From: Magallana gigas
Taxonomy: Eukaryota
DNA length: 64,000 bases
Direction: 5' to 3'
Assembly (NCBI RefSeq): GCF_963853765.1
Contig: NC_088860.1
Span: 30,628,001-30,692,000 of the forward strand
Shown here: positions 1 through 64,000 of the stretch, in pieces
Position numbering within the stretch: the first letter of the stretch is position 1
Layout: each line of letters starts with the position of its first letter
Made by a program: the position numbers and the translations under genes
The notes under the pieces: generated by a model
Told to the model about the DNA's origin: nothing
What the model saw: only the letters and a program-made list of their open reading frames with translations
The model's database searches: none

Positions 1-236
1 CTGGAACAATATTTTCAACAATCAGGGTTTAAAAAATTCTTAATGAAAATACTTTTCAGAGAACAGACAATCATATAATGTTAAGATTTAGTTTTCTCGT
101 ATAAAAGGCTTCACAATATATGCAAAGTAGTCTAGGTTTAGATTTCATCCTACACTGCTTCAGTCCGACGGTCCTGAGGGCATGTCTAAGTCTAACCAGC
201 TACTAACTAACAGTAGCTCGACGACAAAATACTTAC

Positions 237-317
237 CCAACATAGAAAGTTGAAGAAGAAAAGAACGTATTTTACAAAAGGGCTAACAAAAGAGTCCACT
301 GGACCACAGCAAGGCAT
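237..317 (-). CDS. TSPAN33: First coding exon of a TspanC8-type tetraspanin, TSPAN33-like (gene continues off the left edge)
   Basis: Minus strand ATG at 317 reads MPCCGPVDSFVSPFVKYVLFFFNFLCW, then a GTAAGT donor (intron starts at 236). This closely resembles the recalled TSPAN33 N-terminus/TM1 (FSFVSPLVKYLLFFFNMLFW). Too short for the ORF track; only one exon is visible, so paralog assignment is tentative. Confidence 0.75.
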
Positions 318-2980
318 CTTTAACGACAAAGTACGTCCTATCTGTTTACAGTTTAGCTTTTGTTTTTCACACCATCAATTAAGAGCATTCCGAACCCGAT
401 CTTCTTTTTGGATTTAAAGCTCGCCTGGATCAGTACAGTATCCGCATACTATTTATTTACGGATTCCTAGACCTAGAAAGACTATAGAGACAATTGTAGA
501 TGATCAACGTAATTTAGGTTTTAAAAATAGAATAGAATATATCATTTTTTAATAATTGCTTCTATATGTGTGCTACAATCATGAGGTTTACAGGCCTCAC
601 TACTCACCTGAATATTTATGACACGCCCTACTAAAAAATATCAAAAATCCTGGATACAGTATGTGTTTTAATTTTTCAACGACTTAATAGGTTCAGGAAA
701 AATTGTATTTTCATTAATATCAAAGTTCTTGTGAGCCATCATCATAATGTGTCGAGCCAAAAACATCCAGCTCATTACGTACATGAGAAAAAAGTTGGTG
801 TTCGAAATTTTTATTTTAGATCAGTTAAATCCAATTTACATTCAAAATTATTTTTTTAAAAGATGCACATTTACTTTTTCTTTACTAATATGTTACTTCT
901 ACTGACTGACACTTTTGTGCAGCTTTAATCCACAATGCATTCAAAGTCACAATACGTCCCTTGCATGCAGACAGTAAATTAAGTCAGAGTAAAATTTAAT
1001 CTCATTGGGAGATATTGAGGTCCAAAACTGGATTTCTGATATGCCCTATCTTTTTTCCTAAAATCTTGGTTCAAGGTGATTGCACGCTTTTAAGCCACAA
1101 GCACCGAGAGCAAAGTATGAGACAGATTGCGCTAATAGAGAAAATATGCTCAAGACAAGTGATGTCAGATGGACAAACTGATCACTATATAGTGTGCAGG
1201 TAGAGGTGGGCCCTGATAAATTTACATAAAAATCATAAAACTAAAATAATGATATACACTCCTGCAGGGTAAGATAACACACTGGGGTTCAAATGGTTTA
1301 TCATTGTGGCCCAGAAAGTGCCTTATCATTAAATGAATGGAAACTTGATTATTTCAAATAAAGATGACTTACTTTGTACTTTAGAATTGGTAGAACAAGA
1401 GTTGCCACATGTTTTTAATGTTGGGGGTACTGAGGCATACAACAAAGAAATAACATGCATATTGATTCATACATTTATTTTTAAGTAGTGAAACATACAT
1501 TCAACCTATGATAAATGTTCAATATGTATATAAATATACAAATACAACTTTCATATAAAGAAAATGAAATGTTTAATGACTCTCTAACCCTTTGAGATAC
1601 CTTCCTGTCTAAGCATATAAATGTTCCCTGCAAAAGTATAGTTTGACAAATACATACGGTATATAATAACTCTAATAAGACAATAAATATGTAATACATC
1701 TATCCATAAATGATAAGAGTCCTGTAACAAATCTTTCAATAAATAATCTTAACCATAAGGTCAAAGGACAGTGTGACAAGGTGAAAAAGTCACCATACAA
1801 CCTAATATGTAATGAGAAGAAAATTTTTTATTGAGCCTTCTCTCACATGAGTCAGTGATAAATGAATAAAATAATGACCCACCAAAATGTGATACACATA
1901 AAATGAAAATGAAAACTTTTCTACTATTGACAAGCAAACTGGCAAAAAAATCCCATTATGTTCTTAAAATATTAGAAAATACAAAATGATATTGAGTAGT
2001 TGATATCATAACCCTGACCTAACATACACCAAATCACATGTGTAACACATTTCTCACAAATTACATGCATAAAGTTAAGTTTCAAATTCAGATGGCATTA
2101 ATTGTTTTGAGATCACAAATTAAACATTGAAAACCAATTGCTACTTGTTTGTGTTTCAAGTACAAACATATTAAATAAGTGCAATAGTGTAGCTAAATTC
2201 TGGATGTAAGAGGAGATTAAAATTGCTGCAGATATTAGTAACTTTCATCAGCGATCCATTAAATGATTATTGACTAATCAATTATACTGTAAATTTCATT
2301 TTACATCTGCATGTTTTTGCTCGTTCTTTTCTAAACAACCTAGTATAATTGAAAGATTTTCAACTTATTATACCCATTTCAATATTTTTTGCATATTTAA
2401 AAAAAAACAGGTCTTTTTTTGTTAATAAAGAAATTTTTAAGAAAGAAATTTAAGTTGCCATTTTATCTAAAGTGTATCTAAAATGCACTAATCTTTAAGT
2501 ATAAAAAGCATGATATATTCTAATTACATAGTGGATATACAAAGTATCAAAAGGTACTATGGGTATACATAAAGTTTTTACTAGTTTTTGGACAATTGAA
2601 AATTCAATTTTTATAATGAAAATTTGTTTTCAGTGTATTTCTTTATAAATGAATTAAAATATCTAATTAGAGTGGGGCTAAGTTATTGCAAAAATGAAGC
2701 ATTCATGCAACAATGTAGACCCACTCTAATCTTTTTTTTAATCTGGCATGTTTGAGGGAAGCTGTTTTTACTAACAATCTACACATAGTTGTACAAAATA
2801 ATTTTTTTTTTTTTACTTCAGGCAAGCTTTTCTGGTTTATTTTCCTCTCTATCTTAGGATTAGAATGAAATAATTCATCCATTAAAGCAATATGCATTAG
2901 ACAAACTGTTTGTATTTTTTGGACTCAAATTATTAATCTATTGAAAAATTGTTGAAACAAAAAATCCAGACATAATAAAA

Positions 2981-3472
2981 CTAGAACTCCTGTTCTGACT
3001 CCTCAGAATCCCATTCACAAGCCTCAACTTCATCAAAGTCCATTTGTACATCATATTCGAAACCCGGATCTCCCGGCTTTTTCAGATTCTTTTCAAAGGT
3101 GTCTTCCATGATTGACTTTTTTCTCCTGAGTGTTTCATCATCAAGTTTATTAAGATCTTCCTCTGGATCGAGTTTGTCAATCTCGTCATTTCTTGCTAAA
3201 CTCTCTTCCAAGGACATTCCACTTAACTTATCCTTTATAATAGATACGAGTCTGTACAGTTGAAATTTTGGCATGCATTTCAAATATTTGCTGTGTCTAG
3301 GATTTGACAGTAATTCATCAACAGTTGCATCAACACTTGAGTTTTTATTAAAATGCCGAAGAGGCATAGTTCTTCTGTGCATTTTCCCTGTATCTTTGAT
3401 GAGGTAATTTAACACAAGGGCAGGAGGAGTGAACTTTACTCCACACCTCTTTACTTCTATTCCATCTCCCAT
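2981..3472 (-). CDS. CEP19: Centrosomal protein of 19 kDa (163 aa, single coding exon)
   Basis: Acceptor tttacag|A-ATG at 3473 puts the start at 3472 (MGDGIEVKRCGVKFTPPALVLNY), not the ORF-track start. The C-terminal DLNKLDDETLRRKKSIMEDTFEKNLKKPGDPGFEYDVQMDF is typical of CEP19. A probable non-coding exon 1 lies at ~5695-5770 (GTATGT donor). Confidence 0.92.
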   Translation of the reverse strand: MGDGIEVKRCGVKFTPPALVLNYLIKDTGKMHRRTMPLRHFNKNSSVDATVDELLSNPRHSKYLKCMPKFQLYRLVSIIKDKLSGMSLEESLARNDEIDKLDPEEDLNKLDDETLRRKKSIMEDTFEKNLKKPGDPGFEYDVQMDFDEVEACEWDSEESEQEF

Positions 3473-4124
3473 TCTGTAAAACATTAAACAAGCTTTCATA
3501 ACTTTATAATATTGTTACATCTACAAATATATATTTGCAATGAAAAAAGGAATCCAAGATTACTTGAAAGGAATTATTAGTTTTCTTAAGGCCTTCATTC
3601 TAAACATGTTTACATATTAAACATATTTTTCACATGCTAGACAGAAGACCAAAAGTAAGGGAAATTATATGATTGAAAGAATTGAAAAATCAAATCAATT
3701 CATACTTTGATTTTTAACATAATTACATTATGTAGAATTTAAGCTTCTCAAATGTTATAAAATCAAATAGAAAATATAACTTCAGACTTCATTCATTGCC
3801 AACTTGCATCTATGTCAGAAGTAATTTTGGGCAACAGGAAGTTTCGATGTGATGCATGTCATTTTGACCCATTGTTTCGACCAGCAAAATTTCAGGTTTA
3901 TGTAGCTCACTGTTAAACTAAAATGGAATCAACGATTAATGAGTTTAAACACTATTAATACTGCCGACTTCTGCATTCTGGGGTTTATTTGAACCTTTCA
4001 CAATAAACATTTACAGGTTTACAATAAAAGAACCTAATAAATAAAATATCCTATTCCGTTTATATATATATATTTTTTGCATGCCATACAATGTCGGTCG
4101 AAACGTCTCAGGTTGAAACGAATC

Positions 4125-5485
4125 CGGGATGGTTCGCACCTATTCTGTTTCGCGCTGAGATGATTCGCACCTCGATGTTCCGCACCTGCCTCGGAGCAAA
4201 CATCTCACTGTATTAAGATATTTTTCTCGTTTTATTATTGCTCTGAAATTAATTATAATCTATATAAGAATTGAAATAAGTTAAAAAAAACTTGCATTTG
4301 TTTGCATTTAATATAATATGCGCCACTAGTATAACGGTTTTTGTTCCTGTTTTCGCGGTGGGTTTTTTATGAGGCCTTTGAAGCCATTGCATTATTATAT
4401 AGGTTCAGAACAAGAGGTATTAATTGCGTTGTGATAACAATTATAGCATGACTTTCTCTTGTGATTTACCTGTATTTTTATGAAAAATTAGGGGTGTTAT
4501 TGCAGGTTATTATGTACTACAGATCTAAAGGTGGAGATAATTTAATTACATCACTTTTCTGCTTTAAACTTTAAATTGCCCCCTCAGCATCCATTCAACT
4601 ATACCATTTTTGTACTACTTATGAATAAAAGTAATGTGTGAAATTGTTTGATACATGTGTAATTTCCATTCCCATATATTTATTAATTAATAATTTTCAT
4701 TGGAGAATGACATACAAATTACACACGAAAATAACACACATATACATGTAGTTCTATATACAGAATCGTTACTCTTAATATTGTGGATCTTGTACATAGT
4801 GGTAAAAAAAGAAATTCATAAATTATCTTTTAAAACTACTTGCAAACAATTGTTTGTATAATTAAGTATACCATATGCATTTTTTTTTTATGTGTTCTCC
4901 GAATTTTTCAATTAAAGCATTATTGATGTGCCTGCACATGGCACAGATTGATATATTCAATTCAATAACAGATTAATGTTATGATTAGTAATGCAGTTAT
5001 ACCGGTAACATTTTTTTTTACAGTTGCTTTCAAGTATTGTTCACCAGAGAATGTTAAAAAATTGTCATTTAAGATTTAATTGCCAAACTTAGCGGGTGTT
5101 GTCTAAGCTATTGGTAATTGATTATTCCTAATGACTTAATTGTTTGTGCAATTAATTATATGAATAAATTATTGTGTTATTTCAGAGAATAATTAGTATG
5201 GTCTTCGAATAGTTACCGGTATTACTGCATTACTAATCATAACATTAATCTGTTACTGAATTGATATACATGCAGGCACATCAATAATGATTTAATTGAA
5301 AAAGTATTTTTATTTCATAAATATTTTGAAATATTAACTTAACATTTACATGTATATGTTTCATTAATTATTTATTATTTAGAATGTATTCGATGTGAAA
5401 CATTGCGGTGCGAACCATCTCAGCGCGAAACAGAATAGGTGCGAACCATCTCAGCGCGAAACATGTATAGGTGCGAAACATCCCG
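4125..5485. mobile_element. Non-autonomous foldback/MITE with subterminal repeats and a second internal inverted repeat, in CEP19 intron 1
   Basis: Outer inverted ends CGGGATGGTTCGCACC (4125) and GGTGCGAAACATCCCG (5485), with a tandem GGTGCGAACCATCTCAGCGCGAAACA unit at 5408-5462. Inner arms ~4905-5009 and ~5212-5302 are reverse complements. Confidence 0.7.
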
Positions 5486-5694
5486 TACCCGTTGAAACAC
5501 CCATCGGGTCTCAAAGCCGAGGATCGAAACATCCAATTGGGTCGAATAACCCGAATTCTGCTAAAGGATGCCACATTCTTTTATTTTTAAACTGATAACA
5601 ATGTGATTAAAAATATATAATGTGTCAATATAAAAACAATAGTTCACACTTAATCTAAAAACAACAAAGATCGTGCTTCTGATGTTGCACATAC

Positions 5695-6037
5695 TTGATA
5701 TCACCAACCGTGCACCTGCAGGGCAACCTAGTTTGCTTCTCAGACGTCCATGTTTAAACAAATATGCAGAGCGCTTGCGCAGATGAATAGAAACAAATGT
5801 ACTCGATAAACTTAGAATATTTCACCTAAAATCAAGAAAAAATGTCAGTCATGGATTTTTTATGGAATTGATAAAAAATAATTGTTTATTCTTGTTGTTT
5901 ATACACGAGTAAAAACCATAGTTTTGGGTTCCTTACAGAATTATTAATGTATTTTATTTATCGGATATTTTTCCTTACGCATGCGTACTAACGAACCGCC
6001 TATACAATATGGTGGACAAAAGCTCCTCGGAGAACTA
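5695..6037. promoter_or_regulatory. Bidirectional promoter region shared by CEP19 (-) and EMSY (+)
   Basis: Divergent first exons end in donors at 5694 (-) and 6038 (+). NRF1-like GCGCTTGCGC at 5771-5780 and palindromic TACGCATGCGTA at 5976-5987. Confidence 0.6.
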
Positions 6038-9000
6038 GTGAGATACAATTTTATCGTACAAAGAGTTAATGGCTTGAGTTTGTGCAATTTAATGAACATT
6101 TAAGCAAATTATATATTTCAAATGTTGCTTTGCAAGTTATGATATATTTTTAGATACGCTTTTTAGTCAAAGAATGTACTTTTTCCCCCTGTTGGTCACC
6201 TTTTTACTGAAGTCGGTCACATTTTCCCATGTCTTTGACACTGAATGGATCTAGATGTCATCTCAAAACATTGATTATAAACTAAATACTATTTTTCTTT
6301 TATGGCAATATATTTTTTTCGCATTCAATACCTTCATCGAATTTAAGTGCAAGAACCAATTTGAAGTGTCTGAAGCTGAAGGATTTATTTGTTAAAGAAT
6401 ATATCTTATCTGTTACTGAATAGTTTAAAAATAAAAGATTTAGAATGTATACCACTTCTTAAACTTCAAGACCAGACGTGATTTGATTAACTGAAAGTCT
6501 GTGATGAATGTAAAATCATAGCAATGATATTTGCAAATGGGTCAAATCACTGCGAGCACAGCTATACTATAATTGTGTCTGGCAGAATGTATGTTTGTTT
6601 GCTTATAATGTGTTAGCCCTTGACAATATTTGCCTTAGTTTCTATTTGCCTAGAGTCTGTTTGTCCGAAATTTAAAGATTTAACAATATTTTTAAATATT
6701 AGATTTTTAAAATGAAAAATGTTTTTCATTGAACATACCTGTCTGATGTCATTGGCAATTACATATGTAAATCGAGAGATAAAAAACAAGATGAAACAAA
6801 AATCCAATAAAAAATTGTCAGATTTTTAAACTTTTGTTACCTATTTTCCAGTACCATGTGGCCTATGTTGCTGGACATAAGTAAGGAAGAATGTAAGCGT
6901 ATATTGCGTAGAATGGAGCTGGAAGCCTATTGCTCCATAGTGTCAGCTTTTAGAGCCCAAGGAGATCTCACAAAGGACAAGAAAAAGATCTTGCAAGATC
7001 TACAAACTACACTCAGGTAAAAAAAACATCAGTAGAATATCTAAGAATCCATAATCAAATGAAACTTAGAAATGTATTACTAATAGATGATAACAAAGAA
7101 ATCAAAAAGTTCTATGAAAATTATTCTTTCTTTGCAGTATTTCCACAGAGAGACATAGAGCAGAGGTTAGAAGAGCTGTCAATGATGAGAAACTGGCAAC
7201 AATTGCAGATCAGTGAGTTAAAAACCTGAATTTTATTTCATGTCATAATGTTCTAGGTCTTGTTGAATACTTTACTTTTGAACTGAAATATTTTTTAGCA
7301 TGTGTGGACCCAGTACAGATGCAGAGTGGATGATCGAGGGAAGGCGGCTTATTCCACTGATGCCGCGTCTTGTTCCGCAAACAGCCTTTACTGTCACAGC
7401 CAATCAGATGGCTAATCTACAGGCAGAGAAAAACGCAGCCATGCCAAGTCCATCTAGAACAGGAAGTAAAGAGAGTAAGCTTTTAAGGCTTCCAAAGACT
7501 TTGTCAACTACCCTTACCTCAACAGTGGCCCTATTTTTAGGGCCTTACATAAAAGAGGCCCTGTAAGAAGCATAAAGTTTCATCTTGATTATTATTTCAA
7601 AGCCCCTCAAGTTCTTTTCCTTGTGTTGCAGCAGGCAGTACTTCCTCCAGTCCACCCACCCCTGTAAGTGGGACTGTCACCAAAGTCACCAGACCATCCA
7701 GTCCTAACTCCAATGTGGTGGTACTACCAAGTGGAATGTCTATACACATCAAAGGTTTGCATTTTATATGTCTTATTATTTATGAAAATAATGAAATTTA
7801 AGGGTTCTCTCCCCTAATTCTACTTTTAGTTTTGATTGAAACTGAAAAATTTCATTGAAGACTGAGATTAGCTGATGCATCAAGAAAATTGCAAAATTTA
7901 TGGTTGGTTACCCACTGATTGTCTGGTATATGCTTACTGTGGTTTCATCAATATTCGTTGAATACCAATTTTCGTGGATTTCGTTGTTTAGTTGATCCAC
8001 GAAATTAAATGTTCATTGAAGTGCAATTTTTATTAACATTTTGTATTGATAGAGTCATTGGCCACGAATTTACGTATTCTTGAAACTGTGATTTTCACTT
8101 TACCCACGAAAATTGTTGCCTTTGAAAATTAATGAAACCACAGTACTTAGTATTTTTAAAACTTGTTAAATCTTGCACTAGTAGTTTTTAAGCATATGGA
8201 GGACCCTACAGTGGGTTCTGAAAAACGAGTTGAACAATGACATAATCTTTTTTAGAGCATCATGTTGTGAGACACTATAACCAGTTTCATTGAATCAGAA
8301 AATCAAAAACTGACAGATATTATGGTTTTCTCTCAAGTTACATCCCAGTTTTTTTCACTGTTTTGATAATGATGAAAATCTTTTCAGGTGGACTAAATAC
8401 TGAAGATGAAGAAGAAATGCCTTCCAGAAAAAGGAGGAGGAGCCAGTCTTCTTCGTCAGACTCCATCAACATCGTGTCCCCATCAGCAGGAACCCAGACC
8501 CCCAGGGTCACCTACTCCACTGCAGCAAGCTCCTCCTCAGGAATGTCCCCTGTCAAAATCACAATCAGCAAGAGTCCCCAGACCCGGCCACAGGTCACTG
8601 CCTCCAGTCAGGCCCAAAAGGTTAGGCACAATAGATTTTGGCACTCTGTAAAGAAGAGCTTGTATAGATAGTTTACAATAGATTCAATTTCAGCCAGAGT
8701 TGTTTACTGTCAGATCCTATGTTGGAAGAAAATAAGCATAGATTCCTTTATTTATTGTTCAACCAAATTTAAGTTGTCATACTAGGCATGTTGATGTAGA
8801 TGACACTTTTTTTCTGAGAAATAAACCTTTGCATACTTTAATAGGTAATTTTAACATTGCAAGTGTTTAAAAATTGTTTAAAAACCAGTTTGATCTGCTA
8901 GATGGTGGCAAAGGGACATAAATCAGAGGGAAATGTGTTATACAAAAACTTATCTATAGCAGATTATTGCAGATGCTTATTCAATTGGTAGCCCATGATC

Positions 9001-12000
9001 TGTCTGACCAATTTCTTTTGATTGCTATTCATCCAACTTCATGCGCATTTGTCTACGACTCGATTTTGACCCCTATTGATTTTTAGAGCAAAGTGTCAAT
9101 GTGTACTGGGTGAACTATGTGAAATGTCCAAATAATGAGTACTTTCTTTGTCATTGAAATCATGTATAAATTGGCCAATTTCCATTACCAGTGGAAGATC
9201 CAAATTACTATTTAAGGATTTGGGAGAATTCAGTGGAAAAAAAGAACTTGTTGTGGATTTGTCTTAAATCTTATGATATATTGAGCCTATCCACTTAGAG
9301 TTATACGGTTCTTTTTAAACAGGTTATACTGGTGTCCAGTTCAGGTCAAGCATCATCATCCAGCATCCTTCATCAGAAATCTATCACAGTTCCAGTGGTG
9401 AAAACAACCAGTTCATTAGGTGGGACGCACAATCAAAAATCATCCAACATCCTTCCAAACTCTGGAGGTTCATCCAATACAAACCTGGGAAACATAGTCA
9501 CAATGGCCACATCCATGTCTTCCAGTGCAACAGCAAGTATGTTCAATATTACACACATACCATTACCTGTACACTGTACATGGAAAACCTTTTTCAATGT
9601 TTAAGTCTGTTTTTAGAAGTGAAATGTTTAAGTACTTGCTTTTAATTTCAGATTCTTCATCTACAGCTGTCACATCATCCACTATGACCTTTTTAACACC
9701 AACGGTCAGCATCCAGAAACCTCGCCCCAAGACAGTTCCTAGACAGAGATTCCCTGTGGTAAGGTTTTGCAAATTTTTTACCATAGCTAATTTATTTCAA
9801 ATTTCAGTTTTATTGGAATATTCCTATATTGTAGTTATTAGCTTTTTCAGTTTAATAGCAATATTCCTATAATGTAGTTTGTGTGAGGTTGTCAATACTT
9901 CTTTGTTAAAAAGTAAAACTTCATGTAAATTTCATGTTTAATATTGTATGTAAATCTTAATATGCAGTATACATGTGTAACTGATATAGATACATGTACA
10001 GAAATGGTCGTCATGGATTTTGTTTGATTTCAGAGCCAAGGTCAGCATAAACCAGGAGTGGTCATTCCCATGGGACCACAGCCAGTGCAGCCCTCCCCTC
10101 AATCAATGCAGAACATTCAAATTAAACCTGTTGGGAAATCCCCCTCCACAATTCAGATCAGACAAGAGGGAGGTTAGTTAATAATTTTTCACTCCTTATA
10201 GATCCTTTTTTCAAGTGTTGTGAAACTCAGATGCATAAACAAAACTCCATTTATTTTACAGGCATGAAGATTATCACCCAGAGTTTCCCAGGATCTAGCG
10301 GTAGTAAGATTCTGCCCAAGCCCTCAGGGTTACCGACCAGCTCTGGCACCCCAGTGGTTGTGGTCAGTCCCGGATCCTCCACAGCCTCCAATGTCACTAT
10401 GATGACCAAGCCCATCACCTCTATAGGTATGAAGTCAGTCATGACAAAAAATAAAACTGATAGTTGTGTCTCGCAGAGTAATAATGAGACGTAACTCCCA
10501 GATTTTTTTTTTGCGCTCTTAGCGTATTCAATCAGAATCACATTGTTTACTAATGAAAGCTAAGCTTTTGACGTCATATTAATGTCAAAAAAAGTAGGCT
10601 GCTAGCTTTTACAAAGTGTTATAAAACTTAAATCTGCTACACTGGAAACTTTGCAGTATCATGACCGACAGATGTTTATTTGCAACAAACCTTTAAATTA
10701 ATGATGCATTGTTCGCAATTATTGCTATAGTGTTAAATGTCAAATATTTATAGGTCAAGCTGGCACAAAGATTTTGAACATTACAACACAAGGTGGAAAG
10801 GTCATCTCTACCTCCAGTCGTGGTCCTAACGTTGTGACGGTGAATCCCAAAACGCTGCACCTCACAGCTGTCAAATCAGGAGCAGGGGGAAGTAAGTCAG
10901 GTTATCCATCACTTTTATAGTCAACAATCTTGTAGGAGTAGTAGATTAAAAAATACTTAGCATATTATTTTTGAAACTCATTTAACAGTGGATTGCAAAA
11001 TGTGTTTTAGGTGGAAAGCCAAATGTGATTGTTGTACAAAAGACTCAGCCACGGCGACTTTCTGGAACGCCAACCTCTTCTGCAAAGGGGACCACTGTCA
11101 TATCAAGTCCATTTGAAAAGGTCTGTGTATCCTGCTGTGTCTGTAAAAGTATTGAGGAATTGACAAATATTCAGAAAGATATGTAGTTACATGAACAAAA
11201 TGAATAAATAGTGGAGGTAATATTTCACATTTCAGGAATTGATGAGTTTTCTCCAGAAGCAAGACAGTACTAAGCACATTGTGGTTACATCTGCCTCTGG
11301 TGGTCATAGACCAATAGAAAGAAAAGTCATTGTAACAACACCAGGACAACTAGAGGCTACAAGACAGGTAGTGCATACAGAAAAAGTAGTGTTATGAACA
11401 TGCTACTGGCAATCTCCAAATATTTATTTTGCCTTAAAGCTTTTTGTGCATCTTCTACTTAGCCATTTATATGGTAGTTAATTTACTGATTAATTTTGAT
11501 AAAACAAAAGAGGAGGGAGAATAGTTATTAAAGAACAATATTGCTTGAGGGCTTAGAGATTTAGAGGGCTCTACTGTAGGATAACGAAAATAATTTATCT
11601 GTTGTAGAGGGTTCGCATTGAGAATGCGGAAGGGAAGTTGATCCAGGATCTGATCCAAGCGGCCAGTCAGGAGTCGGAGGGGGGAGGGGACGTCACCATC
11701 AACCTGGACGAGGCCACGCTGGCAGCCCTGACAGGAAACACTGGCAGTCAGCCTTCGGAGACCGTCACCAGTAAAGGTGGGTGGGCTTCATTGTCTCAGT
11801 CTCACAATCTTTGATGCGTAGGATTTATCATCTATAATGCAAAAGTTTCTACTATTTATCCCATGTTTTGGCTGAATTTTCACTGAATCGGCACATAAAA
11901 ATAAAGTTTTGATATAATATGAATTGGGAGTTGCAATGGTTCTTGGGCAATACCAATGATAGATGTTTTAATATCTTGTGCGTATGAAAAAGACTACCAA

Positions 12001-15000
12001 AAATATTTGTGAGAGAAAGATTAAAATTTAATAATGCATGTTTTTGTGATTAGATATGCTTTTATATAATTTTGTGCATTTCTAGCCCTCTTGCCAAGTT
12101 TAAATAGAAAAAAAAAACTTACTTTGTATTTGTTTTGTGTAAATCATATTCTATCACAAATCACATGTAAATCTTAATACAATTATGTTGTGTCTGAACT
12201 GGATATTTTTTAAATTCTCTAGTACTATGATTTCAGGTGCTTCAAATGAAAACCTCCCAAACAATGAGTGGTTTGAGTATGATGACAATTCATCCTTCCA
12301 GTCGGGGGTTGATCAGTCTGCTGTTCAAGCCTTGATAGAACAACAAGGACCTAGCAAGCCAAAGGTCACAGTTCAAAGGTTAGCAACAAGTTATATGACT
12401 CAGGAGCCTTATGTACATGTACAATATATGAGTAAAAATAAATACAGGCTTAAATGTATATAAGAGAAAGCAAGTTTTATTATGTATTTCATAAGAAATA
12501 ATGTGAAAAATGGTGATGTTTTATACCTTCTTCAAGTATTGGAAAATAAAAATGGCAATAGAAATTTCAATTAATAAAAACCTCAATCACCTGATTATTC
12601 ATATGAAACAATATTTTATTAACATTGGAATCTGGAAGTTATTTTGATGTTTTGTGTTGTAGATCTTCAAGTGTCGACATAGGGCAATTGTCAGACCAAC
12701 TTTCTCAACAACAGTTCTACACAATAGGTATGGCAACAAATAATTTTGTAAATTTTTCATTGTTCAAAAAGAAAATAAACTTATTATGAATGCTGTATAA
12801 TGAGTTCTCCTTATTGTTGTACAGAACAAGCTATGAAGATTCTAAATAACCCGGAACAGAGTGAAGCAATGATGATGGAGGAGGTAAGATGACAGATTAC
12901 TAGTATCTTTCTTGTGCATTTGCCTGTATATGTCTTTAAAGAAATTCATTTTGTAAATGAATTGTTAATTAAATCAATTTTTAGACCATCCTGAAAGAAA
13001 CGCACATGTTACAGTTAGGATTTCAGTTGATTCTTTTACACAGATGTCATTTTCTATTCTTGCGACTTCATGTTGCCCAGAAATTTGTTTTTTAATATTA
13101 ATTATATAAATGTTGAAAATAAGAACATTTATTCAGAATCAGGAATCATCATCAGAAGGAAATGTTGTGATAGAAACAGTGAACACATCTCAAGGTTCCG
13201 AGATCACGTCACAGAACGAATTGGAACAAATAGCCCGTAATTTGAATCTCCAGGGAGAGCTCGACCCACAGACAGGGATATTCTACACCGTGACCAATGC
13301 AGCAGGTCAAACTGAGACTCGCAGACTCACGACCGAGCCCAAAGTAGTGACTGAGAGCAACCCTCAAGGGGAGGCAACCCCTGGCTCTAAGGCTTACGAC
13401 TTGTTAAGTAGCTCGCTGGCTCAGGCTCAGATAGATCTTGATCCATATCAGTTCATCGAGGAAGATGTACATGTGTTAACGGACAAATCTCCAGCTAGCA
13501 GTCAAGCTAGCAGTGGCATTGTGGGTAAGAAACATATGTTAAAAGAAGCCCCAATCATGATATGCTTTAACATTTGCTTCTCAGAGTATGTACTTAAATG
13601 CTCATAAATTACAGTTTGGAAATGCATAAGATATCCTGATAATATGGACCTTTCATACAAGATTCAACTACTGTAGTGCATTCATTGTTGAATTGTATAT
13701 AATCATTCCTTTCCTAGCAGAAACTACTGCTGCGGCAACGTCTGACAATGTTGTGACATCGGAGAGCAGCAGGACAACCACAAGTGGTTCCAATCACACC
13801 ACCACCACCATTAGAATCAAGCCAGGCAGCAGTTTTATACCTATACAGGAGATTGCCAAATCATCCACCATCAATGTCACACAAGAACAGGTACTTGTGT
13901 ACTAATACATAGATTTATTTTGGCAACTAAATGCACACTGCAGTATGGCAGTTTATTTCCTGGATGTTCAATTTGCAGTACATAAATAAATGACAACTAT
14001 TAACAGATTAACATGCAAAAGTTCATCAAATGTGTTCACTGAAAATCTGATATTTAATTGATGGAACATTGCATAAATGTGCATGAAAGTATGCATAATT
14101 ATGTTCCTTATATTTACACATGTAAATTAATCAGAATTTGGTTGATGATGTGTCAGTTAAATGTTCAGAGTTATTGTTTCTGTCATGTTTTGATGATTTT
14201 TACTGGAAAAAAACACACCTTTCAATTAAATACAATTGAGGTCTATGAAAGGGAAAGAATCTTGAGCATCATATGATTTTACCATGAAAAACTCACAGGA
14301 ATGAAAACAAATTTCTGATGGAGATTGTTTACATTTTTTCTCCATTTGAAAAGCTGTGGAACACCTCGCAAAGTTTTTTCAACATTATCATCAGGATGCT
14401 TTCATGTTGATTGCAATACAAAATCCTTTTCGACTTTTAATTTTCAGCTGTGTATTGATATCTGACAAGATAGAAAGAATATTGAAAAAAAAAATTCTTT
14501 GATATCATTCATCATATACATTTGTATAAATTACCTTTATGACTATATATTATATGCACACTGTTCATATGTTTTGACATACTGATGTACATTTGCCCGG
14601 CTGTTACAAGTTCATGTATGTGTATGGACTATTTTTATATGTTGAATCTATTATTTAGGCATTTCTATCTAATATCTGTAATCTTGTATGCCCTCTGGGC
14701 CCAAAATTGGAAATAAACTATTATTATTATTATTATATACATGTACATGTATAAGGAAAACATTTTCTTTTCACACAGAGGAGAAAATGATTAAATCATT
14801 TAAACTGGATTAATTCTAGATATTGGAACCAAATTATTATTTATAACAGAGTAACGTGTTTCATTCTAGCAATGTAAGCTTTATAAAACAATTTTTTTAA
14901 TTAGCTTTATTTAAATTCAAGACCAAGTCCAATAAAATATTAACATACACATGTAAATGTGAAGATTTTCATTTAGGATTTTTAAAAAACACAAACTAAA

Positions 15001-18000
15001 GGATTTATGAATTATTTTTAAGATGTAAGATATAGATAGAGAGTATTTAATAATTTATTTTAGAATTTACAGTATTTAGTAAGTTTTGAATAAGATGTGT
15101 AAAATTATTAATAATTTCTGTGTGATTAAGTTGTCACAATCATGCAAATATAAATTTAATACCAATCATTTTATTATCCAGTGATAATTACTGCAATGAT
15201 TAAGCAATTAACCTACTGATGCACAATCAACAGTTTTAATTGCATATGATGGTGAGAAAGGTAGAGACTATGATACCTGTAATTTACACCTGAGCTGTAA
15301 TAGGTGTAATTAGATGCAGCAAGTAGTAGTGTACCAATGAGTGGAGTCTGTAATTGGGAGGGTGTCAGGAGTAGGAGGAAGGACTCAGTAATTGCTTTGT
15401 GTACTCGGGGCCAGGTATATATATAGCCATCCCTCTGGCTAAGCTCATCACAACTTCTGGCTTCTAGCATCACAGACCTTGTGGAAATATTCAGCTGAAA
15501 GCAAAGATACAAATCCAAATAGTATATTTTTTTAAAAAGATATTTTCTACTTTTAGTGAAAGATCTTTTTGATATATCATTTTTTCCACTTTAGGAAAAA
15601 TAATATTTTTTGTGGTATTATCTGGTTAGTTTTGAAATCAGAGCAAAGATGAATGACGCACTTGTCTACGAGAGGGATTTTGCTGACCACCACAATGTTG
15701 ATGGGGAGATTCACCATGGCCGGCGCTATCCCCAAGTCACAGAGTCCTCTGTCATGCCTGCCCAGGCAGAGTACCCCCCTCCCTACTTTCCCCCACCCTA
15801 CTCCATGTCATCTCAGCCCCCCATGGACTACCACTACAACAACTCCTACGCCCCAATGTCTGACTACCAGCAGCAGGAACAGCCTTCTCAGCAGGAATAC
15901 CAGGCCATGCACAACATTGACAGAATCCATGAGTACAAGATGCAGGATGGTGGATCCAATATACACAGACCAGAGCCATTGATGCCAGGAGCGGTGCCCA
16001 TCAGCTACCCTGACCATGGTATGATGAGCAATGGAGCCCAGCAAGAACTGCCTTCAATGAATGGAAACTACCCACCTATGGAGAATTACATTCCAAGAGA
16101 GATGATTGGAAACTTTGATGCACAGTCCTCCAAAGGCATGATTGTCCACGAGAAGACTGGTCGTAATGATGTGGACATTTCTGCTGCTGCTGCTCCAGCC
16201 GACGTCTTCTGCATGGTGGATGGAAGACTCTCCCTGCTCAGCAGTACCACCAAGTACAAAGTCACCATTGCAGAAATACAGAGAAGATTGTCTCCCCCTG
16301 AGTGCCTGAATGCTTCACTGCTGGGAGGAGTTCTCAGAAGAGCCAAGTCCAAGAATGGAGGAAGATGCTTGAGGGAGAAGTTGGACAAGATTGGACTGAG
16401 TCTTCCTGCTGGAAGAAGGAAGGCTGCCCAGACAACTCTGATGACTTCTTTGGTGGAAGGTGAGGCTGTCCGGCTAGCAAGAGATTACGGATATCTGTGC
16501 GAGTCTGAATTCCCTGCCAGGAAGTGTGCCGAGTACAACTGCAAGAAATATCAGACCCCAGACCCCCAGGAAAGTATGGCACGCAAGAACATGGTGTTGG
16601 CTACCAAGCAAATCCTTAAAGAGTTCATGGATATTCTTAACCAAGACCGCTCTCCCATTGGAAACTCAAGACCCCAGCCAATCCTTGAGCCAGAGATTCA
16701 AGGCCACCTGACCAACTTCAGTCTGATCACCCACGGATTTGGATCCCCAGCCATTGTTGCCTCCCTTGCTGCAGTGCAGACCTACCTTACAGAAGTCTTG
16801 AAGGTCATGGACAAGTCCTTTGTCAACGATGGATCCATGCCTCCCTCCAAGAAGAGGAAGCTGTGAGAAGTTCCCTTTGCCTGTAAATAAAGTGCTCTCC
16901 GTGACTGACTAAAACTTACAAAGTACATGTACTTGACTGGATCTGTAATTCCCTACACATTGTGATGTCATATAACTTACTTTTCCATTGTATGTGTTGA
17001 ATGCCTTGAATTGTTCTATTGGTTTCATAATATGTGCTCATCCTTTTGTATGTTGTATTCATCGACTGTAGTTTTAGAACTAATAAATGCTATGAATATT
17101 TGATTCTCTTCTTTTCGTTTTTCTTTTTCTTTGAAAGGGTTTTCAATTATTGCCAATGCATTATAAAAAAAAAGAATGCATGATAACTGTACCAACTCAA
17201 TGTATTTTGAGTACAAAGGAAATATTCTGGAACTTCTTCATATTCAACTTGTTATTGTTAACTTTCATAGAACAGAAAAATATAGTCTCAAATATTAAAA
17301 ACATTATATGATTAGCAGCCTAAATGGTGAAAAAATAAAGAGTTTTTAATTTGCTTTTTGTAGTTGGCACCCAATGATGTTGTTCAGGAAGAGTTCAGCA
17401 CAGAGACGGTCGAGATGACAGGAACGACGGACTTCCTGTCCCAGCCTGCAGCGCTAACGGAAGAAGTCCAGTTAGTGATGGACTCGGTGGCGCTCGGAGA
17501 CCGAACCATTCAAAGCACCGAGACTGTCACCGTGGAAACCACACAAACGGTGGACCCAGCAGAAGTCAGTCTGGACAACTTTGTTGTGATGGATAACCCT
17601 ATACCAGGTAATTAATTACCCATATACAATGCCAAGTTTTTTTTTTTCGAATTAAGAGTCATATGTAATAAAAACTTTTTGTAATACAGAGAAATAATTT
17701 AACATGTATGTTAAACATAAAAGTAAGAAAGAAACAAATAATTCCATAATTTTATCTTAAAGTATACCTTATTTCTCATCTTTGATGCAGAATGTATGAA
17801 TTACTTGTAATTTTAATTATCTTTTTCCCCCAGGAACCAGTGTCAGTGAAGTTCACAGCATGGATCCCCTCAGCAGTTCTGATCCTACAGGCTTGGCTAA
17901 AATGGGCAAGAGGAAAAGGAAGGTTCCTGCAGCTTTAGAGGATAGCCCAACCCCCATTCCTGGGGGAGGCTGGAGCAGGGCATGCTTAGGGTATGGCTGT

Positions 18001-18940
18001 CCACTTCATTGTTAACTTGGTCCTTTACCTTTTGTGTAGAAGATGCACAAACGTATATCTTTGAATGTATTTATTTAGAATATGCTTATGAGGTTGATTT
18101 TCTTATTATTTTTTTTTGAATGATTACATTGTACATGTGTATGTTTTATTGCAGATTAATTCAGAAAGTGATGAAATACAGAGGTTTAAATAGACACAAA
18201 GATGATTTAAATGCCTCGACATGGTTTCTAGAACCAGGTGGGTAGTAAAGATGATATGTTTAAAAACCAGCAGGTATTTTGTTTTTCTTACAAAGAAATC
18301 ATCCACAGGGTAAATTACTGACAAACATAAATGATGCCTTTTCGTTTTCCCCAATACATGTAATTGCATTTTTGTTTCAATATCCGCCCTCTTTCTTTGT
18401 AGTGGATCCAGAAGATGCGCCTGATTATTACTCCATTATCAAGAATCCCATGGATTTTGGAACCATCAAAAAGAAATTAGAGGTTAGTTGTATGGAATTG
18501 TCATAATATAAGGGATAGATTTATACACTTGCCTTTCATAAGAAGTTACATGTTATTTTTGTTGTAAGTTTGATTTATTCATGTGTCAACAATATTTTCT
18601 ATATATGTAAACAGGGTCTTAGTTACTCGGATTATGAGGATTTCCATTCAGACATGCTGCTAGTAAGAGACAACTGTAGGCTCTATAATCCCCCAGGAAG
18701 TGTGGTGCGGAGAGACTGCGATGAAGTGTTTGCCTATTACATGTCAGAGTATGAGAGAATTCTGGAAAAATGGCAAAAGGTAGGCAAATAATAGGGGGGA
18801 AATAATTTCATAATATTTTATGAAATAAGTTATTGTAAATGTATTTATGGTTAATTGTCATTCATTTTATTTGTCAGGCTCACATCTCTTCACCGTCCTC
18901 CAAGAAATTGAAGTTTGAAAGCAGAAGTCCAAAGACATGA
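6009..18940 (+). CDS. EMSY: EMSY transcriptional repressor (N-terminal ENT domain) with in-frame C-terminal bromodomain; 25 coding exons, ~1197 aa
   Basis: Exons: 6009-6037, 6852-7016, 7138-7212, 7299-7474, 7632-7754, 8388-8620, 9323-9536, 9652-9758, 10034-10172, 10262-10426, 10754-10891, 11011-11120, 11236-11367, 11608-11776, 12237-12378, 12663-12727, 12825-12883, 13137-13524, 13718-13890, 17364-17607, 17834-17990, 18155-18237, 18403-18482, 18615-18779, 18878-18940. All GT-AG, phases match, total 3594 nt. ENT signature [24 protein letters not shown]...[20 protein letters not shown]...[33 protein letters not shown] acceptors at 7632/7635 and 13718/13721. Confidence 0.9.
7935..8145. mobile_element. 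~210-bp TA-flanked MITE (Tc1/mariner-like) in EMSY intron 5
   Basis: Terminal inverted repeats TACTGTGGTTTCAT...ATGAAACCACAGTA; second copy at 19613-19815. Confidence 0.8.
15270..15641 (+). promoter_or_regulatory. Internal promoter, 5'UTR exon and 5'UTR intron of the nested AP-2 gene
   Basis: CCAAT at 15334-15338, TATATATATAG at ~15416-15426 and five GTAAT sites (15279-15395). Probable donor GTATAT at ~15522 and acceptor tttgaaatcag ending at 15641, 7 nt before the ATG. Confidence 0.55.
15649..16866 (+). CDS. TFAP2: Transcription factor AP-2 family protein (405 aa), intronless CDS, nested on the same strand in EMSY intron 19
   Basis: Uninterrupted ORF with PY activation motif PPPYFPPPY and AP-2 basic/helix-span-helix region ([68 protein letters not shown]...[17 protein letters not shown]). 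C-terminal NLS-like [14 protein letters not shown] at 16886-16891. Confidence 0.93.
17975..18779 (+). other. Bromodomain encoded by EMSY exons 21-24
   Basis: Spliced translation [111 protein letters not shown]. It has the canonical F.EPV...APDYY.IIK.PMD..TIKKKL and NC..YN motifs, including the acetyl-lysine-binding Asn. Confidence 0.92.
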
Positions 18941-19612
18941 ACTTGATCCTCATGTTCTCAATCCATTGTGCCAAATTTATCTCAGCGTTCTATTGATTAG
19001 CTGAGAGCATACTGTTCACTGCCAGATATTATATATTTTTACTTACATTGTATAATGATTTGTGTGCATGTATTTGTAAGAAATTCTTTAAAGATTACTA
19101 GTTACTCATTCTCCTAAAATCATGTCTTAGAAATTGCTCCATAATTGAAATCTTCTTAATTGACAAAAAGAACCATGTATGGCTCATAGGTACTTAGATA
19201 AACAGGTAAATATAGATACAAGTATGTGTGTAACATACTAGATAGAGATATGAAGTACAATTGATGATTTGATACATATCAAATAGACATGATCATTCTG
19301 TGAGAATTTTAGCCTTTTTTAACCATTTGTAGTGCAATATCATTTTATGTTGAAGTTGCTGACTTTGGTATTTTCCACCCATTTACTCTGAATGTCTTAT
19401 TTAAATGACTCAGTAGTTTAGATATGTGGAAATAAGGTTATTGAAAGTTAGGTCTTTGAAGAATTATCATATTTGTGTTTGTTATGTTATTGTTTACGAC
19501 TTGAAGGCATTTGTATATTCTCCTGAATATCGATTTCTATTACGTTTCAAATCTAGCATATTAAATTTGTTTAACATTAAAGTGAGTTTGTTAATGTTTG
19601 ATAATTCTTACA

Positions 19613-19815
19613 TACTGTGGTTTCATCATTATTCGTTGAATACCAATTTTGGTGGATTTCCTTGTTTAGTTGATCCAGGAAATTAAATGTGCAATTTCTA
19701 TTAACATTTTGTATTGAGAGGGTCATTGGCCACAAATTTCGATGTATCCTCGAAACTATGATTTTACCTATATCGACGAAAATTGATACCCTTGAATATT
19801 AATGAAACCACAGTA
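19613..19815. mobile_element. Second copy of the ~210-bp TA-flanked MITE
   Basis: Same TACTGTGGTTTCAT/ATGAAACCACAGTA ends and internal similarity to 7935-8145. Confidence 0.8.
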
Positions 19816-20509
19816 TACATTTTTAAACAAGTTAGGTCTTGAGGGTGTTATCGAAAAGGAAAGGAATGCAACGACCTCTTTTACACATGTATGCAAACCG
19901 AACTTTGTTTTCTCTAATATCATTGATATGTTGAAGTGAATTAGAAGCACCAACTTCTGATTGGGGTAACATCTTGCACTGTTCTTTTTTTATCTAGAAT
20001 TTTTATCTTATTGCTATCTACTTGAAGATAAGTTTGGTTAAATAATTACCAGTTAACAACTTTCAATAATACAATTTGTAACATTGGACTAAAAAAGCAT
20101 GAAACAACAAACTTTTTATTATTGTAAAATTGCCAATACATCTACTCTAAAAGTCTATGTGAATTAAAATTTCTGAAATTATTTTTTTTTTATCACAACT
20201 GCCTATACTCATCAAGACGGGGCAAAATTCTTTGTAAGTGTAAAAAAAACAAGCAAAAACAACAACAATGTATACCGAATTTCTCTTAAATAGGTCAAAG
20301 GAATCCATTTACTGCACGTGAGGTTCCACCCCCTTGATAATGACAGATCTTTTATGCAATGGTTCAACCTACCATCATTTCTATTTTTTTTTTTTTATAG
20401 ATGCTTCACACTAAAAGATAAATTTTATTCACATATAATTATTATTAGTCATAAAAAAGCGATTTCTATGTTACTCTGTTTACAACAAAGACTGGAGAAC
20501 AATATTGTG

Positions 20510-20845
20510 GTTTTTAACCAGGTTTTCCAGCGGAAAAATCCGGTTATTGAAATGGTGGGTGGGTGGGCGGCTGCCAAAAGGGTACCCTCATTGTACGGAT
20601 ACCTCCTCCTACAGTTTTCAAGTTAGGAAGTTGTTCTTTTGCAGATCAATTGTACATATATAAGAGGTGTGCATATTGCGCTAGGATTTTGATTTCTGAT
20701 AATTTATGGATAAAATACCAGCTTTTAAACTAAGTCATTTTTGGCAAAATATTGCATATAGGGTACCCTTATTGTACGGATAACTCCTCCTACAGTTTTC
20801 AAGATAGGAATTTGTTCTTTTGCAGATCAATTGTACATATATCGG
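20510..20845. repeat. Truncated satellite-carrying element with ~1.4 units of a ~180-bp repeat
   Basis: AGGGTACCC...TTGTACGGATA..TCCTCCTACAGTTTTCAAG..AGGAA..TGTTCTTTTGCAGATCAATTGTACATATAT occurs at ~20580 and ~20760, preceded by a (GGGT/GGGC)n tract. Confidence 0.5.
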
Positions 20846-20882
20846 GGGGAGGGGGGGGAGAGAGATTATTAACATTTTAAAG

Positions 20883-23515
20883 AAAAGGGGGGGGGGGTCA
20901 AACTAAATCTATACGCGATATATGTATATGATAAAAATTTATGACAATAAAAAAAAATGAATAATAGTTTCAAAATATTCATTCCTTTATATCTAGTCCG
21001 ATATCAACTCGTCAGATTTTTATGTAGACTTAAAATTGTCTGATAACAAATGTGAAGATCCTGTTATTTAGCAGAGTACATACAACAAAGAGAGTGACCA
21101 TTTGATTCTGAATCAGAAATAATTTTGAAAAAAATTATTCTTCGTAACTTGGTCGCCGGATCCGTCTTCCGTTTTCGATTTGCGAGTTAACGTGACGTCA
21201 CAATCATAGTCACATGGTATAACGTCACAATCAAAACGACGCAATCACTATCACTACAGCATACACAGAGGAGTTGGCAGGTAATGAAAAATCGCATGGT
21301 TGTCGGTAATTTGGACAATTAAATATTATATGTATGCACATAAACATCATATCTCAGATGTGGTTATGAAAGACATCTCTCGTTTCAGATCACAGTAAAA
21401 TGGAGTCACAGTCAGATTCTAGAAATGGTCCAGTTTTCAATATGGTAAGTAAAATTAATTTTGTATGCGTTATCGATAAATCATAAAGTTGCCAGAGAAT
21501 TTTACAATCTCTTTTGTCTTCTTTAAATATAGGAAAACGGTCCAATCACAGAGGACCAGGAGTTTCAACGTTCAGATGACAAGAGAGCAAATGGAATCGG
21601 AAATGGAGAAATGCAACGTCGAATTAAGAACATTCCTATATTAGAGGAAAGAAGACTCCTTGCGCTAGAAAGGCACATCAAGCGTAAACGGAGGAGACGG
21701 CCGTACGTCAAAAAGATGAAGAGTTCGGAGAAGATTGAGCATCTTGACAAAACCATTGGGGCTCCAAATGGAAGAATGTCAGGCGACCCTGGGGCGTTTG
21801 ATTTAAAGGACGAGGTGGTACAAGCATTAGAAGGGAACGGGAAAGAAGATTGGAGTCAGAATGAGACTGAGGGTACTGGGATGGCAGTTGCAGAGAAAGA
21901 TGAGGAGAAGCCAAATGGTCAGATTGAGAATTCTGTGGTTCAATCACCAAAGATAAATGTCGAAGAAGACGAGTCACAGGGTGTACAATTTGATAAGTTG
22001 GTTGAATACTTACTTGACGGAGTAAAATCAGAAATTGTAAAGAAAGTTGAAGAAGGATTAAAGAGTCAACGAGAAGTGAACCAGTCGATGGTTGAAGAGG
22101 AACGTCATATCAAAAAGGATGAAGGGGCTGGTATGGAGGTGAAGCAAGAAAAGGAAGAAAATTTCACTCCCGTAAAAGAAGTAAATACTTCACCGTCTGA
22201 AGATGCTACGCACGTGGACGATGAAGGCTTGAAGAAAGAGAGAGAAAACTTTCGAGATGAAGGGCATAAAGATTTGGAAAGAGCGAATGACAGTGAAAAC
22301 AAAATTTTTGATTTCGGGTAAAATATCGTCCTTTCTTTTTTTTACTACATGCATACATTGTATTTGTAATTCACTAGTAATTGTATTTCATTGTTCTATT
22401 TTCTTTTTTAAATAAAAATTAAATACGTACTCGACGTGAGATGTATTAAATGTTAAGTATAAATCTCAATTAAGCAATTTAATACAAAATGTATATTATA
22501 TGTACAGAAAACACTTATAACTATCATATTTCATAACTATTAAATTTCTTCACAGATATGAAAAAGCCGAACAAAGTTTCATCATATCAGGTACTGGTCC
22601 TGAATTGGAAGCCGTAGAAACTAATCAGCTGTTAAAAGAAGAAGGAGGAATGGAAAAGACCGGTTTCAATGTAAGTAACATGGTTATTACATTTCATTAT
22701 TATTTTACAACTTACCAAGAAATTAGAGATATTATAATACGGCGCTGGAGAAATGTATAAAACACTCATAAAACTGTAATGAGCTATATATTTATCCAAA
22801 TTTGTTTATTTTGAGAGAAGAGAAGGCGGCGATGTCAAATTTTTCTCTCTATAAATTCCTCGTTATAAATGGCATTAGTTGTCCTGAAATTAATAAAAGA
22901 TTTAATGACCCCTTTCACTGAAATACAAAACTGTAACTTATTATTAAAAATTGATTTTGGTAAAAAATCAGTTTCTCTTTTCTATTTTTTTAGATTGTCC
23001 TCGATGACGATGATGAAGATGATGACGATGATGGCTTCATGCCGAGAAAATTGTTTTTCTTCAGCTTTTCCGAATTCAAGGTAATTCTTTACTTCTAGAT
23101 AGTGTACTTGTAAAATTTATTTCACGGCAAATATACAATTACAAGATTTATGAATGTTGATTGATTTTATAACACTTTTATTGTTCACACTGATAAATTG
23201 CCTTTAACAGCTGTATCTTCCAGTCTTTTATAAACTTCAATGTCAGCGTACATGCACGTACCTTGAACACGTATATATGAATACTATATAAGATATTTTT
23301 AATTTCGCTTTATTTAGAAAGAAGAGGCCTCCGCATGATGGAAGAATACGAATTTTCAGCAAAAACAACATTCCACTTTTCAGGGTTAATTTGTTGAATA
23401 ATGATACGAGTTTAAGAAATAAAATTTAAAATTATTCTTCATAGATGTTGGCTACTTTTATTTAAAAGCTATGAACACCTCTTCAGACTGCAATATTAAA
23501 ATAAAAGTACTGAAG
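20883..23515 (+). repeat. Left arm of a ~2.6-kb inverted segmental duplication
   Basis: Reverse complement of 38544-41285, from the outer GGGGGG-TCAAACTAAATCTATACGCGATATATG boundary to the inner AGTACTGAAG boundary, including promoter, exons and introns. Confidence 0.92.
21400..23338 (+). CDS. Unrecognised charged protein, copy A (~350 aa, 5 coding exons)
   Basis: Coding exons 21400-21444, 21533-22317, 22556-22670, 22994-23080, 23318-23338, with matching phases (0,2,0,0) and canonical sites. Non-coding exon ends at 21280. AATAAA at ~23417. Basic cluster HIKRKRRRRP, E/D/K-rich middle, C-terminal IVLDDDDEDDDDDGFMPRKLFFFSFSEFKKEEASA. Confidence 0.75.
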
Positions 23516-24049
23516 TAATGAAATACGGGCTCCTTTGGTGTGTCTTTATGCATATTTTGTAGTAAAGTTGAAAATATCTCTCTCTTTCTCTTATGCTTTT
23601 AATGTCGACAAAGCGTCAGAGAGCGACCAAATTTTGTAAGCGACTGTAAACAAAAGTATGTCTGTCTAGTAGAAAAAAGTTCAACAGTTGCTGCCTTGAA
23701 TTTTGCAACAAGCGTTATATATTCAATCCCCATTTCTTTAACCCGCAGCAAAGTAGTTCATAACAATTCATGCGCATTATACATGTATGTGTCCAAAATG
23801 CATAGTCTTGTTTTTAAAGCACGTTATTAATAAGAAAACTTAAAAAGATAGACAATACTCTCGGAAACAAAAACAAAATGCCAGCACTTTTGACAAAACG
23901 TGGCTCTTTGTGTACCTATTTGGTATAGTGCAAGCTTTTACTTTGACGCTGTTTGGTTTTTTGTTTACTTTTGAAGTTGTGCTATTTATAGTAACATTAG
24001 CGATTTGTATGCCTAGTGCCATGACTCTGCTCACAGCAGATCCCGGCTA

Positions 24050-24560
24050 AAAATACCATGCTTTCTTTGGTGATTCATTAAAACAATAAAATGCTTTCCT
24101 TGTTTATTCATTCGGGATATGAAGGAAGCGACATTGCAGAAAAAATACATAAAATTTTTACATGTAAATTAAATTTTTCCTGCATAACCCGCATGAATCA
24201 TCAAAGAAAGCATTTTATTGTTTATATTAACATCTTCCTTTTAACTGATTTATAAATTGATTGTGAAAAGTTGATAAATTCACTAAATTACTGTTAATGT
24301 ATATTAGTACGTTAGTTAAAAGAACCAGCCAAATCGTCTCCTGTGAGACTTTGAGTCTGACATCATCATGATTATTTTGTGCAGTCCGTGATGTGATTTT
24401 TCTTAGGTCGCTGTAGGTTTTGACCAATCGATAATAGGGGCGTGTAGATTTCAGTGTGGCTGTTTCTATAGAGCTATGAATTAAAGTCTCCGTAAGAAAT
24501 AGAGAAAATAATATTTGGTAGATGTAAATACATGGATATAACGATCAACGAGCATTACAT
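24050..24560 (-). mobile_element. Interspersed repeat, same family as 55190-55620 (opposite orientation)
   Basis: Shared blocks such as GCTCTATAGAAACAGCCA, ATCGATTGGTC..AA.CTACAGCGACCTAAGAAAAATCAC and AATCATGATGATGTCAGACTCAAA in reverse complement. Confidence 0.7.
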
Positions 24561-25199
24561 ACATGTATATAAAAAGCAAATAACTCGCATCAGCTACGCT
24601 CGCCGCTATCTTCATACCCACACGAAGCACCAGTTCAGTCAATGTCTTAATAAATATTAAAGAAAAAAGTTTATTCGTTCGAACGGGCAAAAAACCCGTA
24701 AAAACCCACCCTTGGGGGGGGGTCTTCTTGGTAGAAGTTTAGCATTGTGATATTTTCATAATCTAGTTCATTAGGTTACTCCTTTTGTATGTCCTCATTC
24801 ATATTGTCGTAACATCTGAAAACAAATACTTTGCAACATCAGAGCTATACCAATATGACGTCTTCCTTATTTAGGCAGCAAACAAAACATAGCAACATGT
24901 TCTTGCCACTATTTCAGGTAGGACCTCCGATGAATACATTTTAATTTTAAATGCTGAAAATATATAATAATCTTTATATTCAAGTAAATCTTAATATTTT
25001 AGAATAACCTTTATCAGTATTAGTTGGGTAGTATATAGGCTACATTTTTCTTCAAAAATTGTATAGTTAGTTCAATCACAGTGTATATGAAGTCAAACAG
25101 ACAAACAGAGTCTGCCAGTCCTGAAGGGCAGCAAAATCTCCATTTTGTCGCAGGGATTCGTTGTTTATGACTTGCTTCAGGATCATGAAGCAGTCTTAA

Positions 25200-25618
25200 A
25201 GCTGAACACCGCTCGTAAATAGGCACTGTCCGCCATATTTCTCTTTAATCACTGCTGTCTCTACAACCCTTATATAAGGGACAGACCTCTAAACAGTTCA
25301 AAGTACTTCGCTGTAGAGGTCTCACCTGTGTGGACGTACATTTTGCCTCGCCGTGTTACTCGGTCGCGATGAAATTATCAAATTTTACGCACCTTTTTGA
25401 AGCCAGGAGAATACTAACATCAAATAAATTGGTCAATGCATTATTTACGAACAGAAAATGAACATAAGATAAGAAAAAATGTATAAAATCTAAAGACCAC
25501 GAAAGGAATACTACATGTCGGCCACGAGGTTCAGGTGTGCAATCGGGTGTAACGAAATCGAAGGGTTTATATACCAGGTATCTGTGTGACGGTGCCTATT
25601 TACGAGCGGTGTTCAGCT
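25200..25618. mobile_element. 419-bp MITE with TTAA target duplication (Kolobok-like)
   Basis: ~31-bp TIR AGCTGAACACCGCTCGTAAATAGGCACTGTC / GACGGTGCCTATTTACGAGCGGTGTTCAGCT, with TTAA on both sides (25196-25199, 25619-25622). The RR terminus fits Kolobok better than piggyBac (CCC). Confidence 0.75.
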
Positions 25619-25861
25619 TTAAGCTTAAGTCAAAATTTGTACTTACATGAAGTCTTATTGTGATTTGATTGAAAATTTCGAAAAAAATAGAATGCTATTA
25701 AAATATATCTCAATATTACGGTGATATTTACAAATTTTAAGCATAATTCTATGATATAATTTAATTTAATGAATTATTGATATTTTGACTTAAGTCTAAA
25801 AAGGCTTCATGATCCCGAGGCCTGCTGTCTTACAGGATTCGTCTATATCCTGCATATCATT

Positions 25862-25952
25862 TAGCTGCAGGTCTGTAGATCCCGGTCTGAAAAAAATCGC
25901 TGGGTCGTCCATACGGATTTTTTTTCGACCGGGGGCTACAGACCTGCAGCTA
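25862..25952. mobile_element. 91-bp TAG...CTA hairpin element with 9-bp target duplication
   Basis: Arms TAGCTGCAGGTCTGTAG / CTACAGACCTGCAGCTA; flanks CATATCATT and CATATCAAT. Confidence 0.75.
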
Positions 25953-27131
25953 CATATCAATAAGCTCTTTCAGCATCTCGGTATAAAGGCAGCTCTCTTT
26001 CTCTGAGATTTTTACTGCTTGGAGCAAATGTTACAGTCTACTATTCAGAACGTTCCTAATCCTCATTCACTCAATGAAAATGGCAGACTGTGATTGGACA
26101 ATACCTTACTATCTGGGGGCTGCCCAGCTTGAGGTGGGTAATTACAGTCAAATGAGATGGTCTCCGTAAAGAGCAATCCTTTGCGCCATGCTTTACGTTA
26201 ACCGAATCGCCACTTATAAACGGTAACTTGCTCATCTTGGTGATTCCACACTAGTAGGGAGGCCGGAGTGTCCTCTCCAGGTGATCGGATACAAGCCAGG
26301 GTTAAGAATAATGGAGGACAGGGTGTTTCCCATGCAGCAGATCCAGCTCTTCACATCACTAATGGATCAAAAGATGCAGCAGGTTACTAGGTTGGCACCA
26401 GTCCCATCGCAGGAATTGCCATAGAAATGCTTCCAGCAGTGCCGAGTTGTCCTCGGGAATCCATTTCCGGATTTTTACTCAATGTTTACTCCTGAAGTTC
26501 TTTCTAAAGTTCTGCCAAGTTAAGTAGCTTAACCAAACCAGAATGCCAGAAGTCCAGGATATGCTATTATCTCCATTATTGAGAAGGTTTTAAGGTTGTC
26601 AAAGGCAGGGGCGTCTTTAAAAACCTTAAAACCTGCTCAATGTGTAGAAATATTTTAAGGTGGTATTTGACACCTCGATATTGGGGATGGGGCAAGGGGC
26701 TGAGGGAGATAAAGAAAAACGTCTTGGTTATCCATCTAAACTTTTTCAGACAAGGAGCTTCAGACATTCAGCAACTGTATAATGTGACAGGAGGCTAGAT
26801 TTAGGATGTTTCAGACATTTTACCACTATTGGTCACCGCAATCTGAAAAGTCGGGGGGGGGGGGGGGGGGTATTACATAGAAATGAGCCAACTCTTGGAT
26901 ATAACTTGTAAATTTTATATATTTAGCAATTACTATACAAAATTTTCACTTTTAGTAACACCATATTCTAAAGGTATTAGAGATGATCAATAGTTGATGG
27001 ACAGTTGTAATTGAAGAAAGTCTACAAAAAGATGAAGGCTACATTTTGTGATATATAACAACAAAGAATTTCAATTTCCAGTGTATGAATTCAGAGATTC
27101 TACCAAGTACCATTCGATTCATTACAAGATG

Positions 27132-27134
<3 letters not shown>

Positions 27135-27167
<33 letters not shown>

Positions 27168-29758
27168 ACAGCAGTTCCTTGTAACATTACATTTCGTAGC
27201 ATATGCTTTTTCTATTTTATAAACATTGAACCCCTTTCTTGGGACCCAGTTGTGGTCCGAGGTTTATGGTTGGCTTGAACAACATAAATAGTAGCATAGG
27301 AATGAAAACCGCACGTACACAACCTGAAAAACTGAACGTAGAAGAGTTCCACTTCAAGAGGAATAACTCTCAGACTGTACAGAACATCAAGAAAGATAAC
27401 TCTTGGTTCCACTACATTAGAGTTTACACAATATGAGGATCCTTGCATAGTAATCTCACAAACTGTAGCATTATAGTTCTCGAGAAAAACTTTTTATAAA
27501 CATTTTCAATATATCTTTCTATGTTAAACTTTGAACCCCTCTTGGGGCCACAGTATTAGTCCAGTGCTAAAGTTTTAATTATTTGGAATCTACATTATTT
27601 AAGGATGCTTGCATAGTTATCTCACAAGCTGAAGCATTATAGTTCCCTAGAAAAAGATTTTTCAACATTTTCCCTCTATATTTCTATGCTAAACTTTGAA
27701 CACCTCTTGGGGCCCCAGTATTAGATTGAGGTCACGGCTTTTATAATTTCGAATCTACACTATTTGAGGGTGCTTATGTAGTTATCTGACAAATTGATGC
27801 ATTGTAGTTCTCGAAAAGAAGATTTTTAAACATTTTCCATATATACCGGTACTTCTACATTTAACTTTAAACCCATCTTGGGTCCCTAGTATTTGTCCAG
27901 GGGTCACTATTTTAAAACTGTAGAACCTTCATTATCCAAGGTTGTATGCATGATAGTAATCTCACAAATTGAAGCATTGTAGTTCTCGAGAAGAAGATTT
28001 TTTAACATGTTACCTTTATATTTCTATAATAAACTTTGACCCCATCTTGGGGCCCCAGTATTGGTCCCGGGGTCACGATTTTACCAATTAGGAATCTACA
28101 TAAGCGAAGGATGCATGCATAGATATTCCACAAACTAAAACATTGTAGTTCTTGAGAAGAAATTTTTTTAACTTTTCCTGTTTAATGTTTTTTAAAATGT
28201 TTAAATTTTGAACCCCTCTTGGTGCCCATCAATTGTCCGGGAGTTACAATTTTTTTGAATCTACATTATTTAAGGATGTACATGTATGCATAGTAATATC
28301 CCAAACAGTTGCACTATAGTTCTTGAGACGATGATTTAAAAACATTTTCCTATATATGTTAAAATCTAAACCCCTACTGGGGCCCCACTTTTTGTTCGGG
28401 GGTCACGAGTTTTACAATCTTCACTATATATACAACCTTTTGTGTATGTATTGGCATTTTTGGTGAAGTGGTTCTTGAGAAGAACATTTTTTAAACATTT
28501 TTCATATGTAGTTCTATGTAAAACTTTGAACCCCGCCTGGGGCTGCAGTTTTGGTTCGAGGGTCACGATTTCTACAATTTAGAATCTTTATTATACATAC
28601 AAGCTTTTGTGTAAATATTGGCATTTCTGGTGCAGTGGTTCTTGAGAAGAAGACTTTTTAGACCTTTTCCTATGTATTTCTATGTTAAACTTTGAACCCC
28701 GCCTGGGGCCCCAGTTTTGGTCCGAGGGTCACAATTTTTACAATTTAAAATCTTCACTATATATACAAGATTTTGTGTAAATATTGGCATTTCTGGTGCA
28801 GTGGTTCTTGAGAAGAAGATTTTTTAAACATTTTCCTATGTATTTCTATGTTAAACTTTGAACCCCGCCTGGGGCCCCAGTTTTGGTCCGAGGGTCACGA
28901 ATTTTACAATTTAGAATCTTCACTATGTATACAAGCTTTTGTGTAAATATTGGCATTTCTGGTGCAGTGGTTCTTGAGAAGAAGATTTTTTAAACATTTT
29001 CCTATGTATTTCTATGTTAAACTTTGAACCCCGCCTGGGGCCCCAGTTTTGGTCCGAGGGTCACGATTTTTACAATTTAAAATCTTCACTATATATACAA
29101 GCTTTTGTGTAAATATTGGCATTTCTGGTGCAGTGGTTCTTGAGAAGAAGATTTTTTAAACATTTTCCATTGTATTTCTATGTTAAACTTTGAACCCCGC
29201 CTGGGGCCCCAGATTTGGTTCGATGGTCACGATTTTTACAATTTAGAATCTTCACTATATATACAAGCTTTTGTGTAAATATTGGCATTTCTGGTGCAGT
29301 GGTTCTTGAGAAGAAGATTTTTTAAACATTTTCCATTGTATTTCTATGTTAAACTTTGAACCCCGCCTGGGGCCCCAGTTTTAGTCCGAGGGTCACGATT
29401 TTTACAATTTAGAATCTTCACTATATATACAAGCTTTTGTGAAAATATTGGCATTTCTGGTGCAGTGGTTCTTGAGAAGAAGATTTTTAAAGACATGCAC
29501 CCTATACTTACTGTTTTGCAATTATCTCCCTTTTGAAAAGGGCTGTGCCCTTTATTTTAACAATTTATAATTCCCTTTCCATAAGGATGCTTTGTACCAA
29601 ATTTGGTTAAATTTGGCCCAGTGGTTTTTGAGAAGAAGTTGAAAATGTGAAAAGTTTACAGACGGATGGACAGACAGACGGACGGACGGACGGACGGACG
29701 ACGGACAACGGGTGATCAGAAAAGCTCACTTGAACCTTCGGTTCAGGTGAGCTAAAAA
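27135..29758 (+). mobile_element. Non-autonomous Helentron/Helitron-like element carrying a ~166-bp tandem satellite (HindIII/Cg170-like)
   Basis: 5' end ACAAGAGGCCCATGGGCCACATCGCTCACCTG. Central tandem units with AACTTTGAACCCC recurring at ~28688, 28854 and 29020 and AAGCTT sites. (GACG/GACA)n microsatellite at ~29658-29706. 3' palindrome AGCTCACTTGAACC-TTC-GGTTCAGGTGAGCT followed by an A-run. This matches the described architecture of oyster Helentron-borne satellites. Confidence 0.85.
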
Positions 29759-30928
29759 ACCAAAAGGAAATCCAATCTTTTTTTTTTTAATGCATGCAAA
29801 TCATTCATGCTCAAAGTAAAAAATTAAACAATGCAAGCAGCTTTAAAAACAAAATAAGCCTTTGGCCAGCCAATAGAGTAAAATTCATATGCCAATATTA
29901 AATACCAGAATTCAAAACAAAAATTCTAAGCTATATGACATTTTACATTATTCCTAACCCTCCCTTTCCTTTGATAAATGCAACCTTTAGAAAAGTATAA
30001 TATTATAACAAACACATACTATTGGAAATATGATTTTCAGTATTTGATATAGAATATACTATTTCAATTAAGTATTTGATATAAAATATCAAATAATCAG
30101 TGAATTTGAAATACATAGGCCCAAAAAAAGCTCTTTAATTTCCAGTAGATGTCCCATGCATAAGCTTAAGGCAATCAAATATACACTATAGTATAACACA
30201 ATATAGCATATACCTGTACAGGTACAAAACACACTACCAGATTATCAGTATAAAACTAACCCAACAGAGTCCAATCCGCCCCCCCCCCCTCCCACTTTAA
30301 ACCCCCCACTCACCTAATCACCCCCCCCCCCCCCACACACACACCTTATCTTAATCTAAAAGCTGTGAAAAGGTTTAAAAACTTTATGTTGTATAAAATG
30401 CTGTTGTACAAATTACCTGTATTAGTTATCATATCAATGTAATAGCCCTGTAAACTTCATAAAGTTAGAAGACCTAGCACGACCTACATGTAGCTACAGC
30501 TATACATGTATCTCTACAGATTTATTCATAATTTAACTCTCTGCATGTTAACTTTATATTTCTACTGAAGGCTGGCCTAGACTTTTTAACACTATGTATA
30601 ATATAAACTGTCAATATGACATAAATATATCTATCTATTTACAATGTACTGTATATATAATATACATATTACAGTTGTACACAACATAGCTGTCAACATG
30701 ACAGATTTAAATATATTTACATAAGTATATACAATATACATATATAAAAATAAAAAGATTCTGTAGACCAGTCTGCTTTTGTGGTGGTTAATGTGTCAAT
30801 CACACTATTCAAAAAGTCACTATTATTTGTCTCATTGCAGTCAGTAATGGCACTCAGAAGTCTGTTCCACATGAAGAGAGCACTGTGAATTTTCTCACAA
30901 GACAAGTGTTTTTGACAGTCTTTTTCAC

Positions 30929-32010
30929 TTAAGAAGAGTGGTTCACATGATCAAACCACCACTCTCCACTTGCACCAATGTCTGCATACAAGGTACAACT
31001 TCTATGCTAAAAAGAGAGCAAGATAATAACTCTTTAAAAAATTACCTTGAATAATATCAGTGCAACACATAATCAAATTCTTATTGACATTTTTAATAAT
31101 TTTAATAACTTTCTGATTGACCTTTAATTTAATTGATCCAGGTTGCGGGTTGATACACAAATAGAAAAGCATTAAAGCTTCGGTATGTCTGTACTTACAC
31201 AAGAGTTGCTCCTTCAGTAGACAATGAAGGAGGAGTCAAGCTGCGAATGCTGCACACACCGTCTCCTAGCAACCTTGTGCTTCCTTTGTTGTGGCACAGT
31301 GTGCTTCCTTTGTTGTACATGTGGCACATTGAGACGCACAGGGCGATGTCTGAAACTAGTGCGAGCTAGCCACTCAATCTGTTTATTAAAGTATAGAGAA
31401 AAGGACCTCATTGAAACAATGCAGAAAATTGAGAAATTATCTATATATTCAGATTAGTCCCTTATATCTTGAAATACCAATGTATGTTACTTCAGATTGT
31501 TATATATATTGTAGAGCTATAGAATTGTCAGTATATCAATTGTTATACATACTGTGTGGGTGGGTTGCGGGACTGTAGGCAACTCCCTTCTGTCTTCTGA
31601 CTTGTTAATTGCACTTGTCAATTGGTACTGTAAACCAAATCAAACAAAATGAGAATATACAGTCTTTGTAATTGTAATTTATTCCTAGTTTTTTGTTAAC
31701 ATTATCTTATATAAACATAAATGGTTTGTTAGTTTTTTTTTATTAATAAAGTCAAATGTCCACCCAAAAAATGCAATAGTGATGGATTGTGAAAAGTCAG
31801 CCAGTAGGCCCAGTACACGTTGCACAGTTATAGAAGAGATCTGGGAAAATTGATCATGATTTCTGATATTGAGTCTACAATCATGAGAAATGATCACCAA
31901 TCTCAGAAAATCTTACATAGTCATTCATGTGCTCTTTCCATGCATGACGGAAGGAGACAAAAGATGGCTGTTGCTGTAGGGACACAAAGTGCAAAGTGAG
32001 AGAGTAAAAC

Positions 32011-32092
<82 letters not shown>

Positions 32093-32236
32093 CTATGTGT
32101 ACACAAAGGGAAAGAAACAATACACAAAATAAAAGAGAATGAAACAGTACACAGATAGAGAATAAAACAGTGCATAAAAAGATCAAGAGGAGGAAGAGGG
32201 AGAATCAAGGACTTAGTTCACAGGAAGGAGAACATG

Positions 32237-32302
<66 letters not shown>

Positions 32303-33227
32303 GACTGGAAGAAAGAAGGAGTGACACTGCCTCACAATGAAAACAATTTTATTCATGTCCCTAGGAAATTCCAAATTATTATAATATTGAATCACTTGTG
32401 TACTACTTATCCATAATCATATTAATGCATACATATTTCATTGGGTACATGTATTACCACATTTTGACATACAGCATGGGGGGGGGGGGGTTGCATGTTT
32501 TCTTGAATGCAGGACTACTCTAGTACTTACACTAGATTTGATGTGGAGTTCCAGCAACACATCATACCACTGTCTGTCATCGGAATGACTATGCGAGGAA
32601 ACATCTATGCTGTGCTGAAATTTATAATTTTTTTTTCAATATGAATTTATAAAATTTTTGATTGTTTGCTGCTTTTTATCAATCCAATCTGTATATTTCA
32701 TAAACCAACTTTGTTTAAAAATTTGACATAAATAATAAATTCATAAGAATGTTCTTTAAAGATATATTAAAAGCTGAACCATTCGCTTGTCTGCAATATT
32801 GCCCCCCCCCCCCCCAAATTATGTTGANNNNNNNNNNNNNNNNNNNNNNNNNNNNNNNNNNNNNNNNNNNNNNNNNNNNNNNNNNNNNNNNNNNNNNNNN
32901 NNNNNNNNNNNNNNNNNNNNNNNNNNNNNNNNNNNNNNNNNNNNNNNNNNNNNNNNNNNNNNNNNACATATGTAGGGTAATTGCATCATTTAATATCAAT
33001 TTGAAGTCACGAGAAGAGAGAAAACTGATTTAGTAAACGATATATATATATTGACATCCATCATGGCGACATTTTAGCAAAATGGCATCCCGCATCGCGC
33101 AGAGAAAGAATTCACATTATAAATGGCTAAATTCATGCTATTGTGAAAATTAAACGTTAATTCTGAGAGCCATTACCCTCTTTGACGAGCTCTTGCTCTT
33201 TCTTTCGGATGATCGCTCTCTTTTCAT
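30929..33227 (-). CDS. Putative unrecognised multi-exon gene, incomplete (spans the assembly gap)
   Basis: Minus-strand exons with canonical sites, each a multiple of 3: 33177-33227 (MKRERSSERKSKSSSKR|GTAATG), 32531-32614 (HSIDVSSHSHSDDRQWYDVLLELHIKSS|GTAAGT), 31917-31973 (QQPSFVSFRHAWKEHMNDY|GTAAGA), 31553-31627 (YQLTSAINKSEDRRELPTVPQPTHT|GTATGT), 31199-31378 (IEWLARTSFRHRPVRL...; contains a TGA; |GTAAGT). A terminal exon starts at 31006. One more acceptor at 31840 lacks a clear donor. Confidence 0.5.
32014..32086. repeat. (GA)n microsatellite
   Basis: Perfect AG/GA dinucleotide run. Confidence 0.97.
32240..32297. repeat. (GA)n microsatellite
   Basis: Perfect AG/GA dinucleotide run. Confidence 0.97.
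32828..32965. other. Assembly gap (138 N)
   Basis: Run of N. Confidence 0.99.
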
Positions 33228-34479
33228 AGTGATTTCTTTGATTTTTGCGCTCTGTGTAAAAACACGTCTGCTTGCAACCGATCAAATTCAGTAACTAACG
33301 CGGTAACTAAAACGTGACGGTATATATACCTAACGTGATTACGTTACCCCTAACGACGTCTGACGCTGGATACTGGAGATATTCATACGCTATACATTAA
33401 CATACCTTGTACTTTTGAAATACCCAAACATAATCCCGTCACATGCAGATTTTTTCCCAGTCGTTGAACATAAATAATATGACGTCATAAATAACTTGTC
33501 GCATTTGTTTTGGCGCACTTTGTTTTTAACGTTGAGGATCTATATATGCGTATGGTTCAGGCGCGGATCCAAAAAAAATTCAAAGGACGGGGGGGGGGGG
33601 GGGGGTTAAGGGGAAGTCCACGTAGGTTGCGAGAATTGTACATATTGGGCGTACTTTGCGACGATGGAAGTACATGTAGGCAGATTTTACAGAATAAAAT
33701 GAAACCGTGAAATCAATTAATGGTTATCCCTATAATTTATGTTTTATATATTAGCATTAGTTTGATGAAAAAAATCTATAAAGAAAAATTGCCGTTAATT
33801 ACGGGGTTTTATCAAAAGTCTTGTTTTCAAAAAACGTCGCAGAGGTTGTCTCAACTCTCGGCTTTATTAAAGATTATCTTATTATGCAGGATACTTTTAG
33901 TACTCTTTTGAGAAATAGATCTATAGTTCTTAAAAATAGAAAGATTGGATACTATGTAAACATTGAAATACTTTTTTTTTCTACCAAAACAATAAAGTTC
34001 TTGCAAAAAAAAAGCCAACTTTTTGAATACTGACATCCCTCGCAATGAATGCACGGCAAGCTCTATAGTTACATACCGTACGTTAAAATAAAATTCATGG
34101 CCAGTGATCCTACCAATACAATTGTTATTAGAAAATGCGCACCATTCTACTACAGTTGTTGCCGAGATCAAAGAGATGCCGCGGACATTATTCTCAAATG
34201 AACATTAAATTTCGTGGATCAAATTGCATGCAACCATTCATGAAAATTTCTGAAAATTGGCATTTCAATTTTTTTTAATCATTAGTACAAATATCGCCTA
34301 AACATTCTCCCATACTGTATCTTTTGTCTATGTTAATTCTTCTCCCTGCCTCTCTCTTTCTTTCTCTTTATTTTTCCTTTTTCATTTCCTTTTTTTTAGC
34401 ATTTTCAAAGGGGGGTTGCAACTCCCGTACCCCTTTCTGGATCCACCACTGTGGTTTCCTACGATGAAAATGCATATAA

Positions 34480-37125
34480 CACCATCCTTATTATTCTGTG
34501 AGGATCGAGAAATAGATATTGAGAGTGATTGGACTGCTGGAAGTGATATCATAAAAAATACACGTGAAGAAGTCCTAGGGGAAAAAACAGTCAGAAGAAA
34601 GAATGGATGTCTGATTCCACATGGCAGAAGGTCAAAGAAAGGCGTAAAATGAGAGAAAAAGTTAACAACGCTAAAACAAGGACACAAAAGAATGATACAC
34701 ATACCAAGCTCCTAAAGCTAGATAAAGAAATCAAAACATTAGGCATGAATTGCAAAAGAGAGTATGTCAACCAACTTGCAACAGAAGCAGAAAGAGCTGC
34801 CAACATGGTAGATATAAAAAATCTTTACAACATTAGCAAAACCTTATAGCCAGAGGTAAAACATGCAAGTCTAAACAAAGATGGTAAGGTCCTCACCAAG
34901 CTAAACGAATAAATGGAAAGGTGGAATGAACAGTGTATTGGATAGGCCAGAACCAGAGATACCGGTAACCTTATCACCCTCAAAATAACGGTTAAAGAAA
35001 CATGAAATTAACAAAGCCTAAAATCATCGAAGAACGGTAAAGCGACTGGAGTTGATGGTATACCACCTGAGGAGTTAAAATATGGAGGAGAAGAGATAAT
35101 TGAATACTTGTATAAACTATGAAAGAAGGTAAGCTTCTTTTTCAGTCAAGTATCGTATTATTCATTTTAGGTGAAACGTAAATATACAATCTAATTGAAT
35201 ACAATTAAGATATACAGTCTCCAGAACAATAACAATATACATTTAATTTGCACCTTTATTTCTTAAGGCTGTAGGTGAGGAGACAAGCGTGTAGCGGTGT
35301 ACATTCAGTGTACTGAGCATGATAGCACACCTACTTTATTATAATTTATTTAAAGTTGTACATGTAACTCTGCAAAAATTGCTCTCTGAATTTCATGACG
35401 TCAGGCAAAAATCTTGGTAAGAAAATATGCAGATTCGGGACCACGGCTGCGAACTATACTCATGGACAGTCTTCCAATAGGACAATGCGCAGATTGACCC
35501 AGGAACTGATCTGTTTTATAACTTCTACGAATTTTTCCAACACAGACTCTCTGATTCCTTCCCAGAATTCCAATTTACGCGCAGGCGCAACTGAAGTTTC
35601 ATCCCAACTTAATTAGCCAGCCCGCGAGCTGACTAATACTATCTGGAAAGCTGAGAGAATACCAACAGAATGGAACAATGGGCTACTTGTAAAAGTGCCT
35701 AAAAAGGGAGAATTAAGCTCACCCCAAGACCTAAGCTGCTGTGAAAATTGGAGGGCATAACCATGCTGCCAGTAGCTAGCAAGATCCTCTGTAGAGTCAT
35801 ATTAAACAGAATTAAAGACGCAGTAGATAAAGTTTTACGTAACGAACAGGCAGGCTTTAGATCCAACAGTAACTGTACTGTTTAAATAGCAACTCTAAGA
35901 ATAATTGTGAAACAATCCGTCGAATGGAAGTCATCACTGAACATCAATTTTATTGATTTTGAAAAGACATTCGACAGTGTCAACAAAGATGGAATGTGGC
36001 AACTATTGCGGCACAATGGAATACCATCAAAGACAGTGAATGCATGTTATCAAGACCCTATATTAAGAATTCTCAGTGCACGTGATAACTGTACCATCCC
36101 TCACTGATTCCTTTCAAGTAAATACCGGAGTAAAACAAGGCTGCTTACTCTCGCCCACCCTTTTCTTATAAGTGATAGACTGGGTTACAAAGAAAGCATT
36201 TGACAAGCCAAGGGAAATACAGTGGAATTAGAAGACCTAGACTTTGCTGACGACTTTGTCCTATTATCTCACCAGATAAAAGACATTAGAGAAAAGACCA
36301 ACAAACTAAGTGAAATTGGAAAGAAAATATGGCTCAATATTAACAGCAAAAAAACAAAGATTGTGAAAGTGAAGACTATAGTCTGTCCCAGGTTCTCGAT
36401 TCCGGGATATTTTGACAAATTTTTAATAAATGTTGCAGAATTTTTTTTAGTGAAATGAATAAATTTCGAAGCAAAATTTCCAAATAAAATAACCGTTAAC
36501 TGATTTTTTTATAGAAAAGACGAATCAATCACAATCGAGGGGGAATAACTGGAAGAGGTAAAGCAATTCACTTACCTAGGATCCATTTTTAGCAAGACAT
36601 GTGGCTCAGACGAGTATATTTATGCCAGAATAAGCAAAGTTCAACAAACCTTCGCAAAGATTGGTATAGTTAACACCAATGTCAAATATATGTGCTTTCA
36701 TACGGATGTAAAACCTGGAGATTAACAACAGGACTACAACAAAATATCCTAAGAACAAATAGCTACGACACATATGTAAAGTGACCTAGCCACTAAACAT
36801 ATCTAACGAACAACTACTGGCATGGAGCGTACCAGCCAGAAACCAGCATCTCTCCAGATCCAGAAAAGAGCATGGACTGGCCACACATGGAGAAAGTCGC
36901 AAAACAGCAACTCCAGAGATGCATTAGACTGGAACCGACATGGCCAGAGAAAACAAGGGATGCCACTGCACAGTTAGAAAGGAACAAGGTTGAAAGAACT
37001 TGAAAATATTGGAAAGTCCTGGAATTGGGCAAAAATAACAGTCCAAAACAGAGTGAGATGGAGGGCGACTGTTTAATAGCCCTATGCTCCAGAAGGGACG
37101 AAAAGAATTAAGTGAGTAATAAATA
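34480..37125 (+). mobile_element. Decayed, 5'-truncated RTE-clade non-LTR retrotransposon with internal insertions
   Basis: Frameshifted fragments: WQKVKERRKMREKVNN...KREYVNQLATEAERAA...LYNISKTL, KNGKATGVDGIPPEELK, LNINFIDFEKTFDSVNKDGMWQLLRHNGIP, LEDLDFADD (RT catalytic), FTYLGS. Ends in a TAATAAATAAAT tail. Insertions at 35129-35640 and ~36378-36516. Confidence 0.85.
35129..35640. mobile_element. 512-bp unclassified insertion splitting the RTE ORF
   Basis: The LINE peptide LYKL.KK|IWKAERIP is split exactly here. Hairpin TAGCCAGC-CCGCGA-GCTGACTA lies 6 nt from the right end; no TIR or TSD seen. Confidence 0.6.
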
Positions 37126-38188
37126 AATGCGCAAGTCTTGGAGCATTTAAATATAATCAGAACTTTTGCCAAGTAGCGGATCTTGCGTTGATGTGTTTGT
37201 GTTGTGAAAGGGGGGGGGGGGGTGTGACTACCTTTGATTGGATTTTCAGAGTTAAAAAAATGGAGTTAATGAAAAATAGTACACTCTAAGTTACTAATAC
37301 ACTAATACAATCCCTTGTAAATTTTCAAGATTATGCATATGCAGAAAATCGGTCGGTGCTTTAGGAATATTGAATACCTCCTACTCATATCCACGAAAGC
37401 TGTAAGGTTCGACAATTTTCTCGACAAATAGACACCATTGATTTCATCTTTTTTTAAAAAGATGTTCAAATCTTCCGTTAAAGTCTGAAGATGCACAGTT
37501 CTATGTGATTAAAAGGAAAGTTGTTCTGTATACTTGACTACATGTGTGCGCAATTTTGCACACAAAACATGCTCGTCCGTCAATTTGTTATTTTTATGTC
37601 ATCGAATGCTCAAGAAATTAAGTACGAGTTTTCGTGAATGTTGCAGAATAAGCTCCTATGTCGAGAAATGTTGTTTTGAATTATAAAGAGTATGAGCGTT
37701 ACCTCGAGACCGATGATATACCGTCAGTTACAGCTTGTATTGCTTTAAGACAGTGAATGAACTGAGGGGATTCGAAATGAGATATAAACAATAAAACAAT
37801 TATTTGATGGTGCTTCGTGTGGGTATGGAGATAGCGAGCGGGTTATTTTTATTTTTATATACTAAGTATGTGTAATGCTCGTTGATCGTTATAGCCATAT
37901 GAACCACCTAAGAAAGCATGTTATTGTTGGGAGTTGATTTTAATCAACTCTCCTATGCAGTTACTCAGACAAACCGAAAGTGAAACAGTTTGGACCTCAG
38001 CACAAATCATAGCTGCTGACAAAACTTAGTTCCTGAAAATAATTGATAAACTCGATGTAATGAATGCTAAAGCATTGTTTTTCAAGGAAACTTATTTATA
38101 AATACATTGAAAATAGTCAGATTTTGAATGGTACAAACAACTCAAATAATTTTTGTAGTCGTATGTATTCCTACGCCAGAGTTCAATA

Positions 38189-38277
38189 TAGTCTCGTTCA
38201 ACTCGACGCTCGGCTGTCTCCGTAAATCCTTGTCGGAGATTTACGGTGTCAGCTGAACGTTTGGTTGAACGAGACTA
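38189..38277. mobile_element. 89-bp TAG...CTA hairpin element with 10-bp target duplication
   Basis: Arms TAGTCTCGTTCAAC / GTTGAACGAGACTA with an inner CCGTAAATC/GATTTACGG stem. Perfect GAGTTCAATA on both sides (38179-38188, 38278-38287). Confidence 0.85.
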
Positions 38278-38722
38278 GAGTTCAATATTGCTTGGATCCA
38301 TACAATTTTCGAGAAATATTTCTATTACTGATACATAGTTTGATTGAATTAATTTTATCTTTAAATATTATTTAACATGATTCATATAGGGGTTTCTTGA
38401 CATTCTTGTCGAAAAAGTCCAAAAATGCATATGATAAAAATGTGCGTAATTAAAATTAGAAACTACATGTACCTTTTATGCAAAAATAACATATCATTGA
38501 TTTTAAAATAAATAAACATCGACAAAATCAACTCCCGTCAGTTCTTCAGTACTTTGATTTTAATATTGCAGTCTAAAGAGGTGTTTATAGCTTTTAAATA
38601 AAAATAGCAAACATCTATGAAGAAAATTTATATTTTATTTCTTGAACTCGTATCATTATTTAACAAATTAACCCTGATCGAAAAGTGGAATGTTGTTTTT
38701 GCTGAGAATACGTATTCTTCCA

Positions 38723-40680
38723 TCATGCAGAGGCCTCTTCTTTCTAAACAAAGCAAAATCAAAAATATTTATATAGTATTCATATATACGTGTTCAAGGC
38801 ACGTGCATGTACGCAGACATGCATTGAAGTTTATAAAAGACTGGAAGATACAGTTGTTAAAGGCAATTTATCAGTGTGAACAACAAAAGTGTTGTAAAAT
38901 CAATCAAAATTCATGAATCTTGTTATTGTATACATTTGCCATGAAATAAAATTTACAAGTACAATATCTAGAAGTAAAGAATTACCTTGAATTCGGAAAA
39001 GCTGAAGAAGAACAATTTTCTCGGCATGAAGCTTTCATCGTCATCATCTTCATCATCGTCATCGAGGACAATCTAAAAACAATAGAAAAGAGAAACTTTT
39101 TTTTACCAAAATCAATTCTATTAATAATAAGTTACAGTTTGTATTTCAGTGAAAGGGATCATTATAAAATTTAATTAACTTCAGGGCAACTAATGCCATT
39201 TATAACGAGGAATTTAGAGAGAAAAATTTGACATCGCTGCCTTCTCTTCTCTCAAAATAAACAAATTTGGATACAGTTTTATGAGTGTTTTATGCATTTC
39301 TCCAGGGCCGTATTACAATATCTCTAATTTCTTGGTAAGTTGTAAAGTAATAATGAAATGTAATTACCATGTTACTTACACTGAAACCGGTCTTCTTCAT
39401 TCCTCTTTCTTCTTTTAACAGCTGATTGGTTTCTACGGCTTCCAATTCAGGATCTTTGGGTTTCGGCTCCTTTGATCTAGTCCTTGATTTGTTGAAACTT
39501 TGTTCGGCTTTTTCATCTCTGTGAAGAAATTTATTAGTTATTAGATATGATAGCTATAAGTTTTGTCTGTACATATAAAATAATATACATTTGTATTAAA
39601 TTGATTAATTGAGATTTATACTTATCATTTAATACATCTTACGTCAAGTACGTATAGTCTATTTAATTTTTAAAAAAGAAAATAGAACTATGAAATACAA
39701 TTACTAATGAATTACAAAAACAATGTATGCATGTAGTAAAAAGGAAAGGAAGATATTTTACCCGAGATCATCAATTTAGTTTTCACTGTCCTTCGCTCTT
39801 TCCAAATCTTTATGCCCTTCATCTCGAAGGTTTTCTCTCTCTTTCTTCAAGCCTTCATCGTCTACGTGCCTAGCATCTTCAGACGGCGAAGTATTTACTT
39901 CTTTCACGGGAGTGAAATTTTCTTCGTTTTCTTGCTTCATCTCCATACCAGCCCCTTCATCCTTTTTGATATGACGTTCCTCTTCAACCATCGACTGGTA
40001 TACTTCTCGCTGACTCTTTAATCCTTCTTCAACTTTCTTTATTATTTCTGATTTTACTCCGTCAAGTAAGTATTCAACCAACTTATCAAACTGCACACCC
40101 TGTGTCTCGTCTTCTTCGACATTTATCTTTGGTGATTGAACCACAGAATTCTCAATCTGACCATTTGGCTTCTCCTCATCTTTCTCTGAAACTGCCGTCC
40201 CAGTACCCTCAATTTCATTCTGACTCCAATCTTCTTTCCCGTTCCCTTCTAATGCCTGTACCACCTTATCCTTTAAATCAAACGCCCCAGGGTCGTCTGA
40301 CATTCTTCCATTTGGAGCCCCCATGGTTTTGTCAAGATGCTCTGTTTTCTCCAAACTCTTCATCGTTTTAACGTTCGGCCGTCTCCTTCGTTTCCGCTTG
40401 ATGTGCCTTTCTAGCGCAAGGAGTCTTCTTTCCTCTAATACAGGAATATTCTTAATTCGACGTTGCATTTCCCCATTTCCAATTCCAGTTGCTCTCTTGT
40501 CATCTGAACGTTGATACTCCTGGCCCTCTGTGATTGGAAAGTTTTTCTATATTTAAAAAAGACAAAAGAGATTGCTAAAATTCTGTTGCAACTTTATGAT
40601 TTATCGATAACGCATACATAATTAATTTTACTTACCATATTGAAAACTGGACCATTTCTAGAATCTGACTGTGATTCCAT
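38723..40680 (-). pseudogene. Unrecognised charged protein, copy B, with premature stop (271 aa if translated)
   Basis: Exons 40636-40680, 39762-40546, 39380-39518, 38986-39072 and 38723-38743 keep all splice sites. The AAA (Lys) of copy A is TAA at 39776-39778. 19 differences over the 230 aligned ORF-track residues. Confidence 0.65.
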
Positions 40681-41060
40681 TTTACTGTGATCTGAAACGA
40701 GAGATGTCTTCCATAACCACATCTGAGATATAATGTTCATGTGCATACATACAATATTTAATTGTCAAAACTACCGACAACCATGCGATTTTTCATTACT
40801 GACCTGCCAACTCCTCTGTTGTATGCTGTAGTGATAGTGATTGCGTCGTTTTGATTGTGACGTTATACCATGTGACTATGATTGTGACGTCACGTTAACT
40901 CGCAAATCGAAAACGGAAGACGGATCCGGCGACGATGTAACGAAGAATACTTTTTTTCAAATTAATTTCTGATTCAGGATCAAATGGCCACTCTCTTTGT
41001 TGTATTTACACTGTTAAATAACAGGATCTTCACATTTGTTATCAGACAATTTTAAGTCTA

Positions 41061-41157
41061 TACTGTCCCTTCCGATATATTTCATTTTATCAAATAAAAT
41101 ATTCAACATGAATATTTTTTTGGATAAAATTAATGAAATATATCGGAAAAGACACTA
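41061..41157. mobile_element. ~95-bp TA-duplicating hairpin MITE present only in the right arm
   Basis: Arms CCGATATATTTCATT / AATGAAATATATCGG. The left arm shows the empty site (GACAATTTTAAGTC-TA-CATAAAAATC in reverse complement). Confidence 0.8.
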
Positions 41158-42022
41158 CATAAAAATCTGACGAGTTGATATCGGACAAGGTAAAGGAATG
41201 ACTATTTTAAAACTATGATTCATAACTTTTTACCATATACATATATCGCGTATAGATTTAGTTTGACACCCCCCCCCCTTTTTTTTGAATATTGAGTGTA
41301 AAAACTCAATATTTGTGTTGTTGACGGTCTGTATTTTACTTCTTAGTTACATATTAAAATAGAATACCCCCCCCCCCCCCCGAGACGTATCAGTCGCCTA
41401 ATAAGTCAAATTATACCACTATACTATATCTTGTGTATTTATTTATATATATCTGTATATAGTAGGGTAGAATTTTTCGATATATTTAAGCGACTGATTG
41501 ATAAAAATTCAGGTTCCCGTGGTCCGACCACCCTTGTTCAGCTGTTGTTAGTGTGAATGTTCCTACATGTTAACACCAGAAACAAAGGGCTATTCTATGA
41601 GAACATTTCGTTAGTCGTCAGAAGCATATTAATTTTTGTTACGGTCATTTTCACTGAAAAAGCCGAGATTTTAGGTTGATGCAAAACCAGCCACAAACTC
41701 TACATTACATATATATTGGCATGTTTAAGAATACTGTGCTTTAAACATCCTCATGCCAATCATGGCTTTGGTGATATACCGTAAGTATTATGCTATCAAC
41801 AAGAAAATGAAAATTCGGAATGCTCTTATTAAATCCGAGAAAAGTCTTGTGTTAGAATTCTCCTATATACTAGATCTATTAAACGTTTTAGTGTTTCGAA
41901 ATTAAACAGTCTACTGAAGCGCCAAATAAACATTGATTATTTTGTACACGTTAGATGGGAGAGGGAAAACAAATGTAGAACTGATGTTCTTTTAAGAAGT
42001 GTCAGCTCCTAAATCTTGGAAA

Positions 42023-44885
42023 ATGGCACGAAAACATAAAAATGATCACCACCACAATCATCGTGAAACAAAGGCAGTCCAAAGAAAAAGAAATAAATCG
42101 GAAAACGATCCCGACGTAGAGGCTAAGTCAAATGAGCCGGCGATCAAACCAAAACCCCGGCACAAAAAGCCACTCGACCAGTCACAGCAGAGAAAAATGG
42201 CATGGATTATACTGTTTGTATTGGCAGTAATTTTAGGTGCAACTGTCTACATACGCTATCAAATTCATCTTCAGGAGTTGGTGATTACTCCACTTAATGT
42301 TCCTAAAATGATAGCTGAAAACGCGTCATCTGCAAAAGTGACGCCAGAAAAATTCTGGGGAACCTATCGATCAAATCTGTATTTTGGCTTGAAAACACGG
42401 TCTCCAACTTCTCCAGTAGTTGGATTAATGTGGTTAGAACAAGCTAGAACTATGCCTCCCCCAATCCGACACTGGTGTAGTCAAGACGATAGATTAAATC
42501 AATATGGTTGGCTCAAACATGATGGAGTTAACTTTGGCATCCAAGATATTGTAGAGCAAAATTTCAATATTACAACATCGTATGTAAAGAGACAAGGAGG
42601 GGAGCATGGCGGTGATTGGACAGCTCGAATTACAGCAATACCCAAAGTATGAAACATTATGTGTAATTTGTTAGAAAAAATAAATAACGCATCAGCCAGG
42701 TTCTTTAGATTCATTTTAAACATGAGTTGGATGAATATGTATGCACATAAATTGCATACCTCACAGATTTTTAATATCTAGCAAACTTTTCTGTTGAGCA
42801 CCAAATCGCAAGAATACAAAAACATTGAACAAAGAATCATCTGAATGAGTAAAAATATTTTAGATGTTTATTAGCCATGTGTTTATAAAGCTCTCATTTG
42901 TTAATAAATGTCAAAGTACAATAAGTTTTGGTTTAACATTGTCTAAGTTGCTACTGGAATTGATTTGCTAAATTTTCATAATTTTTATTTTTCAGGATGT
43001 CAACAGGCCTGTTATACTGTCTCTCATGTTTTACATGGCATTAGATGGTCAAGGCTCTTTAACACCAAACATTATGAAAAATAGAATGGACTCTATAAAT
43101 GGACAATCACTAGAACTGGGCAACTTCAAGTTGTCATTTCCCAAAGCTAAGGATGGTAAAGGAACAAAATACCACCATCTAATTTCATATGCTTCTAGAC
43201 TTGACAGGCTCAAAGACCTGTTACAGAATTCTCTGCAGACTGACAGCTTTAATAAAGAAAGGACAATTCCATTCTTTGCTTTAGCAGGACGTCTTGTTCC
43301 GAGAGATAGTCCAGATCCAAATTTCATGGTTCATCAAGTCACAGCACAGCTACCATTAGAAATGGAAGTTGTGTTTGAATCAGGTAGCCATAGTGCTCGA
43401 CATGAATCTCTCCAGGGCGATTTATACTCCCACAAACTAGCAAAATTTGCTAAAGATTTCGATAATAAATTTTCTGAAGTATTTGATATTGATAAAAAAG
43501 GTTATAATGCAGCGGAAATTGATTTTGCAAAAGCTGCCCTGAGTAACATGATTGGCAGCATAGGATATTTCTATGGCTCTTCACTTGTGAAGTCAAAGTA
43601 CAACAAAGAACCAATTTATTATTGGCCTGCCCCTTTATACTCAGCAGTCCCTTCCAGATCCTTCTTTCCAAGAGGATTTCTTTGGGATGAAGGTTTTCAC
43701 AATCTTCTGATCAGCCAGTGGGATCCTGAAATATCAAAGGACATTATTGCACACTGGTTAGACTTGCTCAATGCCGAGGGCTGGATCCCTCGAGAACAAA
43801 TTCTGGGAGCAGAGGCCAGGGCCCGAGTTCCTGATGAATTTGTCGTACAAAGAAATGAGAATGCTAATCCCCCTACTTTGTTCTTGCCCCTTCAGCGTTT
43901 GATTAAAGACATGATAACAAGCCTTGATCCAAAAGACAAGCAGTTCTTAACAGCAGTGTTCCCAAGACTGCAGAAATGGTTCAGTTGGTTCAACACAACA
44001 CAAGTGGGAAATGAGCCCCTGACCTACTACTGGAGAGGGAGGGATGAGAAAACAATTAAAGAGTTAAATCCTAAGACTCTGACTTCAGGTCTTGACGATT
44101 ATCCTCGGGCTTCTCATCCAAACTCAAAAGAGAGACATCTGGATTTGAGATGTTGGATGGCGCTGGCATCAGGGATTCTAGCAGACATTGCTAAGACACT
44201 TGAACAGGATTCAAAAGAGTATGAGGCCACGCATCAAGTTCTGACAGACAATACTTTATTAGACAAGTTGCATTGGTCTCCAAAGAAGGAATGCTATTGT
44301 GATTATGGACTTCATTCTAACAGAATCATTTTAAAGAAACCCATGCCTCCCAAAAATATACAACCAGGACAACCATATGACCAAGACAAGATAAGAGATG
44401 TGAAAACAGAACCCAAGATGCAGTTTGTGGAGTCTTTTGGATATGTTTCTTTGTTTCCATTCATGCTGAAGATTGTAGAACCCAACTCTCTAAAACTGTA
44501 TAAAATCTTAAATGATCTCACCAATACAGATTTACTATGGACCAACTATGGACTTCGGTCTTTGGCAAGAAATGCGCCACAGTATCAGAAACGGAACACT
44601 GAGCATGACCCTCCATACTGGAGAGGGGCCATCTGGATCAACATGAACTATCTTACCCTTGGTGCCCTACATCACTACTCCAACACAGCCGGCCCATATC
44701 AGCATCTAGCTCAAGGCATATACAAGGATTTACGTGCAAATATAGTAAATAATATAATTAAGGAATATTATAGAACAGGTTATATTTATGAACAGTACAA
44801 TGATAAAACTGGTGAAGGGAAAGGCAGCCATCCCTTTACTGGGTGGTCGGCTCTGGTTGTACTCATCATGGCAGAAAAATATTAG
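42023..44885 (+). CDS. MOGS: Mannosyl-oligosaccharide glucosidase (ER glucosidase I, GH63), 2 exons, 837 aa
   Basis: Exons 42023-42646 and 42996-44885 join in phase 0. Basic cytosolic N-terminus and TM (MAWIILFVLAVILGATVYI), FWGTYRSNLYFGLKTRSP, VPSRSFFPRGFLWDEGFH, LTSGLDDYPRASHP, YWRGAIWINMNY, IYEQYNDKTGEGKGSHPFTGWSALV. Confidence 0.97.
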
Positions 44886-45328
44886 ACTAGTCCAAAGTTC
44901 AGGTTTATTGTGTTCATTCAGGTATAGATGAATGTCTGTTGATTGTGTTATGATAACTAGATGGAGTTAAACAAGTGTTCTATAATGAAATATCAGCCAT
45001 CCTCATTTGATTACTGTGTTCTGTCAGGTATAGATGAATGATTAAATGTCTGTTGATTGGACAACGATTACTAGATAAAACTTTACAAGTAGGATTTTTT
45101 ATAAATTTGTAAAATTAGCAAATCTCATTTGATTCATATAATTTTCATTTTATGCTGCACAATGTAAAACAGATATACCATTGATGGTCTTTTCATGTTT
45201 TGTTTTAATATTATAAATGTTATAATTGCAATCATAATATATTGTCAATGAATGGATGTTCATTGAAAATGGTTTGCATGTTTATGCATGTATAGATGTG
45301 TGACAGTCAGACGTTTTTGAATACCAGC

Positions 45329-45536
45329 GCCAGATAGCGCAGTTGTTAGAATACATGACTAGAGATTCAGGGTGCAAAGGTTCAAATACCAGTCTGATCC
45401 ATCATTATTTCTCCCATTCTGATACAATTGGTGCCATGACCAGGATCAAATGTATCTGGATGACAGACCAAACCAGGATTCAAACCAAGGCCGCCTGAAT
45501 CTCTAGTCAGGTGCTGTACCAATTGAGCTATTTGGC
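45329..45536. repeat. Pair of inverted, degenerate tRNA-like (SINE-head-like) sequences
   Basis: Plus head GCCAGATAGCGCAGTTGTTAGAATACATGACTAGAGATTCAGG...GGTTCAAATAC. Minus head GCCAAATAGCTCAATTGGTACAGCACCTGACTAGAGATTCAGG...GGTTTGAATCC. Both have A-box- and B-box-like motifs. Confidence 0.65.
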
Positions 45537-46065
45537 ACTTGTTTTCGATCCTGTCTGATTGTCACAGATGTAATGAATTGCAGTGCATGAATAAAGATAT
45601 TAAATCGTCTGTAACATGTGTCTTTTGAAAGTAAATGCAAAAATGGTTTAAAGGAATTGCCTTTTGTCAACTTGTTATCACTTGTGTAGGGGGATAAGGT
45701 ATCTTTTCACATTTTCTTGTCCTCTGAGACTGAAAAAAAATATTTTGCTTCACCTAAGCTAAATTAAGGTAATTTTGTCTATTATCTCAACGTCAGAAGA
45801 CAAAAGCAACCCTAAGTTATTGGCTCTCAAGTTTGCTAAAAATGGATCAGGCTCTCTTCTTGGGGAAAATCCCAATACCATATAACATCCAAATATATGC
45901 TAGATATTTATTGAACATTTAATGCTTTTGCATCATATTGCTACACGTTATTGCTATTTCATAACGCTGAAACCAGACACTCTATATTTGAAAAAAAAAA
46001 TATTATACTATATAAGTATTGGCTAGTTTCTTTTTTATTTTTGGAAAAAAATGGTTAATTAATAA

Positions 46066-59572: not shown

Positions 59573-62500
59573 GTAAGTTTGTTTTTATATGAGAGGTAAT
59601 CAATAATTAGACCTGATTAATATACACTCACATGTCTATTTTATAACCATTTTGTTGAATAAGATATCACAAAGTAGTTCATAACATTTGAAGCTGATAA
59701 CGAAATTGAAAGTTCAGTGTTAACATGGTCAAGTGAGTATTCATGGTAAATGTACTATGGAAACACAACGTCCAACAGTCGAATATCTTTATAAGATTTT
59801 CACTACATTTTAAGGTATCTCAAAGTATGTGCTTCTATATATAATTCTCTGCCAAAATGATTTTTTTTTAAATTAAAGGCTTGTTTTGTAAATTTTAATA
59901 GATATAAAAAATTTGCATGTTACACGACTCCTTAATGTTTGGGGTTCATATTTTTCAACAAATGATAAAATGCTAATTTGAGTTTTCTTCATCTTCGCTA
60001 TATAGCCAAAGGTTTTCAATCTACTCGGCTACAGGAGCAGAGTAGATCACCTGGAACCCTTTGTTAGCAAAGATAAGTTCAGTTATTAGGTGCCTACTTA
60101 ATTATTTAAAAAATGAAGCAAGTATAACACAAGATTGAAAAAAAGCTTAAGGTAAGGATAATTAACTATGGCATTACAAACATTGGTACATTAATAACTT
60201 GGAAATTGTGTAATTTGTAAATAATTAAACTCTTGCTAAAATGCAATTATCACATTGTGTTATGTTTTGAATATTTGTGAAAAAATATTTTTTTTTTTGG
60301 GGGGGGGGGGTATTCTATCATTAAGCAAATTTGGCATTAATTAAAAATTATGATTACAGTTGACAATTAATTTTGTTGGCATGATTTTGGGATGGATTAG
60401 ATTTTTTGATTTTGATAAGTGAATTTTATTTTGGAAACATTTCTAAGAAAAAAAACCATAACTCTGTTTGGTATGCACTGAAAATCTGCTTTAAAAAAAC
60501 ACCAAAAAACATCTAGTACATATATATAGCCTATACAGGATTTAAGAACATTCCATATTAGGGTAACTCCAGAACAAATTTTCAACAAGCCAGTAAATCA
60601 CCACTCAGACTGCTGAAAACTTGGCCGTTGGTCAGTAAATCTGACATTTGTTTCCTAACTGCCTGATGTGTAATGTGTAGCAAACAAAGTCATTTTGTGA
60701 CAACATGATGTGGTTGTGCATAAATGAAATAAAACTAAAGTAAAAATACCTTTTATTACTTTTTCTGATGAATTTTTGTTTGGTACATGTAGTTTTTCAT
60801 TGTAGACAAGTTATATTTTAATGTTTTGTTCATAACGATTCTGTTGTTTGCATGATTCATGAAAGCATAGCTGGTTGGGTTAACAATTTTTAGCAGGAAA
60901 AAATTCAGTTGTCTTAAAAAGGTTATGGAGCATTAATATGGAGTATTTTAAGAGATAAAGATAGAAACTTGAATCTGATGGACTTATTTTGCTAACAATG
61001 GCTAACATTATTGATATGTTTACTGGTATTCTTACATGAAAGGTTGCTCATAGATGTACCGGGTAGTTAGGTCTTGTAATTATAATGTATTAATATACAG
61101 AAGCCAATTTACAAGTCTTATTTTAATTAGATCGACCGAACAGAAAAACCTAAAACAATTCTTCCTGAAGTGTATGTAAAAATCATTAGCTACTACATTG
61201 TTATTACAAAATGATTGTGTAACTGATGGAGTAGATGACCTCTATTGATTTTGAGGTCAAAGGTCAAAATGCTCTGGAACTTTCTCAGTATCTCAAGAAC
61301 CCCCTATCATATCTCAAGGTATAAGGTCAAGGGTCAAGCAAGTGTGAACATTTTCTACGCTTAAAATACATAGAATTTCTATCAAACTTTGTACATTGCC
61401 ACATTTGAAGGAGTAGAGATTCAGGTACTTTTGATTTTAAGGTCGCAAAATCTACCTATGACAAGAAAAATAGTTTGTGCAGAATATCTATGAGATCATT
61501 TGCTTTTCTGCTTAGTGCCATGTGAAGAAGTTGACTCTTTCCAACATTGCTTCTTGGGGGAGGGTTGGGGTGTAGGGGGATATGTGTTTTTAGAATATTT
61601 CTTATTCTTCATAGTATCTCTTTTTATAATATTTTGGTTCCAAAAATATCATTAAAGTAACAGAAAGTTCCATTTAATACTTTGTTGTAAGAAGCTTTGA
61701 AGAAAAAAAAAATCATGTTACAAATGACTTTGGTAAGATGACACTGGTTACTTCTCTCTGTGCAGTAACCAAGCTCAAATTTACAACAGGTTGACAGATG
61801 TATGTGGGCCCAGTCTATTGTTGTGTGTAATTTGATGGACAGGAATAAATTCAAAAGCTGACTTTTTACCTGATCCACTATAGCCAGTGTGTTTAATTTG
61901 AGGATTACTCTGTCATTGTTCTCCCCAGTTTAAATAGCTTCACGTTCATTCTGACCTCTCGCTGTGGTTTAAATGCCATTTACCACATATTGACTGGTAG
62001 ATCTACATATGATATACCAGTACGTATGTTAAAAAGTAAGTTAAGACATTTGTCAGGTTAAAACCAAATTTGCATAAATATCTGTCCTTTGTATAGATTG
62101 ACCTTGCAATGCAAATATAATAAGACAAAAGAATGGTATTTAACTCAGGCTAAACCATAGACATACAGATAATGTTTGCAGAAGTTCGGGGGGGGGGGGG
62201 GGGGCATAACCCTATTGATTATGTTAAGGCCCAGTAGTATGAATATTCTGATTCTCTGAGTTTGGTGTTTGGGTCACTGAAATTTCAGAAGTTTTTTGCA
62301 GCAGGTGATATTTATTGATTTCCTAAGCTGTTAAAGTGAACACTGACTGAGGTCAGCTAAGTTGAAGTGGCCGATTATATGTACAGGGCTCCTGTTACCT
62401 AGATAGTGGTAAAGGTATATATGCACAGATATCTATCACCTACATGTAGATATTGGGAGAGGACGTGCACAGCTTCCTTGATTGTCTTTATCAGGTATGT

Positions 62501-64000
62501 TCTCCACCAGTAGCTAAAAAACTGAGGAACTGTTGTTTTAACCTAGTAAGAATGGCCAGGTCCAATCTCAGCTTATTACCAGGTAGATACACTCTTGAAA
62601 CTGAGTCGCATGTTCCTACGAAAAAAAAAAGTATTTTAACAGTTGCTTGTATGTATGTCATTTGAAACTTTGCTCTACCAGCAAACTGTGTTTTAATGGG
62701 AGGAGTTTTAAAGTAGTTTATGTGTGGTATTATCAGTCATCCTTTTACAAGTAGATAGTGTAGCAAGTGCTCCTATATATTGTGTTATTTTAGATTGGTT
62801 TGATCTTCCTGGCGAATAGTTTAGATGTTATTTCCCTGCTGGTCCGTCTGTCATACTGTTTTTGTTCATGCCAGGTTCATTTCATGTTGAGGTACAATTA
62901 AAAAAAAATAAAAATAAACGGGGTCATGAGAAGGACATGAAAGTTGTCAAATGAAGCAATTATTCTAATGAATGAAATTTTAAAATAGAAATGTTTATAT
63001 TTATAGCTTCGTCATAACATTTTGTCTTGAATTGCATTTAAGATAGGATAAGTAGCAATGACACACAATGGAACAGAAAAAAAAAGAATAAGTTGTTTCC
63101 AAATGATGGTAGATGTGAGAATACCTTCAGGGTTAAGTAAATGTTCTCAAGTGTGTACAAAAAAAATAAGCGTGGTCAGCAGTTTTAATTCAATTTAATT
63201 TCATTTTGTTACAGTCTATATTGTATATACTGATTTGATTCAATGATTTCATTCATAATTATCATGCTTTTTTGTCTCAAGTGTATCAGAGCTGTGTAGA
63301 TAAAAGTGAATGATTTAGATATACATGTACTTGTAAATAAAACAGGTATCTGTTATGTGACTATTTAGACATCATATCGTGTATTGATATAACATTATAA
63401 CTACTGATACTGATGTTACACCTGTACAAGTACATGTACTTAGCAATGCAAGTAAAAAATTTAAAATGAATATTTATATATACCAGAGATAAGATCATGA
63501 AAGTGAGTTCACTTTTAATGATGTGAAACTACAGGTAGATGAAGAAGTTTAATGTGGCTGTGCATGAAAAAAGCTAAACGGATAGAGAGCAAGTTTGTTT
63601 ACTCTGCCTGACTTTTAACATGGAAATGGAGAGGGGATGAACCCTTTGAATAAATAGTTGTCAGCTAATGTTGTTTGTTTCAAACTCTTGATTTTTGGGA
63701 CCAGACAGAGGGGGGAAAAATGAGGGGGGAAATTGGTTATTTGCAGACAGCAGACTGGATGGGTTGGCCCTGTAGCATAGATGGTGAGTCAGAGTCTCAG
63801 TAACTCTGGGTACAGACCGTGACTCTTATCAGTGGGTGAAGCCTAGAGCCCAGGTACTGTCAAGGGATATGATAGACTCATGAATTTATGATATGTGTCT
63901 GTATGTGAAAAAATTATTTTGCATAAATTTCTGTATACTTGTGTGTGGGTGTTGTGAGAAAGTGAAATAAATAGAAAGAGATGGTAAAAATGATAGGTGA

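What the first reader, a model, noticed from the sequence alone, without database searches (positions are those of the whole stretch)
15649..16866. Intact AP-2/TFAP2 with an intronless CDS, nested in sense orientation inside EMSY
Bilaterian TFAP2 genes as I recall them have multi-exon coding regions. Here all 405 codons are contiguous and intact (PY motif, DNA-binding and dimerisation domain, terminal SKKRKL), with visibly C/G-ending codons unlike the host exons. This suggests a retrocopy kept under selection that gained its own promoter and a 5'UTR intron. Nested genes are more often antisense to the host, so a same-strand nested transcription factor is unusual.
Basis: partly seen in the sequence, partly recalled or inferred. 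Interest (0 to 1): 0.75.

Follow-up and report, generated by a model that had tools for sequence, protein, structure and literature searches.

The report
Ancient intronless AP-2 gene inside EMSY
This oyster genome carries an intact, transcribed and strongly conserved extra copy of the AP-2 transcription factor with no introns, sitting inside an intron of an EMSY-like gene; it is an old retrogene-lineage paralogue shared by all oysters examined, not a recent insertion.

Summary
Window 15649-16866 (+) is an uninterrupted 405-codon AP-2 gene (Pfam TF_AP-2 5.8e-74). It lies in a 3473-nt intron of the genome's only ENT-domain (EMSY-like) gene, on the same strand. Host RNA splices 13888→17362 across it.

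The genome has three AP-2 loci:
- a canonical 7-exon gene on C7;
- this copy on C8;
- a second single-exon copy on C3.

The retrocopy idea is only partly right. The window gene belongs to an old intronless lineage. Saccostrea and Ostrea have single-exon orthologues nested in the same host gene. Pinctada has a single-exon copy between a TLD gene and a Kelch gene, the same neighbours as the oyster C3 copy. That makes the C3-type locus look ancestral and the EMSY-nested copy a secondary duplicate that predates the split of the three oyster genera.

A direct origin from the oyster canonical gene is rejected (AU p=3e-49). dN/dS against Saccostrea is 0.07 (0.03 in the DNA-binding domain). RNA contigs and stranded poly(A) reads cover it, with almost no coverage in the flanking intron. 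A conserved upstream block carries CCAAT and TATA motifs. The proposed 5'UTR intron was not seen.

Relatives' orthologues are already annotated in RefSeq. I found no paper describing this history. Moderately interesting.

The parts
15649..16866 (+). Single-exon AP-2 coding sequence (405 codons plus TGA). PY motif at 15775-15801. TF_AP-2 DNA-binding/helix-span-helix domain at aa 187-382. Basic tail SKKRKL.
   Evidence: dN/dS 0.076 against Saccostrea
15157..15513 (+). Upstream block conserved in three oyster genera (71-78% identity, while the rest of the intron does not align). It holds CCAAT at 15334-15338, TATATATATAG at 15416-15426 and six TAATT motifs. Likely promoter and 5' leader. The exact transcription start was not determined.
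   Evidence: RNA contigs start at 15068 (X1) and 15197 (X4)
16867..17100 (+). 3'UTR, with AATAAA at 16886-16891 and 17082-17087. The X4 RNA contigs end at 17096, and coverage in 17137-17333 is 0 in X4.
13889..17361 (+). Host intron that contains the AP-2 gene. It is removed from the host mRNA by a GT..AG splice.
   Evidence: the joint 13888→17362 is present in X1 and X4 (contigs) and in X19 and X20 (one read each)
6895..7213 (+). ENT domain exons of the host (EMSY-like) gene. This is the only ENT locus in the genome.
   Evidence: 52.3 and 29.1 bits, cut-off 28.5
13135..13888 (+). Host exons immediately upstream of the AP-2-bearing intron (13135-13523 and 13717-13888).
   Evidence: joints and X4 record 7; conserved with Saccostrea
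17362..18777 (+). Host exons downstream (17362-17603, 17830-17989, 18154-18235, 18401-18480, 18613-18777). The last two carry bromodomain matches.

Best explanation
The ORF is a functional paralogue of the AP-2 (TFAP2) transcription factor. It belongs to an old intronless lineage, mRNA-derived in origin, found in pteriomorph bivalves.

Proposed history:
1. A processed mRNA of the canonical 7-exon AP-2 gene was reverse-transcribed and inserted. This happened no later than the common ancestor of oysters and pearl oysters, and the copy landed between a TLD-domain gene and a BTB-Kelch gene. That locus survives as the C3 copy.
2. A later duplication of that already intronless gene placed a second copy into an intron of the EMSY-like ENT-domain gene, in the host's orientation. 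This happened before Magallana/Crassostrea, Saccostrea and Ostrea diverged.
3. That second copy is the window gene. It is transcribed as its own unit from a conserved upstream block with CCAAT and TATA motifs and ends at its own poly(A) signals, while the host mRNA splices over it.

Proposed function: the protein keeps the PY activation motif and a nearly unchanged DNA-binding/helix-span-helix domain. It most likely binds GCC-N3-GGC-type sites as a dimer, possibly also pairing with the canonical AP-2, under a regulation different from the parent's.

Shown here: gene structure, paralogue set, nesting, conservation of the nesting, microsynteny, selection and transcription.

Inferred: the retroposition itself, the order of the two duplication steps, the start of transcription, DNA binding and dimerisation.
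For: Gene family and structure
- There are three AP-2 loci in the genome: C8 (the window, one ORF), C3 (one ORF, 433 aa) and C7 (multi-exon).
- The C7 gene has 7 coding exons over about 12.9 kb, with junctions at window-protein aa ~231, ~272 and ~320. The Mytilus canonical gene also has 7 exons over 27.7 kb.
- The window protein aligns colinearly across all of these junctions.

Orthologues and synteny
- Single-exon orthologues are nested on the same strand in the ENT gene in Saccostrea cucullata and Ostrea edulis, and the flanking host exons are colinear.
- The Pinctada copy is single-exon and lies between a TLD gene and a Kelch gene. The own C3 copy and the Ostrea C3-type copy have the same neighbours and orientation.

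Phylogeny
- The ostreid and pteriid intronless copies form a clade with 100/99 support, inside the pteriomorph canonical AP-2 group.
- Window-type plus oyster canonical as a clade is rejected (ΔlnL 99.5, AU p=3e-49).

Selection
- dN=0.066, dS=0.87, ω=0.076 against Saccostrea. ω is 0.031 in the DNA-binding half.
- The three CDS variants listed in the RNA contigs all fall on third codon positions.

Transcription
- RNA contigs span 15197-17096 (X4) and 15068-17371 (X1).
- The stranded poly(A) run X20 gives depth 0.6-4 on the + RNA strand across the CDS, against 0-0.15 in the intron bins 14773-15166.
- The host joint 13888→17362 is present in all four runs.

Regulatory block
- An upstream block is conserved in three genera and carries CCAAT and TATA motifs.
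Against: - No poly(A) remnant or target-site duplication supports retroposition at this locus. Only AT-rich chance repeats were found. This is expected for an event this old.
- Because the source copy was probably already intronless, an RNA and a DNA route for the C3-to-C8 step cannot be told apart.
- The order of branching among the C3-type, the Pinctada-type and the window type is unresolved. The best tree puts the window type with Pinctada (89/80), and a C8+C3 clade is merely not rejected (p=0.34). The duplication could therefore predate the oyster/pearl-oyster split.
- Expression evidence is thin. There were a few dozen reads, none over the CDS in the second poly(A) run (X19), and Logan contigs cannot prove RNA origin.
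- RNA contigs begin upstream of the TATA box, so the promoter assignment is uncertain.
Confidence: 0.8

Rival explanations
1. A direct, oyster-specific retrocopy of the canonical multi-exon AP-2 gene on C7, independent of the other intronless copies. This is the simplest reading of the first reader's proposal.
For: In the DNA-binding domain the window protein is more similar to C7 exons (74-88% identity per exon) than to the C3 copy (61% overall).
Against: - The higher identity reflects the very slow evolution of the canonical gene, which is at least 90% identical across oyster genera.
- Constraining window-type plus oyster canonical into one clade costs 99.5 lnL units (AU p=3e-49).
- The window type shares derived residues with the C3 and Pinctada copies, for example VDGRL in place of the canonical VPGRL, and an MN..(M/V)Y(E/N) start.
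Confidence: 0.03
2. A dead or neutrally drifting retrocopy that is merely carried along in a host intron. On this reading the RNA signal is unspliced host pre-mRNA.
For: It lies on the host's strand, so host pre-mRNA necessarily contains it. Read numbers are low, and one poly(A) run shows none over the CDS.
Against: - Full-length frames are intact in three genera at dS≈0.9, with ω=0.076.
- Only the gene and a ~350-nt upstream block are conserved within the intron.
- In X4 the coverage is confined to 15197-17096, with zero in the flanking intron bins. In X20 the intron bins 14773-15166 are near zero.
Confidence: 0.02
3. A DNA-level duplicate of the canonical gene that lost its six coding introns one by one, with no retroposition involved.
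For: No poly(A) tail or target-site duplications are visible.
Against: - It needs six precise and independent intron losses.
- Every member of the clade examined (three oyster genera with two loci each, and Pinctada) is fully single-exon, with no intermediates.
- The canonical gene keeps all its introns in oysters and Mytilus.
Confidence: 0.05
4. A variant on timing: one retroposition before mussels (Mytilida) and oysters (Ostreida) split. The single-exon Mytilus AP-2, nested in a DEAD/HA2 helicase gene, would then be the same lineage rather than an independent retrocopy.
For: - All 15 intronless rows form one side of a branch in the best tree, with support 70/95.7 and SH-aLRT 97 in the quick tree.
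- Mytilid and ostreid/pteriid copies share an 'MN-x-MY(E/N)G..Y' N-terminus that is absent from the three annotated canonical isoforms.
Against: - Mytilus intronless plus Mytilus canonical as a clade is not rejected (AU p=0.375), and neither is ostreid intronless plus oyster canonical (p=0.38).
- The Mytilus copy keeps canonical-like residues (VPGRL, PLGNT).
- Its locus differs.
- No scallop intronless copy appeared among the named hits.
Confidence: 0.45

Closest known systems
Canonical bilaterian AP-2 / TFAP2 (human TFAP2A structure 8j0k; oyster canonical gene K1P2V7_MAGGI / XP_011423272, here on C7)
   Same: Same domain plan: a PY motif followed by the TF_AP-2 basic/helix-span-helix domain. 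Alignment to the solved TFAP2A domain is close over 213 residues (E=7.8e-99).
   Different: There are no coding introns, against 7 coding exons in the canonical gene. The activation region is shorter and divergent, the N-terminus is different, and the tail is a basic SKKRKL instead of ...KDENRRE. The chromosome is different and the gene is nested in another gene.
Oyster C3-type intronless AP-2 (K1Q9B2_MAGGI; C. angulata XP_052716783; own genome C3:5088797-5089864)
   Same: It is single-exon, belongs to the same intronless clade, and shares derived residues in the DNA-binding domain.
   Different: It is 61% identical overall. It lies between a TLD gene and a BTB-Kelch gene, as in Pinctada and Ostrea, rather than nested. 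It evolves faster (branch length 0.79 against 0.45).
RefSeq predictions of the orthologues (Saccostrea cucullata 'transcription factor AP-2-alpha-like', 403 aa; Ostrea edulis XP_048746377.2 'AP-2-epsilon-like', 446 aa)
   Same: 86% and 73% identical respectively. Both are single-exon and nested on the same strand in the ENT-domain gene.
   Different: These are automatic names only. I found no statement of a retrogene origin or of the nesting in the literature searched.
Functional retrogenes of developmental or germline genes, e.g. amphioxus SYCP1 retrogene replacement (PMC5803294)
   Same: A single-exon, mRNA-derived copy of a multi-exon gene that is kept under selection and has acquired regulatory sequence at the new site.
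   Different: Here the parent is not replaced. The canonical gene persists and is extremely conserved. The retrogene lineage has itself duplicated.

Membership tests
AP-2 / TFAP2 transcription factors | TF_AP-2 domain (PF03299) above the curated threshold | tested here: met
   248.7 bits against a 23.4-bit cut-off, covering profile positions 1-196 of 197
AP-2 / TFAP2 transcription factors | Full-length match to the solved DNA-binding and helix-span-helix dimerisation domain | tested here: met
   8j0k_A, E=7.8e-99, query aa 182-394 against chain residues 5-215
AP-2 / TFAP2 transcription factors | PY motif in the N-terminal activation region | tested here: met
   PPPYFPPPY at aa 43-51. The core PYFPPP is invariant in the alignment with paralogues and the canonical gene.
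AP-2 / TFAP2 transcription factors | Sequence-specific binding of GCC-N3-GGC-type sites as a dimer | not testable with these tools
   Inferred from domain conservation only (ω=0.031 over the domain)
Retrogene (mRNA-derived gene copy) | All introns of the parental coding sequence are absent | tested here: met
   One uninterrupted ORF. It is colinear with canonical exons 2-7, whose junctions were mapped.
Retrogene (mRNA-derived gene copy) | An intron-bearing parental gene exists at another locus | tested here: met
   C7:36449220-36462120 (-), 7 coding exons. The same structure is found in Mytilus.
Retrogene (mRNA-derived gene copy) | Poly(A) tract at the 3' end and flanking target-site duplications | tested here: not met
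   Only an A9 run at 17165-17173, away from the mapped 3' end, and AT-rich chance repeats. These marks are expected to be erased at this age (dS is saturated against the paralogues), so this neither confirms nor excludes retroposition at this particular locus.
Functional gene rather than processed pseudogene | Intact orthologous frames and dN/dS well below 1 | tested here: met
   Intact in Saccostrea and Ostrea. ω=0.076 by NG86 and 0.065 by YN00.
Functional gene rather than processed pseudogene | Transcribed as its own unit | tested here: inconclusive
   RNA contigs are confined to 15068/15197-17096/17371, and there are + strand poly(A) reads in X20, but none in X19. Read numbers are low, no 5' or 3' ends were mapped, and no long reads were available.
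Nested (intronic) gene, same strand as host | Host mRNA splices across the inner gene; both are on one strand | tested here: met
   The joint 13888→17362 (GT..AG) is present in four runs. Stranded reads of the host and the inner gene have the same orientation.
EMSY (host gene identity) | N-terminal ENT domain; single such gene in animals | tested here: met
   PF03735 matches only at window 6895-7213 (+) in the whole genome. The orthologous host genes in Saccostrea and Ostrea carry ENT.
EMSY (host gene identity) | Overall architecture as in vertebrate EMSY (ENT domain and no other recognised domain, as I recall it) | tested here: inconclusive
   The host also carries bromodomain matches at 18366-18482 and 18624-18722 (33.8 and 26.1 bits) and in both relatives' products. 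'EMSY-like' is the safer name. ENT exons and downstream exons were not seen joined in one RNA record here.

The most novel reading that the evidence does not exclude
AP-2 may have been copied through mRNA several separate times in molluscs, with the survivors mostly being copies that landed inside introns of other genes in the host's orientation.

The loci seen here:
- oysters, in the EMSY-like gene;
- Mytilus, in a DEAD/HA2 helicase gene;
- Haliotis rufescens, in a Cpn10 gene;
- Ruditapes, in a vinculin-family gene.

That is four of the five compact loci examined. It would suggest that read-through or splicing from the host transcript is the usual route by which a transcription-factor retrocopy is first expressed, before it evolves its own promoter.

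The Haliotis and Ruditapes copies begin with the exon1-exon2 sequence of a different mRNA isoform than the oyster and mussel copies, so at least three independent events are likely.
Probability: 0.3. Interest if true: 0.6.

Novelty: new member of a known kind. Interest (0 to 1): 0.45.

Why it matters
AP-2 is a key ectoderm, neural-crest and germline regulator in vertebrates. In the canonical searches here, most protostomes appeared with one conserved multi-exon gene. Oysters turn out to carry three AP-2 genes. Two of them descend from an old mRNA-derived copy and have been kept under strong constraint for a very long time, with different neighbours and presumably different regulation.

That gives a clean natural case for two questions. 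How does a dimerising developmental transcription factor diversify after retroposition? How does a gene nested on the same strand coexist with its host for so long?

It also matters for annotation. The automatic names ('alpha-like', 'epsilon-like') wrongly suggest orthology with vertebrate paralogues. An early developmental transcriptome of C. angulata listed an 'AP-2 alpha' contig among the most abundant larval transcripts (PMC3428355). Which of the three genes that was remains open.

Tried and rejected
- Retroposition marks. A search for a poly(A) tail or target-site duplications around 14700-17400 gave only AT-rich chance repeats.
- 5'UTR intron. A candidate donor near 15522 and acceptor at 15594 exist in the sequence, but no run shows that joint, and X4 record 8 is colinear across 15197-16073.
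- Chimeric transcript. No host-exon-to-AP-2 joint was seen.
- Structured RNA. Rfam found nothing at gathering threshold in 13900-17400.
- Canonical exon 3. My splice-pattern scan failed. The annotated protein later located it at C7:36456150-36456215.
- dN/dS against the paralogues, Pinctada and Mytilus. dS is saturated (5.3 or undefined), so these comparisons are unusable.
- Resolving single against multiple origin, and the order of the C3-type, Pinctada-type and window-type copies. The AU tests did not discriminate (p=0.34-0.38).
- Two unnamed single-ORF copies from one ENA assembly (P0005 and P0254). The DNA was not retrievable, so their neighbours could not be compared.
- Literature. Four searches (AP-2/TFAP2 with oyster, Crassostrea, bivalve, retrogene, intronless) found nothing on this gene's origin.
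- Earlier scan notes. None cover this place. One unrelated note on an intronless MTRR elsewhere in the genome was not used.
- Not attempted.
Full report
**1. The observation**

The window is G000:C8:30628001-30692000 of a 564-Mb, 29-contig genome. Protein clusters identify it as a Magallana/Crassostrea oyster.

The ORF listing finds one open frame at 15610-16866 (+). From the ATG at 15649 it encodes 405 residues and a TGA stop.
- Pfam TF_AP-2 covers aa 187-382 at E=5.8e-74.
- The solved human TFAP2A DNA-binding/dimerisation domain aligns to aa 182-394 at E=7.8e-99.
- The PY motif (PPPYFPPPY, nt 15775-15801) and the SKKRKL tail are present.

The ORF is real, intact and unmistakably AP-2.

**2. 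Nesting**

The Pfam ENT domain matches only one place in the whole genome, window 6895-7213 on the + strand. Host exons conserved with Saccostrea flank the AP-2 ORF on both sides.

Laying two RNA contig sets and two poly(A) raw-read runs on 13000-18900 shows a GT..AG joint from 13888 to 17362 in all four. The AP-2 gene therefore lies in a 3473-nt host intron on the host's strand.

The host also has bromodomain matches in its downstream exons, at 18366-18482 and 18624-18722. The orthologous Saccostrea and Ostrea products show the same combination. 'EMSY-like ENT-domain gene' is therefore the safer name.

**3. Paralogues and gene structures**

Both the protein and the Pfam profile find exactly three AP-2 loci.

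| Locus | Structure |
|---|---|
| C8 (window) | one ORF, 405 aa |
| C3:5088797-5089864 (-) | one ORF, 433 aa |
| C7:36449220-36462120 (-) | 7 coding exons |

The exon junctions of the C7 gene were read from the sequence. It is 100% identical to a Logan-assembled protein (P0007) whose ≥90%-identity cluster holds the annotated 'AP-2-epsilon' isoforms X1-X3 of C. gigas and C. angulata. The Mytilus canonical gene has the same 7-exon plan over 27.7 kb.

The window protein is colinear with canonical exons 2-7 and shows no trace of the junctions.

**4. Relatives elsewhere**

A database search, cluster look-ups and contig look-ups gave the following.

| Species and copy | Structure | Location |
|---|---|---|
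| Saccostrea cucullata, window type (403 aa, 86% id) | single exon | nested, same strand, in the ENT gene |
| Ostrea edulis, window type (446 aa, 73% id) | single exon | nested, same strand, in the ENT gene |
| Ostrea edulis, C3 type | single exon | between a TLD gene (+) and a BTB-Kelch gene (-) |
| Pinctada imbricata | single exon | same neighbours and orientation |
| Own genome, C3 | single exon | same neighbours and orientation, by tBLASTN |
| Mytilus trossulus | single exon | nested, same strand, in a DEAD/HA2 helicase gene |

Mytilus also keeps a canonical gene.

**5. Phylogeny**

A careful IQ-TREE analysis used 43 proteins under LG+C20+F+G4.
- All bivalve canonical genes sit together.
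- Inside Pteriomorphia there is a clade of ostreid plus pteriid intronless copies (100/99). It contains the window type (100/100), the C3 type (100/100) and the Pinctada group.
- There is a separate mytilid intronless clade (100/100).
- The positions of these clades relative to the oyster and Mytilus canonical genes are unresolved.

AU tests:

| Constraint | Result |
|---|---|
| window type + oyster canonical as one clade | rejected, ΔlnL 99.5, p=3e-49 |
| window type + C3 type | not rejected, p=0.34 |
| Mytilus intronless + Mytilus canonical | not rejected, p=0.375 |
| ostreid/pteriid intronless + oyster canonical | not rejected, p=0.38 |

All intronless rows form one clade in the best tree, but with weak support (70/95.7).

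A shared 'MN..(M/V)Y(E/N)' N-terminus unites the mytilid and the ostreid/pteriid copies. It is absent from the three annotated canonical isoforms. This is suggestive of one origin but not conclusive.

**6. Selection and composition**

Against the Saccostrea orthologue, dN=0.066, dS=0.87 and ω=0.076. ω is 0.127 for the N-terminal half and 0.031 for the DNA-binding half. Comparisons with the paralogues are saturated.

The three CDS differences listed in the RNA contigs all fall on third codon positions.

| Sequence | GC3 |
|---|---|
| window CDS | 0.58 |
| Saccostrea orthologue | 0.56 |
| C3 copy | 0.48 |
| canonical C7 gene | 0.47-0.55 |
| neighbouring host exons | 0.48 |

**7. Transcription and regulatory sequence**

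- In X4, an RNA-seq library, contigs cover 15197-17096. The flanking intron bins (14773-15166 and 17137-17333) have zero depth.
- X1 contigs cover 15068-17371.
- The stranded poly(A) run X20 gives depth 0.6-4 over the CDS in the same orientation as the host. Depth is near zero in 14773-15166.
- X19 shows none over the CDS.
- No joint other than the host's lies in the interval, so the proposed 5'UTR intron and any host-AP-2 chimera are unsupported.

Within the intron, only 15157/15175-16905 aligns with Saccostrea and Ostrea. The upstream part, 15157-15513, is 71-78% identical. It contains CCAAT (15334-15338), TATATATATAG (15416-15426) and six TAATT motifs.

Six upstream ATGs lie at 15219-15337 and none between 15338 and the start codon. 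This fits a productive start downstream of the TATA box. But contigs reach further upstream, so the start site is undetermined.

AATAAA signals lie at 16886 and 17082. The X4 contigs end at 17096.

**8. Interpretation**

The loss of all six coding introns, in a clade nested among 7-exon genes and at loci unlinked to the parent, is best explained by retroposition of a processed mRNA.

That event is old, dating at the latest to the common ancestor of Ostreidae and Pteriidae. It is most simply placed at the TLD-Kelch locus, which both families share. The EMSY-nested gene is then a secondary copy of an already intronless gene, fixed before the three oyster genera diverged. The mode of that step, RNA or DNA, cannot be recovered, and no poly(A) or target-site marks remain.

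The gene is functional by every sequence criterion available. It probably acts as a dimeric GCC-N3-GGC-binding factor with its own regulation.

**9. Wider pattern (a lead, not a result)**

- Haliotis rufescens has a single-exon AP-2 inside a Cpn10 gene.
- Ruditapes philippinarum has a two-exon AP-2 inside a vinculin-family gene.
- Both are on the host's strand. Both begin with the exon1-exon2 sequence of the X1 isoform, unlike the oyster and mussel copies.

That suggests repeated retroposition of AP-2 in molluscs and a possible excess of sense-nested survivors. I did not test this against a genome-wide expectation.

**10. Novelty**

The orthologues are already predicted in RefSeq under automatic names. 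Four literature searches found no description of their retrogene origin, their history or the conserved nesting.

One 2012 transcriptome paper lists an 'AP-2 alpha' contig among abundant larval transcripts of C. angulata, without saying which gene it was (PMC3428355).

This is a well-supported new example of a known phenomenon, a long-lived functional retrogene lineage and a same-strand nested gene. It is of moderate interest.

Noticed in passing
window 14517-14737: A ~220-nt dispersed repeat (SINE/MITE-like) in the host intron upstream of AP-2. At least 40 scored copies at 86-100% identity lie on all chromosomes. RNA word depth is very high on both strands, with many different flanking sequences. 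It is absent from the Saccostrea and Ostrea intron alignments, so it is a young insertion.
   Followed up: partly
window 18366-18482 and 18624-18722: The ENT-domain host gene also encodes bromodomain segments (33.8 and 26.1 bits). The Saccostrea and Ostrea orthologues are likewise listed with ENT plus Bromodomain. As far as I recall, vertebrate EMSY has no bromodomain, so this may be a lineage-specific architecture or a fused gene model.
   Followed up: partly
L018:3001-4260 (Haliotis rufescens); L021:3001-4788 (Ruditapes philippinarum); L014:10001-11245 (Mytilus trossulus): These are further compact AP-2 copies nested on the same strand inside unrelated host genes: Cpn10, a vinculin-family gene and a DEAD/HA2 helicase. 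The Haliotis copy is single-exon. The Ruditapes copy has one intron near the 3' end. Both derive from an X1-type mRNA.
   Followed up: partly
window 13523→13717 / 13720: The host exon uses two acceptors 3 nt apart (NAGNAG-type alternative splicing). Both are supported by several reads in X20 and by contigs.
   Followed up: no
window 19000-42000 (repeats at about 27100-29760, - strand): Between the host gene's last mapped exons and the downstream GH63 glucosidase gene (42080-44882), the window has about 23 kb that Saccostrea lacks. It includes a tandem array of ~166-nt units. Their translated sequence resembles repeated units inside the Saccostrea host intron (L012 5658-7250).
   Followed up: no
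ENA assembly ERZ26168041 (proteins P0005 and P0254): One unnamed assembly carries two different single-ORF AP-2 genes of the Pinctada-like group. This suggests further duplication of the intronless lineage in another pteriomorph. The DNA was not retrievable.
   Followed up: partly
window 17602→17833 in run X19: Three reads show a non-canonical joint (AC..CA) with four extra letters (TCCT), beside the canonical 17603→17830 host splice. It could be a sequence variant at the exon end, a second allele or an artefact.
   Followed up: no

Follow-up and report, generated by a model that had tools for sequence, protein, structure and literature searches.

The sole EMSY orthologue of the Pacific oyster encodes a C-terminal bromodomain, very probably an ancestral feature of animal EMSY

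The window analyzed here, a 64,000-nucleotide stretch of the Magallana gigas genome, holds a gene for an ENT-domain protein, followed on the same strand by exons for a bromodomain. A reading of the sequence alone had fused the two into one EMSY protein and implied that the combination was new. Nearly all work on EMSY concerns the mammalian protein, which lacks a domain for reading chromatin, and the modest wider value of the present locus is comparative. The questions are whether the two domains are encoded by one gene and whether their union is particular to the oyster. Taken together, the evidence makes it very probable that 17364–18940 is the 3' end of the only EMSY orthologue of the Pacific oyster, that ENT plus bromodomain is the ancestral animal form, and that the bromodomain module was lost in vertebrates and insects.

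Results

Gene model of the oyster EMSY locus

The EMSY coding sequence consists of 25 exons between 6009 and 18940 on the + strand (3579 nt, 1192 aa), and all introns are of the GT–AG type. The features are as follows.

6009..6037, +, coding exon 1; ATG at 6009, aa 1–10; exact match to RefSeq EMSY isoform X3, unique GT–AG solution
6852..7016, +, coding exon 2; ENT domain, part 1; Pfam ENT E 3.6e-14 on 6856–7017; exact RefSeq match
7138..7212, +, coding exon 3; ENT domain, part 2; second ENT hit in the whole-genome scan; exact RefSeq match
7299–7474, 7632–7754, 8388–8620, 9323–9536, 9667–9758, 10034–10172, 10262–10426, +, coding exons 4–17, first half
10754–10891, 11011–11120, 11236–11367, 11608–11776, 12237–12378, 12663–12727, 12825–12883, +, coding exons 4–17, second half
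13137..13524, +, coding exon 18; aa 743–872; RNA contigs in runs X1, X5, and X7, joined to exon 19
13718..13890, +, coding exon 19; aa 872–929; ends in phase 0
13891..17363, +, intron 19; 3473 nt, GT..AG, removed from the mRNA; holds a nested AP-2 gene and an interspersed repeat
15649..16866, +, intronless AP-2 transcription-factor ORF; 405 aa from the first ATG plus stop; AATAAA at 16886
17364..17607, +, coding exon 20; aa 930–1011, linker region; starts in phase 0
17834..17990, +, coding exon 21; aa 1011–1063; basic KRKRK stretch and start of helix Z (W1057); RNA joint
18155..18237, +, coding exon 22; aa 1063–1091; end of helix Z, family-specific ZA-loop insertion, W1086–F1087 (18222–18227); RNA joint
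18403..18482, +, coding exon 23; aa 1091–1117; ZA loop with Tyr1099 (18426–18428), helix A; RNA joint
18615..18779, +, coding exon 24; aa 1118–1172; helices B and C, Asn1142 (18687–18689); RNA joint
18878..18940, +, coding exon 25; conserved basic Ser/Pro tail, stop TGA 18938–18940; RNA joint

In the encoded protein, a long low-complexity body separates the N-terminal ENT domain from a bromodomain at the C-terminus (approximately aa 1057–1175). Exons 4–17 (7299..12883) form the body, with a unique GT–AG solution for each intron and an exact RefSeq translation, and exons 20–25 are six segments with AG/GT borders that together make one open frame of 263 aa. The acceptor of exon 19 is an alternative NAGNAG (13718 or 13721), both versions being represented by RNA joints (13523 to 13717 and 13523 to 13720).

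Translation of the 25 exons reproduces, residue for residue, the M. gigas RefSeq protein "BRCA2-interacting transcriptional repressor EMSY isoform X3" (1192 aa), in which Pfam ENT and Bromodomain are both annotated. There is no difference between that record and the locus described here, which is that annotated gene. A Logan contig of 4229 nt likewise encodes a 1192-aa protein, 99% identical and with both domains; it must be a transcript, because it is too short for the 13-kb gene. A profile scan of the whole oyster assembly with ENT (PF03735) identified a single locus, this EMSY, and no bromodomain-less EMSY paralogue.

Fold and conserved residues of the bromodomain

Exons 23 and 24 are each recognized on their own by the Pfam Bromodomain profile (PF00439; E 6.7e-8, 32.8 bits and E 7.5e-7, 29.5 bits, respectively, for a curated cut-off of 21.7 bits), and the profile matches 28 of the 28 orthologues scanned, with a best E of 2.2e-24. 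In the AlphaFold2 model, helices Z, A, B, and C (28–40, 80–88, 95–112, and 118–146 in the model numbering) are arranged as the left-handed four-helix bundle with ZA and BC loops that characterizes bromodomains, with pLDDT of at least 94 over roughly aa 1060–1170. The best Foldseek matches of this model are BPTF bromodomains (TM 0.85–0.90 by target, rmsd 1.7 Å), and BPTF is also the closest single-bromodomain solved structure by sequence (E 7e-19). The RNA joints, the Pfam hits, and the confident model confirm the earlier proposal that in-frame splicing across 17364–18940 encodes a complete bromodomain.

The ZA-loop Tyr and BC-loop Asn named in that proposal correspond to Y1099 and N1142, and both are invariant in an alignment of 40 orthologues from sponge to amphioxus. 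Also invariant in these 40 sequences are the W–F pair and the Trp of helix Z (W1057 in the oyster); the Tyr preceding the Asn is present in nearly all of them, and the basic tail is conserved.

The canonical WPF shelf is absent. The oyster has S-T-W-F at this position and the family consensus is (S/T/A)-W-F, with the Pro missing. The WPF shelf is typical of BET, BPTF, and GCN5-like bromodomains but is not universal, and its absence does not exclude membership of the bromodomain family because many accepted bromodomains lack it. The 40 orthologues also have a conserved ZA-loop insertion with the consensus RG.NR.KG..NA..WF, and, compared with the first bromodomain of BRD4, the loop that follows helix Z has several more residues. 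The pocket entrance had been described as atypical; both the insertion and the (S/T)WF replacing WPF are indeed present, but they are family-wide and not oyster-specific, and the entrance is a signature of the whole family. Given the (S/T)WF shelf and the extended loop that follows helix Z, the ligand preference could therefore differ from that of classical readers.

The conserved pocket suggests that Asn1142 and Tyr1099 would mediate binding of the domain to acetyl-lysine in histone tails. Alternatively, the bromodomain fold may have been kept as a protein-interaction module or as a reader of another acylation. Such a role would be compatible with the substituted shelf, with the conserved insertion altering the pocket entrance, and with the fact that the BPTF bromodomain ranked first by Foldseek is a structure containing a crotonyl-lysine peptide. 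However, the acetyl-lysine-anchoring Asn and the ZA-loop Tyr do not vary among the metazoan orthologues, the Tyr before the Asn hardly does, and the pocket-forming helices are confidently modeled and superpose well on BPTF, all of which makes a non-reader unlikely, if still worth keeping in mind.

As an acetyl-lysine reader, the EMSY bromodomain could, by analogy with fly and mammalian EMSY, tether or orient the SIN3–HDAC/KDM5 complex on acetylated, active chromatin, while the ENT domain would supply dimerization and partner binding. Fly and mammalian EMSY sit in this complex, and the interactions of EMSY with BRCA2, HP1/BS69, and the SIN3B–KDM5A complex have been described in mammals and flies only.

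RNA evidence for a single transcription unit

The decisive connection is the joint between exons 19 and 20 (13890 to 17364), which skips 3473 nt. Three runs (X1, X5, and X7) have RNA contigs that carry it, and in X20 it is crossed by one raw stranded poly(A) read. These four runs come from at least three studies, and in X5 the shorter side of the joint measures 169 nt. All five junctions downstream of exon 20 are also seen in RNA, the last of them (exon 24 to 25, 18777 to 18876) in contigs of three runs and in two raw reads. Contig 6 of X5 (3807 nt) covers exons 18, 19, and 20 to 24 plus 2256 nt further upstream, a length that suggests that it extends into the ENT exons. The mates in X20 place the RNA on the + strand throughout. 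Among expressed variants in exons 18–24, 23 of 24 are synonymous in the predicted frame, including five of five in exon 20 and four of four in exon 24. The ENT exons and the bromodomain exons are one gene with one mRNA, as the sequence-only reading had proposed.

The depth of coverage bears on whether the bromodomain mRNA could be a minor isoform, the main oyster EMSY ending before exon 20 as in vertebrates. In X7, the contig depth is 77 on exons 18–19 and about 19–25 on the 3' exons 20–25, and some + strand reads of X20 lie inside intron 19, as such an arrangement would predict. In contrast, exons 18–19 and exons 20–24 have similar depth in X1, in X5, and in X20, a raw poly(A) run, no alternative terminal exon or other joint out of exon 19 is seen, and the bromodomain is under strong purifying selection, judged both by the 40-orthologue alignment and by the expressed variants. 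We consider a predominantly bromodomain-less oyster EMSY highly improbable. Given the lower 3' depth in X7, a minor isoform without the bromodomain may exist beside the main, bromodomain-containing form.

That exons 20–25 are a separate bromodomain gene downstream of AP-2, and the fusion a read-through or an assembly chimera, can practically be dismissed: a complete same-strand AP-2 gene, equipped with a poly(A) signal of its own, in the interval from exon 19 to exon 20, in-frame ATGs in exon 20, and split models in some genomes (for example adjacent models in Elysia crispata and a 330-aa model in Octopus) would fit this explanation, but the GT..AG joint is precise and recurs across runs and studies, no joint involves the AP-2 region, the depth is similar across the joint in three runs, the RefSeq and Logan transcript models agree on the fusion, the same architecture occurs from sponge to amphioxus in species without a nested AP-2 gene, and the exon 20 region aligns with the C-terminal end of vertebrate EMSY. 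Exon 20 had previously been judged unlikely to be a separate gene, in part on the ground that it has no start codon. The judgment stands and that ground does not; because exon 20 has in-frame ATG codons, the matter is settled by the RNA junction.

A nested AP-2 gene and a repeat in intron 19

The ORF at 15649..16866 matches Pfam TF_AP-2 with an E of 5.8e-74 over positions 1–196 of 197, and the gene is expressed, having its own low-depth RNA contigs. No RNA joints between this region and the EMSY exons were seen. An assignment of the ORF as an EMSY exon or as part of a chimera was rejected, as it is bounded by stops, has its own ATG and AATAAA, and has no RNA joint to EMSY. An AP-2 gene is nested likewise in EMSY of Saccostrea and Ostrea, and its position before the bromodomain module is seen only in the Ostreidae (Magallana, Saccostrea, Ostrea). 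The sequence-only reading had overlooked this complete gene between exons 19 and 20, which was the real ground for doubting the fusion. The nested gene also illustrates how annotation at this locus can come apart; in some molluscan annotations ENT and the bromodomain are in separate models, the nested gene being known here from Ostreidae only.

Intron 19 contains a further segment of high RNA depth (14479–14872), whose core (about 14517–14738) belongs to an interspersed repeat present in 40 or more copies. This depth comes from other loci, because the core is repeated so many times. With no Rfam match in the segment and a core of this copy number, an intronic non-coding RNA at 14479–14872 was rejected.

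Distribution of the architecture in animals

An exhaustive search of representatives, together with cluster look-ups, revealed a wide distribution of proteins with ENT and a C-terminal bromodomain. Among protostomes they occur in bivalves, gastropods, a chiton, Lingula, nemerteans, annelids, Strigamia, and a millipede, and among other animals in hemichordates, amphioxus, echinoderms, cnidarians, Trichoplax, and sponges. A homologue search restricted to the bromodomain region, which was narrowed by its word filter, reached no animals beyond lophotrochozoans (molluscs, one brachiopod, and one annelid), together with a small number of plant proteins. The EMSY and EMSY-like proteins of, for example, Ostrea, Mytilus, Haliotis, Lingula, Saccoglossus, Branchiostoma, Acanthaster, Hydractinia, Trichoplax (B3S7M2), and Sycon share with the oyster protein the overall layout, the KRKRK before the domain, the ZA insertion, the W–F, the Tyr, the Asn, and the basic tail, whereas the low-complexity middle diverges and overall identity is 23–55%.

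The EMSYs of vertebrates (C11orf30) and insects are orthologous to the oyster protein, with collinear similarity over most of the length (E down to 1e-108) and with the N-terminal ENT domain, a 16-residue motif, and the "VEPS...DFTSQ" motif in common. In BLASTP, oyster EMSY aligns with newt EMSY over aa 12–1053 (E 7e-108) and with bird, ray, and fish EMSY at E 1e-97 to 1e-99. Exon 20 sits where other animals carry the conserved "VEPS...DFTSQ" motif, and vertebrate and insect EMSY end 10–35 aa past this motif, just after the equivalent of exon 20. In agreement with the sequence-only reading for vertebrates, the database models of vertebrate and insect EMSY carry only ENT in Pfam, with no KRKRK stretch and no bromodomain. 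Sequence comparison thus identifies ENT plus bromodomain as the probable ancestral animal EMSY, from which vertebrates and insects appear to have lost the bromodomain module.

The implied novelty of the combination does not hold, since it is annotated in dozens of invertebrates from sponge to amphioxus. An EMSY with ENT and a bromodomain is already known, the oyster protein being in RefSeq and the same layout being annotated across invertebrates. We found no paper on a metazoan EMSY of this type in the open-access literature.

Discussion

The present analysis gives a correct reading of an annotated gene and adds no new kind of element. Its interest lies in the suggestion that EMSY complexes were at first directed to acetylated chromatin without an intermediary, and that in vertebrates EMSY may need a separate bromodomain protein, much as GTE4 serves the EMSY-like proteins of plants. 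More broadly, and tentatively, with the balance tilting somewhat against it, ENT and bromodomain might form a chromatin module of ancient origin, joined in cis in the EMSY of the animal ancestor and kept so from sponges to amphioxus, maintained in trans in plants (EML–GTE4) and kinetoplastids (the ENT protein near BDF5), and independently lost from EMSY in vertebrates and insects. If this is true, vertebrate and insect EMSY would depend on partner readers, and the invertebrate protein would be a "Rosetta-stone" fusion, from which a bromodomain partner of vertebrate EMSY can be predicted. A link between the ancestral EMSY bromodomain and a vertebrate partner is not raised in the open-access literature searched.

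Comparison with known systems

Among known bromodomains, the oyster domain is nearest to that of BPTF, a subunit of NURF, with which BAZ2A, CECR2, GCN5, and CBP/p300 are grouped as near known relatives. The four-helix folds superpose at 1.7 Å, and the motifs "PV..., APDYY.IIK.PMD" and "NC..YN" are common to BPTF and the EMSY type. Identity is only about 30%, however; where BPTF has WPF the EMSY type has (S/T)WF, and its loop following helix Z is longer. The context differs as well, with ENT in EMSY and PHD fingers in BPTF.

ENT proteins and acetyl-lysine readers also occur together on chromatin outside animals. In Arabidopsis, the ENT proteins EML1/2 have the BET protein GTE4 as a working partner (bioRxiv 10.1101/2024.07.25.605061); in Leishmania, the BDF5-proximal proteome includes the ENT protein LmxM.24.0530 (PMC9279504). 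In both pairs, unlike in oyster EMSY, the ENT domain and the bromodomain are on separate polypeptides, and the plant EMLs have an Agenet/Tudor reader of H3K4me3 in place of the bromodomain.

Gene structure and splicing of EMSY

The RefSeq protein 'EMSY isoform X3 [Magallana gigas]' (P0158, 1192 aa), which carries both Pfam ENT and Bromodomain, maps in full to 25 coding exons at 6009-18940 on the + strand. The 3579-nt coding sequence translates exactly to P0158, with a unique GT-AG solution for each intron. The window is AT-rich and its exons are short. The ENT match lies at 6856-7017 (E 3.6e-14), and the exon numbered 20 here is also exon 20 of the sequence-only reading.

Terminal exons of EMSY, all with AG/GT borders
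17364-17607, +, exon 20
17834-17990, +, exon 21
18155-18237, +, exon 22
18403-18482, +, exon 23; Pfam Bromodomain on this exon alone (E 6.7e-8)
18615-18779, +, exon 24; Pfam Bromodomain on this exon alone (E 7.5e-7)
18878-18940, +, exon 25; TGA at 18938-18940

Joined, exons 20-25 give a single 263-aa open frame terminated by this TGA, and its translation matches residues 930-1192 of P0158 with 100% identity. The Pfam matches to both domains and the one open frame over six segments confirm the ENT and bromodomain calls that had been made from the sequence alone.

A two-gene reading was plausible, since a complete AP-2 gene sits between exon 19, which ends at 13890, and exon 20, which starts at 17364. 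The compatible phase of these two exons has a one-in-three chance and is by itself insufficient to decide between one gene and two. We mapped four oyster RNA-seq runs (X1, X5, X7, and the stranded poly(A) run X20) to 13100-19000. The 13890->17364 joint (GT..AG, 3473 nt skipped) is present in contigs of X1, X5, and X7, with 169 nt on the shorter side in the X5 contig, and in one raw read of X20. All five junctions downstream of exon 20 are seen in RNA exactly where predicted, while no joint touching AP-2 was found in the four runs over this region. The proposed fusion by phase-consistent splicing is thus borne out at the RNA level.

Contig 6 of X5 (3807 nt, depth 52) covers exons 18, 19, and 20 through 24, plus 2256 nt further upstream; given the 3-nt-shorter exon 19 acceptor, this is the length expected if it extends ~30 nt upstream of the ATG. 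A Logan contig of 4229 nt encodes a 1192-aa protein 99% identical to P0158, and must be a transcript because the EMSY gene spans 13 kb. In X20, read mates assign the RNA of every exon in this region to the + strand. Depth over exons 18-19 is comparable to that over exons 20-24 in X1, X5, and X20, and is lower over the 3' part in X7. Expressed variants are synonymous in the predicted frame in 23 of 24 cases over exons 18-24, and in 10 of 10 over exons 20-24.

The acceptor of exon 19 is a NAGNAG tandem (13716-13721), and the isoforms from its two sites differ by one residue; X7 uses the first (13718), X5 the second (13721), and X1 both. The aligner also reported an anomalous 'AC..CA' joint enclosing TCCT, which is not an alternative splice site. 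It reflects an allele in which the final codons of exon 20 carry two linked synonymous changes, at 17603 and 17606 (ATA>ATT, CCA>CCT).

A whole-assembly scan found ENT at a single locus; there is therefore no bromodomain-less EMSY paralogue in the oyster assembly.

A nested AP-2 gene in intron 19

The sequence-only reading, correct as to the fusion, had overlooked the complete AP-2 gene between exons 19 and 20. A 420-codon open frame on the same strand as EMSY (15604-16863, first ATG at 15649) matches the full TF_AP-2 domain (E 5.8e-74, positions 1-196 of 197). An AATAAA lies downstream of it at 16886. The gene is intronless and forms its own low-depth transcription unit in three runs; the X5 contig over it ends at 16915, ~25 nt beyond AATAAA, and the poly(A) run X20 has zero reads on it. 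The oyster genome holds three AP-2 loci.

AP-2 loci of the oyster genome
15649-16866, +, nested AP-2 ORF, 405 aa from the first ATG; whole region 15604-16915
G000:C3:5088824-5089414, -, second AP-2, contig 3; apparently intronless, 437-aa open frame
G000:C7:36449331-36453536, -, multi-exon AP-2, contig 7

EMSY of Saccostrea cucullata and of Ostrea edulis likewise contains a same-strand, single-exon AP-2 gene (L001, 86% identical, and L002, 446 aa, respectively), so that the nesting appears older than the split of these oyster genera. The nested gene is only ~55% identical to canonical AP-2 and looks like an old retrocopy.

Intron 19 also contains an interspersed repeat of ~220 bp (~14517-14738), which has no Rfam match and probably represents a MITE- or SINE-like element of recent origin. 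Its copy number (at least 40 genomic copies, some 99-100% identical) accounts for a local peak of RNA contig depth that reaches ~770 in X7; in the stranded run its reads come from the opposite strand. Contigs of X1 at depth ~10-12 cover nearly all of the intron (13934-15530, 16900-17251), with none in intron 20; a small number of + strand X20 reads also fall at 14085-14478 and 15070-15463. Pre-mRNA, an extended AP-2 transcript, and DNA carry-over are all possible sources of this signal. The sole run of N in the window is at 32828-32965 (138 bases).

Sequence and fold of the bromodomain

Our alignment of 40 orthologues covers their last ~165 residues. Invariant positions include N1142 (the Asn of the 'YN' motif), Y1099 in the ZA loop, W1086-F1087, and 'P-M-D', among others. 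The pocket entrance had been described as atypical, and it does have extra residues after helix Z and (S/T)WF replacing WPF. Both the ~13-residue stretch (consensus RG.NR.KG..NA..WF) and (S/T)WF are, however, conserved from sponges to amphioxus, and hence constitute a family signature.

The AlphaFold2 model of residues 1030-1192 shows the four expected helices, and pLDDT over the domain is at least 94. In structure comparison it comes closest to BPTF bromodomains (TM 0.85-0.90 by target, rmsd 1.7 A, ~30% identity), followed by those of BAZ2A, CBP/p300, GCN5, and CECR2; BPTF is also the nearest single-bromodomain solved relative by sequence (E 7e-19). In agreement with the original proposal, the domain is complete by Pfam, fold, and invariant Tyr and Asn, and retains the residues required for acetyl-lysine recognition, from which we infer binding.

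Distribution and origin of the architecture

An exhaustive search with exon 24 returned many proteins of 1000-1900 aa in which the matching domain lies at the very C-terminal end; in a named search the relatives are called "BRCA2-interacting transcriptional repressor EMSY(-like)". Bromodomain is found in 28/28 aligned relatives and ENT in 19/28, most of those lacking ENT being N-terminally truncated models that start within conserved EMSY sequence. Both domains are annotated in bivalves, gastropods, and a chiton; Lingula, nemerteans, and annelids; Strigamia and a millipede; hemichordates, amphioxus, and all echinoderm classes sampled; the cnidarians Dendronephthya, Hydractinia, and Sanderia; Trichoplax (UniProt B3S7M2, "Bromo domain-containing protein"); and the sponges Sycon and Corticium. 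Models of the bromodomain part as a separate protein in Elysia crispata (P0198/P0115), Octopus sinensis (P0030), Priapulus (P0037), and Elysia marginata (P0404) probably reflect gene models that are split or incomplete rather than true fissions; separate models are misnamed 'GCN5', 'SWR1 complex bromodomain subunit bdf1-like', or 'female sterile-like'.

In contrast, EMSY has ENT only in insects (termites, a katydid) and, as the sequence-only reading had stated, in vertebrates (Pfam, models from birds, a newt, teleosts, and a ray). These proteins end 10-35 residues past a conserved "VEPS...DFTSQ" motif. In oyster EMSY the exon 20 region takes this place, its copy of the motif having diverged, and is followed by a KRKRK stretch and the bromodomain, both absent from vertebrate and insect EMSY. 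Across the groups listed, with chordates represented by amphioxus and the vertebrates above and arthropods by the two myriapods and the insects, the simplest reading is that the fusion arose in ancestral metazoans and the bromodomain was later lost in some lineages. Loss is favored over fission because no vertebrate protein appears among the close single-domain matches in the exon 24 and solved-structure searches.

Contrary to what had been supposed, the architecture is not new: it occurs from sponges to amphioxus and is already widely annotated in invertebrate EMSY, including the M. gigas gene itself (P0158). It is a fact of the databases rather than a discovery of this analysis. The comparative point may nevertheless be under-appreciated, since no paper discussing EMSY with both domains was found in the open-access literature searched.

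Functional implications

Oyster EMSY carries ENT and a reader-competent bromodomain on one polypeptide, and purifying selection on that domain is strong. In bromodomains, the conserved Asn and Tyr engage acetyl-lysine of histone tails, and by this general rule Asn1142 and Tyr1099 would do so in oyster EMSY. Fly and mammalian EMSY are subunits of the SIN3-HDAC/KDM5 complex; by analogy, the bromodomain may bring this complex to acetylated chromatin or hold it there.

In Arabidopsis, the BET reader GTE4 is found in a complex with the ENT proteins EML1/2 (bioRxiv 10.1101/2024.07.25.605061), and the BDF5-proximal proteome of Leishmania includes an ENT protein (PMC9279504). In other organisms, then, this functional pairing occurs in trans.
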